Origin: a virus
Virus record (IMG/VR): IMGVR_UViG_3300037808_001901
Length of the DNA stretch: 13,568 nt
Strand: one strand, 5' to 3'
Both the position numbers and the translations under genes were made by a program. The notes under the pieces were generated by a model that was not told where the DNA came from, ran no database searches, and worked only from the letters and a program-made list of their open reading frames with translations. This document shows positions 1-13,568 of this stretch, one piece after another; the stretch's first letter is position 1, and each line of letters starts with the position of its first letter.

Positions 1-356
1 GAATCAGGGTTCGACATTAACCTTGTAGCCACGGCTGCTGCTGCGGCTGTTCGCAGTCTTGTAATGTGAGTTGCAGCAAGGATTGCTAAAAGCTCTCCTG
101 TGGTTGCCGAGTTCAGCAAAATGGTTGCCAACACAGTGGGCAACGAATGTTGTTGATTTTCAGGAAAAACACTGACCCATTTAACGCCAGCAATATCCCC
201 TATACGGGCGGGCATCGCTCTAAAGTCTCCTTTAGGACAATCAATGTAGGTTTTCGACACCATTGAAATGTCTGTGGTTTTGAACGCAGTGTCTACGACA
301 TCAATTACTTCCGAAAGGTTCGTTGTATTTTGGCATTGTAGGTCGGTGATTTGCAT
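1..356 (-). CDS. ornithine cyclodeaminase / mu-crystallin family protein, N-terminal part (gene continues past window start)
   Basis: Own minus-strand translation from the ATG at 356-354 gives MQITDLQCQNTTNLSEVIDVVDTAFK..MPARIGDIAGVKWVSVFPEN..GELLAILAATHITRLRTAAAAAVATRLMSNPD. The AGVKW..P and L..L.A...T..RTAA.SA.A-type segments match the N-terminal and nucleotide-binding-region motifs of the OCD/mu-crystallin family. AAGGA lies 7 nt upstream of the ATG and the frame is open to the window edge. Confidence 0.5.
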   Translation of the reverse strand, partial: MQITDLQCQNTTNLSEVIDVVDTAFKTTDISMVSKTYIDCPKGDFRAMPARIGDIAGVKWVSVFPENQQHSLPTVLATILLNSATTGELLAILAATHITRLRTAAAAAVATRLMSNPD

Positions 357-377
357 GACAATTCCTTTTCAAAGGGA

Positions 378-707
378 CTAAACCTCATACTTACCAACAT
401 AGTCCTCAAATAGCAAGGTTTCTTCATATTTGTAGGGCACTGTGTCTACTTCATGATCAAAATTCTCAGGATGCCCATTTAATCGATATACAGCTATTCT
501 TGTGCCTTGCTTGGGGGTTCTTTTGAAAAATACGTTAAGCACTTTCATTCCAAGCTTTTCTTCTTCAACAGACCCATCTTCTCCAAGTTCAATCCACCAT
601 AATTTTGGTGGTACTTGAATGGTAGCTATAACTTCGTCCTCAAGACCATCTCCCGGCCCGCCAAAAAACTCGGCATCAAATCCCCATCCATTTCCTTCCA
701 TCTGCAT
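378..707 (-). CDS. hypothetical protein (109 aa)
   Basis: ATG-initiated ORF. Its ATG shares one nucleotide with the TAA stop of the upstream methyltransferase gene (TAATG at 705-709), which suggests translational coupling. No recognisable motifs. Confidence 0.5.
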   Translation of the reverse strand: MQMEGNGWGFDAEFFGGPGDGLEDEVIATIQVPPKLWWIELGEDGSVEEEKLGMKVLNVFFKRTPKQGTRIAVYRLNGHPENFDHEVDTVPYKYEETLLFEDYVGKYEV

Positions 708-1534
708 TATAATCCGCCTTCTTCGTAAGTTTTCATAAAGAAACTACGGTCAATTGTTTTGTCCCACTCTTCCTTTTCTTTTGGATATGCGAAAATATTT
801 CCCGATACTACAAAGTTGACAACTCCATCGTCATCAACAGTATCAAACACATCTATTTCGTTTCCGTAAAAATTGTCAGAATTAAATAGTGGAGGACGAT
901 GAAACATGTGACTGTAATCGTTCTTGTTTAAAAATTCTATGACCTTCTCTGATTCTTCTTTGCTCTCAGCTTCGATATAGAGAAATGGTCTTGTTCTTTT
1001 AATTGTTTCTGTTGCTCCATTTAGAACGTCTAATTCTTCGCCCTGAACATCTATTTTGATCAAATGAAGGGCAGATAAGCTGAGACTATCAATTGTGCAT
1101 GTAGCAACTGGTATGCATAACATGTCTTCTTTGACTTTATCTGTTGAATTATCCCCGAAGTTGCCTTCTGCCTCGTAGTTTAATACTGGCATTCCACGAA
1201 CTTCGCCACTAACATTACTTGCCAACCTTTGAAATACAGCAGTATTTGTAAGGTTATTGATGGCGACATTGCCGCAAAGGATGTGGTATATGTATTGTTG
1301 TGGCTCAAAAGCCACCATATAGCCCCCAGAACCGATTTTCTGAGCTAATGGGACTGTGATCCCACCTATATTAGCTCCGCAGTCTATGACCACGTTACCG
1401 GGTTCTATGAGGGTCTTAAGAAAAGAAACCTCATGATAAGAGAATTCACCATATAAATCGAAGGATTTCCCAACATATTTGTCTTTGTTGGGGTGAATAA
1501 AAGGTCCGTATCTGCTGTCTTTTACAATATTCAT
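707..1534 (-). CDS. FkbM-family SAM-dependent methyltransferase
   Basis: 275-aa ATG ORF. VIDCGANIGGITVPLAQKIGSGGYMVAFEPQ and LIKIDVQGEELDVLNGA correspond to the glycine-rich SAM-binding motif and the later 'IDVEGxE' motif of FkbM-type methyltransferases. Confidence 0.7.
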   Translation of the reverse strand: MNIVKDSRYGPFIHPNKDKYVGKSFDLYGEFSYHEVSFLKTLIEPGNVVIDCGANIGGITVPLAQKIGSGGYMVAFEPQQYIYHILCGNVAINNLTNTAVFQRLASNVSGEVRGMPVLNYEAEGNFGDNSTDKVKEDMLCIPVATCTIDSLSLSALHLIKIDVQGEELDVLNGATETIKRTRPFLYIEAESKEESEKVIEFLNKNDYSHMFHRPPLFNSDNFYGNEIDVFDTVDDDGVVNFVVSGNIFAYPKEKEEWDKTIDRSFFMKTYEEGGL

Positions 1535-1556
1535 AACCTAGCAGAGTAAGGCTAAT

Positions 1557-1587
1557 AAAAAAACCCAAGGCCAACTTGACCTTGGGT
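1557..1587 (-). terminator. rho-independent terminator (minus strand)
   Basis: 7-bp GC-rich stem CCCAAGG (1564-1570) / CCTTGGG (1581-1587) with a 10-nt loop. On the minus strand it is followed by a T7 run (plus-strand A-run 1557-1563). It lies downstream of the vault-protein gene and the small Met-rich ORF. Confidence 0.6.
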
Positions 1588-1613
1588 TTCGGGACGTGGC
1601 GAGCCTTGTGAGG

Positions 1614-1793
1614 TCACTCGTCGTATTCGTCGTCGTCATCATCATCGTCATCATCCCCCATACCCATCATCATCATCATGGGCATCATGTTCATCATGGG
1701 GTTGGTGCCTTCGCCGCCGCCATTCTGATTCTGCATCATCATGGCCATCAGCATGCCTTTGTCCATACCATCGCCGCCACCTTTGCCCATCAT
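1614..1793 (-). CDS. small low-complexity ORF (59 aa): Met/Gly-rich body with a poly-Asp tail
   Basis: Own translation: MMGKGGGDGMDKGMLMAMMMQNQNGGGEGTNPMMNMMPMMMMMGMGDDDDDDDDDEYDE. The ATG at 1793 lies 6 nt past the MVP stop, in the -1 frame relative to MVP. There is no SD. The His-rich plus-strand ORF 1596-1805 is its mirror image. Confidence 0.3.
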   Translation of the reverse strand: MMGKGGGDGMDKGMLMAMMMQNQNGGGEGTNPMMNMMPMMMMMGMGDDDDDDDDDEYDE

Positions 1794-1798
1794 CGTCG

Positions 1799-4489
1799 TT
1801 ACTGAGGGGCTTGAGTACGTTCAGCACCTCTTGTCAAGGCACCCAAAAATGGTGCCAAGCGTTCCGATCCGCCCAAAATTTGGGTGATCACTTCAACGGC
1901 ACTCTTGCCGCCGATCATTGTCTGGACACTGGTAGCCTCAGCGATCTTGACCGCAACATCATCACGGCTGAGAGCGGTAAGAGCTTCGGTGAATCCACCT
2001 TCCAGAGCAGCGAACTGAGCAATCAAAGCTTCGGAGTCAACCTTCACGCCACCTTGTCGCAATTCTTCAATCGCCACACGACAAGCCTGAGTGTTTGCTT
2101 CCTTGTCTTTGGTTCGACGCATTTCAGCATCATGCGTAACTTGTTCATTGGCAGTTGCTGCCAAAGTAATGTCTTTTCGAGCAACTTCTTGCTCAAGGTC
2201 AGACTTAATCACAGCCAGAGAGTTGGTCAGATTAAGAGTGGTAGTTTCTTGCTGAATTTCAGCTTGGAAACGAACCGTCTCTTGTTTTGCGGTCAACTTC
2301 TCTTTGCTGATTCGCTCATTTTCCACAGTCAACTCAAGGTCACGTTTGGCGTTTTCCAGACTGATGTTCTGGACAACAACGTTCTTTCGAGCTTCGTCGA
2401 GAATCTGAGCAATTCGCTCATCATTCAGTTGAAGATCAAGGACTTCAACGTCAGTGACACGCATACCGTTTTCACTGAAGTACAGACCAGTGAGATCGGT
2501 TTCATCATCAGTGCCATCTTCGGCCTGTTTTGCCAATCGCTTCAACTTGGGGTCTTCTGGATTCTTCACCTTATGAAGAATCGTATCTCGGACAATCGCC
2601 ATACCATTCGTGTAGAACTCTTGAATGGTATTTTGTTTTGCCACACTCTTGAGAATCGACCGGGTGTGGTCGCACAACAGTTTGACGTAATTCTCAACAT
2701 CGAACCAATGTTCTTTGAGTTCTGAATCGAAGTTGACACGATAAGCCAACTTGATCTTAACCTCAATGTTGTCAGAGGTTTCGACGGTAAGCCAATCACT
2801 CACCTTGTTGTTGCTGACACGTAAGTAGACGGTCGGCATCAAGTTGTCAGTGTTTTTCGGCTTGCCCATTGACAATTCGAGAACTTCGAGATTTTCATCG
2901 TAGTCCAGCAAAATGGTCTTGGGGCCAAGTTCGACACGACGTTCGCCAGTCTTACTCACGACCTTGACAGCATAACCTGTCCATAGATCGATAGATGGGA
3001 CATTATCGAACTTACTGCCGACAACAACGGACTTCGGGCCTTTGCGAGCCTGACGACGACCAGCAGCACCACCACGACTTCCAGAAGCTTCGCCCTTTCG
3101 GGTTCGACGACCAGCGTTCTCAAGGTCATCGCTGATTGCTTCAAGACCTTGTGACGAAGTGTGGCCAGCGTAAGAATCGGCTTGACGTGCGAAGTCTTTT
3201 TCGGAGACCAAACCAGATCGACCTGAATTAGATGTTTCCATCATATCTTCAAGTTCGGCATTGTAGGCTGAGACTTCTGCGTTCTCAGGATACATAAGCC
3301 GACATTGACCTTGGCTCAACACACGACGAACAACAAGTTCTTCTCGTGGGTCAGGGAGCAACATCTTGGGGCCGACAATGGTTTCCACATTGCCAGATTC
3401 ACGGTTGAGAAGGTAACGACCTTCACCCTTGGGAATCTGCAAAGCGTAATGCTTGGCATCGGGGCCGAATTGGATGATGGAATGCTCTTTACGTGGGAAG
3501 TAAAGGGCGTTCATTCCGCCAGTGATGAAGATTTCTTCGCCTTCTTTGAAAGACTCGTCGCCATCTTCATAATCTTCGATGACCTTAACATGGATGCCTT
3601 GAGTTTTGTGCAACTCAACGGCTTTGGCCTTTCGGTTTTTGCCTTGTTCCACGAAGGTTTCAGTCGGTTCAGGGAAAACAACTGCTGGTCCACGACAGAA
3701 CCGCTTGTCGCCATTTTCATCGACAAGGATTGTGTGTTCCAGACGTTCAAGCGTAACCGCATCACGAACATAGTTGTTGCCTTCGGGGACAACTTCGACA
3801 CCAGTTGGTGGAATATAGAAACTGCTGTCAGTTCCCTTGATGACGAATAACTTGCCGATGGTCAAATTAAGTTCTTCGGCAGTTGTCGTTGCGTCAATGG
3901 TAGTAGCTTCAGTTTCGCCGTCATTGTTGTCGGCAAGACCACCAGTTTCACCAGCATTAGCTGGCTTGAAGACAGCTTGATCCCAATTTGCCCGTGCTTC
4001 TTCTTCATTGTAAATACGAATGAGAAGATATTGGTTGGACCGTAGGCGATGGCCGGGGATAACGGTCGAGATTTGGCCGGGCCACAAAGCGAAAGTCTTT
4101 GGACCGGGAATGTTAATCTTGCTTCCCATTACAAGAGTCGGGCTGTTTTGTCGATCACTCTCGTTGAATTTGGGGTGTGCTTCATTCTCATTGGACGAGG
4201 GATTTTTGAGAACAATATATTCTCCCTCAGCAGCAATGGGGCACATTCTGACCGAAGCATTCAGATCGCAAGTTCTGAATCGGCCTTCTTCTGCATCGAA
4301 GCCGACTGGACGATCTTGTCCTGTTTGGTTGATCGTACAAGGACCAACACCAACACCAACTCGACCGGACGTTTCGCCTTGCAAATAGGCGTATTCACCG
4401 GGAGCTAAAACTAAGTCACGATCAGCACTTCTGGGTCCACGTTCTCCACCGCCTTGCATGTTACTTCTCCGAAAGTTAGGGGTTTTCAT
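1799..4489 (-). CDS. mvp: major vault protein (MVP) homolog, 896 aa
   Basis: The 896-aa ATG ORF aligns by eye along its whole length with eukaryotic MVP. N-terminal vault repeats: PGEYAYL..VGVGPCT vs PPYHYIH..VEVGPKT; GEYIVLKNP vs HYCTVANP; SFYIPPTGVEVV vs GTYIPRKEVEVV. Shoulder: LAYRVNFD vs LAYNWHFEV; NYVKLLCDHTRSILKSVA vs DFVGDACKAIASRVRGAV. This is followed by a long Ala/Glu/Gln-rich coiled-coil cap-helix segment. An alternative start at Met11 (ATG 4459) has a better SD (GGAGAAG). Confidence 0.85.
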   Translation of the reverse strand: MKTPNFRRSNMQGGGERGPRSADRDLVLAPGEYAYLQGETSGRVGVGVGPCTINQTGQDRPVGFDAEEGRFRTCDLNASVRMCPIAAEGEYIVLKNPSSNENEAHPKFNESDRQNSPTLVMGSKINIPGPKTFALWPGQISTVIPGHRLRSNQYLLIRIYNEEEARANWDQAVFKPANAGETGGLADNNDGETEATTIDATTTAEELNLTIGKLFVIKGTDSSFYIPPTGVEVVPEGNNYVRDAVTLERLEHTILVDENGDKRFCRGPAVVFPEPTETFVEQGKNRKAKAVELHKTQGIHVKVIEDYEDGDESFKEGEEIFITGGMNALYFPRKEHSIIQFGPDAKHYALQIPKGEGRYLLNRESGNVETIVGPKMLLPDPREELVVRRVLSQGQCRLMYPENAEVSAYNAELEDMMETSNSGRSGLVSEKDFARQADSYAGHTSSQGLEAISDDLENAGRRTRKGEASGSRGGAAGRRQARKGPKSVVVGSKFDNVPSIDLWTGYAVKVVSKTGERRVELGPKTILLDYDENLEVLELSMGKPKNTDNLMPTVYLRVSNNKVSDWLTVETSDNIEVKIKLAYRVNFDSELKEHWFDVENYVKLLCDHTRSILKSVAKQNTIQEFYTNGMAIVRDTILHKVKNPEDPKLKRLAKQAEDGTDDETDLTGLYFSENGMRVTDVEVLDLQLNDERIAQILDEARKNVVVQNISLENAKRDLELTVENERISKEKLTAKQETVRFQAEIQQETTTLNLTNSLAVIKSDLEQEVARKDITLAATANEQVTHDAEMRRTKDKEANTQACRVAIEELRQGGVKVDSEALIAQFAALEGGFTEALTALSRDDVAVKIAEATSVQTMIGGKSAVEVITQILGGSERLAPFLGALTRGAERTQAPQ

Positions 4490-4511
4490 TCAATGGGTTT
4501 TGTTTCTGCGA

Positions 4512-4541
4512 CCATTGTACGAAAATTTTCGGCAAAGTAAA
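4512..4541 (-). promoter_or_regulatory. conserved sigma70-like promoter motif, copy 1 (minus strand), upstream of the MVP gene
   Basis: Minus-strand reading: TTTACT(-35, 4541-4536)-16 nt-TACAAT(-10, 4519-4514). 25 of 30 positions are identical in all three copies (4512-4541, 8665-8695, 10251-10280), including the invariant CCATTGTACGAAAA block. It sits 23 nt upstream of the MVP ATG. Confidence 0.55.
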
Positions 4542-4550
4542 ATCAGGTTC

Positions 4551-5120
4551 TCAAAGTAATTCATCGATATTGAACAAAGAGCTAAATTTGATGTTGTGTT
4601 CCTCAAATAGCTCATTTGCCCCAGCGTTTCGATCCACAACAGAGATTACCTCTGAGATAGTACAACCAAATTCCTGAACGATTTCACACGCCCGCAAGAG
4701 ACTGCCACCGCTGGTTGTCACGTCTTCTACGATAACACAGTGGTCATCTTCCTTTACGCTTCCAATGACAAGATCGTTAATCCCATGACCTTTTTGTTCT
4801 TTTCGGACTAAAAAGCCTCGAAGGTAGTGATTTGGATGACTGGCTCTTATTTGAAGCATGCCGCCAACAATGGGATCGGCACCAACGCATGGTCCGCCAA
4901 TCGCATCTATATCGAATGGGTGTTGCTGCTTGTCAGAAAGCACATCGCACAAACAATGACTGATCAGCCGAAGACCTTCACTCTGTAGGGTCACCTGTCG
5001 TAGATCAATGTAGTAGGAAGATTTTGCACCACTTTTAAGGACAAAATCCCCATGCTTAATCGCTTGGGTCTGAATCAAGTTCTTCAATAATGTCTTCGAG
5101 GATTTGGAATCCGCCTTCAT
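4551..5120 (-). CDS. pyrE: orotate phosphoribosyltransferase
   Basis: 189 aa. FVLKSGAKSSYYIDLR matches the OPRTase N-terminal FxLxSGxxSPYYxD motif. VIVEDVTTSGGS is the type I PRTase PRPP-binding motif. GGAG lies 10 nt upstream of the ATG. Confidence 0.8.
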   Translation of the reverse strand: MKADSKSSKTLLKNLIQTQAIKHGDFVLKSGAKSSYYIDLRQVTLQSEGLRLISHCLCDVLSDKQQHPFDIDAIGGPCVGADPIVGGMLQIRASHPNHYLRGFLVRKEQKGHGINDLVIGSVKEDDHCVIVEDVTTSGGSLLRACEIVQEFGCTISEVISVVDRNAGANELFEEHNIKFSSLFNIDELL

Positions 5121-5499
5121 CTTGCACTATCTCCATTTTCTTTATCACGTTGCTTATTTCTTGGAATTGGATGGTCACATTGTGCCACACATCAGTTGCT
5201 TGCTTGGACGTTATCCAAGTCGCATAATTCTTCTCAGAAGGCTTTGAAGGTGCTTCTCTCTCAAACATCAGACCATGTTTGATCTGACTTTTTAAAACCT
5301 TTTCGTAAACATCATCTTCAATTTCACAAGAAAAATGGGTTTTGGTGTCAACAGCCCCATTTGCTTGCATTTTACGAAGGTTTTTATGAATGTATTGGAT
5401 ACGTGACTTTTCATTTAAATGAAGACTATATGTGCTCTTAACGAGACCATGTTCCTCATCCGTCAACGTTCTCCAAACTTGGCATATTAATTTCTTCAT
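5056..5499 (-). CDS. hypothetical protein (147 aa), acidic C-terminal tail
   Basis: ATG ORF. Its 3' end overlaps the pyrE start by 65 nt in another frame. No recognisable motif. Confidence 0.45.
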   Translation of the reverse strand: MKKLICQVWRTLTDEEHGLVKSTYSLHLNEKSRIQYIHKNLRKMQANGAVDTKTHFSCEIEDDVYEKVLKSQIKHGLMFEREAPSKPSEKNYATWITSKQATDVWHNVTIQFQEISNVIKKMEIVQDEGGFQILEDIIEELDSDPSD

Positions 5500-6034
5500 A
5501 TCTCAGTAGCTTTATAACCTGAAACGCATCTTCAAGGGCAGTGTGGGTTACTTCACCCTTAATGCCTGCTCTCTCCATGCATGTCTTTAAGTTAGGAATC
5601 TTTTCATCAACGCTAGGTTGCCAAAAACGCATAGCTGGGTCAATACATCTGTGGGCAAACTGACTTTTATCGAAGTTGGGTAATTTTTTCATGAAATTCA
5701 TATCGAAGCTCATGAAGTTTTTACCAGCTATTGTTGCTTTTTCATCTTCAAAGTGTTTTGCGATCCATAATTGGAAAGCACCAGCCACAGTAGTTATGGG
5801 TTCATATCGCCAACCTTCTGGGCGATGATGTAGTTTGCTGAAGATATCAGCGTGCATGTGAAGAGCATATGGCTCTCCAGAATAATATGGGTGAACCACA
5901 TAACAATGAAAAGTCGGGAGCTTATCGACAGGAGTTTCGTAACTCGTATCGTCAACTACAGCACCGATTTCAATAATTTGGCAATATTCTTCGTCTAAAC
6001 CTGTGGTCTCTAAATCAATTGATACATATTTCAT
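5456..6034 (-). CDS. DEDDh-family 3'-5' exonuclease (DnaQ/RNase T/oligoribonuclease-like)
   Basis: 192 aa. Exo I motif IDLETTGLD occurs within 10 residues of the N-terminus. Exo III motif HTALEDAFQVIKLL (H-x4-D) near the C-terminus. An FD-containing Exo II-like segment lies in between. Confidence 0.75.
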   Translation of the reverse strand: MKYVSIDLETTGLDEEYCQIIEIGAVVDDTSYETPVDKLPTFHCYVVHPYYSGEPYALHMHADIFSKLHHRPEGWRYEPITTVAGAFQLWIAKHFEDEKATIAGKNFMSFDMNFMKKLPNFDKSQFAHRCIDPAMRFWQPSVDEKIPNLKTCMERAGIKGEVTHTALEDAFQVIKLLRYEEINMPSLENVDG

Positions 6035-6300
6035 TATTTCTTCTTTTTATTTTTTCTTTTGGTAAGTTCTTTTTCGAACTTATCAATTATATCTTGATCT
6101 GCTATTTTTTTCAATACTGTTAAAAATAAGGTCAATTCACCGTCTAGCTCTTCTATTTGAAGACCACGTTTATGAATTGTCTTGGCTTGACGAGTTTGAC
6201 AAGCTAAAAGGTCTTTTATAACACCTTGAGGATCGCTTTTGCATCTGCTCTGAAACGGACTTGGATCACTCATCAGCGGTGTCTCCGGTATTACTGGCAT
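6034..6300 (-). CDS. hypothetical protein (88 aa), poly-Lys C-terminus
   Basis: ATG ORF. Its stop is adjacent to the exonuclease start. It overlaps the upstream lipoprotein gene by 35 nt. Confidence 0.4.
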   Translation of the reverse strand: MPVIPETPLMSDPSPFQSRCKSDPQGVIKDLLACQTRQAKTIHKRGLQIEELDGELTLFLTVLKKIADQDIIDKFEKELTKRKNKKKK

Positions 6301-6583
6301 TCATCTTTTCCTCAGCTTCTTTCAATTTAACAACAGCAAATTCAAGTTGTTCTCTATATGCTCCAACTTCTTCGGCTGATGAAAAAGAAACCTTAACGTG
6401 ATTACCACAATGGTTCTTGTAGTAAATCTCAATTGAAGATTCTTTGTTGGTCTCTTCAACTGTGACTGTAACTGAGGGTGCTGGTGGTGGAGGCGGAGTT
6501 TCTGGCCTTTCACACCCTGCTACAAGTAAAACAACAATTGCTGCCAAAGAAACAAGTTCGGCCCATAATGGCTTATTCATCAT
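6266..6583 (-). CDS. predicted lipoprotein with proline-rich linker (105 aa)
   Basis: N-terminus MMNKPLWAELVSLAAIVVLLVAGC has a hydrophobic h-region plus the lipobox L-V-A-G-C. The Cys is followed by ERPETPPPPPAPS and then a small C-terminal domain. ATGA overlap with the stop of the upstream gene (6580-6583). Confidence 0.6.
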   Translation of the reverse strand: MMNKPLWAELVSLAAIVVLLVAGCERPETPPPPPAPSVTVTVEETNKESSIEIYYKNHCGNHVKVSFSSAEEVGAYREQLEFAVVKLKEAEEKMNASNTGDTADE

Positions 6584-7167
6584 ATTGCCTCAAATCGGAA
6601 CATCATTTCGTGTACGATCTTTTGAGGATCGAACATTATGCCAGCGTCATCCATTGTGAATTGTTTGTCCCACTTGTCTGTCGCTTCCCAAGTTGGGTCA
6701 ATAAGCTCAGGCTTATTCTTCTTAACCCATGCCTCTAGGAATTCGCAGTCAGTGTCTTCATCATTGCCAATCGCAGCTTTATCCTTGTAATTCCAAACGT
6801 TGCCTTCTTTGGGAATATACGCTCGGAAAGTTTTACCATCTTGGTCAAGATAAACAATGAACTTAATGGGATATTCCCAATCGCCACCAGCAGACCAGCC
6901 AATGAGAGAGAATTGGGTTAAAGGAGATCGAGTCCAAAAAGTTCGTGGGCCTAAGATGCTACACTCAGCCCCGAATTCTTCGTGATCATAAGAGTAATTC
7001 TCAAAGTCAAATTGGACCTTATCAAGATCACTCTGGAATTTTGGACCTAAGCAGTCGAATTCGTAAGGACTAATCCCTTTGCCGCCAAATTTTTCATGGA
7101 ACATTTCCAAGAGTTGGCTGGGATTAACACGTTTAGTCGAACAGGCTTTACGTCTGGCTTTTGGCAT
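6580..7167 (-). CDS. hypothetical protein (195 aa)
   Basis: ATG ORF. It overlaps the upstream gene by 20 nt. No recognisable motif. Confidence 0.5.
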   Translation of the reverse strand: MPKARRKACSTKRVNPSQLLEMFHEKFGGKGISPYEFDCLGPKFQSDLDKVQFDFENYSYDHEEFGAECSILGPRTFWTRSPLTQFSLIGWSAGGDWEYPIKFIVYLDQDGKTFRAYIPKEGNVWNYKDKAAIGNDEDTDCEFLEAWVKKNKPELIDPTWEATDKWDKQFTMDDAGIMFDPQKIVHEMMFRFEAI

Positions 7168-7756
7168 GAACTTCTTCCCACATTAGGAATGCTTCTGATT
7201 CAAGTGCGTGAATCAAACCTTTTGATTCATCCGTTAACTCTTGTGTGTATTCTGGAAGCACAGATGCGGCTCTTACAAGAGAATGTGATTTTATAACTTC
7301 CTCATTAAAATCGTAGCCCGCTTCACTAAGGAAATGGGCCAAACAATCTCTCAAGTTTTCCGTGGTTCCAACAAGATCACAAACCTCTAACAGCCCTTTG
7401 TATCTGGATGTTAAAAATGGGTGATTCCCGTTGCATTCTCTTTGGGTGACGTTTTCAACAAATCGATTAAGATCGTCACTCCAAGCATCTTCTCCCCAAA
7501 GTCTTGTGCAGAACTTCCTACTTCCGTTCAGGAGATAGAAAGCGTGAAATGATTTGTACCATGCGTGTGGATGGCGAAAGACTGTAGCTGTTAAGAATGC
7601 AGGATCGTTGGTTATTTTCTCAACTGCATCTTCAACATTTTTTCTTTCGAAAAGTTTTCTGAGAACGTGATTAACAAAAGAGCCACCATGTTTTGAAACG
7701 TGGTAGAACTTGAGTCTCTTTCCTTCTTTGAGTGGAGAATAATATCTTACATTCAT
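7148..7756 (-). CDS. putative sulfotransferase-like protein (202 aa)
   Basis: KFYHVSKHGGSF resembles the 5'-phosphosulfate-binding F-x-H-[IV]-P-K-[TS]-G-G-[TS] loop of Sulfotransfer_2-type enzymes. The start is set at the internal ATG 7756 because the longer ORF (to 7798) would run into the tRNA at 7760-7863. The ATG lies 3 nt after the tRNA 3' end. Confidence 0.45.
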   Translation of the reverse strand: MNVRYYSPLKEGKRLKFYHVSKHGGSFVNHVLRKLFERKNVEDAVEKITNDPAFLTATVFRHPHAWYKSFHAFYLLNGSRKFCTRLWGEDAWSDDLNRFVENVTQRECNGNHPFLTSRYKGLLEVCDLVGTTENLRDCLAHFLSEAGYDFNEEVIKSHSLVRAASVLPEYTQELTDESKGLIHALESEAFLMWEEVHAKSQT

Positions 7757-7759
7757 GAG

Positions 7760-7863
7760 TGCCCCTAGCAGGACTCGAACCTGCACGCCTTTCGGCACTA
7801 GTTCCTATCGTAGGGTTGTTTAACCCTTAAAACTAGCGTGTCTGCCAATTCCACCATAGGGGC
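7760..7863 (-). tRNA. tRNA-Leu(TAA), type II, with a 22-nt insertion (intron-like) in the anticodon loop
   Basis: Minus strand: GCCCCTA-TG-GTG-GAATTGGCAGA-CAC-G-CTAGT-[TTTAAG|GGTTAAACAACCCTACGATAGG|A]-ACTAG-TGCCGAAAGGCGT-GCAGG-TTCGAGT-CCTGC-TAGGGGC-A. Perfect 7-bp acceptor, long variable arm, discriminator A, canonical D and T arms. 29 nt lie between the anticodon-stem halves, against the normal 7. Confidence 0.6.
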
Positions 7864-7986
7864 ATAATCTGCTTTATGCGTTGCTCCAACACGCCAATTT
7901 TAAATGAGTGGCCACCCAAATTAAATCGACTATAGTCCGAACATTCACATATCGCTGCTATTGTCCAAGGATGCAATGGATGTGAA

Positions 7987-7995
7987 ATTATACCA
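7987..7995 (-). promoter_or_regulatory. candidate extended -10 element (TGGTATAAT on minus strand) upstream of the solo tRNA-Leu
   Basis: Revcomp of 7987-7995 is TGGTATAAT. No good -35 hexamer was found. It lies about 120 nt upstream of the tRNA 5' end. Confidence 0.3.
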
Positions 7996-8030
7996 ATGTC
8001 CCTCGGTTTTAGAGCAACGCATGAAGCAGA

Positions 8031-8417
8031 TTATTCGTCTAAGGACTCTACTTCCGTGACAAAGTATGTAGTAGCCCCCTTCCAACTTTGAGAACTACGT
8101 TGTTCACGATAGTGTATCTTGACTCGTTTGCCAGAATCCATAGCATCTTCAACTTGCTCAACAACGCTTTCGCCATCTTCGGGCGGATAAACGCTGAACT
8201 CCCATTTTTCACGTTGGCCACCTTGATCGATGGCACCCATAGCAAGTTCGCCTTCCCATGTTTTTACCCAACTCCCTTTGTGAGAGAATTTGACAACAAC
8301 ACCGACTCGGCTACCTTCTGAGTAGGTCCAACCAGCAGACGAAAACCACAAATACACTCCGCCACCTAAGACCCCCACAACCGCAAGAATCATGGCAACT
8401 TTTTTGGCTTTATCCAT
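8031..8417 (-). CDS. membrane-anchored hypothetical protein (128 aa)
   Basis: N-terminal hydrophobic helix (VAMILAVVGVLGGGVYLWF). ATG start. Its ATG shares one nucleotide with the TGA stop of the upstream ORF (TGATG). Confidence 0.55.
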   Translation of the reverse strand: MDKAKKVAMILAVVGVLGGGVYLWFSSAGWTYSEGSRVGVVVKFSHKGSWVKTWEGELAMGAIDQGGQREKWEFSVYPPEDGESVVEQVEDAMDSGKRVKIHYREQRSSQSWKGATTYFVTEVESLDE

Positions 8418-8608
8418 CAGTCAGTCCTTCCATTTAATAAGCGTCCAAGAGACACTCGTTTCCCGGCTTGATTAGTGCTTTCGGGGTATTTTTCTTTTGC
8501 ACAGTCATTATCGCAAAAGAATTTATCCTCTAAAAAGCATCCTGTCCATTCCCAATTGAAGGTACGCCCACAATTGCAACACACCTTCTCAATTATATCC
8601 TCAGCCAT
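8417..8608 (-). CDS. small Cys-rich (zinc-ribbon-like) protein, 63 aa
   Basis: CCNCGRTF..C..C...C pattern. ATG start, about 55 nt downstream of conserved promoter copy 2. Confidence 0.5.
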   Translation of the reverse strand: MAEDIIEKVCCNCGRTFNWEWTGCFLEDKFFCDNDCAKEKYPESTNQAGKRVSLGRLLNGRTD

Positions 8609-8664
8609 TTCGCTTCACTCCATTTAGTGGAGCGAAAGCCCCGGAATCAAATTGTAGGTGCATT

Positions 8665-8695
8665 CCATTGTACGAAAATTTTGGGCAATGTAAAG
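8665..8695 (-). promoter_or_regulatory. conserved sigma70-like promoter motif, copy 2 (minus strand)
   Basis: Minus-strand TTTACA(8694-8689)-16 nt-TACAAT(8672-8667). It shares the CCATTGTACGAAAATTTT..GC.A.GTAAA core with copies 1 and 3. It lies immediately downstream of the terminator at 8697-8736. Confidence 0.55.
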
Positions 8696-8696
8696 C

Positions 8697-8736
8697 AAAA
8701 AAGGAGGGCGAAACAGGTCATTATCCCGTTTCGCCC
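8697..8736 (-). terminator. rho-independent terminator (minus strand)
   Basis: 9-bp stem GGGCGAAAC (8706-8714) / GTTTCGCCC (8728-8736) with a 13-nt loop. On the minus strand it is followed by CTCC and T6 (plus-strand A-run 8697-8702). Confidence 0.6.
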
Positions 8737-8860
8737 AAAAGCGGCAGTTTCTAATTATATTTCAGGACGGTGTATCAGGGGTTTAGCCTCCTGCCGCTTA
8801 CTCGTTACTCGACTTTTATACGAGTGAGTTTAATTTATCGGCCAAACTACCAATACGTGA

Positions 8861-8982
8861 CCCTAGCGATGTTTTTACGGAAAAGATATCGCCAAACCCG
8901 AAGGCATTATAAAATCCTTCATAGCGATGTTTATGTGGGAAATTTAATCGCCAATAAAACCGAAGGCATAACCTTCACTCTA
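8861..8982. repeat. two imperfect ~60-bp tandem units, each containing nested inverted repeats
   Basis: Unit 1 (8861-8920) and unit 2 (8921-8982) each contain tAGCGATGTTT..ATCGCCAA(A/T)..CCGAAGGCAT..CCTTCA. GCGAT/ATCGC and GAAGG/CCTTC inverted repeats give two hairpins per unit. The region is non-coding, in the 3' region of the amidase-like gene and before the 8697-8736 terminator. Confidence 0.5.
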
Positions 8983-8999
8983 TAGTAGTGTTGCTAGTG

Positions 9000-9653
9000 T
9001 CAATCTTCCCACCAAGGACAAAGAACTCTGCTTTTTTTACAAGCATATTGAGAAGTTCTTTGTACCCACACCCAACAAGTGTTGTCATCGCAGTCATTGG
9101 TTAACATCACAGTTTTTCCCTCACTTTTTACAAAGTGAGAAAGTCTTTCTTTGGGATGATAATGGCGATTTAACTTATACATGATGCCCGCAGGGAATTG
9201 TTTACAGGGGTTGCCTCTTAAAGCAATCCCTCCACGCAGCAATGTTCTTGTTGTAAGTTCTCCGCAATGGATTCCTTTGCCAATCTTTCCTCGAAGATAA
9301 CTCCAAATGCTATACTCTCTATCTACTTGGTTTTCCAAGTAAGTACGCATTTTAAGTGCTTCGGCTCTGTTGTACAGAATCTTTGGCTTCATCAGCCATA
9401 TCTTCATTTGACGATTATGTTTTCTGTTGTGATTCTCTATTTCTTTAACATAATCAGAAAGGAGCAGTTTCCTGACCCTTGGAGGCTCAGCCTCATATAC
9501 CCACAGTTCCTCTCCAATATTAAAAAGCATCGCAACATGGGTATAAGGACTATCGGTTTCGTTTTCGACTATCCTATTGCCACCCTCGATAAATAACATT
9601 GTACCATCGGGACAGCTTGCTAATAATGTTGTTGCTAATATAATTGAATACAT
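9000..9653 (-). CDS. predicted lipoprotein, permuted papain-fold amidase/peptidase (YaeF/YiiX-like, C92 family)
   Basis: N-terminus MYSIILATTLLASC carries the lipobox L-A-S-C. YTHVAMLFNIGEE resembles the conserved SHVAIFLGE His segment and IHCGELTTRTL the C[SG]E Cys segment. The His-before-Cys order is typical of permuted NlpC/P60-like YaeF/YiiX lipoproteins. Confidence 0.55.
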   Translation of the reverse strand: MYSIILATTLLASCPDGTMLFIEGGNRIVENETDSPYTHVAMLFNIGEELWVYEAEPPRVRKLLLSDYVKEIENHNRKHNRQMKIWLMKPKILYNRAEALKMRTYLENQVDREYSIWSYLRGKIGKGIHCGELTTRTLLRGGIALRGNPCKQFPAGIMYKLNRHYHPKERLSHFVKSEGKTVMLTNDCDDNTCWVWVQRTSQYACKKSRVLCPWWED

Positions 9654-9777
9654 ATGATAGTTATAACATAGGGATTAACTTTTATTTATCATTTCTGCTG
9701 CCACCATATTGGGAGGAGTAGTGATGGAATATGTCCGCTGGCTGATAAAGCGGGATGGATTGTTTCAGCATCTTCTT

Positions 9778-10095
9778 CTAGGTCTGCCCACCTCGATACT
9801 TCGTTTCAAGCTGTTCCCATTCAAGCTCCAAACCGACAACTGGAGAAAGAGAACGAGCTTGACCAGCATAATAGTGATCTCGGTCACGCTGTCTTTGTTC
9901 TGCTACAGCTTTGCCATTTCTATAAAGCTGATTAAGCCTGCCTGTGCTTTTTGTCAAAAATGTCCAACAGGGTTCACAAATCCAGCCATCATCATCTGGT
10001 TCGACGCAAATGATTCGGCCTTGATGTTCATCTGAACGGCATCCACAATTTGGGACAAGACACGTTTGAACTCGAACTCGGATTAGATCATCCAC
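9778..10095 (-). CDS. Cys-rich hypothetical protein (105 aa), GTG start
   Basis: C-x4-C-x-C..C-x9-C-x2-C pattern. The only available start is GTG at 10095, 18 nt after the tRNA-like gene at 10114-10219. A competing plus-strand ORF (ATG 9724, strong GGGAGGAG SD) overlaps it antisense. Confidence 0.4.
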   Translation of the reverse strand: MDDLIRVRVQTCLVPNCGCRSDEHQGRIICVEPDDDGWICEPCWTFLTKSTGRLNQLYRNGKAVAEQRQRDRDHYYAGQARSLSPVVGLELEWEQLETKYRGGQT

Positions 10096-10113
10096 ATGAG
10101 TAGCCTTTTAAGG

Positions 10114-10219
10114 TGTCCAAGGTGGGACTCGAACCCACAAGCCCATTACGGGCGGCAGATTTTAAACGGTGGGTTGACTAACCCATGTCTGCTGTGTTTG
10201 CCAATTTCACCACAAGGAC
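10114..10219 (-). tRNA. type II tRNA-Leu-like gene with a 21-nt anticodon-arm insertion and two T-T mismatches in the acceptor stem (possibly a pseudogene)
   Basis: Minus strand: GTCCTTG-TG-GTG-AAATTGGCAAA-CAC-A-GCAGA-[28 nt: CATGGGTTAGTCAACCCACCGTTTAAAA]-TCTGC-CGCCCGTAATGGGCTT-GTGGG-TTCGAGT-CCCAC-CTTGGAC-A. Removing ATGGGTTAGTCAACCCACCGT leaves the loop CTTAAAA (anticodon TAA). The D-arm is near-identical to the tRNA at 7760-7863. Conserved promoter copy 3 lies 30 nt upstream. Confidence 0.4.
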
Positions 10220-10250
10220 AAGATGTACCTTTCAATTTCGGTGTCCAGCA

Positions 10251-10280
10251 CCATTGTACGAAAAAAAATTGCGATGTAAA
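10251..10280 (-). promoter_or_regulatory. conserved sigma70-like promoter motif, copy 3 (minus strand), upstream of the tRNA-like gene
   Basis: Minus-strand TTTACA(10280-10275)-16 nt-TACAAT(10258-10253). It abuts the TAG stop of the XRE-like gene (10282-10284). Confidence 0.55.
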
Positions 10281-10281
10281 C

Positions 10282-10533
10282 CTAAGAGCAACCACGTTCT
10301 TCATCTTGGTGACAATCGTGACCAAAGATTACTTCTTGGGTTTTTCTCCCAAAAACTTTGGCGACACACTGCATTTGACCCTTTGTAGGACTCCATTGCC
10401 GACCAACAATTCTTGAGGTTATTCCTTTGGGAAGATTACATTGCTCACAAAGAGCATCGCAACTCATATCGTTTTCTTTTAAGAGTTCATCAACCCAAAG
10501 AGGTTTTCTGAGAGTGACGTTTATAACAGCCAT
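10282..10533 (-). CDS. XRE-family helix-turn-helix transcriptional regulator (83 aa)
   Basis: CDALCEQCNLPKGITSRIVGRQWSPTKGQMQCVAKVFGRKTQEVIF matches the HTH_3 pattern (..LA...G.S...ISRIE.G...P......K.A..FG....E.F). Confidence 0.55.
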   Translation of the reverse strand: MAVINVTLRKPLWVDELLKENDMSCDALCEQCNLPKGITSRIVGRQWSPTKGQMQCVAKVFGRKTQEVIFGHDCHQDEERGCS

Positions 10534-10549
10534 TGCCCATTTTCTCCAA

Positions 10550-10576
10550 TAAAAAAGTTACCATATCTAGGTAACC
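10550..10576 (-). terminator. possible terminator-like hairpin overlapping the S4 gene stop
   Basis: GTTACC (10557-10562) / GGTAAC (10571-10576), a 6-bp stem with a 7-nt loop. On the minus strand it is followed by T6 (plus-strand A-run 10550-10555). The stem is short and AT-rich, so this is weak. Confidence 0.3.
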
Positions 10577-10761
10577 GTGGCTGATTTTTTGGCTTTAATG
10601 CCCACTTCAATAAGGTCGCCTTTTCCGACCATTTTGTCAATATCAAGAATCTTTGTCCCATCAACTCGAACACCGCCCTGACAAATTAGACGACGAGCTT
10701 CAGAACAAGAGACAACAAGCTTTAAATTAGCCATTTCCCGCACTAGGTTTTTGTCTTCCAT
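10567..10761 (-). CDS. S4-domain RNA-binding protein (64 aa)
   Basis: SEARRLICQGGVRVDGTKILDIDKMVGKGDLIEV follows the S4 motif (ARRLI.QG.V.VNG......D..V..GD.I). SD AGGAG precedes the ATG. It overlaps the upstream gene by 19 nt. Confidence 0.6.
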   Translation of the reverse strand: MEDKNLVREMANLKLVVSCSEARRLICQGGVRVDGTKILDIDKMVGKGDLIEVGIKAKKSATVT

Positions 10762-11261
10762 ATCTTCTCCTCTACATCAAATGTTCTTGCCAATACAAAC
10801 AAGTAATCGCTTAAACGATTAAGATAAGGAACAACAAGAGCAAATCTTCTGATGGAATCCGGTGTTGAATCTTTTCTCTCTGCTTCCCAAGCAGAAACCA
10901 CTCTTTCTGCTCTTCGACAAACAGTTCTTGCCACATGAATCTCAGGAGTGGATTTTGGAATAATGAAATTCTTTAATTCTGGCAAATCACTTTCCATAAG
11001 ATCAATAAGCGATTCAAGCTGGGTAATATCGTCTTCTGTTATTCTTGTGTTCCCTATCGCAAGTTGTGCCCCTATTTCCATCAGGTCTCTTTGAATTTTC
11101 TCTAAGACAGGCACATCCATTATTTTATCTCGGATCATTCCAATCCAAGCATTAAGTTCATCAATTTCACCTTGTCCATCGACAGAACAATCATGTTTTG
11201 GAACACGCATCCCACTGCTTAATGTGGTCCCGTTATCGCCGGTTTTTGTGTAAATTTTCAT
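10743..11261 (-). CDS. ATP:cob(I)alamin adenosyltransferase, PduO/MMAB-type
   Basis: N-terminus MKIYTKTGDNGTT is the signature start of PduO-type corrinoid adenosyltransferases (MKIYTRTGDKGxT). GEIDELNAWIG matches the following conserved helix. 172 aa. ATGA overlap with the S24-like gene. Confidence 0.75.
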   Translation of the reverse strand: MKIYTKTGDNGTTLSSGMRVPKHDCSVDGQGEIDELNAWIGMIRDKIMDVPVLEKIQRDLMEIGAQLAIGNTRITEDDITQLESLIDLMESDLPELKNFIIPKSTPEIHVARTVCRRAERVVSAWEAERKDSTPDSIRRFALVVPYLNRLSDYLFVLARTFDVEEKIWKTKT

Positions 11262-11575
11262 TTTGATGTTATCTTTTTGACTACGCCAAATACTTGGTTT
11301 TGGCTAATTGTACCATTGGTGTGATTTTTGTTGTTGCCGATTTGAAAGCGGTAACCACCCATTTTCTGGGTCACAGCTTGGACAAGGTGAACATAGTGAT
11401 TACCATTCACCTTACAAAAAACAACAGAACCTTTTTTGATCTTAGAATAGTCCTTGATGGGAACTACTTTTATTTCATCGCCAGAACAAATCAGTGGCTG
11501 CATTGAGTTGCCTTTCGGCCTAAAACTCACTGAGTTGCCTTTCTTCAATTCTTCTTTATGCCCATCCCAATTCAT
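11258..11575 (-). CDS. S24/S26-like serine peptidase domain protein (LexA/UmuD C-terminal-domain-like), 105 aa
   Basis: PKGNSMQPLICSGDEIKVV matches G-[DN]-S-M-x-P-x(4)-GD-x-[ILV]-x-V around the nucleophile Ser. A later KIKKGSVVFCKV supplies a candidate general-base Lys. SD GGAG lies 7 nt upstream. Confidence 0.55.
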   Translation of the reverse strand: MNWDGHKEELKKGNSVSFRPKGNSMQPLICSGDEIKVVPIKDYSKIKKGSVVFCKVNGNHYVHLVQAVTQKMGGYRFQIGNNKNHTNGTISQNQVFGVVKKITSK

Positions 11576-11604
11576 TTGATTCTCCTATTAAGGATAAGTA
11601 TTGT

Positions 11605-11754
11605 ATGACATTTAAAGAAAAAGTAGTAGATTGGATGGTTCGATCAAAGAAATACTTCGTCAGCCTTGGCTGGTGGGGATCAATTTTTCTAGTCCTTTGG
11701 TGGATCATCAAAATTATTCTCTGTATCTTCTTTGGAGTATGCATTATCGTTTAG
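11605..11754 (+). CDS. possible small single-TM protein (49 aa), plus strand
   Basis: AAGGA lies 10 nt upstream of the ATG. MTFKEKVVDWMVRSKKYFVSLGWWGSIFLVLWWIIKIILCIFFGVCIIV has basic residues followed by one hydrophobic helix. It overlaps the 3' end of the minus-strand ORF 11689-11934 by 66 nt, so only one of the two may be real. Confidence 0.3.
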   Translation: MTFKEKVVDWMVRSKKYFVSLGWWGSIFLVLWWIIKIILCIFFGVCIIV

Positions 11755-11934
11755 CTTGGCGTATGTCTCCGTAATAGGATCGTAAACAAATGGTGGCGGA
11801 TTAACGCTCTTCCATTTCACTCCATCCCAAACGATCCAGCCAGTTCCAGCAAAAAATGGCCATTGTGAATACTTTTTGTTGTGAGCATTCGAGTACCACA
11901 ACCACTGCATCATTCTGTAAATGTAATTCTTCAT
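11689..11934 (-). CDS. hypothetical Trp-rich protein (81 aa)
   Basis: ATG ORF beginning 36 nt after the last tRNA of the array. No SD and no recognisable motif. Confidence 0.4.
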   Translation of the reverse strand: MKNYIYRMMQWLWYSNAHNKKYSQWPFFAGTGWIVWDGVKWKSVNPPPFVYDPITETYAKLNDNAYSKEDTENNFDDPPKD

Positions 11935-11970
11935 AAGATCAATATAACATAAATAATCTTATAAGAAAAG

Positions 11971-12059
11971 CGGTGAGGACAGGATTTGAACCTGCGGAGG
12001 GTATTTCACCTCTTCGGTTTTCGAAACCGACGCCTTAAACCAAGCTCAGCCACCTCACC
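11971..12059 (-). tRNA. tRNA-Ser(CGA), type II
   Basis: GGTGAGG-TG-GCT-GAGCTTGGTTTAA-GGC-G-TCGGT-TTCGAAA-ACCGA-long variable arm AGAGGTGAAATACCCTCC-GCAGG-TTCAAAT-CCTGT-CCTCACC-G. Canonical cloverleaf, discriminator G. Confidence 0.8.
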
Positions 12060-12065
12060 GTAAAG

Positions 12066-12145
12066 CGGAAAAGACGGGAATCGAACCCGCATGACCCTTT
12101 CGGGCCAACTTGTTTAGCAAACAAGCCCGGCGACACCACACTTCC
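12066..12145 (-). tRNA. tRNA-Ser(GCT)-like gene with truncated or aberrant D-arm (possible pseudogene)
   Basis: Anticodon arm CTTGT-TTGCTAA-ACAAG, long variable arm GGCCC-GAAA-GGGTC and T arm GCGGG-TTCGATT-CCCGT are intact. Only 13 nt lie between the acceptor and the anticodon stem (about 19 expected). The acceptor stem has one T-T mismatch. Confidence 0.4.
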
Positions 12146-12165
12146 GGCTCTCTTCCAGTGTCAAG

Positions 12166-12249
12166 CGGAGGACACGGGATTTGAACCCGCAAGCCATATT
12201 TCAGACCAACTGCTTTCCAAGCAGTCCGCTAACCGTTCGCTTATCCTCC
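12166..12249 (-). tRNA. tRNA-Ser(GGA)-like gene with non-pairing D-stem (possible pseudogene)
   Basis: Acceptor GGAGGAT/GTCCTCC, anticodon arm ACTGC-TTGGAAA-GCAGT and T arm GCGGG-TTCAAAT-CCCGT are present. The D region AAGCGAACGGTTAGCGG contains a direct repeat (AGCG..AGCG) rather than complementary halves. The variable arm is poorly paired. Confidence 0.4.
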
Positions 12250-12319
12250 ATTATGATGGCTGCAACTCAGGGACTTTTAGCCCGCAGCAGGGTAGTCTTA
12301 TTCCTGAGCAATCATCAAG

Positions 12320-12400
12320 TACCCGTGGCGAGAGTCGAACTCGCAAGCCTTGCGGCACCAGATTCTAAGTCTGGCGTGTTTACCGTTTCACCACACGGGC
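12320..12400 (-). tRNA. tRNA-Leu(TAG), type II
   Basis: GCCCGTG-TG-GTG-AAACGGTAAA-CAC-G-CCAGA-CTTAGAA-TCTGG-TGCCGCAAGGCTT-GCGAG-TTCGACT-CTCGC-CACGGGT-A. Canonical cloverleaf, G1-T72 wobble, discriminator A. Confidence 0.8.
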
Positions 12401-12404
12401 ATAG

Positions 12405-12478
12405 TAGCACTGGTCGGAGTCGAACCGACAAACACTTAGTTTTAAGCTAAGCCGCTTTGCCAATTAGCGTACAGTGCC
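12405..12478 (-). tRNA. type I (short variable arm) tRNA with anticodon TAA (Leu by anticodon)
   Basis: GGCACTG-TA-CGC-TAATTGGCAAA-GCG-G-CTTAG-CTTAAAA-CTAAG-TGTTT-GTCGG-TTCGACT-CCGAC-CAGTGCT-A. Canonical 74-nt cloverleaf, discriminator A. 5-nt variable loop, which is unusual for a Leu decoder. Confidence 0.6.
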
Positions 12479-12484
12479 AAAAAG

Positions 12485-12564
12485 TAGCCTTGGTGGGAGT
12501 CGAACCCACAAAATCACCAGATTCTAAATCTAGCCGCTTTGCCATTAGGTTTGCGTACAAGGCC
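12485..12564 (-). tRNA. type I tRNA with anticodon TAG (Leu by anticodon), long D-loop
   Basis: GGCCTTG-TA-CGC-AAACCTAATGGCAAA-GCG-G-CTAGA-TTTAGAA-TCTGG-TGATTTT-GTGGG-TTCGACT-CCCAC-CAAGGCT-A. 15-nt D-loop and 7-nt variable loop. Discriminator A. Confidence 0.5.
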
Positions 12565-12569
12565 ATAAG

Positions 12570-13568: not shown

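What the first reader, a model, noticed from the sequence alone, without database searches (positions are those of the whole stretch)
1799..4489. Full-length major vault protein (vault shell) homolog in a phage-like prokaryotic context
The 896-aa ORF matches eukaryotic MVP over its whole length: N-terminal vault repeats (PGEYAYL..VGVGPCT; GEYIVLKNP; SFYIPPTGVEVV), the shoulder domain (LAYRVNFD; NYVKLLCDHTRSILKSVA..EFYTN) and a long coiled-coil cap helix. Vaults are eukaryotic megadalton ribonucleoprotein shells, and MVP homologs outside eukaryotes are rare. Here the gene has its own copy of a conserved phage-type promoter and sits among overlapping prokaryotic genes, lipoproteins and a tRNA array. 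No TEP1, vPARP or vault-RNA partner is evident in the window. A phage-encoded self-assembling shell would be a new kind of virion or intracellular compartment component.
Basis: partly seen in the sequence, partly recalled or inferred. Interest (0 to 1): 0.85.

Follow-up and report, generated by a model that had tools for sequence, protein, structure and literature searches.

The report
Huge-phage major vault protein homolog
A probable huge phage carries a complete copy of the protein that builds eukaryotic "vault" cages, but such copies turn out to be common in bacteria and huge phages and were reported in phages in 2023, so this one is a new example, not a new kind of thing.

Summary
The ORF is real. 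It lies at 1799..4489 on the MINUS strand (896 aa). The conserved start is M11 at 4459, giving 886 aa.

It is a full-length MVP-family protein. Pfam MVP_shoulder scores 1.8e-22 and Vault_3 3.2e-12. A family profile aligns collinearly with rat MVP 466-802 (2.7e-32). The AlphaFold model's top 12 PDB matches are whole vault-shell chains (to 2e-28), and it has a 149-residue cap helix.

The context is phage-like: GC about 0.41-0.49, 11-12 tRNAs, small genes all on one strand, and 85% nucleotide collinearity with a 25.8 kb phage-like contig. The gene has its own conserved promoter, Shine-Dalgarno site and terminator.

The rarity premise is wrong. There are 568 clusters at 50% identity (E<=1e-30), 357 bacterial species genomes (mainly Myxococcota) and at least 222 IMG/VR contigs, mostly 60-500 kb. 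A 2023 preprint already reported phage MVPs.

No TEP1, PARP or vault RNA is in the window. In related phage loci, MVP sits near WGR-PARP, NADAR, ADP-ribosylhydrolase or NUDIX genes. In another phage clade it sits inside RNA-repair gene clusters.

Most likely it forms a cytoplasmic vault-like cage or scaffold used in infection, not a virion part. Assembly and function are inferred. Verdict: new member of a known kind.

The parts
1799..4459 (-). MVP-family coding sequence from the conserved start M11 (886 aa plus stop). The maximal ORF extends to 4489 (896 aa).
   Evidence: ORF. Conserved ATG and Shine-Dalgarno in window, L003 and L086. Pfam, PDB, fold match.
3314..4417 (-). N-terminal beta-rich vault-type repeats (aa 25-392 of the 896-aa ORF, roughly 6 repeats), including a lineage-specific acidic low-confidence insert at aa 176-205.
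   Evidence: DSSP and pLDDT of the model. Foldseek matches murine MVP R1-R7 crystal structures at E=3e-11. Weak repeat-to-repeat HMM alignments. Net charge of the insert.
2999..3313 (-). Helical segment (aa 393-439) plus a disordered, Arg/Gly-rich basic loop (aa 440-497, net +5). Its length varies across the family (44-98 aa).
   Evidence: pLDDT below 50 over aa 440-495. Charge and length statistics over 117 homologs.
2825..2998 (-). Last vault repeat (R9-equivalent; the Pfam Vault_3 match is aa 513-550). It contains the nearly invariant T-G-K-P-K loop that aligns with the human MVP 'keyhole loop' G-R-P-K (R504, K506).
   Evidence: Pfam. Alignment to human MVP. Invariant columns. NAD+ pocket residues from PMC12280208.
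2420..2824 (-). Shoulder (SPFH-like alpha/beta) domain, aa 556-690.
   Evidence: Pfam MVP_shoulder E=1.8e-22 over aa 560-689. pLDDT about 86-92. Secondary Foldseek matches to flotillin, prohibitin, HflK/C and stomatin.
1973..2419 (-). Cap helix: one continuous predicted helix of 149 residues (aa 691-839, about 41 turns).
   Evidence: DSSP. Profile alignment runs collinearly to rat MVP residue 802, the end of its cap helix.
1799..1972 (-). C-terminal short helices (aa 840-896, cap-ring-equivalent region, low confidence) and the stop codon.
   Evidence: Conserved columns G832-L878.
4514..4541 (-). Sigma-70-like promoter TTTACT-N16-TACAAT dedicated to the MVP gene.
   Evidence: 3 copies in the window against 0.15 expected. 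Extended conserved core TTTTCGTACAATGG. Same position upstream of MVP in L003 and L086.
4465..4470 (-). Shine-Dalgarno GGAGAA, 5 nt upstream of the conserved start ATG at 4459.
   Evidence: Invariant in the three-way alignment.
1560..1590 (-). Intrinsic terminator (14-bp stem, 6 G-C pairs, T-run) closing the MVP transcription unit.
   Evidence: sequence.

Best explanation
The gene encodes a complete major-vault-protein-family subunit carried by an uncultured large or huge phage. SHOWN: it has the full MVP architecture. That comprises N-terminal beta repeats, a last Vault_3 repeat, an SPFH-like shoulder, a cap helix of about 41 turns and a short C-terminal region. It is soluble and acidic with no membrane segment. 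It is an independent transcription unit with its own conserved sigma-70-like promoter, Shine-Dalgarno site and terminator. It belongs to the large prokaryotic (Myxococcota-type) branch of the MVP family, within a subgroup found on huge-phage-like contigs. INFERRED: like eukaryotic MVP, the subunits probably self-assemble side by side, through cap-helix bundling and lateral repeat and shoulder contacts, into a closed or half-vault cage in the cytoplasm of the infected cell. That cage probably serves as a scaffold or compartment for the phage's conflict with host defences, not as a virion part. The most likely cargo or clients are enzymes and substrates of NAD+/ADP-ribose metabolism and RNA (tRNA) repair, because those are the genes that recur beside phage MVP genes. 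In the window itself the conserved neighbours are pyrE, a DnaQ/RNase T-type exonuclease and an FkbM methyltransferase, and a tRNA array lies 7.5 kb away. No direct partner can be named from the window itself.
For: Family membership: sequence; the model's top 12 PDB matches are whole vault chains at E 1e-21 to 2e-28; R1-R7 at 3e-11. Soluble and acidic: maximum KD19 hydropathy 1.14, net charge -29. Transcription unit. Phage context: 11 tRNAs plus one more. Small genes on one strand, mostly without Pfam matches. PHROG hits for the neighbours. 85% nucleotide collinearity with L003 and about 75% with L086. GC 0.41 against 0.69 for bacterial MVP loci. Nearest MVPs lie on 41-340 kb phage-like contigs that carry a release factor, tRNAs and, in one, a T4 gp15-like tail protein. 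MVP homologs occur in the 735 kb and 462 kb LR7565xx huge phages. Not a virion module: the recurrent neighbours in 80 phage loci are enzymes. ADP-ribose link in the window's sister group: WGR-PARP 1.4 kb upstream in L004 and 7 kb downstream in L009; NADAR two genes upstream in L085; NUDIX adjacent in L013; a DraG-like ADP-ribosylhydrolase 2.8 kb downstream in L003. PARP also lies 6 kb from MVP in LR756500, although PARP is present in only 18 of 50,697 phage records. RNA-repair link: 17 of 54 dereplicated phage groups have an RNA ligase, PNK-like kinase, RlaP, Thg1 or DUF2828-vWA gene within 10 kb. Literature: eukaryotic MVP binds NAD+/ADP-ribose at the shoulder and houses PARP4 and the TEP1 NADase (PMC12280208; bioRxiv 10.64898/2026.05.01.722283).
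Against: No oligomer was modelled or observed. The monomer model has pTM 0.34 and mean pLDDT 71, with low-confidence stretches in repeats 4-5. There appear to be about 7 repeats instead of 9, so cage geometry may differ. No PARP, TEP1/TROVE, vault RNA or RNA ligase is in the window. The window's immediate neighbours are pyrimidine and miscellaneous metabolic genes. The RNA-repair linkage is confined to another MVP clade and is absent from the loci closest to the window. Neighbourhood enrichment was not tested against random genomic controls. Only 2 of the 5 basic human NAD+-pocket residues are conserved: K543 and K545 are kept, while R507, H509 and R511 become N, D and M. Bacterial MVP genes have no conserved neighbours. 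Cultured PARP-bearing jumbo phages lack MVP.
Confidence: 0.6

Rival explanations
1. It is a virion component, for example a capsid-internal, decoration or ejection protein, as the first reader suggested as one option.
For: It is a large protein built for self-assembly with its own strong promoter. One sister-group locus has a T4 gp15-like tail gene within 10 kb.
Against: In 80 phage loci, none of the recurrent neighbour families that were annotated is a capsid, portal, terminase or tail protein; they are phosphatases, kinases, ligases, exonucleases and similar enzymes. There is no PHROG match. Free-living Myxococcota and Cytophagales carry the same protein as a chromosomal gene.
Confidence: 0.1
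2. It is a bacterial chromosomal gene. The window would be a fragment of a bacterium, or of a prophage-free region, and not a phage.
For: Most named homologs are from bacterial MAGs. The window holds no phage hallmark structural gene. There is no nucleotide match in the phage collection.
Against: 11-12 tRNA genes lie within 1.6 kb, including near-complete Ser and Leu sets. Dense short genes run on one strand and most lack Pfam matches. GC is 0.41-0.49 against a median of 0.69 for bacterial MVP loci. A repeated phage-style promoter is present. Relatives sit on phage-like contigs with HNH, UvrD, pyrF, release factor and scattered tRNAs. A close relative comes from a TARA 0.1-0.22 um size fraction (P0007).
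Confidence: 0.07
3. It acts mainly as a small-molecule sponge or reservoir, binding NAD+, ADP-ribose or nucleotides in the shoulder pocket. That would buffer host NAD+-depletion or ADP-ribose signalling defences, with or without a closed cage.
For: Human MVP binds NAD+, ADP and ADP-ribose at a pocket formed by the keyhole loop (PMC12280208; bioRxiv 10.64898/2026.05.01.722283). The G-K-P-K loop is nearly invariant in the prokaryotic and phage family. ADP-ribose-processing genes are neighbours in related phages.
Against: Three of the five basic pocket residues are not conserved. Human affinity is only tens of micromolar. No binding data exist for any prokaryotic MVP.
Confidence: 0.15
4. It is an auxiliary 'storage' gene that sequesters amino acids or nucleotides (the nutrient-store hypothesis adopted for phage MVPs by Santos et al. 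2023), or a passively carried, recently acquired gene with no specific role.
For: Proposed in bioRxiv 10.1101/2023.11.10.566534. The gene's GC (0.46-0.49) is higher than its flanks (0.39-0.42), consistent with acquisition from a higher-GC donor. Its neighbours are metabolic genes such as pyrE.
Against: The gene keeps 64-93% identity, conserved synteny, promoter and Shine-Dalgarno site across diverged relatives. It recurs in at least 222 viral contigs. That argues for selection on a specific function.
Confidence: 0.08

Closest known systems
Eukaryotic major vault protein (rat, human and rabbit MVP; PDB 4V60, 9BW5, 9Z4W), shell of the 78-mer vault ribonucleoprotein
   Same: Same domain order and fold: beta repeats, last repeat, SPFH-like shoulder, a cap helix of about 40 turns, then a C-terminal region. 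Soluble and acidic. The G-(K/R)-P-K loop is conserved. Profile E=2.7e-32 and Foldseek E to 2e-28.
   Different: Only about 15% identity. About 7 repeats instead of 9 (inferred). An extra helical and disordered basic insert lies before the last repeat. The NAD+ pocket is only partly conserved. No TEP1, PARP4 or vault RNA is nearby. It is encoded by a phage and expressed from a bacterial-type promoter. Assembly is untested.
Bacterial MVP-like proteins of Myxococcota and Cytophagales (Sokolskyi 2019, bioRxiv 10.1101/872010)
   Same: 43-47% identity over about 97% of the length, with the same inserts and invariant residues. The window protein belongs to this branch of the family.
   Different: Those are chromosomal genes in GC-rich genomes with unrelated neighbours. 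This one is on a low-GC phage-like contig with a phage promoter.
Phage MVPs of gut Caudoviricetes ctOa11 and ct2Ri15 (Santos et al. 2023, bioRxiv 10.1101/2023.11.10.566534)
   Same: Phage-encoded, full-length, bacterial-type MVP homologs without TEP1 or vPARP in the genome. Known from sequence and AlphaFold models only.
   Different: Different lineage and habitat. Close relatives of the window include a marine TARA sample. The window's relatives sit on huge-phage-size contigs. Those two phages were not recovered by tblastn at E<=1e-5 in the phage collection used, so direct similarity was not measured.
MVP homologs of the Al-Shayeb-type huge phages LR756500, LR756501 and LR756503 (462-735 kb)
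   Same: 39% identity over 84-91% of the protein. Huge-phage context rich in tRNAs and auxiliary genes.
   Different: They fall outside the window's 19-member subgroup in the tree. LR756500 has PARP, RNA ligase, a PNK-like kinase and an AAA ATPase within 8 kb upstream of MVP, which the window lacks.
SPFH/Band-7 cage proteins (flotillin, prohibitin, HflK/C, stomatin)
   Same: The shoulder domain and following long helix match these cage-forming proteins structurally (Foldseek E 1e-4 to 5e-8).
   Different: Those are membrane-anchored and lack vault repeats. The window protein has no hydrophobic segment, and Pfam Band_7 was not among its matches at E<=1.

Membership tests
Major vault protein family (Pfam MVP_shoulder plus Vault repeats) | SPFH-like shoulder domain (PF11978) | tested here: met
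   E=1.8e-22, 80.1 bits against cut-off 25, aa 560-689, profile positions 2-117 of 118.
Major vault protein family (Pfam MVP_shoulder plus Vault repeats) | Tandem N-terminal vault repeats | tested here: met
   Vault_3 E=3.2e-12, above cut-off. The model matches murine MVP R1-R7 crystal structures at E=3e-11. Other Pfam vault-repeat models were not among the matches at E<=1, and the repeat count (about 7) is estimated only from predicted secondary structure.
Major vault protein family (Pfam MVP_shoulder plus Vault repeats) | Long cap helix directly after the shoulder (rat residues 647-802) | tested here: met
   A continuous 149-residue helix at aa 691-839. The profile alignment is collinear to rat residue 802.
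Major vault protein family (Pfam MVP_shoulder plus Vault repeats) | Self-assembly into a 39-fold half-vault or 78-mer cage | not testable with these tools
   No multimer prediction or experiment was available. Inferred from conserved architecture only.
Eukaryotic vault ribonucleoprotein (MVP + TEP1 + PARP4 + vault RNA) | TEP1 (TROVE/NACHT/WD40) partner | tested here: not met
   No such domain in any window ORF. Some other phage loci have a helical-plus-vWA protein (DUF2828/DUF7788, MIDAS motif) just upstream of MVP, but no TROVE or Ro60 match was obtained.
Eukaryotic vault ribonucleoprotein (MVP + TEP1 + PARP4 + vault RNA) | PARP partner | tested here: not met
   None in the window. WGR-PARP genes lie within 1.4-7 kb of MVP in related phage loci L004, L009 and L002. 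They have PARP1/2-type architecture, and no PARP4-type BRCT, VIT or vWA domain was reported among their Pfam matches.
Eukaryotic vault ribonucleoprotein (MVP + TEP1 + PARP4 + vault RNA) | Vault RNA | tested here: not met
   An Rfam E-value scan of the window finds only tRNAs and tRNA-like hits. The weak YrlA hit (25.5 bits, gathering score 69) overlaps a tRNA.
Prokaryotic/phage RNA-repair systems with scaffold proteins (Burroughs & Aravind 2016, recalled from memory; paper not held) | RNA ligase plus end-healing kinase/phosphatase plus nucleotidyltransferase in the same neighbourhood | tested here: not met
   Absent from the window and from L003 and L086. Present around MVP in 17 of 54 dereplicated phage groups of a different MVP clade.
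SPFH/Band-7 membrane scaffolds | Membrane anchor plus a Band_7 domain without vault repeats | tested here: not met
   No hydrophobic segment (maximum KD19 1.14). No Band_7 match at E<=1. Vault repeats are present.

The most novel reading that the evidence does not exclude
Huge phages build genuine vault-like cages that work together with ADP-ribose/NAD+ enzymes (WGR-PARP, NADAR, ARH, NUDIX) and, in other lineages, with tRNA-repair enzymes and a vWA protein. On this reading the vault's association with PARP, NAD+ and small RNAs is an ancient conflict-system module that predates or parallels the eukaryotic organelle. It would give the long-unsolved question of vault function a prokaryotic, genetically tractable entry point.
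Probability: 0.2. Interest if true: 0.85.

Novelty: new member of a known kind. Interest (0 to 1): 0.45.

Why it matters
Vault function has been unresolved since 1986. Prokaryotic and phage MVPs have never been studied experimentally. Showing that a phage MVP forms a cage, and finding what it encloses, would test whether the PARP/NAD+/RNA associations of eukaryotic vaults reflect an ancestral role in host-virus conflict. It could also supply a bacterially expressible vault-type nanocage. This window is one of hundreds of such genes, and it carries no partner gene. Its main value is as a well-delimited, promoter-to-terminator example with close relatives for comparison.

Tried and rejected
1. 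Eukaryotic contamination was rejected. The gene has bacterial-type promoters, a Shine-Dalgarno site and a terminator, and it sits among overlapping genes and a tRNA array.

2. A generic SPFH or coiled-coil hit only was rejected. The Vault_3 and MVP_shoulder matches are above their cut-offs, and the fold matches whole vault chains.

3. A PHROGs search of MVP found no family.

4. A megablast of the window against phages found no match.

5. An exact-protein look-up of the window MVP found nothing on record.

6. A single-sequence scan of IMG/VR found nothing. The alignment-based scan was needed.

7. I tried to show that the DUF2828/DUF7788 neighbour is a TROVE (Ro60/TEP1) homolog. This remains unresolved.

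8. Burroughs & Aravind 2016 (NAR 44:8525) could not be read. Its content is cited from memory only.

9. Bacterial MVP neighbourhoods showed no conserved partner. The apparent clusters were high-GC antisense ORFs and Ser/Thr kinases.

10. pyrE as an NAD-salvage enzyme was rejected. It is a bona fide orotate phosphoribosyltransferase, and pyrF lies nearby in L003.

11. The afdb50 fold library was unavailable.

12. BFVD held no clear phage MVP. It returned only a giant-virus 802-aa protein and ordinary Band-7 proteins.

13. The 59-aa Met/Gly/Asp-rich ORF after MVP was considered as a partner. It is not conserved in L003 or L086, so it is probably a low-complexity insertion.
Full report
**Observation**

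The window has one long ORF at 1799..4489 on the minus strand, 896 codons with an ATG start. A three-way alignment with the two closest related contigs shows that the first ATG is not conserved. The ATG at 4459 (M11) and a GGAGAA Shine-Dalgarno 5 nt upstream are invariant. M11 also aligns with the start Met of more than 90% of homologs. The real product is therefore most likely 886 aa.

**Family**

- Pfam gives MVP_shoulder at E=1.8e-22 (aa 560-689) and Vault_3 at E=3.2e-12 (aa 513-550). Both are above their gathering scores.
- phmmer against PDB sequences returns only vault chains, at E about 1e-12.
- A profile of 117 homologs aligns collinearly with rat MVP residues 466-802 (last repeat, shoulder, whole cap helix) at E=2.7e-32. 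The N-terminal repeats align only weakly, at 13 bits or less.
- An AlphaFold2 model was built from the 117-sequence alignment, with mean pLDDT 71 and pTM 0.34. It shows beta-rich repeats at aa 25-392 and a helical segment followed by a disordered Arg/Gly-rich loop at aa 393-497. A further repeat occupies aa 498-555 and a confident alpha/beta shoulder aa 556-690. A single 149-residue helix spans aa 691-839, followed by short C-terminal helices.
- Foldseek against the PDB puts 12 full-length vault structures (rabbit, human, rat) on top, at E 2e-28 to 1e-21, with alignments over about 900-1000 columns. Murine MVP R1-R7 fragments follow at 3e-11, then SPFH cages such as flotillin, prohibitin, HflK/C and stomatin.
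- Global TM-scores are low (about 0.2), as expected for an elongated multidomain monomer.
- The protein has no hydrophobic segment and a net charge of -29.

Membership in the MVP family is met for the shoulder, the repeats and the cap helix. Assembly into a cage could not be tested.

**Is the context a phage?**

- The window has 11 tRNA genes at 11970-13553, and Rfam finds a twelfth tRNA-like gene at 7760-7863.
- Genes are short, nearly all on the minus strand, often overlapping, and mostly without Pfam matches.
- GC is about 0.39-0.49. The median is 0.69 for 80 bacterial MVP loci and 0.38 for 80 viral ones.
- A 28-nt promoter motif, TTTACW-N16-TACAAT with the conserved core TTTTCGTACAATGG, occurs three times, all on the minus strand, against 0.15 expected.
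- The window is collinear at 85% nucleotide identity with L003, part of a 25.8 kb contig, and at about 75% with L086. L003 continues into HNH, DraG-like ADP-ribosylhydrolase, CoaD-like, pyrF, deoxyribosyltransferase-like and UvrD genes.
- The next-closest MVPs (47-49% identity) lie on 41-143 kb contigs. These are dense with small unknown ORFs and carry a release factor, SAICAR synthase, scattered tRNAs and NADAR.
- MVP homologs are present in the 735 kb and 462 kb uncultured huge phages LR756501, LR756503 and LR756500.

No capsid or terminase gene lies in the window, so the phage assignment is strong but circumstantial.

**Transcription unit**

The promoter at 4514-4541 is conserved directly upstream of MVP in L003 and L086. 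A strong terminator lies at 1560-1590. MVP is therefore expressed on its own.

**How rare is this?**

It is not rare.

- The word-indexed search found 5,662 proteins at E<=1e-5 among the 8,000 candidates scored. Many are already labelled 'major vault protein' by JGI, and many come from Myxococcota MAGs at 43-47% identity over about 97% of the length.
- The exhaustive search of 1.84 billion cluster representatives found 1,091 clusters at E<=1e-3 and 568 at E<=1e-30.
- 357 species-representative genomes matched two peptide patterns. They are mostly Kofleriaceae, Haliangiales, Nannocystaceae and Cytophagales.
- At least 222 IMG/VR viral contigs encode relatives, and most of the 80 retrieved come from contigs of 60-500 kb.
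- Bacterial MVPs were described in bioRxiv 10.1101/872010. 'The first viral MVPs', from two gut Caudoviricetes, were described in bioRxiv 10.1101/2023.11.10.566534 by sequence and AlphaFold only.
- Neither a 2021 comparative analysis of jumbo phages (PMC7824862) nor a 2026 review (PMC13282480) mentions vault or MVP. In the INPHARED-based phage collection, only the three LR7565xx records match.

**Placement**

A neighbour-joining tree of 151 MVPs was built without support values, so it is approximate. It puts the window with L003, L086 and P0002, P0003, P0005 and P0006. That clade sits inside a 19-tip group that is otherwise made of phage-like contigs (L084, L085, L004, L005/L013, L009), one probably bacterial contig (L089) and five database proteins (P0008, P0010, P0011, P0013, P0016) whose contigs were not examined. 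The group is nested beside Myxococcota sequences. The MVP gene's GC (0.46-0.49) exceeds that of its flanks (0.39-0.42), which fits acquisition from a GC-richer donor (inference).

**What sits next to phage MVP genes**

I called ORFs in all fetched loci, clustered them and annotated the recurrent families. The counts of loci, out of 80 viral loci, were:

| Neighbour family | Loci |
|---|---|
| Metallophosphatases (three families) | 21, 18, 11 |
| AAA_33/PNK-like kinase | 16 |
| DUF2828+DUF7788 protein, often directly upstream of MVP | 12 |
| RlaP 'RNA repair pathway' nucleotidyltransferase | 12 |
| PhoH | 11 |
| Band-7/flotillin | 9 |
| NADAR | 8 |
| RNase T-type exonuclease | 8 |
| RNA ligases (three families) | 7, 6, 5 |
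| Thg1 | 6 |

After dereplication at 70% MVP identity (54 groups), 17 groups have at least one core RNA-repair gene within 10 kb, and 13 have an RNA ligase. This linkage is confined to clades distant from the window. The window, L003, L086 and loci L004-L023 lack it.

In the window's own sister group a different theme recurs:

- a complete WGR + regulatory + catalytic PARP 1.4 kb upstream of MVP in L004 (E=2.3e-30);
- a WGR-PARP 7 kb downstream in L009;
- NADAR two genes upstream in L085;
- NUDIX adjacent in L013;
- a DraG-like ADP-ribosylhydrolase 2.8 kb downstream in L003.

A PARP catalytic domain also lies 6 kb upstream of MVP in LR756500. PARP is found in only 18 of 50,697 phage records. 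Its appearance within 10 kb of MVP in three or four independent lineages is therefore unlikely to be chance, although I could not run a proper genomic control.

The DUF2828/DUF7788 protein has a helical N-terminal part and a vWA-like C-terminal domain with an invariant DxSxS MIDAS motif. No TROVE or Ro60 similarity was detectable. Bacterial MVP genes show no conserved neighbours.

**The window's own neighbours**

The neighbours are pyrE (TIGR00336, 144.7 bits against a cut-off of 106.8), a DnaQ/RNase T-type exonuclease and an FkbM methyltransferase. Their order around MVP is conserved in relatives whose MVPs are 79-93% identical. None is a recognisable vault partner. An Rfam scan finds no vault RNA or Y RNA above threshold.

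**Mechanism**

Shown: the protein has complete MVP architecture, it is soluble, it has an independent and conserved expression unit, and it lies in a huge-phage lineage.

Inferred from established knowledge of MVP: eukaryotic MVP alone self-assembles into the cage through cap-helix and lateral contacts (Stephen et al. 2001 and Tanaka et al. 2009, as cited). The phage protein probably forms a vault-like or half-vault cage in the infected cell.

Inferred from neighbourhoods and recent vault biochemistry: human MVP has an NAD+/ADP-ribose pocket at the shoulder, and the vault houses PARP4 and the TEP1 NADase. The phage cage may therefore organise or shield NAD+/ADP-ribose-dependent or RNA-repair reactions during conflict with host defences.

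The human keyhole-loop residues R504 and K506 correspond to K543 and K545, in a T-G-K-P-K motif that is nearly invariant across the family. R507, H509 and R511 are replaced by N546, D548 and M551, so nucleotide binding is uncertain.

A virion role is disfavoured because structural neighbours are largely lacking and because free-living bacteria carry the same protein.

**Verdict**

This is a new member of a known, though experimentally untouched, class of phage and bacterial MVPs. The more interesting lead is family-wide: the recurrent proximity of phage MVP to PARP and ADP-ribose enzymes and to RNA-repair modules. I did not find that described in the papers I could search. It is not visible in this window itself.

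Noticed in passing
window 7760-7863 (-): A 104-nt tRNA-like gene (Rfam tRNA, 47 bits) that ARAGORN missed. It is the ortholog of a normal 82-nt tRNA-Leu(UAG) in L003 (239-321) but carries a precise 22-nt insertion (AAGGGTTAAACAACCCTACGAT, a small hairpin) in the anticodon loop. It could be a mini-intron, a disabled tRNA or a tRNA-like RNA. The GTG start of ORF 7148..7798 overlaps it, so that gene probably starts at the ATG near 7755.
   Followed up: partly
window 11970-13553 (-): The array of 11 tRNAs is almost entirely class-II tRNAs: four Ser (cga, gct, gga, tga), four Leu (tag, taa, caa, gag) and Tyr, plus two Phe. That is a near-complete Ser and Leu isoacceptor set. Weak sub-threshold tRNA-like hits fill some gaps (12485-12563, 13117-13198, 13299-13379).
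   Followed up: no
window 1584-1811: A window-specific low-complexity segment rich in ATG and GAT lies between the MVP stop and the terminator. It is 228 nt, replaced by 88 nt in L003. It encodes a 59-aa Met/Gly-rich ORF with a poly-Asp tail on the minus strand (1614-1793) and a His-rich ORF on the plus strand (1596-1805). It is absent from L003, and L086 has only 76 nt between MVP and the next gene.
   Followed up: partly
window 8667-8694 and 10253-10280 (-): Two further exact copies of the MVP promoter motif (TTTACA-N16-TACAAT, core TTTTCGTACAATGG) lie upstream of a 63-aa Cys-rich ORF (8417-8608) and an 83-aa ORF (10282-10533). This defines a small promoter class in this phage.
   Followed up: yes
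L004:7283-8596, L009:19498-21084, L002:2493-3767: Eukaryote-type PARP genes (WGR + regulatory + catalytic domains in L004, WGR + catalytic in L009, catalytic domain in L002) lie 1.4-7 kb from the MVP gene in three independent huge-phage lineages. PARP occurs in only 18 of 50,697 phage records.
   Followed up: partly
L055-L083 (e.g. L078:136-1623, L061:3070-7484, L074:6471-8096): In a gut/animal-associated clade of phage contigs, MVP is embedded in an RNA-repair gene cluster (RNA ligases, PNK-like kinase, RlaP nucleotidyltransferase, Thg1, metallophosphatases). It is often directly preceded by a 495-aa helical-plus-vWA protein (DUF2828/DUF7788, intact MIDAS motif). A separate flotillin-like Band-7 protein is also nearby.
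   Followed up: partly
L142, L145, L150, L165 (GTDB MAGs): MVP-bearing contigs, one of 328 kb, are binned into Saccharibacteria and Magasanikiibacteriota (CPR) MAGs. These are probably mis-binned huge-phage contigs rather than CPR genes. An AAA+ ATPase is adjacent to MVP in L144 (a Haliangiales MAG), L145 and L165.
   Followed up: no
BFVD entry A0A3G5A4K1 (Harvfovirus sp.): An 802-aa giant-virus 'prohibitin domain-containing protein' is the only near-full-length structural match among predicted viral structures (E=5e-11 over 939 columns). It may be an MVP homolog in a eukaryotic giant virus.
   Followed up: no
window 6266-6583, 9000-9653, 10567-11261 (-): Two ORFs have lipoprotein-type signal peptides (LVAGC and LLASC lipoboxes); the second has a weak C92 amidase-like match. 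A 64-aa S4/TyrRS-C-terminal-like protein is also present, next to a cob(I)alamin adenosyltransferase (PF01923, E=3e-46), an unusual phage auxiliary gene.
   Followed up: no
L087:11633-14098: In one Myxococcales genome, a VIT + vWA protein lies two genes downstream of MVP. PARP4 also carries these two domains. The gene is not conserved in the other bacterial locus examined, so this is likely coincidence.
   Followed up: no

Follow-up and report, generated by a model that had tools for sequence, protein, structure and literature searches.

A conserved bipartite motif as a probable sigma70-type promoter family before non-structural genes of an uncultured marine phage lineage

It was found that three 30-nt motifs in the window (the whole 13,568-nt stretch of viral DNA analyzed here, IMG/VR record IMGVR_UViG_3300037808_001901) very probably represent one family of real promoters, which stands before many non-structural genes. 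It is quite likely, judging from the sequence features described below, that the sites form one functional promoter family read by a bacterial-type RNA polymerase with a sigma70-family factor, most probably the host primary-sigma holoenzyme. Conserved early-promoter families are textbook phage biology, and the present family is a solid but ordinary example that changes no concepts.

An earlier note on this DNA had claimed three near-identical 30-bp copies of a promoter-like motif. A whole-window search with the pattern TTTAC-N11-TTTTCGTACAATGG gave three matches, all on the minus strand (4541-4512, 8694-8665, and 10280-10251), and the exact 14-mer CCATTGTACGAAAA also occurs three times, on the plus strand at 4512, 8665, and 10251. 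Both searches thus bear out the three copies. The coordinates given earlier hold for copies 1 and 3, while copy 2 spans 8665-8694 (30 nt) and not 8665-8695. In 200 dinucleotide-preserving shuffles the bipartite pattern had no match, even with 2 mismatches allowed, against three in the window. A repeat search recovered the family as three 30-nt copies, with 93% and 73% identity to copy 1; the similarity ends at 30 nt, and the flanking DNA is unrelated. Read on the minus strand, the copies all have the form TTTAC(T/A)-16 nt-TACAAT, just as the earlier note had it, and all three are listed by a simple promoter scan.

Copy 1 (4512-4541, minus strand) is a predicted promoter based on the exact pattern match, the promoter scan, and its membership in a 29-site family. 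It consists of the -35 element TTTACT (4541-4536), a 16-nt spacer, the -10 element TACAAT (4519-4514), and GG (4513-4512), with a predicted start at A 4507. It lies 9 nt past the stop codon of a PRTase-like ORF, and the start codon of the first gene behind it (1799-4459, minus strand) is 52 nt further on. This gene encodes a major-vault-protein (MVP) homolog of 886 aa (Pfam matches: MVP_shoulder, 1.8e-22; Vault_3, 3.2e-12). Its start at 4459 is preceded by a GGAG Shine-Dalgarno sequence (4470-4467) and is also called in other assemblies, and the 886-aa product is called in 8 public contigs. An exact look-up of an 896-aa form of the ORF gave no match, since the ATG at 4459 is the real start and the 886-aa form the one on record. 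An intrinsic terminator with a 14-bp stem and a T-run (1560-1590, minus strand), found in a terminator scan and also detected as an inverted repeat, follows the MVP gene and a 59-aa ORF and marks the end of the copy 1 unit.

Copy 2 (8665-8694, minus strand), predicted by the exact pattern match and the promoter scan, matches the family consensus perfectly (-35 TTTACA, 8694-8689; -10 TACAAT, 8672-8667), and its predicted start is at about 8661-8659. It comes directly after an intrinsic terminator (8706-8736, minus strand; a 12-bp stem with 8 G-C pairs, and a T-run), which closes the transcription unit begun at copy 3. The first gene behind copy 2, 56 nt downstream, is a 63-aa Cys-rich ORF (8417-8608, minus strand) that has GGAG 9 nt before its ATG and no Pfam match. 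Copy 3 (10251-10280, minus strand; -35 TTTACA, 10280-10275; -10 TACAAT, 10258-10253), predicted on the same two grounds as copy 2, begins 1 nt past the stop codon of the ORF at 10282-10533. A tRNA-Leu(UAA) gene (10112-10219, minus strand) is the first gene behind it, 31 nt downstream, and the predicted start at G 10246 would put about 26 nt of leader ahead of the tRNA. This tRNA gene has a 21-nt insertion in the anticodon loop; it was matched by ARAGORN only with that insertion permitted (introns allowed) and was missed by default ARAGORN and by Rfam. Its ortholog at locus L134 (5135-5241) is 89.7% identical. The earlier note had placed the copies 5' of the MVP gene, of the Cys-rich gene after a terminator, and of a tRNA-Leu-like gene, each a minus-strand unit, and these contexts are correct. 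Transcription from the promoter at 10280 would cover the tRNA-Leu gene and two ORFs and end at the terminator 8736-8706, that from 8694 would extend from the Cys-rich ORF as far as the PRTase-like gene, and the promoter at 4541 would re-initiate transcription for the MVP gene and the 59-aa ORF, ending at 1590-1560.

Does the motif recur elsewhere in the genome? A marine metagenome contig contains the window with 100% identity, and the phage genome is at least 196 kb. Three more copies were found in the same genome, no more than about 8 kb from the window on either side (L153 15520, L153 19115, and L159 6247), and related marine phage contigs have 23 further distinct sites, giving 29 in all. 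The recurrence on which the earlier note had staked its proposal is therefore present. The -10 half TCGTANAAT occurs 29 times in related sequence totaling about 160 kb, and TTTAC stands at the right distance in 26 of these cases. Copy 2 has an ortholog at L134 7919-7948 with the same upstream gene and terminator and a different downstream gene; such terminator-promoter modules occur at window copy 2, in L134, and before L124 11783. The strain variants of the source genome (L153-L167) are 99.98-100% identical and thus give no within-population footprint. The 29 sites provide a high-information promoter model for this uncultured marine lineage, by which the phage genome can be split into transcription units and regulatory classes without culture.

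The relatives were retrieved with a pattern fixing 19 of the 30 positions, which inflates the invariance among them and leaves only the sites of a relaxed scan (about a dozen) unbiased; read with this bias, the consensus of the 29 sites is rtTTTACATT-N8-TTTTCGTA(C/T/A/G)AATGGg. The spacer between the hexamers is 16 nt in 27 of 29 sites, 15 nt in one, and 17 nt in one; there are no sites at 18 nt, and none at 14 or 19 nt in a wider scan. The -10 element is TA(C/T/A/G)AAT in 29/29 sites, with an invariant T, A, and final AAT (T-12, A-11, and T-7 fixed). Its third position alone varies (C18/T6/A1 in a 25-site alignment, and G at L153 15520); the third position is the least constrained one in sigma70 -10 elements. 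The -35 element is TTTAC in 29/29 sites and never TTGAC, also at those sites whose -35 was left free in the search, and TTTAC(A) shares 5 of 6 positions with TTGACA. The upstream block TTTACATT lies at -34 to -27 within the consensus R(-36) T TTTAC A T T. Upstream of it the A/T peaks are modest, at -41 (26/29 A or T) and -50 (24/29). The claim that conservation extends past the hexamers holds well: TTTACATT and TTTTCG-TAnAAT-GG are kept across the family, and the conservation of TTTTCG exceeds that of the third position in the -10 hexamer. An orthologous footprint of five site sets gave 98% identity for the two blocks, 59% for the spacer, and 39-45% for the flanks. A second, different motif family, TAATyTGT...GyACCTTATA, was seen in relatives; with such other promoter-like motifs in the lineage, the 29-site family is not its sole signal.

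All sites are intergenic and point the same way as the ORF or tRNA that follows, and they lie 0-63 nt past the upstream stop codon or after a terminator. The distance from motif to start codon ranges from 4 to 76 nt; the tightest gaps, of 35 nt, run from the stop codon through 1-3 nt, the 30-nt motif, and 4 nt to the ATG. The earlier note had expected transcription to start about 7 nt past TACAAT, and start-like sequence was found there: of 25 sites, 23 have a purine as the 7th base past the -10 hexamer and 18 a pyrimidine as the 6th. At six independent sites a long ORF begins right there, with the A of its start codon as the 7th base, where about 0.45 sites would be expected by chance (29 x 1/64; binomial P ~1e-4). 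Leaderless mRNAs are thus implied for these six. The sequence family, its placement, orientation, and conservation pattern, and these start-site-like features were observed directly. Each sequence-based check or refuting condition of the earlier note spoke for a promoter family.

In the sequence covered, which lies outside the structural-gene regions of the phage, the downstream genes are all non-structural. Besides the MVP and tRNA-Leu genes, they encode a ClpX-like protein, NAD-dependent DNA ligase, GcvH, ADP-ribosylglycohydrolase, cytidylyltransferase-like proteins, a GGACT-family gamma-glutamyl cyclotransferase, an HD-domain protein, a metallophosphatase, a LAGLIDADG endonuclease, and an rIIB-like protein. 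This uniform content fits the earlier proposal of one co-regulated class including the vault gene. The T4 late promoter TATAAATA is essentially absent from the loci (1 copy). The family probably marks a non-structural gene class that is pre-replicative, either early or middle. The vault-protein homolog and the tRNA-Leu gene would therefore belong to a non-structural, probably pre-replicative program, which constrains ideas on the role of a phage vault protein.

How would the sites work? By what is established for sigma70 holoenzymes, the -35 element TTTACA(TT) would be contacted by sigma region 4 and the -10 element TA(C/T)AAT by sigma region 2, across a 16-bp spacer. The T-tract and CG upstream of the -10 element and GG(g) downstream of it, at the discriminator position, may add extra contacts that make the sites strong competitors for polymerase, and transcription would begin at the purine 7 nt past the hexamer. 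The identity of the polymerase and sigma factor, the promoter strength, and the timing are what I infer from these sequences. Like canonical sigma70 promoters (TTGACA-17-TATAAT), the sites are bipartite, with a spacer of 16±1 nt, 9-10 of 12 hexamer matches to the consensus, a predicted purine start position 7 nt downstream, and a G-rich discriminator beside the -10 element. Unlike them, the family is far more uniform than a host promoter set, the third -35 base is always T, and there are extra invariant positions. Counted against the sigma70 reading are the lack of TTGACA at any -35 element, the absence of the canonical extended -10 (TGn), with TCG in its place, and the invariant TTTTCG and GG, neither of which is a standard sigma70 element.

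T4-type early promoters, the host sigma70-dependent 'uber' promoters with UP, -35, TGn, and -10 elements, have a -35 element GTTTAC (-36 to -31) and extra conserved positions, and the genes they precede are early ones, novel ORFs, and those for tRNAs (PMC1524935, PMC2988021). The present family resembles them and, by this analogy, may be their functional counterpart. Both have many near-identical copies per genome, a -35 element of the GTTTAC type rather than TTGACA (rTTTTAC in the phage family here), a TATAAT-like -10 element with invariant A-11 and T-7, and conserved positions outside the hexamers. Genes of early type, novel ORFs, and tRNA genes lie downstream of both, with terminators that delimit short operons (PMC1524935, PMC2988021), and the rIIB-like gene has a family site here, as rIIB does in T4. 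On the other hand, the family lacks the TGn extended -10 (C, not G, is at -14, within the invariant TTTTCG) and the GT-rich stretch 5' of -12. Its spacer is 16 nt instead of 17 nt, its invariant TTTTCG and GG blocks are without counterpart in T4, A/T enrichment is weak at the UP-element positions (about -40 to -44 and about -52 in the T4 type), and about a fifth of its sites (6/29) imply leaderless mRNAs.

Alternatively, the promoters may have phage-derived specificity, with a phage sigma70-family factor, or a co-factor that remodels the host sigma, reading TTTACATT, TTTTCG, and GG; in that case the class would be a middle one and not immediate-early. Parallels are T4 sigma appropriation and SPO1 gp28. 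This is rather unlikely, even though TTTAC instead of TTGAC in all 29 sites, also where the -35 was unconstrained, speaks for it, as do the conservation of TTTTCG above that of the hexamer third position and the second motif family of the lineage, by which several specificities would be in play. Some huge phages do encode their own sigma70 or AsiA-like proteins (PMC7162821). However, the geometry and the hexamers already give 9-10 of 12 matches to the sigma70 consensus, and TTTAC and extra conserved positions are likewise found in T4 early promoters, which unmodified host sigma70 reads (PMC1524935, PMC2988021). A tblastn search with the C-terminal half of E. coli RpoD found no sigma70 homolog in ~160 kb, which is a weak test since only a small part of the genome is covered. 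T4 middle promoters (MotA/AsiA), which drive replication, nucleotide-metabolism, and tRNA genes (PMC2988021), have a MotA box, (a/t)(a/t)(a/t)TGCTTtA, centered at -30 and 11-13 bp from the -10 element. The family likewise joins a phage-specific conserved upstream element to a sigma70 -10 element, but the MotA box (TGCTT at -30), and GCTT itself, are absent, and the upstream element is at the true -35 distance. A wider proposal, also somewhat unlikely, takes TTTAC, TTTTCG, and GG as a phage-specific code for a phage sigma or sigma-remodeling factor, together with a compact stop codon-promoter-AUG design and leaderless early mRNAs; if so, the lineage would have at least two private promoter codes, including TAATyTGT...GyACCTTATA. 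Promoters of T7-like single-subunit or phiKZ/AR9-type polymerases are similarly highly conserved, phage-specific, and repeated genome-wide, but they are single contiguous blocks without a -35/-10 pair, whereas the family here has two blocks with 8 variable bases between them and a 15-17-nt hexamer spacing.

It is very unlikely that the conserved blocks serve above all as the operator of a phage DNA-binding regulator, such as a shut-off repressor acting over weak promoters. Conservation past the hexamers would suit an operator, and an imperfect inverted -10 half (4496-4483, 2 mismatches) lies 15 nt downstream of copy 1 and might complete a dimer-type site. But this inverted partner occurs at copy 1 only, the motif is asymmetric, and the blocks coincide exactly with -35 and -10 elements at 16-bp spacing and come with start features and leaderless ATGs at +1, for which an operator alone does not account. 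Remnants of a short mobile or recombinogenic repeat (a MITE-like element, a homing-endonuclease or recombinase target, or a module-shuffling junction) are hardly credible. The terminator-promoter module of copy 2 does have different next genes in the window and in L134, so that sites coincide with mosaic junctions. Nevertheless, the evidence largely refutes such an origin, which the earlier note had itself raised: the copies are not within a longer repeated or mobile sequence, their similarity stopping at 30 bp amid unrelated flanks; the 8-nt spacer inside the motif varies; neither terminal inverted repeats nor target duplications are present; and strand and start-codon distance are strictly constrained. 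Equally implausible is a processing site or translational signal acting in polycistronic RNA, since, despite the position of the motif between genes of co-directional operons and a 13-bp imperfect hairpin into which read-through RNA of copy 1 and the inverted half-copy in the MVP leader can fold, that hairpin is no better than in shuffled sequence (z = -1.6) and does not occur at the other copies, a two-block motif whose spacer varies at fixed length is typical of DNA recognition, the start-codon distance varies (4 to 76 nt), and the leaderless cases leave no room for a ribosome-binding site.

The sigma70-type promoter family seems to be confined to one clade. The 19-position pattern had zero matches in IMG/VR, and the relatives are thus not in that collection. 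The bare 14-mer gave single IMG/VR matches that are evidently due to chance, the bipartite motif occurs in none of these loci (L001-L120), and an MVP-based search for related loci in IMG/VR found nothing. Megablast of the window against INPHARED gave no match. The metagenome matches L135 and L139, from a different sample type, were set aside as chance because they are off-consensus outside the forced positions. A scan of GTDB genomes gave nine single matches in unrelated bacteria (Leptolinea, Ferruginibacter, and others), about the chance level and without a clue to the host. Genes like rIIA, rIIB, and SbcCD are present; however, by the few genes compared, the nearest relatives are not T4 but the uncultured huge phages LR756511 and LR756500/1/3; the motif is absent from LR756501 (39.6 kb around the MVP gene) and LR756511 (83 kb around the SbcD and rIIA genes), and so the family is clade-specific.

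The Bacteroidota sigmaA promoter has the consensus TTTG at -33 and TAnnTTTG at -7. The family differs from it, as TACAATGG deviates at two conserved T positions and the -35 element is TTTAC, not TTTG. A GGAG-type Shine-Dalgarno sequence in about 60% of the genes (19/31) is also unlike Bacteroidota. The leaderless-mRNA sites and this Shine-Dalgarno usage are clues to the host. The elements, 30-45 bp in length, are compact candidate parts for expression studies.

The 14-mer CCATTGTACGAAAA has exactly three plus-strand matches in the window, starting at positions 4512, 8665, and 10251. On the minus strand, the three copies read TTTACTTTGCCGAAAATTTTCGTACAATGG (4541-4512), TTTACATTGCCCAAAATTTTCGTACAATGG (8694-8665), and TTTACATCGCAATTTTTTTTCGTACAATGG (10280-10251). 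They are the sole matches in the window to the bipartite pattern TTTAC-N11-TTTTCGTACAATGG, even with two mismatches permitted, and no match was found in 200 dinucleotide-preserving shuffles of the window. The three near-identical copies described in the earlier note are thus real and highly non-random. All window genes judged real lie on the minus strand, and the units downstream of the copies had been described correctly: the major vault protein (MVP) gene, the Cys-rich gene, and the tRNA-Leu-like gene. A repeat search of the window showed that the likeness among the copies is limited to 30 nt, and their flanks showed no relatedness when compared. Thus, the copies are not parts of a repeated mobile sequence.

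I scanned JGI and ENA metagenome contigs with 19 specified motif positions and retrieved 22 loci (given L numbers here), 20 of which have a marine origin and are evident relatives. Scanning was then relaxed to up to 4-5 mismatches, or to the -10 half TCGTANAAT alone, and applied to these loci and to the flanks of the window, which added further members. In total, 29 distinct sites were found, six in the source genome and 23 in relatives. The motif is therefore not confined to the window: besides the three window copies, the source genome has sites at L153 15520, L153 19115, and L159 6247. Together the 29 sites give the consensus r-t-TTTACATT-(s s s n n w w w)-TTTTCG-TA(C/T/A/G)AAT-GG-g, and the spacer between the hexamers is 16 nt in 27 sites, 15 nt in one, and 17 nt in one. 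The two halves almost always travel together; TTTAC lies at the correct distance in 26 of the 29 occurrences of TCGTANAAT in ~160 kb.

The positions fixed for retrieval are invariant by construction in the ~14 sites found by the 19-position pattern, and it is about a dozen sites from the relaxed scans that are unbiased with respect to conservation. In these, hexamer position 3, the GG, and upstream-block bases 6-8 vary, while TTTAC and TTTTCG are essentially invariant. Conservation thus extends past the -35 and -10 hexamers, as had been claimed. T-12, A-11, and T-7 of the -10 hexamer are invariant, and what variation there is affects the hexamer position under the weakest constraint. In five orthologous site sets from diverged genomes, identity is 98% in the two blocks, against 59% in the 8-nt core of the spacer and 39-45% in the 40-nt flanks. 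Orthologous sites exchange TAGAAT for TAAAAT, or a leaderless arrangement for one led by a Shine-Dalgarno (SD) sequence, with the blocks kept. Scans of 39.6 kb of LR756501 and 83 kb of LR756511, two uncultured huge-phage records, did not find the motif, which makes it specific to the marine clade.

The sites match the sigma70 consensus hexamers at 9-10 of 12 positions and have the geometry of sigma70-type promoters. All of them are co-oriented with the next gene and lie in short intergenic gaps, often 0-20 nt past the stop codon of the gene before, or with an intrinsic terminator directly upstream. Among 25 sites, 23 have a purine as the seventh base past the -10 hexamer and 18 a pyrimidine as the sixth, so that the sequence downstream of the hexamer looks like a transcription start. 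In six independent sites (L124 8317-8353 and 11783-11819, L136 5384-5420, L140 5279-5315 and 7700-7736, and L153 15520-15556), the seventh base coincides with the A that opens the ATG of a long ORF. Here, the entire intergenic region consists of 1-20 nt after the stop codon, then the 30-nt motif, and 4 nt before the ATG. Leaderless mRNAs are therefore implied, and this would independently fix the start where a sigma70 promoter would place it. By my calculation, ~0.45 such sites would be expected by chance among 29 (P ~1e-4). The other sites have leaders of 16-76 nt, most with a GGAG-type SD sequence; L123 949, the orthologue of a leaderless-type site, has a 16-nt leader with an SD sequence. 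Geometry, placement, start-like sequence, and the footprint in orthologues together support the promoter reading of the motif as a family of sigma70 type.

Among known systems, the family most resembles the early-promoter class of T4-related phages. That class has many near-identical sites per genome, a GTTTAC-type -35 element, and extra conserved positions, and it precedes early genes, novel ORFs, and tRNA genes (PMC1524935). Hinton's review calls these 'uber' promoters, able to win the sigma70 holoenzyme from the promoters of the host (PMC2988021). However, the present family lacks TGn, has a spacer of 16 nt rather than 17 nt and invariant TTTTCG and GG blocks, shows only weak A/T enrichment at UP-element positions, frequently has predicted leaderless mRNAs, and belongs to a phage that is not demonstrably T4-related. 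As to the factor involved, the primary sigma of the host alone may read the family sites. The T4 precedent counts for this, as does the finding of no sigma gene in ~160 kb of lineage sequence, although that is a weak test. Alternatively, a phage sigma or co-factor would read TTTAC, TTTTCG, and GG; TTGAC never occurs as the -35 element of the family, and genes for sigma70 or AsiA-like proteins are carried by some huge phages (PMC7162821). The family lacks a defining feature of each of four other kinds of element: T4 middle promoters, T7-like promoters, Bacteroidota-type promoters, and mobile repeats. SD sequences are used by ~60% of genes (19/31), and this, together with the -35/-10 architecture, argues against a Bacteroidota host.

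The genes directly behind the 29 sites of the sigma70-type family (family 1) are uniformly non-structural, the loci covered including no structural-gene region of the lineage. They encode MVP, tRNA-Leu, a ClpX-like ATPase, an NAD-dependent DNA ligase, GcvH, an ADP-ribosylglycohydrolase, two cytidylyltransferase-like proteins, a GGACT-family gamma-glutamyl cyclotransferase, an HD-domain protein, a metallophosphatase, a LAGLIDADG endonuclease, an rIIB-like protein, and several small ORFs. A second conserved motif in the relatives, TAATyTGTyscccysGyACCTTATArg, is quite different from family 1. It has at least 17 copies (L132 2860-11980 (+), L138 1860-3990 (+), and L121 ~1030-1065 (-)), each on the coding strand and 25-45 nt from the start codon that follows; the rIIA-like gene is among those preceded by it. 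Neither the window nor its flanks contain it, and at the rIIB-like gene it lies in tandem just downstream of a family-1 site. Its short contiguous shape does not fit a -35/-10 promoter. With this second family, at least two promoter-like codes exist in the lineage, in keeping with the proposal that family 1 denotes a single regulatory class. A conserved sigma70-type phage promoter family is a well-known kind of feature; of most interest here are the compact leaderless arrangement and the assignment of a phage vault-protein gene to the family-1 class. As a separate observation, the short motif CTATATA(A/G) lies 20-45 nt upstream of several genes without the family motif, often in divergent intergenic regions (only five cases, among them L159 4385-4400, L124 ~1715 (-), L136 ~7100 (-), and L125 ~3230).

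From the predicted promoter at copy 3 (P10280), transcription would start at about G 10246, run through tRNA-Leu(UAA), a 105-aa ORF, and a 217-aa ORF, and end at the terminator at 8736-8706. That at copy 2 (P8694) would start at about 8661-8659; its unit would begin with the 63-aa Cys-rich ORF, a 128-aa ORF, and tRNA-Leu(UAG), and continue through seven ORFs up to a PRTase-like gene. That at copy 1 (P4541) would start at A 4507 and cover MVP (ATG at 4459) and a 59-aa ORF up to the terminator at 1590-1560. This ORF (1614-1793 (-)), directly after MVP and sharing its predicted transcript, consists almost wholly of Asp, His, Met, Gly, and Pro repeats and has a 50-aa version in some strains. Within the MVP 5′ leader, 15 nt downstream of copy 1, an imperfect inverted copy of its -10 half is found (CCATTGAATGAAAA, 4483-4496 (-), two mismatches). 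A hairpin of the two in a read-through RNA is no better than in shuffled sequence (z = -1.6). The tRNA array and the genes at 10282-11934 would have to be served by promoters right of the window. The family member at L159 6247 is a candidate; another, TTGCAT-17-TACTAT (L159 7527-7555 (+)), lies ~140 nt past the window's right end, upstream of the tRNA array, and is canonical-looking but unlike the family motif.

The window is 100% identical to part of a 60-kb ENA contig (ERZ25071281 ctg48568; L153 892-14459 is the reverse complement of the window) and to parts of more than a dozen further contigs. Its genes are also present on a 196,162-bp JGI contig from sample 3300072015. The gene content is phage-like: an MVP homologue, a PRTase, an RNase T-like exonuclease, a PduO-type adenosyltransferase, an S24 peptidase, and an array of at least 13 tRNA genes, with SbcCD-like nuclease subunits, ribonucleotide reductase, ADP-ribosylglycohydrolase, and a UvrD-like helicase just beyond the window. 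Synteny with the window, at 74-77% nucleotide identity, is seen in L140 and L134. The window has no nucleotide match in INPHARED, and the nearest records at the protein level are the uncultured huge phages of Al-Shayeb et al. 2020. The only INPHARED matches of MVP (LR756500/1/3) share 39% identity with it, while SbcD and rIIA are 46% and 26% identical to those of LR756511. Viral MVPs were reported from gut phages in a 2023 preprint (10.1101/2023.11.10.566534); the marine MVP appears to be a separate occurrence. In the relatives, LAGLIDADG/Hint (intein-like) insertions were found in a PhoH-like ATPase (L133 12258-14006 (-)) and a DEAD/ResIII helicase (L131 5001-7475 (-)).

The anticodon loops of tRNA-Leu(UAG) (7759-7863 (-)) and tRNA-Leu(UAA) (10112-10219 (-)) are broken by insertions of 22 and 21 nt, respectively, with a small hairpin, GGGTTA-nn-CAACCC, in common. 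Default ARAGORN misses both genes, which were detected only with introns allowed, and Rfam detects only the former. The latter has an orthologue at L134 5135-5241 (89.7% identity). Mini-introns are one possibility for these insertions, mobile mini-inserts in the phage tRNA genes another. Three tRNA-like sequences in gaps of the tRNA array (12484-12563, 13117-13198, and 13299-13379, all (-)) are uncalled by default tools or have sub-threshold tRNA-Sec-type scores only. Between the 128-aa ORF and tRNA-Leu(UAG), overlapping the tRNA 5′ end, lies a 39-nt inverted repeat (7854-7892/8006-8044) whose arms are 82% complementary and 113 nt apart. Finally, a ~260-nt non-coding stretch (8740-9000) between the 217-aa ORF and the terminator carries direct repeats (TAGCGATGTTT... 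at 8864 and 8922, and ATCGCCAA...CCGAAGGCAT twice) and could be a small RNA.

Follow-up and report, generated by a model that had tools for sequence, protein, structure and literature searches.

How does a tRNA gene of a bacterial virus come to carry some twenty surplus nucleotides in its anticodon loop, and are these nucleotides removed from the transcript? To our knowledge, the only characterised tRNA introns of bacteria and their viruses are self-splicing group I ribozymes, and we know of no splicing-endonuclease pathway in Bacteria. The splicing of tRNAs by proteins is considered a feature of archaea and eukaryotes, and no short protein-spliced tRNA intron is known to us from bacteria or their phages. 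Literature searches turned up no relevant report of short, protein-spliced, or bulge-helix-bulge (BHB) introns in tRNAs of phages or bacteria. The window, that is, the whole stretch of 13,568 nucleotides of viral DNA that was analysed, contains two interrupted tRNA-Leu genes, which are called tRNA A and tRNA B here. Precise protein-based excision of the insert followed by re-ligation of the halves is, with a probability of about one half as judged from sequence, the best explanation of the insert.

The window is, to judge from its genes and signals, part of an uncultivated huge phage of bacteria and not of an archaeal or eukaryotic virus. Its ORFs are densely packed on a single strand. An 896-aa protein (1799-4489) has the shoulder and repeat domains of the major vault protein (MVP) and shares 39% identity with proteins of LR756501, LR756503, and LR756500, which are recorded as 'uncultured phage' (735-kb and 462-kb genomes). 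Other ORFs of the window match phage families of phosphoribosyltransferases and DEDDh exonucleases. Comparison of the whole window with 50,697 phage records by megablast gave zero matches. In the 735-kb genome LR756501, the 40 kb that surround the MVP homologue were scanned and contain no tRNA. A tRNA array at 11970-13553 specifies Leu, Ser, Tyr, and Phe only, according to ARAGORN, and its tRNA-Tyr is a long-arm class II molecule of the bacterial type. A consensus scan detected sigma-70-like promoters and a strong intrinsic terminator in the window, and a truncated leucyl-tRNA synthetase (LeuRS) fragment of the bacterial type lies beside a Leu tRNA array in one relative. The class II tRNA-Tyr, the bacterial-type LeuRS of the relative, the sigma-70-like promoters, and the intrinsic terminators together argue for a bacterial host. 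The array includes intron-less tRNA-Leu genes for both tag and taa (Table 1), and therefore the interrupted genes A and B duplicate anticodons that the phage already has.

tRNA A, read on the minus strand from 7863 to 7760, has the sequence GCCCCUAUGGUGGAAUUGGCAGACACGCUAGUUUUAAGGGUUAAACAACCCUACGAUAGGAACUAGUGCCGAAAGGCGUGCAGGUUCGAGUCCUGCUAGGGGCA. The initial annotation described it as a class II tRNA-Leu that is canonical apart from its anticodon loop, and this description holds. The gene scores 47.2 bits against Rfam RF00005 (gathering score 29; E 1.3e-7 for the window) with all 71 model positions matched. The expected class II Leu features are present, namely U8, A14, G18G19, the T-loop UUCGAGU, the A73 discriminator, and a variable arm of 12 nt with a 3-bp stem; CCA is not encoded. 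The two strands of the anticodon stem, CUAGU and ACUAG, are separated by 29 nt, which confirms the earlier count of a 22-nt surplus, and a 7-nt loop is obtained only once 22 nt have been removed. In the Rfam alignment, the insertion in the anticodon loop measures 24 nt. Default ARAGORN reported 11 other tRNAs in the window and missed tRNA A. The intron-aware mode (-i), which had been proposed as a check, recovered it as Leu(tag) (score 110.9) and put a 22-nt intron either within the anticodon or on its 5' side. The insert can be placed in three equivalent registers because of repeated bases (tRNA positions 35-56, 36-57, and 37-58), and each of them leaves the mature loop UUUAGGA. The predicted junction sequence after excision in the 5' register is CUAGUUUUAGGAACUAG.

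tRNA B is also an interrupted class II tRNA-Leu, and its insert, CAUGGGUUAGUCAACCCACCG, is clearly homologous to that of tRNA A. The copy in the window was missed by both default ARAGORN and Rfam, and its acceptor stem contains two U-U mismatches; the L012 orthologue is recognised by Rfam with 40.6 bits. The motif GGGUUANNCAACCC occurs with zero mismatches at only two sites in the window, which are the two interrupted tRNAs. When the 3' half of tRNA B was compared with phage tRNA-Leu genes by BLAST, homology started at the first or second base of the loop (query 54/55). The predicted junction sequences after excision are GCAGACUUAAAAUCUGC / GCAGAUUUAAAAUCUGC.

Table 1. Features of the interrupted tRNA genes and of the adjacent array in the window, followed by the predicted insert registers of the A-type variants (the sign ^ marks the insert boundaries).
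Feature	Sequence	Position	Strand	Basis or product
tRNA A, interrupted class II tRNA-Leu(UAG), 104 nt		7760..7863	(-)	Rfam, ARAGORN -i, syntenic relatives
tRNA A insert envelope, 22 nt		7806..7829	(-)	register enumeration and alignment with intron-less phage tRNA-Leu(tag)
tRNA A insert hairpin, 5 bp (6 bp with flanking A-U pair)	GGGUU-AAAC-AACCC	7813..7826	(-)	folding, 10-variant covariation
tRNA A predicted anticodon, followed by G37, A38; directly 5' of the 3' anticodon-stem strand	UAG	7805..7807	(-)	UAGGA invariant in 4/4 A-type variants
Triplet read as anticodon in the initial annotation; comparatively, loop/insert sequence	UAA	7827..7829	(-)	UAA, AAG, AGG, UGG across the four A-type variants
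tRNA B, interrupted class II tRNA-Leu(UAA), 107 nt		10113..10219 (10112-10219 in ARAGORN -i)	(-)	ARAGORN -i Leu(taa), 21-nt intron, score 106.9
tRNA B insert envelope, 21 nt		10166..10187	(-)	registers 31/32 or 32/33; intact loop UUUAAAA 3' of insert
tRNA B insert hairpin	GGGUU-AGUC-AACCC	10171-10184	(-)	motif occurrence, ARAGORN -i, register enumeration
tRNA B predicted anticodon	UAA	10162-10164	(-)	register enumeration, ARAGORN
Sigma-70-like promoter, ~34 nt upstream of tRNA B	TTTACA-16-TACAAT	10253..10280	(-)	10/12 consensus matches; consensus match only
Intron-less tRNA-Leu(tag)		12319-12400	(-)	ARAGORN and Rfam; adjacent array
Intron-less tRNA-Leu(taa), 75 nt		12404-12478	(-)	ARAGORN and Rfam; adjacent array
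A-type register, window	CUAGU-UUU^AAGGG...CGAU^AGGA	34/35		product UUUAGGA
A-type register, L008	CUAGU-UU^AAGGG...CAAU^UAGGA	33/34		product UUUAGGA
A-type register, L154	CUGGU-U^AAGGG...CAAG^UUAGGA	32/33		product UUUAGGA
A-type register, L106	CAAGU-C^CUGGG...UAAU^UUAGGA	32/33		product CUUAGGA

The position of the insert decides which anticodon the genes would present. The initial annotation read TAA in tRNA A and placed the insert at 37/38, the canonical intron position. The comparison drew on ten distinct variants, four of type A and six of type B, which come from at least five lineages of related phages. Every deletion that leaves a 7-nt loop was enumerated in nine of these ten variants (L008B equals the window B copy except in the T stem). 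With the insert placed on the 5' side, all A variants have UAG and all B variants have UAA, and only a register 5' of the anticodon yielded a single anticodon per orthologue group. ARAGORN forced to 37/38 gave taa, aag, aag, ggg, tgg, tgg, agg, gga, and tcg in the nine variants, with the isotypes Leu, Leu, Leu, Pro, Pro, Pro, Pro, Ser, and Arg, a set that makes no sense for a single tRNA-Leu family. Enumeration at 37/38 gave UAA in the window and, in the other variants, AAG, one loop that lacks U33, UGG three times, AGG, GGA, and UCG.

Alignment with intron-less genes led to the same position. The closest intron-less tRNAs belong to the Streptomyces phages GiJojo and Blueeyedbeauty and to the Rhizobium phage RHph_TM30, all annotated as Leu(tag), and MAFFT placed the gap between GCUAG(U) and YUUAGGA-ACUAG. 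In addition, the 5' half of tRNA A (query 1-36) and its 3' half (from query 57, where UAGGA begins) each match phage tRNA-Leu genes on their own. The registers of the variants, the alignment with intron-less genes, and the separately matching halves indicate that tRNA A is, on these comparisons, a tRNA-Leu(UAG) with its insert 5' of the anticodon, at 31/32 to 34/35 depending on the lineage. The TAA reading must then give way to UAG, and the 37/38 placement is abandoned with it. The analogy with archaeal and eukaryotic 37/38 introns fails on position as well as on structure. The BHB search that had been suggested was run as a strict-motif script over the registers of nine variants, not as a covariance model, and it found no loop-restoring register with consistent 4/4 central-helix pairs and 3-nt bulges.

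The initial annotation set the insert apart from group I introns, and correctly so. Such introns have about 200 nt or more and a ribozyme core (P3-P9); the inserts have 21-22 nt, and no Rfam family other than tRNA matches. Between positions 7700 and 7920, cmscan with Rfam at E<=10 returned only the tRNA and a spurious plastid match on the opposite strand, with no Intron_gpI and no ribozyme. Inspection of the insert and its flanks by eye revealed no hammerhead core motifs.

Comparison of the ten variants shows how the genes have changed. In the 10-sequence alignment (A5), 95% of the cells are standard pairs and 17 of the 28 pairs are changed on both sides. In a shuffle control, 0/500 replicates reached the observed values for four of five measures (further pair types, 49/500), and partner-slid controls gave pairing of 30-46%. 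Covariation is found in every variable helix of the cloverleaf, and the D stem is invariant. The mini-hairpin that had been noticed in the insert is borne out, as the stem GGGUU/AACCC is predicted by folding and covaries in the variants. Pairing in its columns (38-42/47-51) reaches 90%, and both partners have changed in three of the pairs, with replacements of GC by AU, GC by CG, and UA by CG/UG. The hairpin stem of L106B (GGACU/AGUCU) consists of nearly wholly different letters with the pairing kept. Columns 35 and 56 possibly form an extra closing pair (CG 5, UA 3, UG 1, mismatch 1), which largely follows the split between A and B and is therefore no more than suggestive. The hairpin loops share the motif A-R-N-C (AAAC, AGUC, and AGAC). 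A manual count for the window A copy and L154A showed differences at 7/22 positions of the insert and at about 11% of the exons. The covariation of the hairpin and the faster divergence of the insert indicate that the insert is, as far as these variants tell, constrained in fold and not in sequence. Mimicry of RNase P or minihelix substrates by the hairpin plus its tail was considered and rejected; the tails (ACGA, ACAA, ACCG, UUCG, GUAA, and others) have no conserved NCCA-like end.

The insert slides along the loop from one lineage to another, and its deletion restores a canonical loop each time. The allowed registers are 31/32 or 32/33 in L106A, 32/33 in L154A, 32/33-33/34 in L008A, and 33/34-35/36 in the window. 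Once 21-22 nt are deleted, each A variant is left with UUUAGGA or CUUAGGA as its loop, and each B variant with CUUAAAA or UUUAAAA. In nine of the ten variants, a 7-nt loop that contains U33 is already contiguous with the 3' stem, the exception being the window-type A copy. In this copy GA adjoins UAGGA, and therefore U33 can come only from the 5' side of the insert; a canonical loop is obtained only if the insert is precisely removed. A single cut rule, derived by hand, has the first cut follow the Y of the closing pair and the second fall one base past its R partner, and it yields Y32-U33-NNN-R37-A38 in 10/10 variants and CUUAAAA from all B variants. The rule would imply a 2-nt 3' stagger of the RNase III type, which we take as a lead rather than a result. 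Runs of U make the registers degenerate, and for an enzyme of the RNase III type the helices are short.

Both interrupted genes are found in relatives of the phage. tRNA A is present at syntenic sites in L008, L012, L017, L081, L106, L154, and L156, and orthologues of tRNA B are present in L008, L012, L088, L106, and L154. Rfam reports a 104-nt tRNA at the matching location in L008/L009/L010, L012-L016, and L017. L011 has neither interrupted tRNA at the syntenic sites. The contigs syntenic with the window carry homologues of a 202-aa ORF at about 47-57% identity; L081, L088, and L106 were found by a pattern scan of metagenomes, and L154-L163 through the 83-aa neighbour of tRNA B. At least five lineages have kept the interrupted genes in syntenic positions, with flanks that are only 68-78% identical. 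The initial annotation had named a degenerate pseudogene in all relatives as an outcome that would speak against it; instead, gene and insert are conserved in the relatives. The commonest A-type allele is shared by the window, L012, L017, L081, and L156. tRNA A is 100% identical among the window, L012, and L017, and L017 agrees with the window at 139/140 positions upstream of tRNA A and at 68% downstream. This identity may result partly from recent recombination rather than from selection. That the 22-nt insert of the window shows zero differences from L012/L017 had been considered as proof of purifying selection on its sequence, an argument that is weakened by these signs of recombination; the more distant variants show that the letters of the insert can vary freely.

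The interrupted-Leu family was not found in 50,697 phage records, in IMG/VR, or in 185,579 prokaryotic genomes (one per species), and the 202-aa protein used as a query in IMG/VR gave no related loci. Several pattern searches produced candidates that were rejected. In IMG/VR, an anticodon-arm pattern gave three matches, all by chance and in coding DNA rather than tRNA; a pattern of D-arm-to-T-arm spacing gave 38 loci, which belong to tRNAs outside the family whose variable regions are very long or whose loops are unusual; and a pattern of D-arm plus hairpin gave 1 chance match. The last pattern gave 38 loci in GTDB species genomes, chance matches throughout, and 56 loci in metagenome contigs, where the true members are only L080, L081, L088, and L106.

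The shifting register combined with the invariant reconstituted loop favours the reading of the insert as an excised intron and is hard to explain otherwise. Since 22 nt are too few for a group I ribozyme and Rfam detects none, excision would need proteins. In the primary transcript, the G-C-rich hairpin of the insert, usually extended by one Y-R closing pair, would bulge the anticodon nucleotides out, and the transcript would be non-decoding. A protein endonuclease could then grip the hairpin as its handle and cut the transcript at either flank, and an RNA ligase of the RtcB or Rnl type, encoded by the phage or the host, would rejoin the halves to give a normal 7-nt loop. We infer excision itself, its enzymes, and its biological purpose from these patterns. 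The most likely purpose would be a reserve of Leu tRNAs with U-rich anticodons that is hidden from host anticodon nucleases, or a timed supply of these tRNAs. The initial annotation had suggested shielding from anticodon nucleases and a phage-encoded processing activity, and both ideas are compatible with the findings.

A more specific proposal is a form of tRNA splicing in huge phages that is neither ribozyme-based nor BHB-based and that combines endonuclease excision by staggered, RNase III-like cuts, a ligase, and a removable shield against anticodon nucleases. In this full form the proposal is tentative and less likely than not to be right. The staggered cuts would leave a 2-nt 3' overhang and 3'-OH/5'-P ends suited to a ligase of the Rnl type, and the insert would act as the shield until the phage matures its Leu tRNAs with U-rich anticodons. 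No endonuclease or ligase, EndA-like enzymes included, was found in neighbourhoods of roughly 20 kb around the loci. The presence of both genes at syntenic sites, the promoter-like site of tRNA B, and the precedent of the Lak megaphages speak for excision. The intron-less Leu tRNAs with UAG and UAA, which cover decoding, and the lack of both genes in L011 count against it, and so does the contiguous U33 loop of nine variants in ten, which is compatible with non-removal.

The insert may instead never be removed, in which case the product would be a non-decoding tRNA-like RNA that serves as a nuclease decoy or sponge or as a leucine-chargeable tRNA with an extra-ribosomal role. We regard this explanation as unlikely on balance, though it is the main rival of excision. 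Both genes are of the Leu isotype, for whose identity bacterial LeuRS does not read the anticodon. The intron-less copies of the array duplicate the anticodons of both genes, and the truncated LeuRS beside a Leu tRNA array in a relative fits the same explanation. The contiguous U33 loop is what a mimic of a nuclease target would keep, and the loops are U-rich, the type that Cas13a cuts. Cas13a prefers U-rich anticodons, those of tRNA-Leu among them (PMC11042736), and host anticodon nucleases have been proposed to shape phage tRNAs (PMC10264068). However, the commonest A-type allele has A, not U, at the would-be position 33 while the insert is in place. The compensating one-base shifts among variants (UUUU...GA-UAGGA vs UUU...AAUUAGGA) preserve the post-excision loop, for which a decoy has no obvious need. 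Excision and permanent retention are not exclusive in every respect, as a removable insert could itself be the shield.

The remaining explanations are weaker. The tRNA shape could be a processing signal in a polycistronic transcript, at which RNase P and RNase Z free the downstream mRNA, the insert being a tolerated passenger. The ATG of the 202-aa ORF lies 3 nt past the discriminator of tRNA A, in an arrangement conserved in relatives, and the consensus scan found no promoter-like site directly upstream of tRNA A on its own strand. This is nevertheless improbable, as it leaves unexplained the homologous insert in tRNA B, which has a promoter-like site and no abutting ORF, as well as the covariation of the hairpin, the invariant anticodons, and the conserved reconstitutable loops. 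A small palindromic insertion that inactivated a tRNA gene, followed by drift, would agree with the failure of default tRNA finders on both genes and with the duplicated anticodons, but the chance of such a pseudogene is very small: compensatory changes are seen in the cloverleaf helices (the D stem being invariant), the identity elements and the insert fold are kept, the latter by compensatory change, and neither gene has been lost from its syntenic position in at least five lineages. The lowest probability falls to a tRNA-Leu(UAA) with an intron of the archaeal/eukaryotic type at the canonical site 37/38 and a BHB cut by a splicing endonuclease. It suits the window copy alone, where UUUAAG^A is plausible with G37 and is accepted by ARAGORN fixed at 37/38. 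The other orthologues and paralogues give aag, aag, ggg, tgg, tgg, agg, gga, and tcg, no register shows 3-nt bulges on either side of a central helix whose 4 bp are conserved, and the host is to all appearance bacterial.

Excision would have its nearest precedent in the Lak megaphages, whose introns are the sole precedent found for non-group-I tRNA introns in phages. These introns were described as 'enigmatic', conserved, and non-group-I, with no match in Rfam (Devoto et al. 2019, PMC6784885). They measure 79-114 nt, interrupt Tyr, Phe, Thr, and Gly tRNAs, and in at least one case hold a tRNA-like sequence recognised by Rfam; they lie 3' of the anticodon, at a predicted 37/38 that was one base off in the sole alignment-checked case, tRNA-Thr (PMC6784885). 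The window and Lak have in common a non-ribozyme insert in the anticodon loop of huge-phage tRNA genes that is conserved among relatives. Both also have a small hairpin with an A-rich loop (ACAGG-AAACA-ACCUG in Lak, where it stands at the start of the intron, and GGGUU-AAAC-AACCC in tRNA A), a visual resemblance only. In contrast to Lak, the insert described here has 21-22 nt, consists essentially of the hairpin alone, lies 5' of the anticodon, and occurs in only two Leu tRNAs.

The cyanobacterial tRNA-Leu(UAA) contains a group I intron at 34/35. Group I introns are also carried by tRNA-Asn and tRNA-Asp of Patescibacteria (PMC13011429). The present insert resembles bacterial group I tRNA introns in lying near position 34 in the anticodon loop of bacterial-type tRNAs, tRNA-Leu(UAA) among them. 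Group I introns are self-splicing, exceed ~200 nt, and have a catalytic core, whereas a single hairpin of 21-22 nt cannot self-splice in that way. Archaeal and eukaryotic tRNA introns form a BHB and are removed by a splicing endonuclease together with RtcB or Trl1, and some archaea have short introns at non-canonical positions. These introns share with the insert a similar size range, a perturbed loop in the precursor, and the proposed logic of cutting followed by ligation, but the insert has no BHB, is not at 37/38, and belongs to a phage with an apparently bacterial host. PrrC-type nucleases cut 5' of the wobble base, and T4 Pnkp/Rnl1 repair acts against PrrC. Phage tRNAs have been proposed to bear loop changes that avoid host nucleases (PMC10264068). 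T4 repair and nuclease-evading phage tRNAs involve the same site, 5' of the wobble base, where phage ligases reseal; unlike the present case, they mend damage or use point substitutions, with no genomically encoded insert. The minimal size, the position, and the sliding register suggest that this insert family is set apart from the known classes of tRNA introns. These features suggest, and do not prove, an undescribed step of tRNA cutting and rejoining in bacterial viruses.

The system is a tractable minimal case, with ~22 nt, one hairpin, two paralogous tRNAs, ten natural variants, and a series of shifted registers that predicts the same mature loop. If excision is true, it would represent a new RNA-processing activity in the bacterial virosphere, and the hairpin could be used as bait for the enzyme. 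If the insert is not excised, these genes would encode conserved tRNA mimics whose anticodon arm is blocked, the first of their kind, and would bear on the present debate over phage tRNAs as a means to counter tRNA-cleaving defence. Annotation in bacterial mode misses both genes, and phage tRNA inventories are therefore likely undercounted.

The 202-aa ORF downstream of tRNA A matched nothing in Pfam, NCBIfam, PHROG, or PDB, and its AlphaFold model (pLDDT 44) was unusable. L011 has the ORF without tRNA A, and therefore the two are not obligatorily linked. The N-terminal part of the protein contains a conserved motif, KxYHVSKHGG, which may resemble sulfotransferase motifs.

The interrupted tRNA-Leu(UAG) of the window, tRNA A, appears to mark a recombination breakpoint between phage lineages, because sequence identity to the related contig L017 drops immediately after the tRNA. 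When L017 (1–850) was compared with window positions 7150–8000, 139 of 140 positions upstream of tRNA A were identical, as was tRNA A itself, while the ORF directly downstream was only 68% identical. The 202-aa ORF abutting tRNA A carries a strictly conserved N-terminal motif, KEGKRLKxYHxSKHGG. It matched no family in Pfam, NCBIfam or PHROG, had no solved relative in the PDB, and had no confident structure model in AlphaFold.

The second interrupted tRNA, tRNA B, was detected neither by ARAGORN in its default mode nor by Rfam. Its acceptor stem contains two U-U mismatches, at positions 5-68 and 6-67, which are kept in four of the six distinct sequences of this type; the orthologues in the related contigs L106 and L154 have Watson-Crick pairs at both positions. 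Genes for a cobalamin adenosyltransferase and a small S4 protein sit just upstream of tRNA B. In L011, a relative with neither interrupted tRNA, the adenosyltransferase is absent and the S4 protein is retained.

Features near the interrupted tRNAs and in related or other phage contigs
Feature	Location	Strand	Remarks
896-aa protein	window 1799-4489	-	major-vault-protein shoulder and repeat domains
202-aa ORF abutting tRNA A	window 7148-7756	-	
Promoter-like TTTACA-16-TACAAT, two copies, the first together with a terminator hairpin	window 8667-8736 and 10253-10280	-	
tRNA B, interrupted tRNA-Leu(UAA)	window 10113-10219	-	21-nt hairpin insert homologous to tRNA A insert
64-aa protein	window 10567-10761	-	S4/TyrRS-C-terminal-like RNA-binding domain
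PduO-type cobalamin adenosyltransferase	window 10743-11261	-	PF01923, E 3e-46
tRNA array	window 11970-13553	-	Leu, Ser, Tyr, Phe only
75-nt tRNAs, Leu anticodons, short variable arm	window 12404-12478, 12569-12643	-	
Similar 75-nt tRNAs in relatives	L088 2908-3303; L008 671-998		
Truncated bacterial-type leucyl-tRNA synthetase, 411 aa	L008 2005-3240; L010 808-2043	+ (L008)	TIGR00396
tRNA-like gene	L020 5812-5921		IMG/VR 3300025646_000055; 13-nt anticodon loop UUUAAGGCGCCAG

Leu, Ser and Tyr are the three bacterial long-arm tRNA classes, and the Leu isoacceptors of the window array are present in many duplicates. The isotype bias of this array may reflect a host defence aimed at these tRNAs. 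A long variable arm is the norm for bacterial Leu tRNAs. The 75-nt tRNAs with Leu anticodons are class I in shape, almost identical to one another, and carry the discriminator A73; their anticodons are UAA and CAA in the window, with UAG as well in relatives. The window contains no leucyl-tRNA synthetase gene. The truncated gene of a relative adjoins that relative's Leu tRNA array, and its product scored 388 bits (E 6e-116) against TIGR00396, under the full-length cutoff.

IMG/VR phage contigs unrelated to the window (L018, L019, L020, L022 and others) hold tRNA-like genes that combine a D arm of the Leu type with a very long variable region of about 35–45 nt. In L027 and L046, a GGGG...CCCC hairpin separates the two halves of the anticodon stem. 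Further oddly expanded phage tRNAs therefore exist.

One promoter-like copy directly follows a G-C-rich, 12-bp terminator hairpin (8706–8736). Major-vault-protein homologues are uncommon in phages; the 896-aa vault-like protein shares 39% identity with proteins encoded by 735-kb and 462-kb genomes labelled 'uncultured phage' (LR756501, LR756503 and LR756500).

Follow-up and report, generated by a model that had tools for sequence, protein, structure and literature searches.

What kind of element fills the gene-free stretch between the stop codon of an amidase gene and the intrinsic terminator of its operon is the question raised by this locus of a 13,568-nt viral DNA, the whole of which was analyzed and is here called the window. 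A first-pass annotation had described the region as a non-coding array of two tandem hairpin units accompanied by a 9-bp inverted repeat, and had offered operator or iteron arrays, sRNAs, and cis-regulatory 3′ UTR elements as identities that it might have.

Position at the end of an operon

The window looks like a piece of a large phage genome. Nearly all of its ORFs lie on the minus strand, and ARAGORN identified 11 tRNA genes at 11970-13553 and none within 8600-9000. Domains could be assigned to a cobalamin adenosyltransferase, an S4-domain protein, a protein with an S24 peptidase domain, RNase T, and a phosphoribosyltransferase, and a protein of 896 aa carries MVP-shoulder and Vault_3 domains. 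Among GenBank phages, the sole relatives of this 896-aa protein (39% identity) are found in uncultured phages of 462-735 kb. Window sequence was also found on metagenomic contigs of up to 196 kb.

The gene upstream of the region encodes a C92/YiiX-like permuted papain-fold amidase and ends in a stop codon at 9000-9002 (Table 1). No terminator was found between this gene and the element. The earlier placement of the region at the tail end of the amidase mRNA is supported. The stretch from 8989 to 8697 lies on the sense strand between the stop codon and the operon terminator, as expected of an operon-terminal sRNA. The terminator that had been annotated at 8697-8736 was confirmed; it is strong, lies on the minus strand, and has a G+C-rich hairpin with a run of U after it in the transcript. 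A promoter comes directly after it, outside the RNA. One operon thus closes with this RNA, and the next is served by a promoter of its own. At the other end of the element, a conserved 5′ box holds a −10-like TACTAT; in relatives, this hexamer occurs as the −10 of a TTGCAT-N17-TGATACTAT promoter that precedes the tRNA array. Neither a −35 nor a canonical promoter for the RNA was found at the 5′ box.

In the window, the genes 3′ of the RNA encode proteins of 63 aa and 128 aa, for which there was no Pfam, PADLOC, or NCBIfam nuclease match, and PADLOC returned no defense or toxin-antitoxin matches in the genomic context. The 63-aa gene is missing from L012 and L015, and the downstream gene varies by lineage.

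Relatives, coding potential, and architecture

The relatives used for comparison are marine metagenome contigs with amidase homologs at 64-85% identity. In each of them, the amidase gene is followed by 370-500 nt in which there is no gene. These gaps can be aligned from the box ACTACTATAG to the terminator, and the TTTACA-N16-TACAAT promoter comes next in all of them. Wherever the amidase of a lineage is 64-100% identical to that of the window, its gene is followed by this element. Copies on contigs with an identical amidase were themselves 100% identical and are uninformative. We distinguished eight distinct lineages (the window, L009/L010, L011, L012/L036, L015, L018, the partial L019, and L020/L021), all of one phage clade, so that kinship inflates the support that this number appears to give. 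Nucleotide identity to the window ranged from 70 to 93% over the whole RNA and from 80 to 96% over the 195 nt at its 3′ end, compared with 64-85% for the amidase coding sequence. Because identity is higher for the RNA, the non-coding stretch is, as judged from these alignments, under stronger constraint than the adjacent amidase gene.

Among the matches listed, the element appears to be specific to one clade. The more distant amidase homologs L051 and L052 (50% identity), from an IMG/VR profile scan, lack the element, and single-protein scans of IMG/VR gave no relative. In IMG/VR, the DNA pattern of the 9-bp-stem domain gave 0 matches when it was searched exactly and >120, all seemingly due to chance, when it was relaxed. 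Species-representative genomes held no relative of the protein, and their 13 matches to the DNA pattern were chance or unrelated. A pattern scan of metagenomes recovered the same clade plus GC-rich chance matches. Neither megablast nor blastn of positions 8400-9700 against GenBank phages gave a match. Contigs with homologs of the 128-aa protein have different genomic contexts, in which the RNA is absent. A look-alike of the P5 stem on freshwater tRNA-array contigs (L045/L048) scored 20.7 bits, no better than chance matches selected by pattern. In the 1.6 Mb of sequence compared, the P2 module and the 3′ domain were found at this locus only, once in each genome stretch.

The description of the region as non-coding holds, as no reading frame is kept among the relatives. 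Mechanical ORF calling yields plus-strand ORFs at 8627-8827 and 8770-8985, and no frame on either strand is conserved; frames and lengths differ from relative to relative, and 1-nt indels are present. The two units could also be read as tiny tandem genes, that is, as 15-codon ORFs in one register (MKVMPSVLLAIKFPT and MKDFIMPSGLAISFP), and the indels between these two ORFs in the window sequence are multiples of 3. However, the relatives refute this reading, to which we give next to no chance: the ORF stops at codon 4 in L012 (ATG AAG GTT TAA) and is missing from unit B of L015 and L020. In addition, no SD sequence lies upstream, and sequence conservation runs beyond the stop codons.

Table 1. 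Coordinates and structure of the element and of flanking features in the window
Feature	Position	Strand	Sequence or structure	Remarks
Second copy of the promoter type	10253-10280	-	TTTACA-N16-(TTTTCG)TACAAT	Ahead of a tRNA-like gene, a 105-aa ORF, and the amidase gene
Amidase gene	9000-9653	-	217 aa	Upstream of the RNA
Whole element	8989 down to 8697	-	~290 nt	After the amidase stop codon; ends with the intrinsic terminator
5′ box	8980-8989	-	ACUACUAUAG	Conserved in 8/8 lineages
P1a (unit A, hairpin 1)	8961-8977	-	UGAAGG-UUAUG-CCUUCG	GGAGG/CCUCC in L015, L020
P2a (unit A, hairpin 2)	8922-8953	-	UGGCGA...UCGCUA	Conserved apical region UUUCCCACAUAAA
P1b (unit B, hairpin 1)	8899-8921	-	UGAAGG-AUUUUAUAAUG-CCUUCG	Missing in L015, L020
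P2b (unit B, hairpin 2)	8864-8894	-	UGGCGA-UAUCUUUUCCGUAAAAACA-UCGCUA	
P3	8837-8854	-	AUUGG-UAGUUUGG-CCGAU	Short hairpin within conserved CGCUAGGGUCACGUAUUGGUAG; RNAalifold
P4	8808-8824	-	CUCG-loop-CGAG	Stem invariant; loop of 9, 8, or 6 nt by lineage
P5 domain	8739-8799	-	AAGCGGCAG/CUGCCGCUU	Invariant 9-bp stem enclosing a 43-nt interior
Intrinsic terminator	8697-8736	-	12-bp stem (8706-8736, 8 G-C pairs), 7-nt loop, UCCUUUUUU (8705-8697)	
Promoter of next operon	8667-8694	-	TTTACA-N16-TACAAT, sigma-70 type	Conserved; directly after terminator, outside the RNA

In the element, a two-hairpin module, present once or twice, precedes a 3′ domain (P3, P4, and P5) that is nearly invariant. The 5′ box belongs to a conserved stretch of ~20 nt, R-TTAT-S-AA-Y-ACTACTATAG, located between the amidase stop codon and the first hairpin; RNAalifold pairs the 3′ half of the box with a U-rich linker, without covariation support. 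Within the module, P1 is free in sequence and conserved in pairing, with loops that vary freely in length from 4 to 11 nt, and a linker of 7-10 nt separates it from P2. P2 presents an almost invariant apical UCUUUUCC-NN-AAAAA, and the form UCUUUUCC-NN-AAAA(A)C is nearly invariant in both units and in all lineages.

In the 43-nt interior of P5, CAGGAGG (SD-like), CCCUGAU, and GAARUA are invariant and no consensus secondary structure was obtained. The CAGGAGGC of this interior doubles as the ribosome-binding sequence before genes in L186, L187, L189, and L052, which are contigs without the RNA that were reached via homologs of the 128-aa and amidase proteins of the window. Because the same sequence serves ribosome binding there, the copy in P5 is, by its sequence, an SD look-alike. 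The 3′ tail, CCCUCCUUUUUU, is complementary to CAGGAGGC.

The two tandem units proposed earlier are present, head to tail and 58-62 nt apart. Units A and B can be aligned in three blocks with 76-93% identity (8864-8884/8922-8942, 8879-8895/8938-8954, and 8894-8907/8956-8969). Each unit has the two hairpins described for it, GAAGG/CCTTC (loops of 5 and 11 nt) and GCGAT...ATCGC, for the second of which UGGCGA/UCGCUA, with 6 bp, is the better register. The 9-bp inverted repeat AAGCGGCAG/CTGCCGCTT is perfect, but its left arm is at 8739-8747 rather than at 8742-8750. Likewise, the units and dyads were real but the region described was too small: besides the units, the element, which spans 8989-8697, contains three further helices, the 9-bp-stem domain, and the terminator. 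The tandem units are the 5′ part of this one ~290-nt element and not a free-standing array. A CRISPR array or solitary repeat was rejected, as the units abut without spacers and differ in sequence.

The number of units differs among lineages. The window, L009, L011, and L012 have two, L018 and L019 have one, and L015 and L020 have 1.5, with two P2 hairpins and a single P1. The tandem pair in the window is a module duplication that is absent from some lineages and is not a fixed feature.

Pairing, strand, and folding

A lack of hairpin conservation in relatives had been named among the outcomes that would refute the original reading. It was not refuted in this respect, as the hairpins are kept in the relatives, with compensatory changes. 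P1 is GAAGG/CCUUC in most lineages, and pairing is kept in GGAGG/CCUCC (L015 and L020) and in GAGGG/CCCUC (L019); in unit B, P1 is GAAGA/UCUUC in L011 and GAAGG/CUUUC in L012. P2 is UGGCGA/UCGCUA in most lineages, with UGACGG/CCGUUA (two compensatory pairs) in unit A of L012 and UGCAGC/GUUGCA in unit A of L020. Covariation was counted in an alignment of only the arms of P1 and P2, with the loops swapped for a fixed spacer to hold the column register. In this alignment, in which the register of unit A of L020 had been picked for best pairing, 95.8% of cells were paired and 7 of the 12 pairs had compensatory double changes. None of 500 shuffles reached any of the five measures used, and sliding the partner by 1-3 columns reduced pairing to 27-44%. 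The terminator of the relatives shows one compensatory change, from C-G to U-A, and several G·U variants.

The wobbles identify a strand. The P1 and P2 stems contain 13 G·U wobbles and 0 A·C mismatches, and the variants of the terminator are likewise G·U. On the opposite strand, each G·U would become a mismatch; therefore, these counts point to selection of the structure in RNA of the gene-sense strand (the minus strand of the window) and not in duplex DNA or antisense RNA. This result bears on the possibility that the region is a set of protein-binding sites in DNA, such as an operator or iteron array or a replication or packaging signal. Dyad symmetry in a tandem repeat would suit such sites, as would the sequence invariance of the P5 stem, the terminator, and the promoter region. 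However, stems that change while pairing is kept would not be selected by a DNA-binding protein, and the wobbles are specific to one strand. Moreover, L018 and L019 do without one whole unit and L015 and L020 without half of one, and the motif is not repeated elsewhere. We consider DNA-level sites extremely unlikely. The operator or iteron reading of the first-pass annotation is thus left without support by the paired changes and the strand-specific wobbles, and the options on its list that fit are an sRNA or a 3′ UTR element, with dyads that function at the RNA level.

Folding of the minus strand gave z scores against shuffled sequences of −3.1 for the window and −3.9 and −2.7 for two relatives. 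The single-sequence minimum free energy (MFE) structure recovers P1, P2, P3, P5, and the terminator, and relatives folded alone form the same helices. Structure prediction had also been suggested with the original description, and all of the hairpins described there appear in the minus-strand MFE structure. P3, P4, and P5 show no significant covariation because their sequences barely vary across lineages; for P3, a single change from U·G to C-G among the lineages gives weak support. Constraints on the DNA beside the downstream promoter could be another reason why the P5 stem and the terminator do not vary in sequence. Overall, the region very probably gives rise to a functional structured RNA of the minus strand.

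Two longer-range pairings were considered. Nine base pairs of complementarity between the linker of unit B, GGGUUUGGC, and the P5 interior, GCUAAACCC, define a candidate helix that is 88.9% paired across lineages, yet 148 of 500 shuffles matched this value and the helix is retained as a candidate only. We rejected UAGGG as a partner of the 3′ tail or of the P5 interior, as inspection showed this pairing to be broken in L011 and L018.

The element does not correspond to a known RNA family in the models that we searched. At the gathering threshold, the 4227 models of Rfam 15, which covered riboswitches, T-box, ribozymes, tmRNA, RNase P, 6S, GOLLD, ROOL, HEARO, raiA, c4, and pRNA, matched only tRNAs in the whole window. 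With E up to 10, positions 8550-9100 had two matches at the level of noise (16.5 and 11.6 bits), and in four relatives, no match fell within the RNA with E up to 5. No tRNA or tmRNA was detected in the element by ARAGORN, nor by RF00005 even with E up to 10. Our literature search found no description of the element. The RNA family is new: no model, paper, or database record that we found describes it.

Given a complex conserved fold directly before a terminator and a gene pair, we considered a leader that senses a ligand or factor, that is, a riboswitch or attenuator whose terminator gates the 63-aa and 128-aa genes. The candidate helix between linker B and the P5 interior would give such a leader a compact junction. 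However, a conserved promoter separates the terminator from the genes, and the presence of an independent promoter at this place argues against control of the downstream genes by a riboswitch or antiterminator. Neither the MFE nor the consensus folds contain an alternative, anti-terminator pairing of the 5′ arm of the terminator, no riboswitch or T-box model matched with E up to 10, and the downstream gene is inconsistent across lineages. A sensing leader is very unlikely.

Possible functions and known counterparts

The position of the element allows for a role confined to its own transcript. A purely cis-acting 3′ UTR element could protect the mRNA from 3′ exonucleases, direct processing, or, in the manner of put or nut, modify RNA polymerase such that the terminator is read through into the next operon. 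Neither a terminator nor a canonical promoter separates the amidase gene from the element, and two-hairpin units of ~60 nt ahead of a terminator recall HK022 put. In our own comparison, UCUUUUCC..ACAA is faintly like boxA (GCUCUUUAACAA), and P1a followed by GGUUUUAUU scores as a weak terminator. On the other hand, simple stabilizers need neither 290 nt nor invariant loops nor conservation above that of the coding sequence that they protect. Control of read-through would be unneeded next to the strong conserved promoter of the downstream operon, and a put- or nut-like role would leave the conserved 130-nt 3′ domain unexplained. The likeness to boxA is also poor and lies in the apex of a hairpin. 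We regard a purely cis-acting role as unlikely.

The repeated, invariant, single-stranded motif in the hairpin apices and the U6 tail of the terminator would also be suited to a base-pairing sRNA derived from the 3′ UTR, in which the P2 loops (CUUUUCC) would act as seeds for purine-rich ribosome-binding sites on mRNAs of the host or the phage and the U tail would be of the Hfq/ProQ type. A perfect 9-nt complement, GGAAAAGAU, is found at the ribosome-binding site of the ORF at 6034-6300 in the window and in L009. However, this complement is gone from the orthologous site in L015 and L018, and because the loops are retained in these lineages, the match is probably due to chance. No other target was found within the window, and a large invariant 3′ domain is atypical of a simple seed-type sRNA. 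A base-pairing sRNA therefore seems improbable.

The explanation that we prefer, with a probability of roughly 0.55, is that the element is an orphan structured phage RNA of ~290 nt at the end of an operon that is probably stable, acts in trans, and binds a conserved partner. The loops and the unstructured P5 interior are invariant while the stems drift, a pattern expected, on sequence grounds, for recognition by a partner. Binding to a conserved protein or to the translation apparatus, in preference to mere protection of the mRNA, is suggested because the loops are invariant while the stems drift, because the number of modules varies, and because the RNA is more conserved than the neighboring proteins. 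In our model, the RNA would either form the 3′ end of the transcript of the operon or be started by a weak promoter in the 5′ box that has only a −10 (TACTAT). It would then build up as a stable species, shielded by its structure and terminator, and would present in trans to the conserved partner those unpaired sequences that do not vary, namely the apical loops of P2 and the interior of P5. The stems would serve only to hold these recognition surfaces in place, and module copy number would tune the count of binding sites. The likeliest partner would be a host or phage RNA-binding protein or the translation machinery, so that the RNA would work as an RNP scaffold or decoy. A trans-acting RNP or decoy mechanism, taken specifically, is tentative and falls somewhat short of even odds, and the neighboring S4-domain protein as the partner is a guess.

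A bolder version of the same idea, which we hold to be a long shot, is that the element is a new compact class of RNA within the set of functions by which huge marine phages take over translation. In that reading, the set would comprise the tRNA array, a tRNA synthetase present in relatives, the S4-domain protein, and RNase T. The P5 domain carries the SD-like CAGGAGG, and the U/C-rich loops and the CCCUCCUUUUUU tail would resemble an anti-SD sequence. Together, these parts might dock on or mimic part of the 30S subunit or of an mRNA initiation region and thereby redirect or titrate the translation or RNA-decay machinery of the host. As an equally bold alternative, the element might fold into a ribozyme or a ligand-binding RNA of a new kind.

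To our knowledge, almost nothing is known about the non-coding RNAs of huge phages, despite the many translation-related genes of these phages. The window holds a well-delimited orphan RNA family, with clear boundaries at the 5′ box and the terminator and solid covariation in the module. The group of large marine phages concerned is poorly explored, and the element, with its unusual modular design, is a sound candidate for a new Rfam family. Should host translation or the turnover of RNA turn out to be its target, large phages would have a further means of takeover, one made of RNA. As no more than a 3′-end stabilizer, it would be ordinary, though unusually elaborate.

Among known systems, phage antitermination RNAs such as HK022 put and lambda nut share with the element units of two adjacent hairpins over ~60 nt in a phage operon, upstream of a terminator. 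The element differs from them in the 7-10-nt linker between hairpins, the weak likeness to boxA, the additional conserved domain of 130 nt, and the separate downstream promoter. ToxI-like RNAs are the antitoxins of type III toxin-antitoxin systems and consist of tandem repeats, and the order of tandem direct RNA repeats, intrinsic terminator, and downstream genes is the same in the element. In contrast to an antitoxin array, a reading that we rejected, the repeats of the element are too divergent, being 76-93% alike in blocks only, and are dispensable, falling to one unit; the terminator is followed by a promoter; and neither PADLOC nor Pfam matched the downstream proteins to a ToxN-type nuclease.

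CsrB and RsmZ are multi-hairpin RNAs that act as protein sponges through the motif A(N)GGA. The repeated hairpins of the element similarly show one short apical motif and vary in copy number, but this motif is UCUUUUCC-NN-AAAA, it occurs in only 1-2 copies, and a large non-repetitive 3′ domain is added. In enterobacteria, CpxQ, SroC, and DapZ are sRNAs derived from 3′ UTRs that share the terminator of the upstream mRNA. Like them, the element lies between a stop codon and an operon terminator, has no canonical promoter, and ends in a U-rich 3′ tail. It differs in being much longer and more structured, in that its processing from a 3′ UTR is putative, and in that no seed-target pair was identified.

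GOLLD and ROOL RNAs are ~580-800 nt long. The element differs from both in its length of ~290 nt and its modular repeat of variable copy number, and it has no Rfam match to either; any oligomeric cage formed by the element would be hypothetical. GOLLD and ROOL are described as orphan structured phage RNAs near tRNA arrays (PMC12286853). The element resembles them in being phage-encoded, in lying in a tRNA-rich region, in having many helices, and in being more conserved than the neighboring proteins. In kind, the element joins the orphan structured phage RNAs and the operon-terminal sRNAs.

tRNA-like genes with anticodon-loop insertions

The window carries a tRNA-Leu(UAA)-like gene that was matched by Rfam and was not reported by ARAGORN. 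Its anticodon loop holds an insertion of ~24 nt directly 3' of UUUAA, within which lies the hairpin GGGUUAAACAACCC. The insertion is short, occupies the usual intron position and is intron-like, an unusual arrangement in phage or bacterial tRNAs. The listed start of ORF 7148-7798 falls inside this gene.

A second tRNA-like gene combines a class II variable arm with an anticodon-loop insertion of ~27 nt containing the hairpin GGGUUAGUCAACCC; its acceptor stem has two U·U mismatches. The opposite strand reads as an ORF, whose start is MSSLLRCPRWDSNPQ. This gene is immediately preceded by one of two copies of a TTTACA-N16-TACAAT promoter (10280-10253). TTTTCGTACAAT is common to both copies, and both positions are retained in all relatives (chance expectation in the window, 0.01). 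The two are probably early promoters that bound two short operons.

Coordinates of features in the window and on the compared contigs (L-numbers)
Feature	Location	Strand	Remark
TTTACA-N16-TACAAT promoter, two copies	window 8667-8694 and 10253-10280	(-)	unusually high conservation
tRNA-Leu(UAA)-like gene, 104 nt	window 7760-7863	(-)	Rfam tRNA match, 47 bits
Its counterparts, 104-106 nt	L020 2449-2552; L018 4879-4983; L032 1012-1115; L036 732-835
Second tRNA-like gene	window 10114-10219	(-)	same design as the first; 21 bits, under Rfam threshold
Its counterparts	L020 537-642; L032 3850-3955		above Rfam threshold
Three 83-nt units, 73% identity	window 12403-12644	(-)	Tandem Repeats Finder
Major-vault-protein-like protein, 896 aa	window 1799-4489	(-)	Pfam MVP_shoulder and Vault_3 matches
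Class I aminoacyl-tRNA synthetase-like gene, 411 aa	L009 2005-3240; L010 808-2043		closest relatives
P5-like hairpin and tRNA-like element	L048 1778-1925; also L045		phage-like contigs from freshwater, tRNA array present
Recurring ~55-nt hairpin, AAAGCGGCAGGAGGCUGA-ACUUACUCGUUGCGUAAGU-GAUGCCGACUGCCGCUU	L173 518-577; L175 4373-4425; L178 6230-6282		Clostridiales MAG contigs

Repeats and gene content

The 83-nt repeat units are adjacent tRNA-Leu genes of the tRNA array, which therefore grew partly through local duplication. Two independent short assemblies, L007 and L008, both end exactly 126 nt past the amidase stop codon, within unit B, the second of the tandem two-hairpin units of the phage RNA. 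The tandem units probably broke the assembly at this point.

The vault-like protein is kept in all relatives (886-927 aa) and is 39% identical to proteins of uncultured phages of 462-735 kb (LR756500, LR756501 and LR756503). The synthetase-like gene of the closest relatives lies upstream of the genes for the S24-domain protein and the adenosyltransferase, and is absent from the window's lineage.

Look-alike hairpins on other contigs

On the two freshwater contigs, a hairpin directly follows tRNA-Ser, and its 9-bp stem and GGAGG are identical to those of the P5 domain of the phage RNA. This look-alike scores at chance level with the model of the phage RNA. After this hairpin comes a putative tRNA-like element that is odd and had gone undetected; its acceptor stem is 8 bp long, its loop reads CUGUAAA, and GGUUCAAUUCC forms its T-arm.

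The ~55-nt hairpin recurring on the Clostridiales contigs is unlikely to be related to the phage RNA and had no match in Rfam. Inside it, CUGA/UGAUG is reminiscent of a kink-turn of the C/D-box-like kind.

Follow-up and report, generated by a model that had tools for sequence, protein, structure and literature searches.

The 106-nt gene at positions 10114-10219 on the minus strand of the window, i.e. the whole stretch of 13,568 nucleotides of viral DNA analysed here, is best explained as a functional class II tRNA-Leu(UAA) gene of a large tailed bacteriophage that has its own sigma-70-type promoter and an anticodon loop interrupted by 21 nt. The pattern of conservation among related phages suggests that this insert is a mini-intron, which we infer to be removed at the level of the RNA. 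The gene, here called G2, has a sister (G1, 7760-7863, minus strand), which encodes a class II tRNA-Leu(UAG) and whose insert, 22 nt long, is of the same type.

Read on the minus strand from position 10219, G2 has the sequence GTCCTTG TG GTG AAATTGGCAAA CAC A GCAGA CATGGGTTAGTCAACCCACCGTTTAAAA TCTGC C GCCCGTAATGGGC TT GTGGG TTCGAGT CCCAC CTTGGAC A, in which the acceptor, D, variable and T arms are those of a bacterial class II tRNA-Leu. The D arm (GTG-AAATTGGCAAA-CAC) consists of a 3-bp stem and a Leu-type D loop, the long variable arm (GCCC-GTAAT-GGGC) and the T arm (GTGGG-TTCGAGT-CCCAC) are intact, and the acceptor stem (GTCCTTG/CTTGGAC) contains two adjacent U-U mismatches, at 5-68 and 6-67. 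The discriminator A73, at position 10114, is an A in every ortholog. As encoded, the gene fails to provide the 7-nt anticodon loop of a tRNA-Leu: its anticodon stem GCAGA/TCTGC encloses 28 nt (CATGGGTTAGTCAACCCACCGTTTAAAA) instead of the usual 7 nt, and the loop C-U-UAA-A-A appears once 21 nt are removed, which leaves a tRNA of 85 nt (positions 1-73). The first-pass annotation of this DNA had already noted the distance of 28 nt between the anticodon-stem halves, the intact variable and T arms and the two mismatches, all of which can be read directly in G2, as well as a D arm nearly identical to that of G1 (17 of 19 positions match). It had also derived an anticodon TAA in a loop CTTAAAA after removal of the insert, and orthologs that lack the insert agree. 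Two of these orthologs (L018, 5905-5988; L627, 1871-1955) were used to draw the limit of the 5' exon, which covers 10187-10219 on the minus strand and holds the 5' strand of the acceptor stem, the D arm, the 5' strand of the anticodon stem and C32. The 3' exon (10114-10165, same strand) starts with U33 and the anticodon UAA (10164-10162), continues with A37, A38 and the 3' strand of the anticodon stem, and includes the long variable arm, the T arm and the 3' strand of the acceptor stem up to A73.

ARAGORN made no call for G2 when the intron search was off, called a tRNA-Leu(taa) with a 21-nt intron with the option -i, and recognized an ordinary 85-nt tRNA-Leu(UAA) when the insert had been removed in silico; runs with a forced minimum intron length were discarded, as they mis-called variable arms as introns. 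The Rfam tRNA model (RF00005) did not reach its gathering score at 10114-10219 and gave no match there even at E<=10. G1 is also missed by default ARAGORN and is called by ARAGORN -i (at 7759-7863) as a tRNA-Leu(tag) with a 22-nt intron; its Rfam tRNA score is 47.2 bits, with a 24-nt loop insertion.

The G2 insert (ATGGGTTAGTCAACCCACCGT; 10166-10186, minus strand) is drawn here with boundaries between positions 32 and 33, which fit the insert-less orthologs exactly (C|...|TTAAAA). The earlier assignment to a non-canonical 32/33 site 5' of U33 thus agrees with natural alleles, although a 31/32 frame, one base off, is equally possible. Within the insert lies a hairpin, GGGTT-AGTC-AACCC (10171-10184, minus strand), which has 5 bp, or 6 bp if a flanking T-A pair is counted, and was identified by motif counts, covariation and RNAalifold. 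Its loop is the 4-nt AGTC and not five nucleotides long as first described, one A having been counted twice. A search of the window for further hairpins of this kind found the exact motif GGGTT-N4-AACCC twice, inside G1 and inside G2; when one mismatch was allowed, there were five hairpin matches against 0.39 expected, a number reached by none of 200 shuffles. Among the insert-bearing orthologs the loop has the consensus A-R-N-C, so the hairpin type can be written as GGGYY-ARNC-RRCCC. The flanks of the insert are unpaired, and the internal hairpin is the sole conserved helix in the anticodon loop.

In G1, the insert (TAAGGGTTAAACAACCCTACGA; 7808-7829, minus strand; hairpin at 7813-7826) was delimited by comparison with an insert-less relative, L501, and its boundaries are ambiguous between 33/34 and 35/36. 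The insert-less G1 orthologs (L018, 8738-8820; L501, 239-321) have the loop TTTAGGA. Across four orthologs, the excisable unit consists of UA, a 16-nt hairpin frame and AYRA and is always 22 nt long, but it slides within the loop, being located at 33/34 in the window, at 32/33 in L013 and L015 and at 31/32 in L021; relative to L013, for instance, the window has one extra T on the 5' side of the hairpin and one fewer on the 3' side. These one-base shifts compensate each other, so that a 7-nt, U33-containing loop TT-TAG-GA, identical to that of L501, can still be formed.

By its sequence, the source of this DNA is a large marine phage of bacteria. A bacterial host follows from the type II tRNA-Tyr with its bacterial long arm in the tRNA array, from sigma-70-type promoters and intrinsic terminators, and from homology to huge phages: the major-vault-protein-like ORF in the window is 39% identical to ORFs of uncultured huge-phage genomes of 462-735 kb. 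Further ORFs encode an FkbM methyltransferase, a DEDDh exonuclease, a phosphoribosyltransferase, a PduO-type adenosyltransferase and a small S4-domain protein, and all genes in the window are on the minus strand. The array (11970-13553) comprises 11 tRNA genes by default ARAGORN and the Rfam gathering score, including unsplit tRNAs with the anticodons UAA and UAG. In the only related complete genomes (LR756500/501/503; 39% identity of the vault-like protein), no tRNA lies closer than 20 kb to the vault-like gene, and positions 7000-11000 had no megablast match in the phage collection. An assembly artefact is ruled out, because at least seven contigs that were assembled independently, including one of 196 kb, are 100% identical over G1 and G2. 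The promoter that had been proposed upstream of G2 is indeed present (TTTACA-N12-TTCGTACAATGG; 10251-10280, minus strand): TTTACA and TACAAT, 16 nt apart, run from 10280 to 10253, with the end of the -10 hexamer 33 nt before the start of G2. This 30-nt motif has three occurrences in the window, where 0.03 would be expected, and is kept upstream of G2 in five related contigs (L013, L021, L018, L212 and L627).

An important question is whether the insert is a peculiarity of this one genome. Syntenic contigs were gathered via homologs of the 217-aa ORF located between G1 and G2, and in these the G2 insert is kept in four further lineages, i.e. L013 (with the hairpin as in the window), L015/L237 (GGGTTAGACAACCC, a 22-nt insert), L212/L210/L626 (GGGCTAGACTGCCC) and L021 (GGGTTAGACAGCCC), whereas two (L018/L232 and L627) carry a clean, uninterrupted loop CTTAAAA. 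G1 is interrupted in the window and L212, in L013, L015, L021 and L022, and uninterrupted in L018-L020 and L501. An otherwise intact tRNA that is interrupted, with a precise uninterrupted allele in relatives, is the pattern of a phage tRNA intervening sequence. Presence does not simply follow relatedness: with decreasing identity of the 217-aa protein to that of the window, relatives at 85, 84 and 78% have the insert, one at 70% lacks it, one at 68% has it and one at 64% lacks it again, and L501 lacks the G1 insert, yet it is a close relative with a vault-like ORF 92% identical to that of the window. This interleaved distribution fits either repeated precise loss or gain via recombination between co-infecting phages. 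Wherever both genes are visible, they behave alike, with the insert being present in G1 and G2 in five lineages and in neither gene in L018, and such linkage would fit dependence of both inserts on one shared trans-acting factor. A scan of metagenomes for G2-like tRNA-Leu(UAA) genes returned at least 120 loci, and 108 among the matches listed have a normal 7-nt loop, which indicates that a small clade alone carries the insert.

Outside this clade, the same hairpin type was found in a tRNA-Phe(GAA) gene on an 89.9-kb IMG/VR contig (L301, 666-761), which is interrupted at 32/33 by AGGGGTCAGGCAACCCCATGAA and shares with the G2 insert the type of stem, the A-R-N-C loop and the position. No protein similarity to the window was detected in the part of that contig examined. 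When IMG/VR was scanned for the hairpin consensus combined with a T loop, this gene was the only match in a tRNA context among the at least 120 matches listed; a scan with the exact hairpin plus a T loop gave one chance match outside any tRNA. A scan of genome contigs for GATTTTAA-N3-7-hairpin was too loose, the at least 120 matches listed being random and including no convincing tRNA. Inserts of other kinds also occur. A related marine contig (L502) carries a class I tRNA with the anticodon UCA and a 13-nt insert that is likewise 5' of U33, and an IMG/VR scan for a Leu-type D arm at an over-long distance from the T loop brought up at least about ten phage tRNAs with anticodon loops of 24-40 nt, the hairpins of which differ from the GGGYY-ARNC-RRCCC type. 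Short anticodon-loop inserts are thus not rare in phage tRNA genes.

How sequence changes are distributed over G1 and G2 points to selection on both the tRNA body and the insert. In an alignment of 12 distinct G1/G2 sequences, ten of them insert-bearing, 93% of the cells belonging to the cloverleaf and the insert hairpin are paired, and both sides have changed in 15 of the 29 pairs; these values are reached in 0 of 500 shuffles, and slid controls are 31-48% paired. All ten sequences with the insert form the 4-bp core of the hairpin, using GC, AU or CG at one of its pairs and UA, CG or UG at another, and RNAalifold independently recovers the cloverleaf together with this core. The exchanges in the core, i.e. 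GC to AU, GC to CG and UA to CG or UG, show that the hairpin itself is under selection, as are the tRNA bodies of G1 and G2, and the selection on the G2 gene is purifying. Particularly informative is the 3' side of the interrupted loop, where the segment TTAAAA (U33, the anticodon, 37 and 38) is invariant in all G2 orthologs, whereas the tail of 4-6 nt directly before it varies in sequence and length. Similarly, TAGGA beside the 3' strand of the anticodon stem of G1 is invariant or nearly so, and the tail upstream of it varies. An invariant anticodon segment next to a variable tail is expected only if the anticodon is used.

The acceptor stem of G2 had initially been taken as a sign that this copy may be partly degenerate, a view that the orthologs do not bear out. 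Both U-U mismatches are unchanged in four diverged G2 orthologs, which show compensatory changes in the T and anticodon stems, the T stem passing from GTGGG/CCCAC via GTCGG/CCGAC to GCGGG/CCCGC while both mismatches are kept; moreover, the insert-bearing G2 ortholog in L021 has an acceptor stem free of mismatches, and the acceptor stems in L018 and L627 are likewise fully paired. By contrast, the proposal that the inserts represent a shared element rather than random decay is supported, since orthologs keep the insert, its hairpin covaries and precise insert-less alleles exist in relatives.

Taken as a whole, these patterns make us lean towards a reading in which a factor recognizing the hairpin would cleave the G2 precursor to either side of it and an RNA ligase would reseal the loop to yield a normal tRNA. 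The hairpin would serve as the recognition element for a trans-acting endonuclease, encoded by the phage or the host, that would cut a few nucleotides to either side of the hairpin base, and an RNA ligase of the RtcB or Rnl type, both widespread among bacteria and large phages, would subsequently generate the 7-nt loop C/U-U-UAA-A-A. The same machinery would process the inserts in the tRNA-Leu(UAG) of G1 and in the tRNA-Phe of the other phage. The spliced junction in G2 would be expected to read GCAGAC|TTAAAATCTGC in the 32/33 frame (in context, ...ACAGCAGAC|TTAAAATCTGCC...) or, alternatively, GCAGA|TTTAAAATCTGC in the 31/32 frame (...GCAGA|TTTAAAATCTGCC...), and that in G1 ...GCTAGTTT|TAGGAACTAG.... 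Counted from the hairpin frame, all eleven sequences are compatible with cutting 2 nt before it on the 5' side and 3-4 nt after it on the 3' side. The spacing between hairpin and junctions is not strictly constant: among G2 orthologs the distance on the 3' side has to be either 3 or 4 nt, the insert length varies between 21 and 22 nt, and no single ruler accommodates all eleven, be it anchored in the tRNA body or in the hairpin. We read the cuts as being placed by the hairpin in accordance with these hairpin-frame distances, a rule that would be approximate.

No gene for a splicing enzyme, an EndA-type endonuclease or a ligase was seen in the approximately 20 kb examined per genome. In a comparison of synteny aimed at a trans-acting factor, a 195-aa ORF (6580-7167) tracked the insert at first but was rejected as a candidate, since L501 has this ORF beside an insert-less G1 and since it is located among NAD-salvage genes, with no tRNA nearby, in a 634-kb phage (L504). 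A 105-aa S24-peptidase-like ORF (11258-11575), which is absent from the one insert-less lineage covering that region, was a weak lead that was not adopted. It encodes a simple S24 domain, which has no connection to RNA.

A first alternative, which we consider unlikely, is that the insert is never removed and that the 106-nt tRNA-shaped RNA does not decode. Unspliced, it could act as punctuation for RNase P and RNase Z before the next ORF, as a leucine acceptor in a non-ribosomal process or as a decoy that draws off anticodon nucleases of the host or defence proteins binding to tRNAs. G1 and G2 sit just 3 and 18 nt, respectively, upstream of ORF starts, as punctuation would have it, and charging could survive the insert, as bacterial LeuRS does not read the anticodon; in addition, the unsplit UAA and UAG tRNAs in the array might render the split copies dispensable, and no splicing enzyme came to light in the regions inspected. 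Such a non-decoding RNA is difficult to reconcile, however, with U33, the anticodon and positions 37-38 staying invariant beside a variable tail, and with one-base shifts that are compensated such that a 7-nt loop remains possible. Furthermore, where the insert is missing at this locus, the ortholog is an ordinary tRNA that shares promoter and downstream arrangement with G2, and thus a role in punctuation needs no insert.

Somewhat less likely still seems a second alternative, in which the insert matters primarily at the DNA level, either as a small selfish insertion or as an 'immunity' insertion that disrupts the site recognized by a free-standing homing endonuclease directed at the anticodon-loop DNA of tRNA genes, with spread and loss occurring by recombination between co-infecting phages and the effect on the RNA being tolerated or secondarily handled. 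The interleaving of presence and absence among relatives, including L501 with its uninterrupted G1, the occurrence of the hairpin type in the tRNA-Phe of an unrelated phage and the HNH endonuclease genes in or beside the tRNA arrays of relatives would all be in line with this idea, and the spread of the insert might be favoured if it destroys the target of a homing endonuclease. Yet, at 21-22 nt and with neither terminal repeats nor a consistent target duplication, it is far below the size of known mobile elements; specifically, a MITE- or REP-like element, of which many copies per genome would be expected, was rejected, since the window has just two copies and these lack terminal inverted repeats with a target-site duplication, and the 'TA' flanking the G1 insert is part of the anticodon and has no counterpart in G2. 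Hairpin covariation and an invariant anticodon also show that the RNA is under selection. A DNA-level origin explains spread but not tRNA function, and so complements splicing without replacing it. Finally, that G2 is a decaying pseudogene, disabled by the insertion and the acceptor mismatches, is very improbable. The mismatches themselves, the missing Rfam tRNA match and a fold z-score of just -1.1 speak for decay; against it speak the persistence of the mismatches in four diverged orthologs with compensatory substitutions in the T and anticodon stems, the promoter conserved upstream of orthologs and the perfect acceptor stem of the insert-bearing L021 gene.

How would splicing of G2 relate to known systems? 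Protein-dependent tRNA splicing is regarded as an archaeal and eukaryotic trait; to our knowledge, bacterial tRNA genes are interrupted solely by self-splicing group I introns, and we know of no protein-dependent tRNA splicing endonuclease in bacteria or their phages and of no bacterial EndA homolog. The G1 and G2 inserts resemble the bulge-helix-bulge (BHB) introns of archaea and eukaryotes, whose removal involves a protein endonuclease as well as a ligase (RtcB), in being short (BHB introns have about 12-60 nt) and located in or near the anticodon loop, with 32/33 positions existing in archaea. They differ from these in the bacterial host and in their conserved helix, an internal hairpin whose base adjoins both junctions. 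A BHB intron was rejected for this reason, as no 4-bp exon-intron helix with 3-nt bulges is conserved: a pairing of the G1 anticodon with the intron (CCUA/UAGG) is possible in the window but not kept in L015 or L021. The group I intron known from the tRNA-Leu(UAA) of bacteria and plastids shares with the G2 insert its tRNA species, its loop and the existence of intron-plus and intron-minus alleles, but it exceeds 200 nt, has a P1-P9 core by which it is self-splicing, and is located at 34/35, in contrast to the 21 nt 5' of U33 in G2. A group I intron was rejected on account of this size and, like known ribozymes including small ones, of the lack of any match to Rfam intron or ribozyme families in 7500-10500.

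Other processes acting on stable RNAs are more distant. Like the intervening sequences of bacterial 23S rRNA, which are excised after transcription by RNase III, the inserts are an extra stem-loop in a stable RNA gene that is patchily distributed among relatives, but the rRNA elements have at least 90 nt with long helices and leave the RNA fragmented without ligation. A hairpin of 5-6 bp is no RNase III substrate, which excludes this enzyme here, and a tRNA broken in its anticodon loop cannot decode. A mimic of an RNase P substrate (a hairpin followed by ACC) was also rejected, as the ACC tail is not kept in L015, L021 and L212. In phage T4, Pnkp and Rnl1 repair breaks in the anticodon loop after PrrC cleavage, with sealing taking place at 33/34, i.e. 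adjoining the putative junctions of G1 and G2; that system repairs damage and, unlike the splicing proposed for G2, removes no encoded insert. A review of RNA repair in jumbo phages lists RtcB, Rnl1 and Rnl2 ligases as well as nucleotidyltransferases, but no tRNA splicing (PMC7824862).

The literature searched yielded no description of short hairpin inserts in phage tRNAs or 5' of U33. The sole precedent found is that of the Lak megaphages, the tRNA introns of which were termed 'enigmatic' and had their boundaries set by intron-less alleles (Devoto et al. 2019, Nat Microbiol; PMC6784885). As in G1 and G2, phage tRNA genes are interrupted, presence varies between related genomes and, as far as that description goes, no mechanism was established. 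The Lak phages differ in that they are gut phages of Prevotella using genetic code 15 and that the tRNAs concerned are those for Phe, Gly, Thr and Tyr; at least one of the introns is long enough to hold a tRNA, unlike the 21-nt insert of G2, and the description of these introns includes neither a conserved 14-16-nt hairpin motif nor a position 5' of U33 (PMC6784885). The G2 insert joins these poorly understood phage tRNA intervening sequences and adds to them a defined motif and natural controls.

Overall, a short, structured insert that is under selection and polymorphic in its presence, found in three phage tRNA species, points either to an as yet undescribed kind of RNA processing or to a novel use of tRNA-shaped RNA. 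That it represents an undescribed class of tRNA mini-introns with its own removal pathway in marine huge phages of bacteria comes close to an even chance in our estimation; at this same tentative level, the class would be characterized by a length of 21-22 nt, the hairpin GGGYY-ARNC-RRCCC and a position 5' of U33 in tRNA-Leu(UAA), tRNA-Leu(UAG) and tRNA-Phe(GAA). With a defined hairpin, junctions and intron-less alleles to compare, the 'enigmatic' introns of phage tRNAs gain a testable form. Default tRNA finders miss such genes (ARAGORN without -i both of them, Rfam G2), and the tRNA repertoires of large phages are thus under-counted. If the mini-intron class is real, an endonuclease guided by a hairpin and an RNA ligase would amount to tRNA splicing in the bacterial world, and such a splicing system might time the maturation of tRNAs during infection or shield their genes from homing endonucleases.

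A hairpin of the type found in the anticodon-loop inserts of the window's two interrupted tRNA-Leu genes (GGGYY-ARNC-RRCCC) recurs in a tRNA for a different amino acid. The tRNA-Phe(GAA) gene at positions 666-761 (-) of L301 (IMGVR_UViG_3300018080_000148) carries a matching 22-nt insert, AGGGGTCAGGCAACCCCATGAA, at position 32/33, and no protein similarity to the window was found within the part of this contig compared. A 114-kb marine contig (L502; MDTG01276646.1) encodes a class I tRNA (15162-15247) that is interrupted 5' of U33 by a 13-nt insert and whose anticodon, UCA, would read UGA; it lies in a region with 29 tRNA genes, which also holds Asn and Asp tRNAs of 87-92 nt with long variable regions. 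Further Leu-type tRNA genes of IMG/VR phages, among the matches listed, have anticodon-loop inserts of 21, 26 and 32 nt with hairpins unlike those of the window. These fall into three groups: in the first (L029 5142-5249, L061 3781-3887 and L130 1610-1717) the anticodon is ambiguous, since its reading as UAG or UCA depends on the cut points chosen for the insert; in the second (L057 7552-7666 and L095 643-756) the anticodon stem is lengthened by TTAACGG...CCGTTAA; the third comprises L041 6617-6733 and L103 5454-5572.

A large family of tRNA-like genes of about 100 nt (L024, L025, L033, L036 and at least some 40 other IMG/VR loci), starting with TCTGGGGTGGTG and ending with CCCCAGAGCCA, combines a Leu-type D arm with a 7-nt loop in which GTT stands in place of the anticodon; the variable region measures about 30 nt. 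Lone tRNA-Leu(UAG)-like 3' halves, with no matching 5' half nearby, were found, among the matches listed, in the IMG/VR contigs L278, L303, L319, L322, L336 and L358, a pattern that would be expected of attachment sites of integrating phages.

The window's tRNA array itself contains two 75-nt tRNAs with Leu anticodons, UAA and CAA (12404-12478 and 12569-12643, both (-)), which have discriminator A73, lack the long variable arm and score about 62 bits against the Rfam tRNA model. They are kept throughout the phage family, their counterparts in relatives (L013 671-998, L018 3218-3669 and L626 1486-1820) including a UAG anticodon as well. To our knowledge, a long variable arm is universal in bacterial tRNA-Leu. 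Leu anticodons and A73 without this arm thus raise the question of which synthetase charges these tRNAs. In the relative with 85% protein identity, the tRNA array is directly followed by a 411-aa ORF (L013 2005-3240, L014 808-2043) that contains catalytic domains of class I aminoacyl-tRNA synthetases (tRNA-synt_1/1g) and is absent from the window. Two genes upstream of the interrupted tRNA-Leu(UAA) gene, a stand-alone 64-aa S4 domain protein (10567-10761 (-)), similar to the C-terminal tRNA-binding domain of TyrRS, is kept in relatives whether or not they carry the insert.

The window has three copies of the 30-nt promoter motif TTTACA-N12-TTCGTACAATGG (4512-4541, 8665-8694 and 10251-10280, all (-)) against 0.03 expected, and the middle copy directly follows a strong terminator hairpin (8706-8736). 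An 896-aa ORF (1799-4489 (-)) contains the shoulder and repeat domains of major vault protein (Pfam, 1.8e-22 and 3.2e-12). With its conservation in all relatives and its 39% identity to ORFs of uncultured phages of 462-735 kb, this ORF is thus a vault-protein homolog in bacteriophages.
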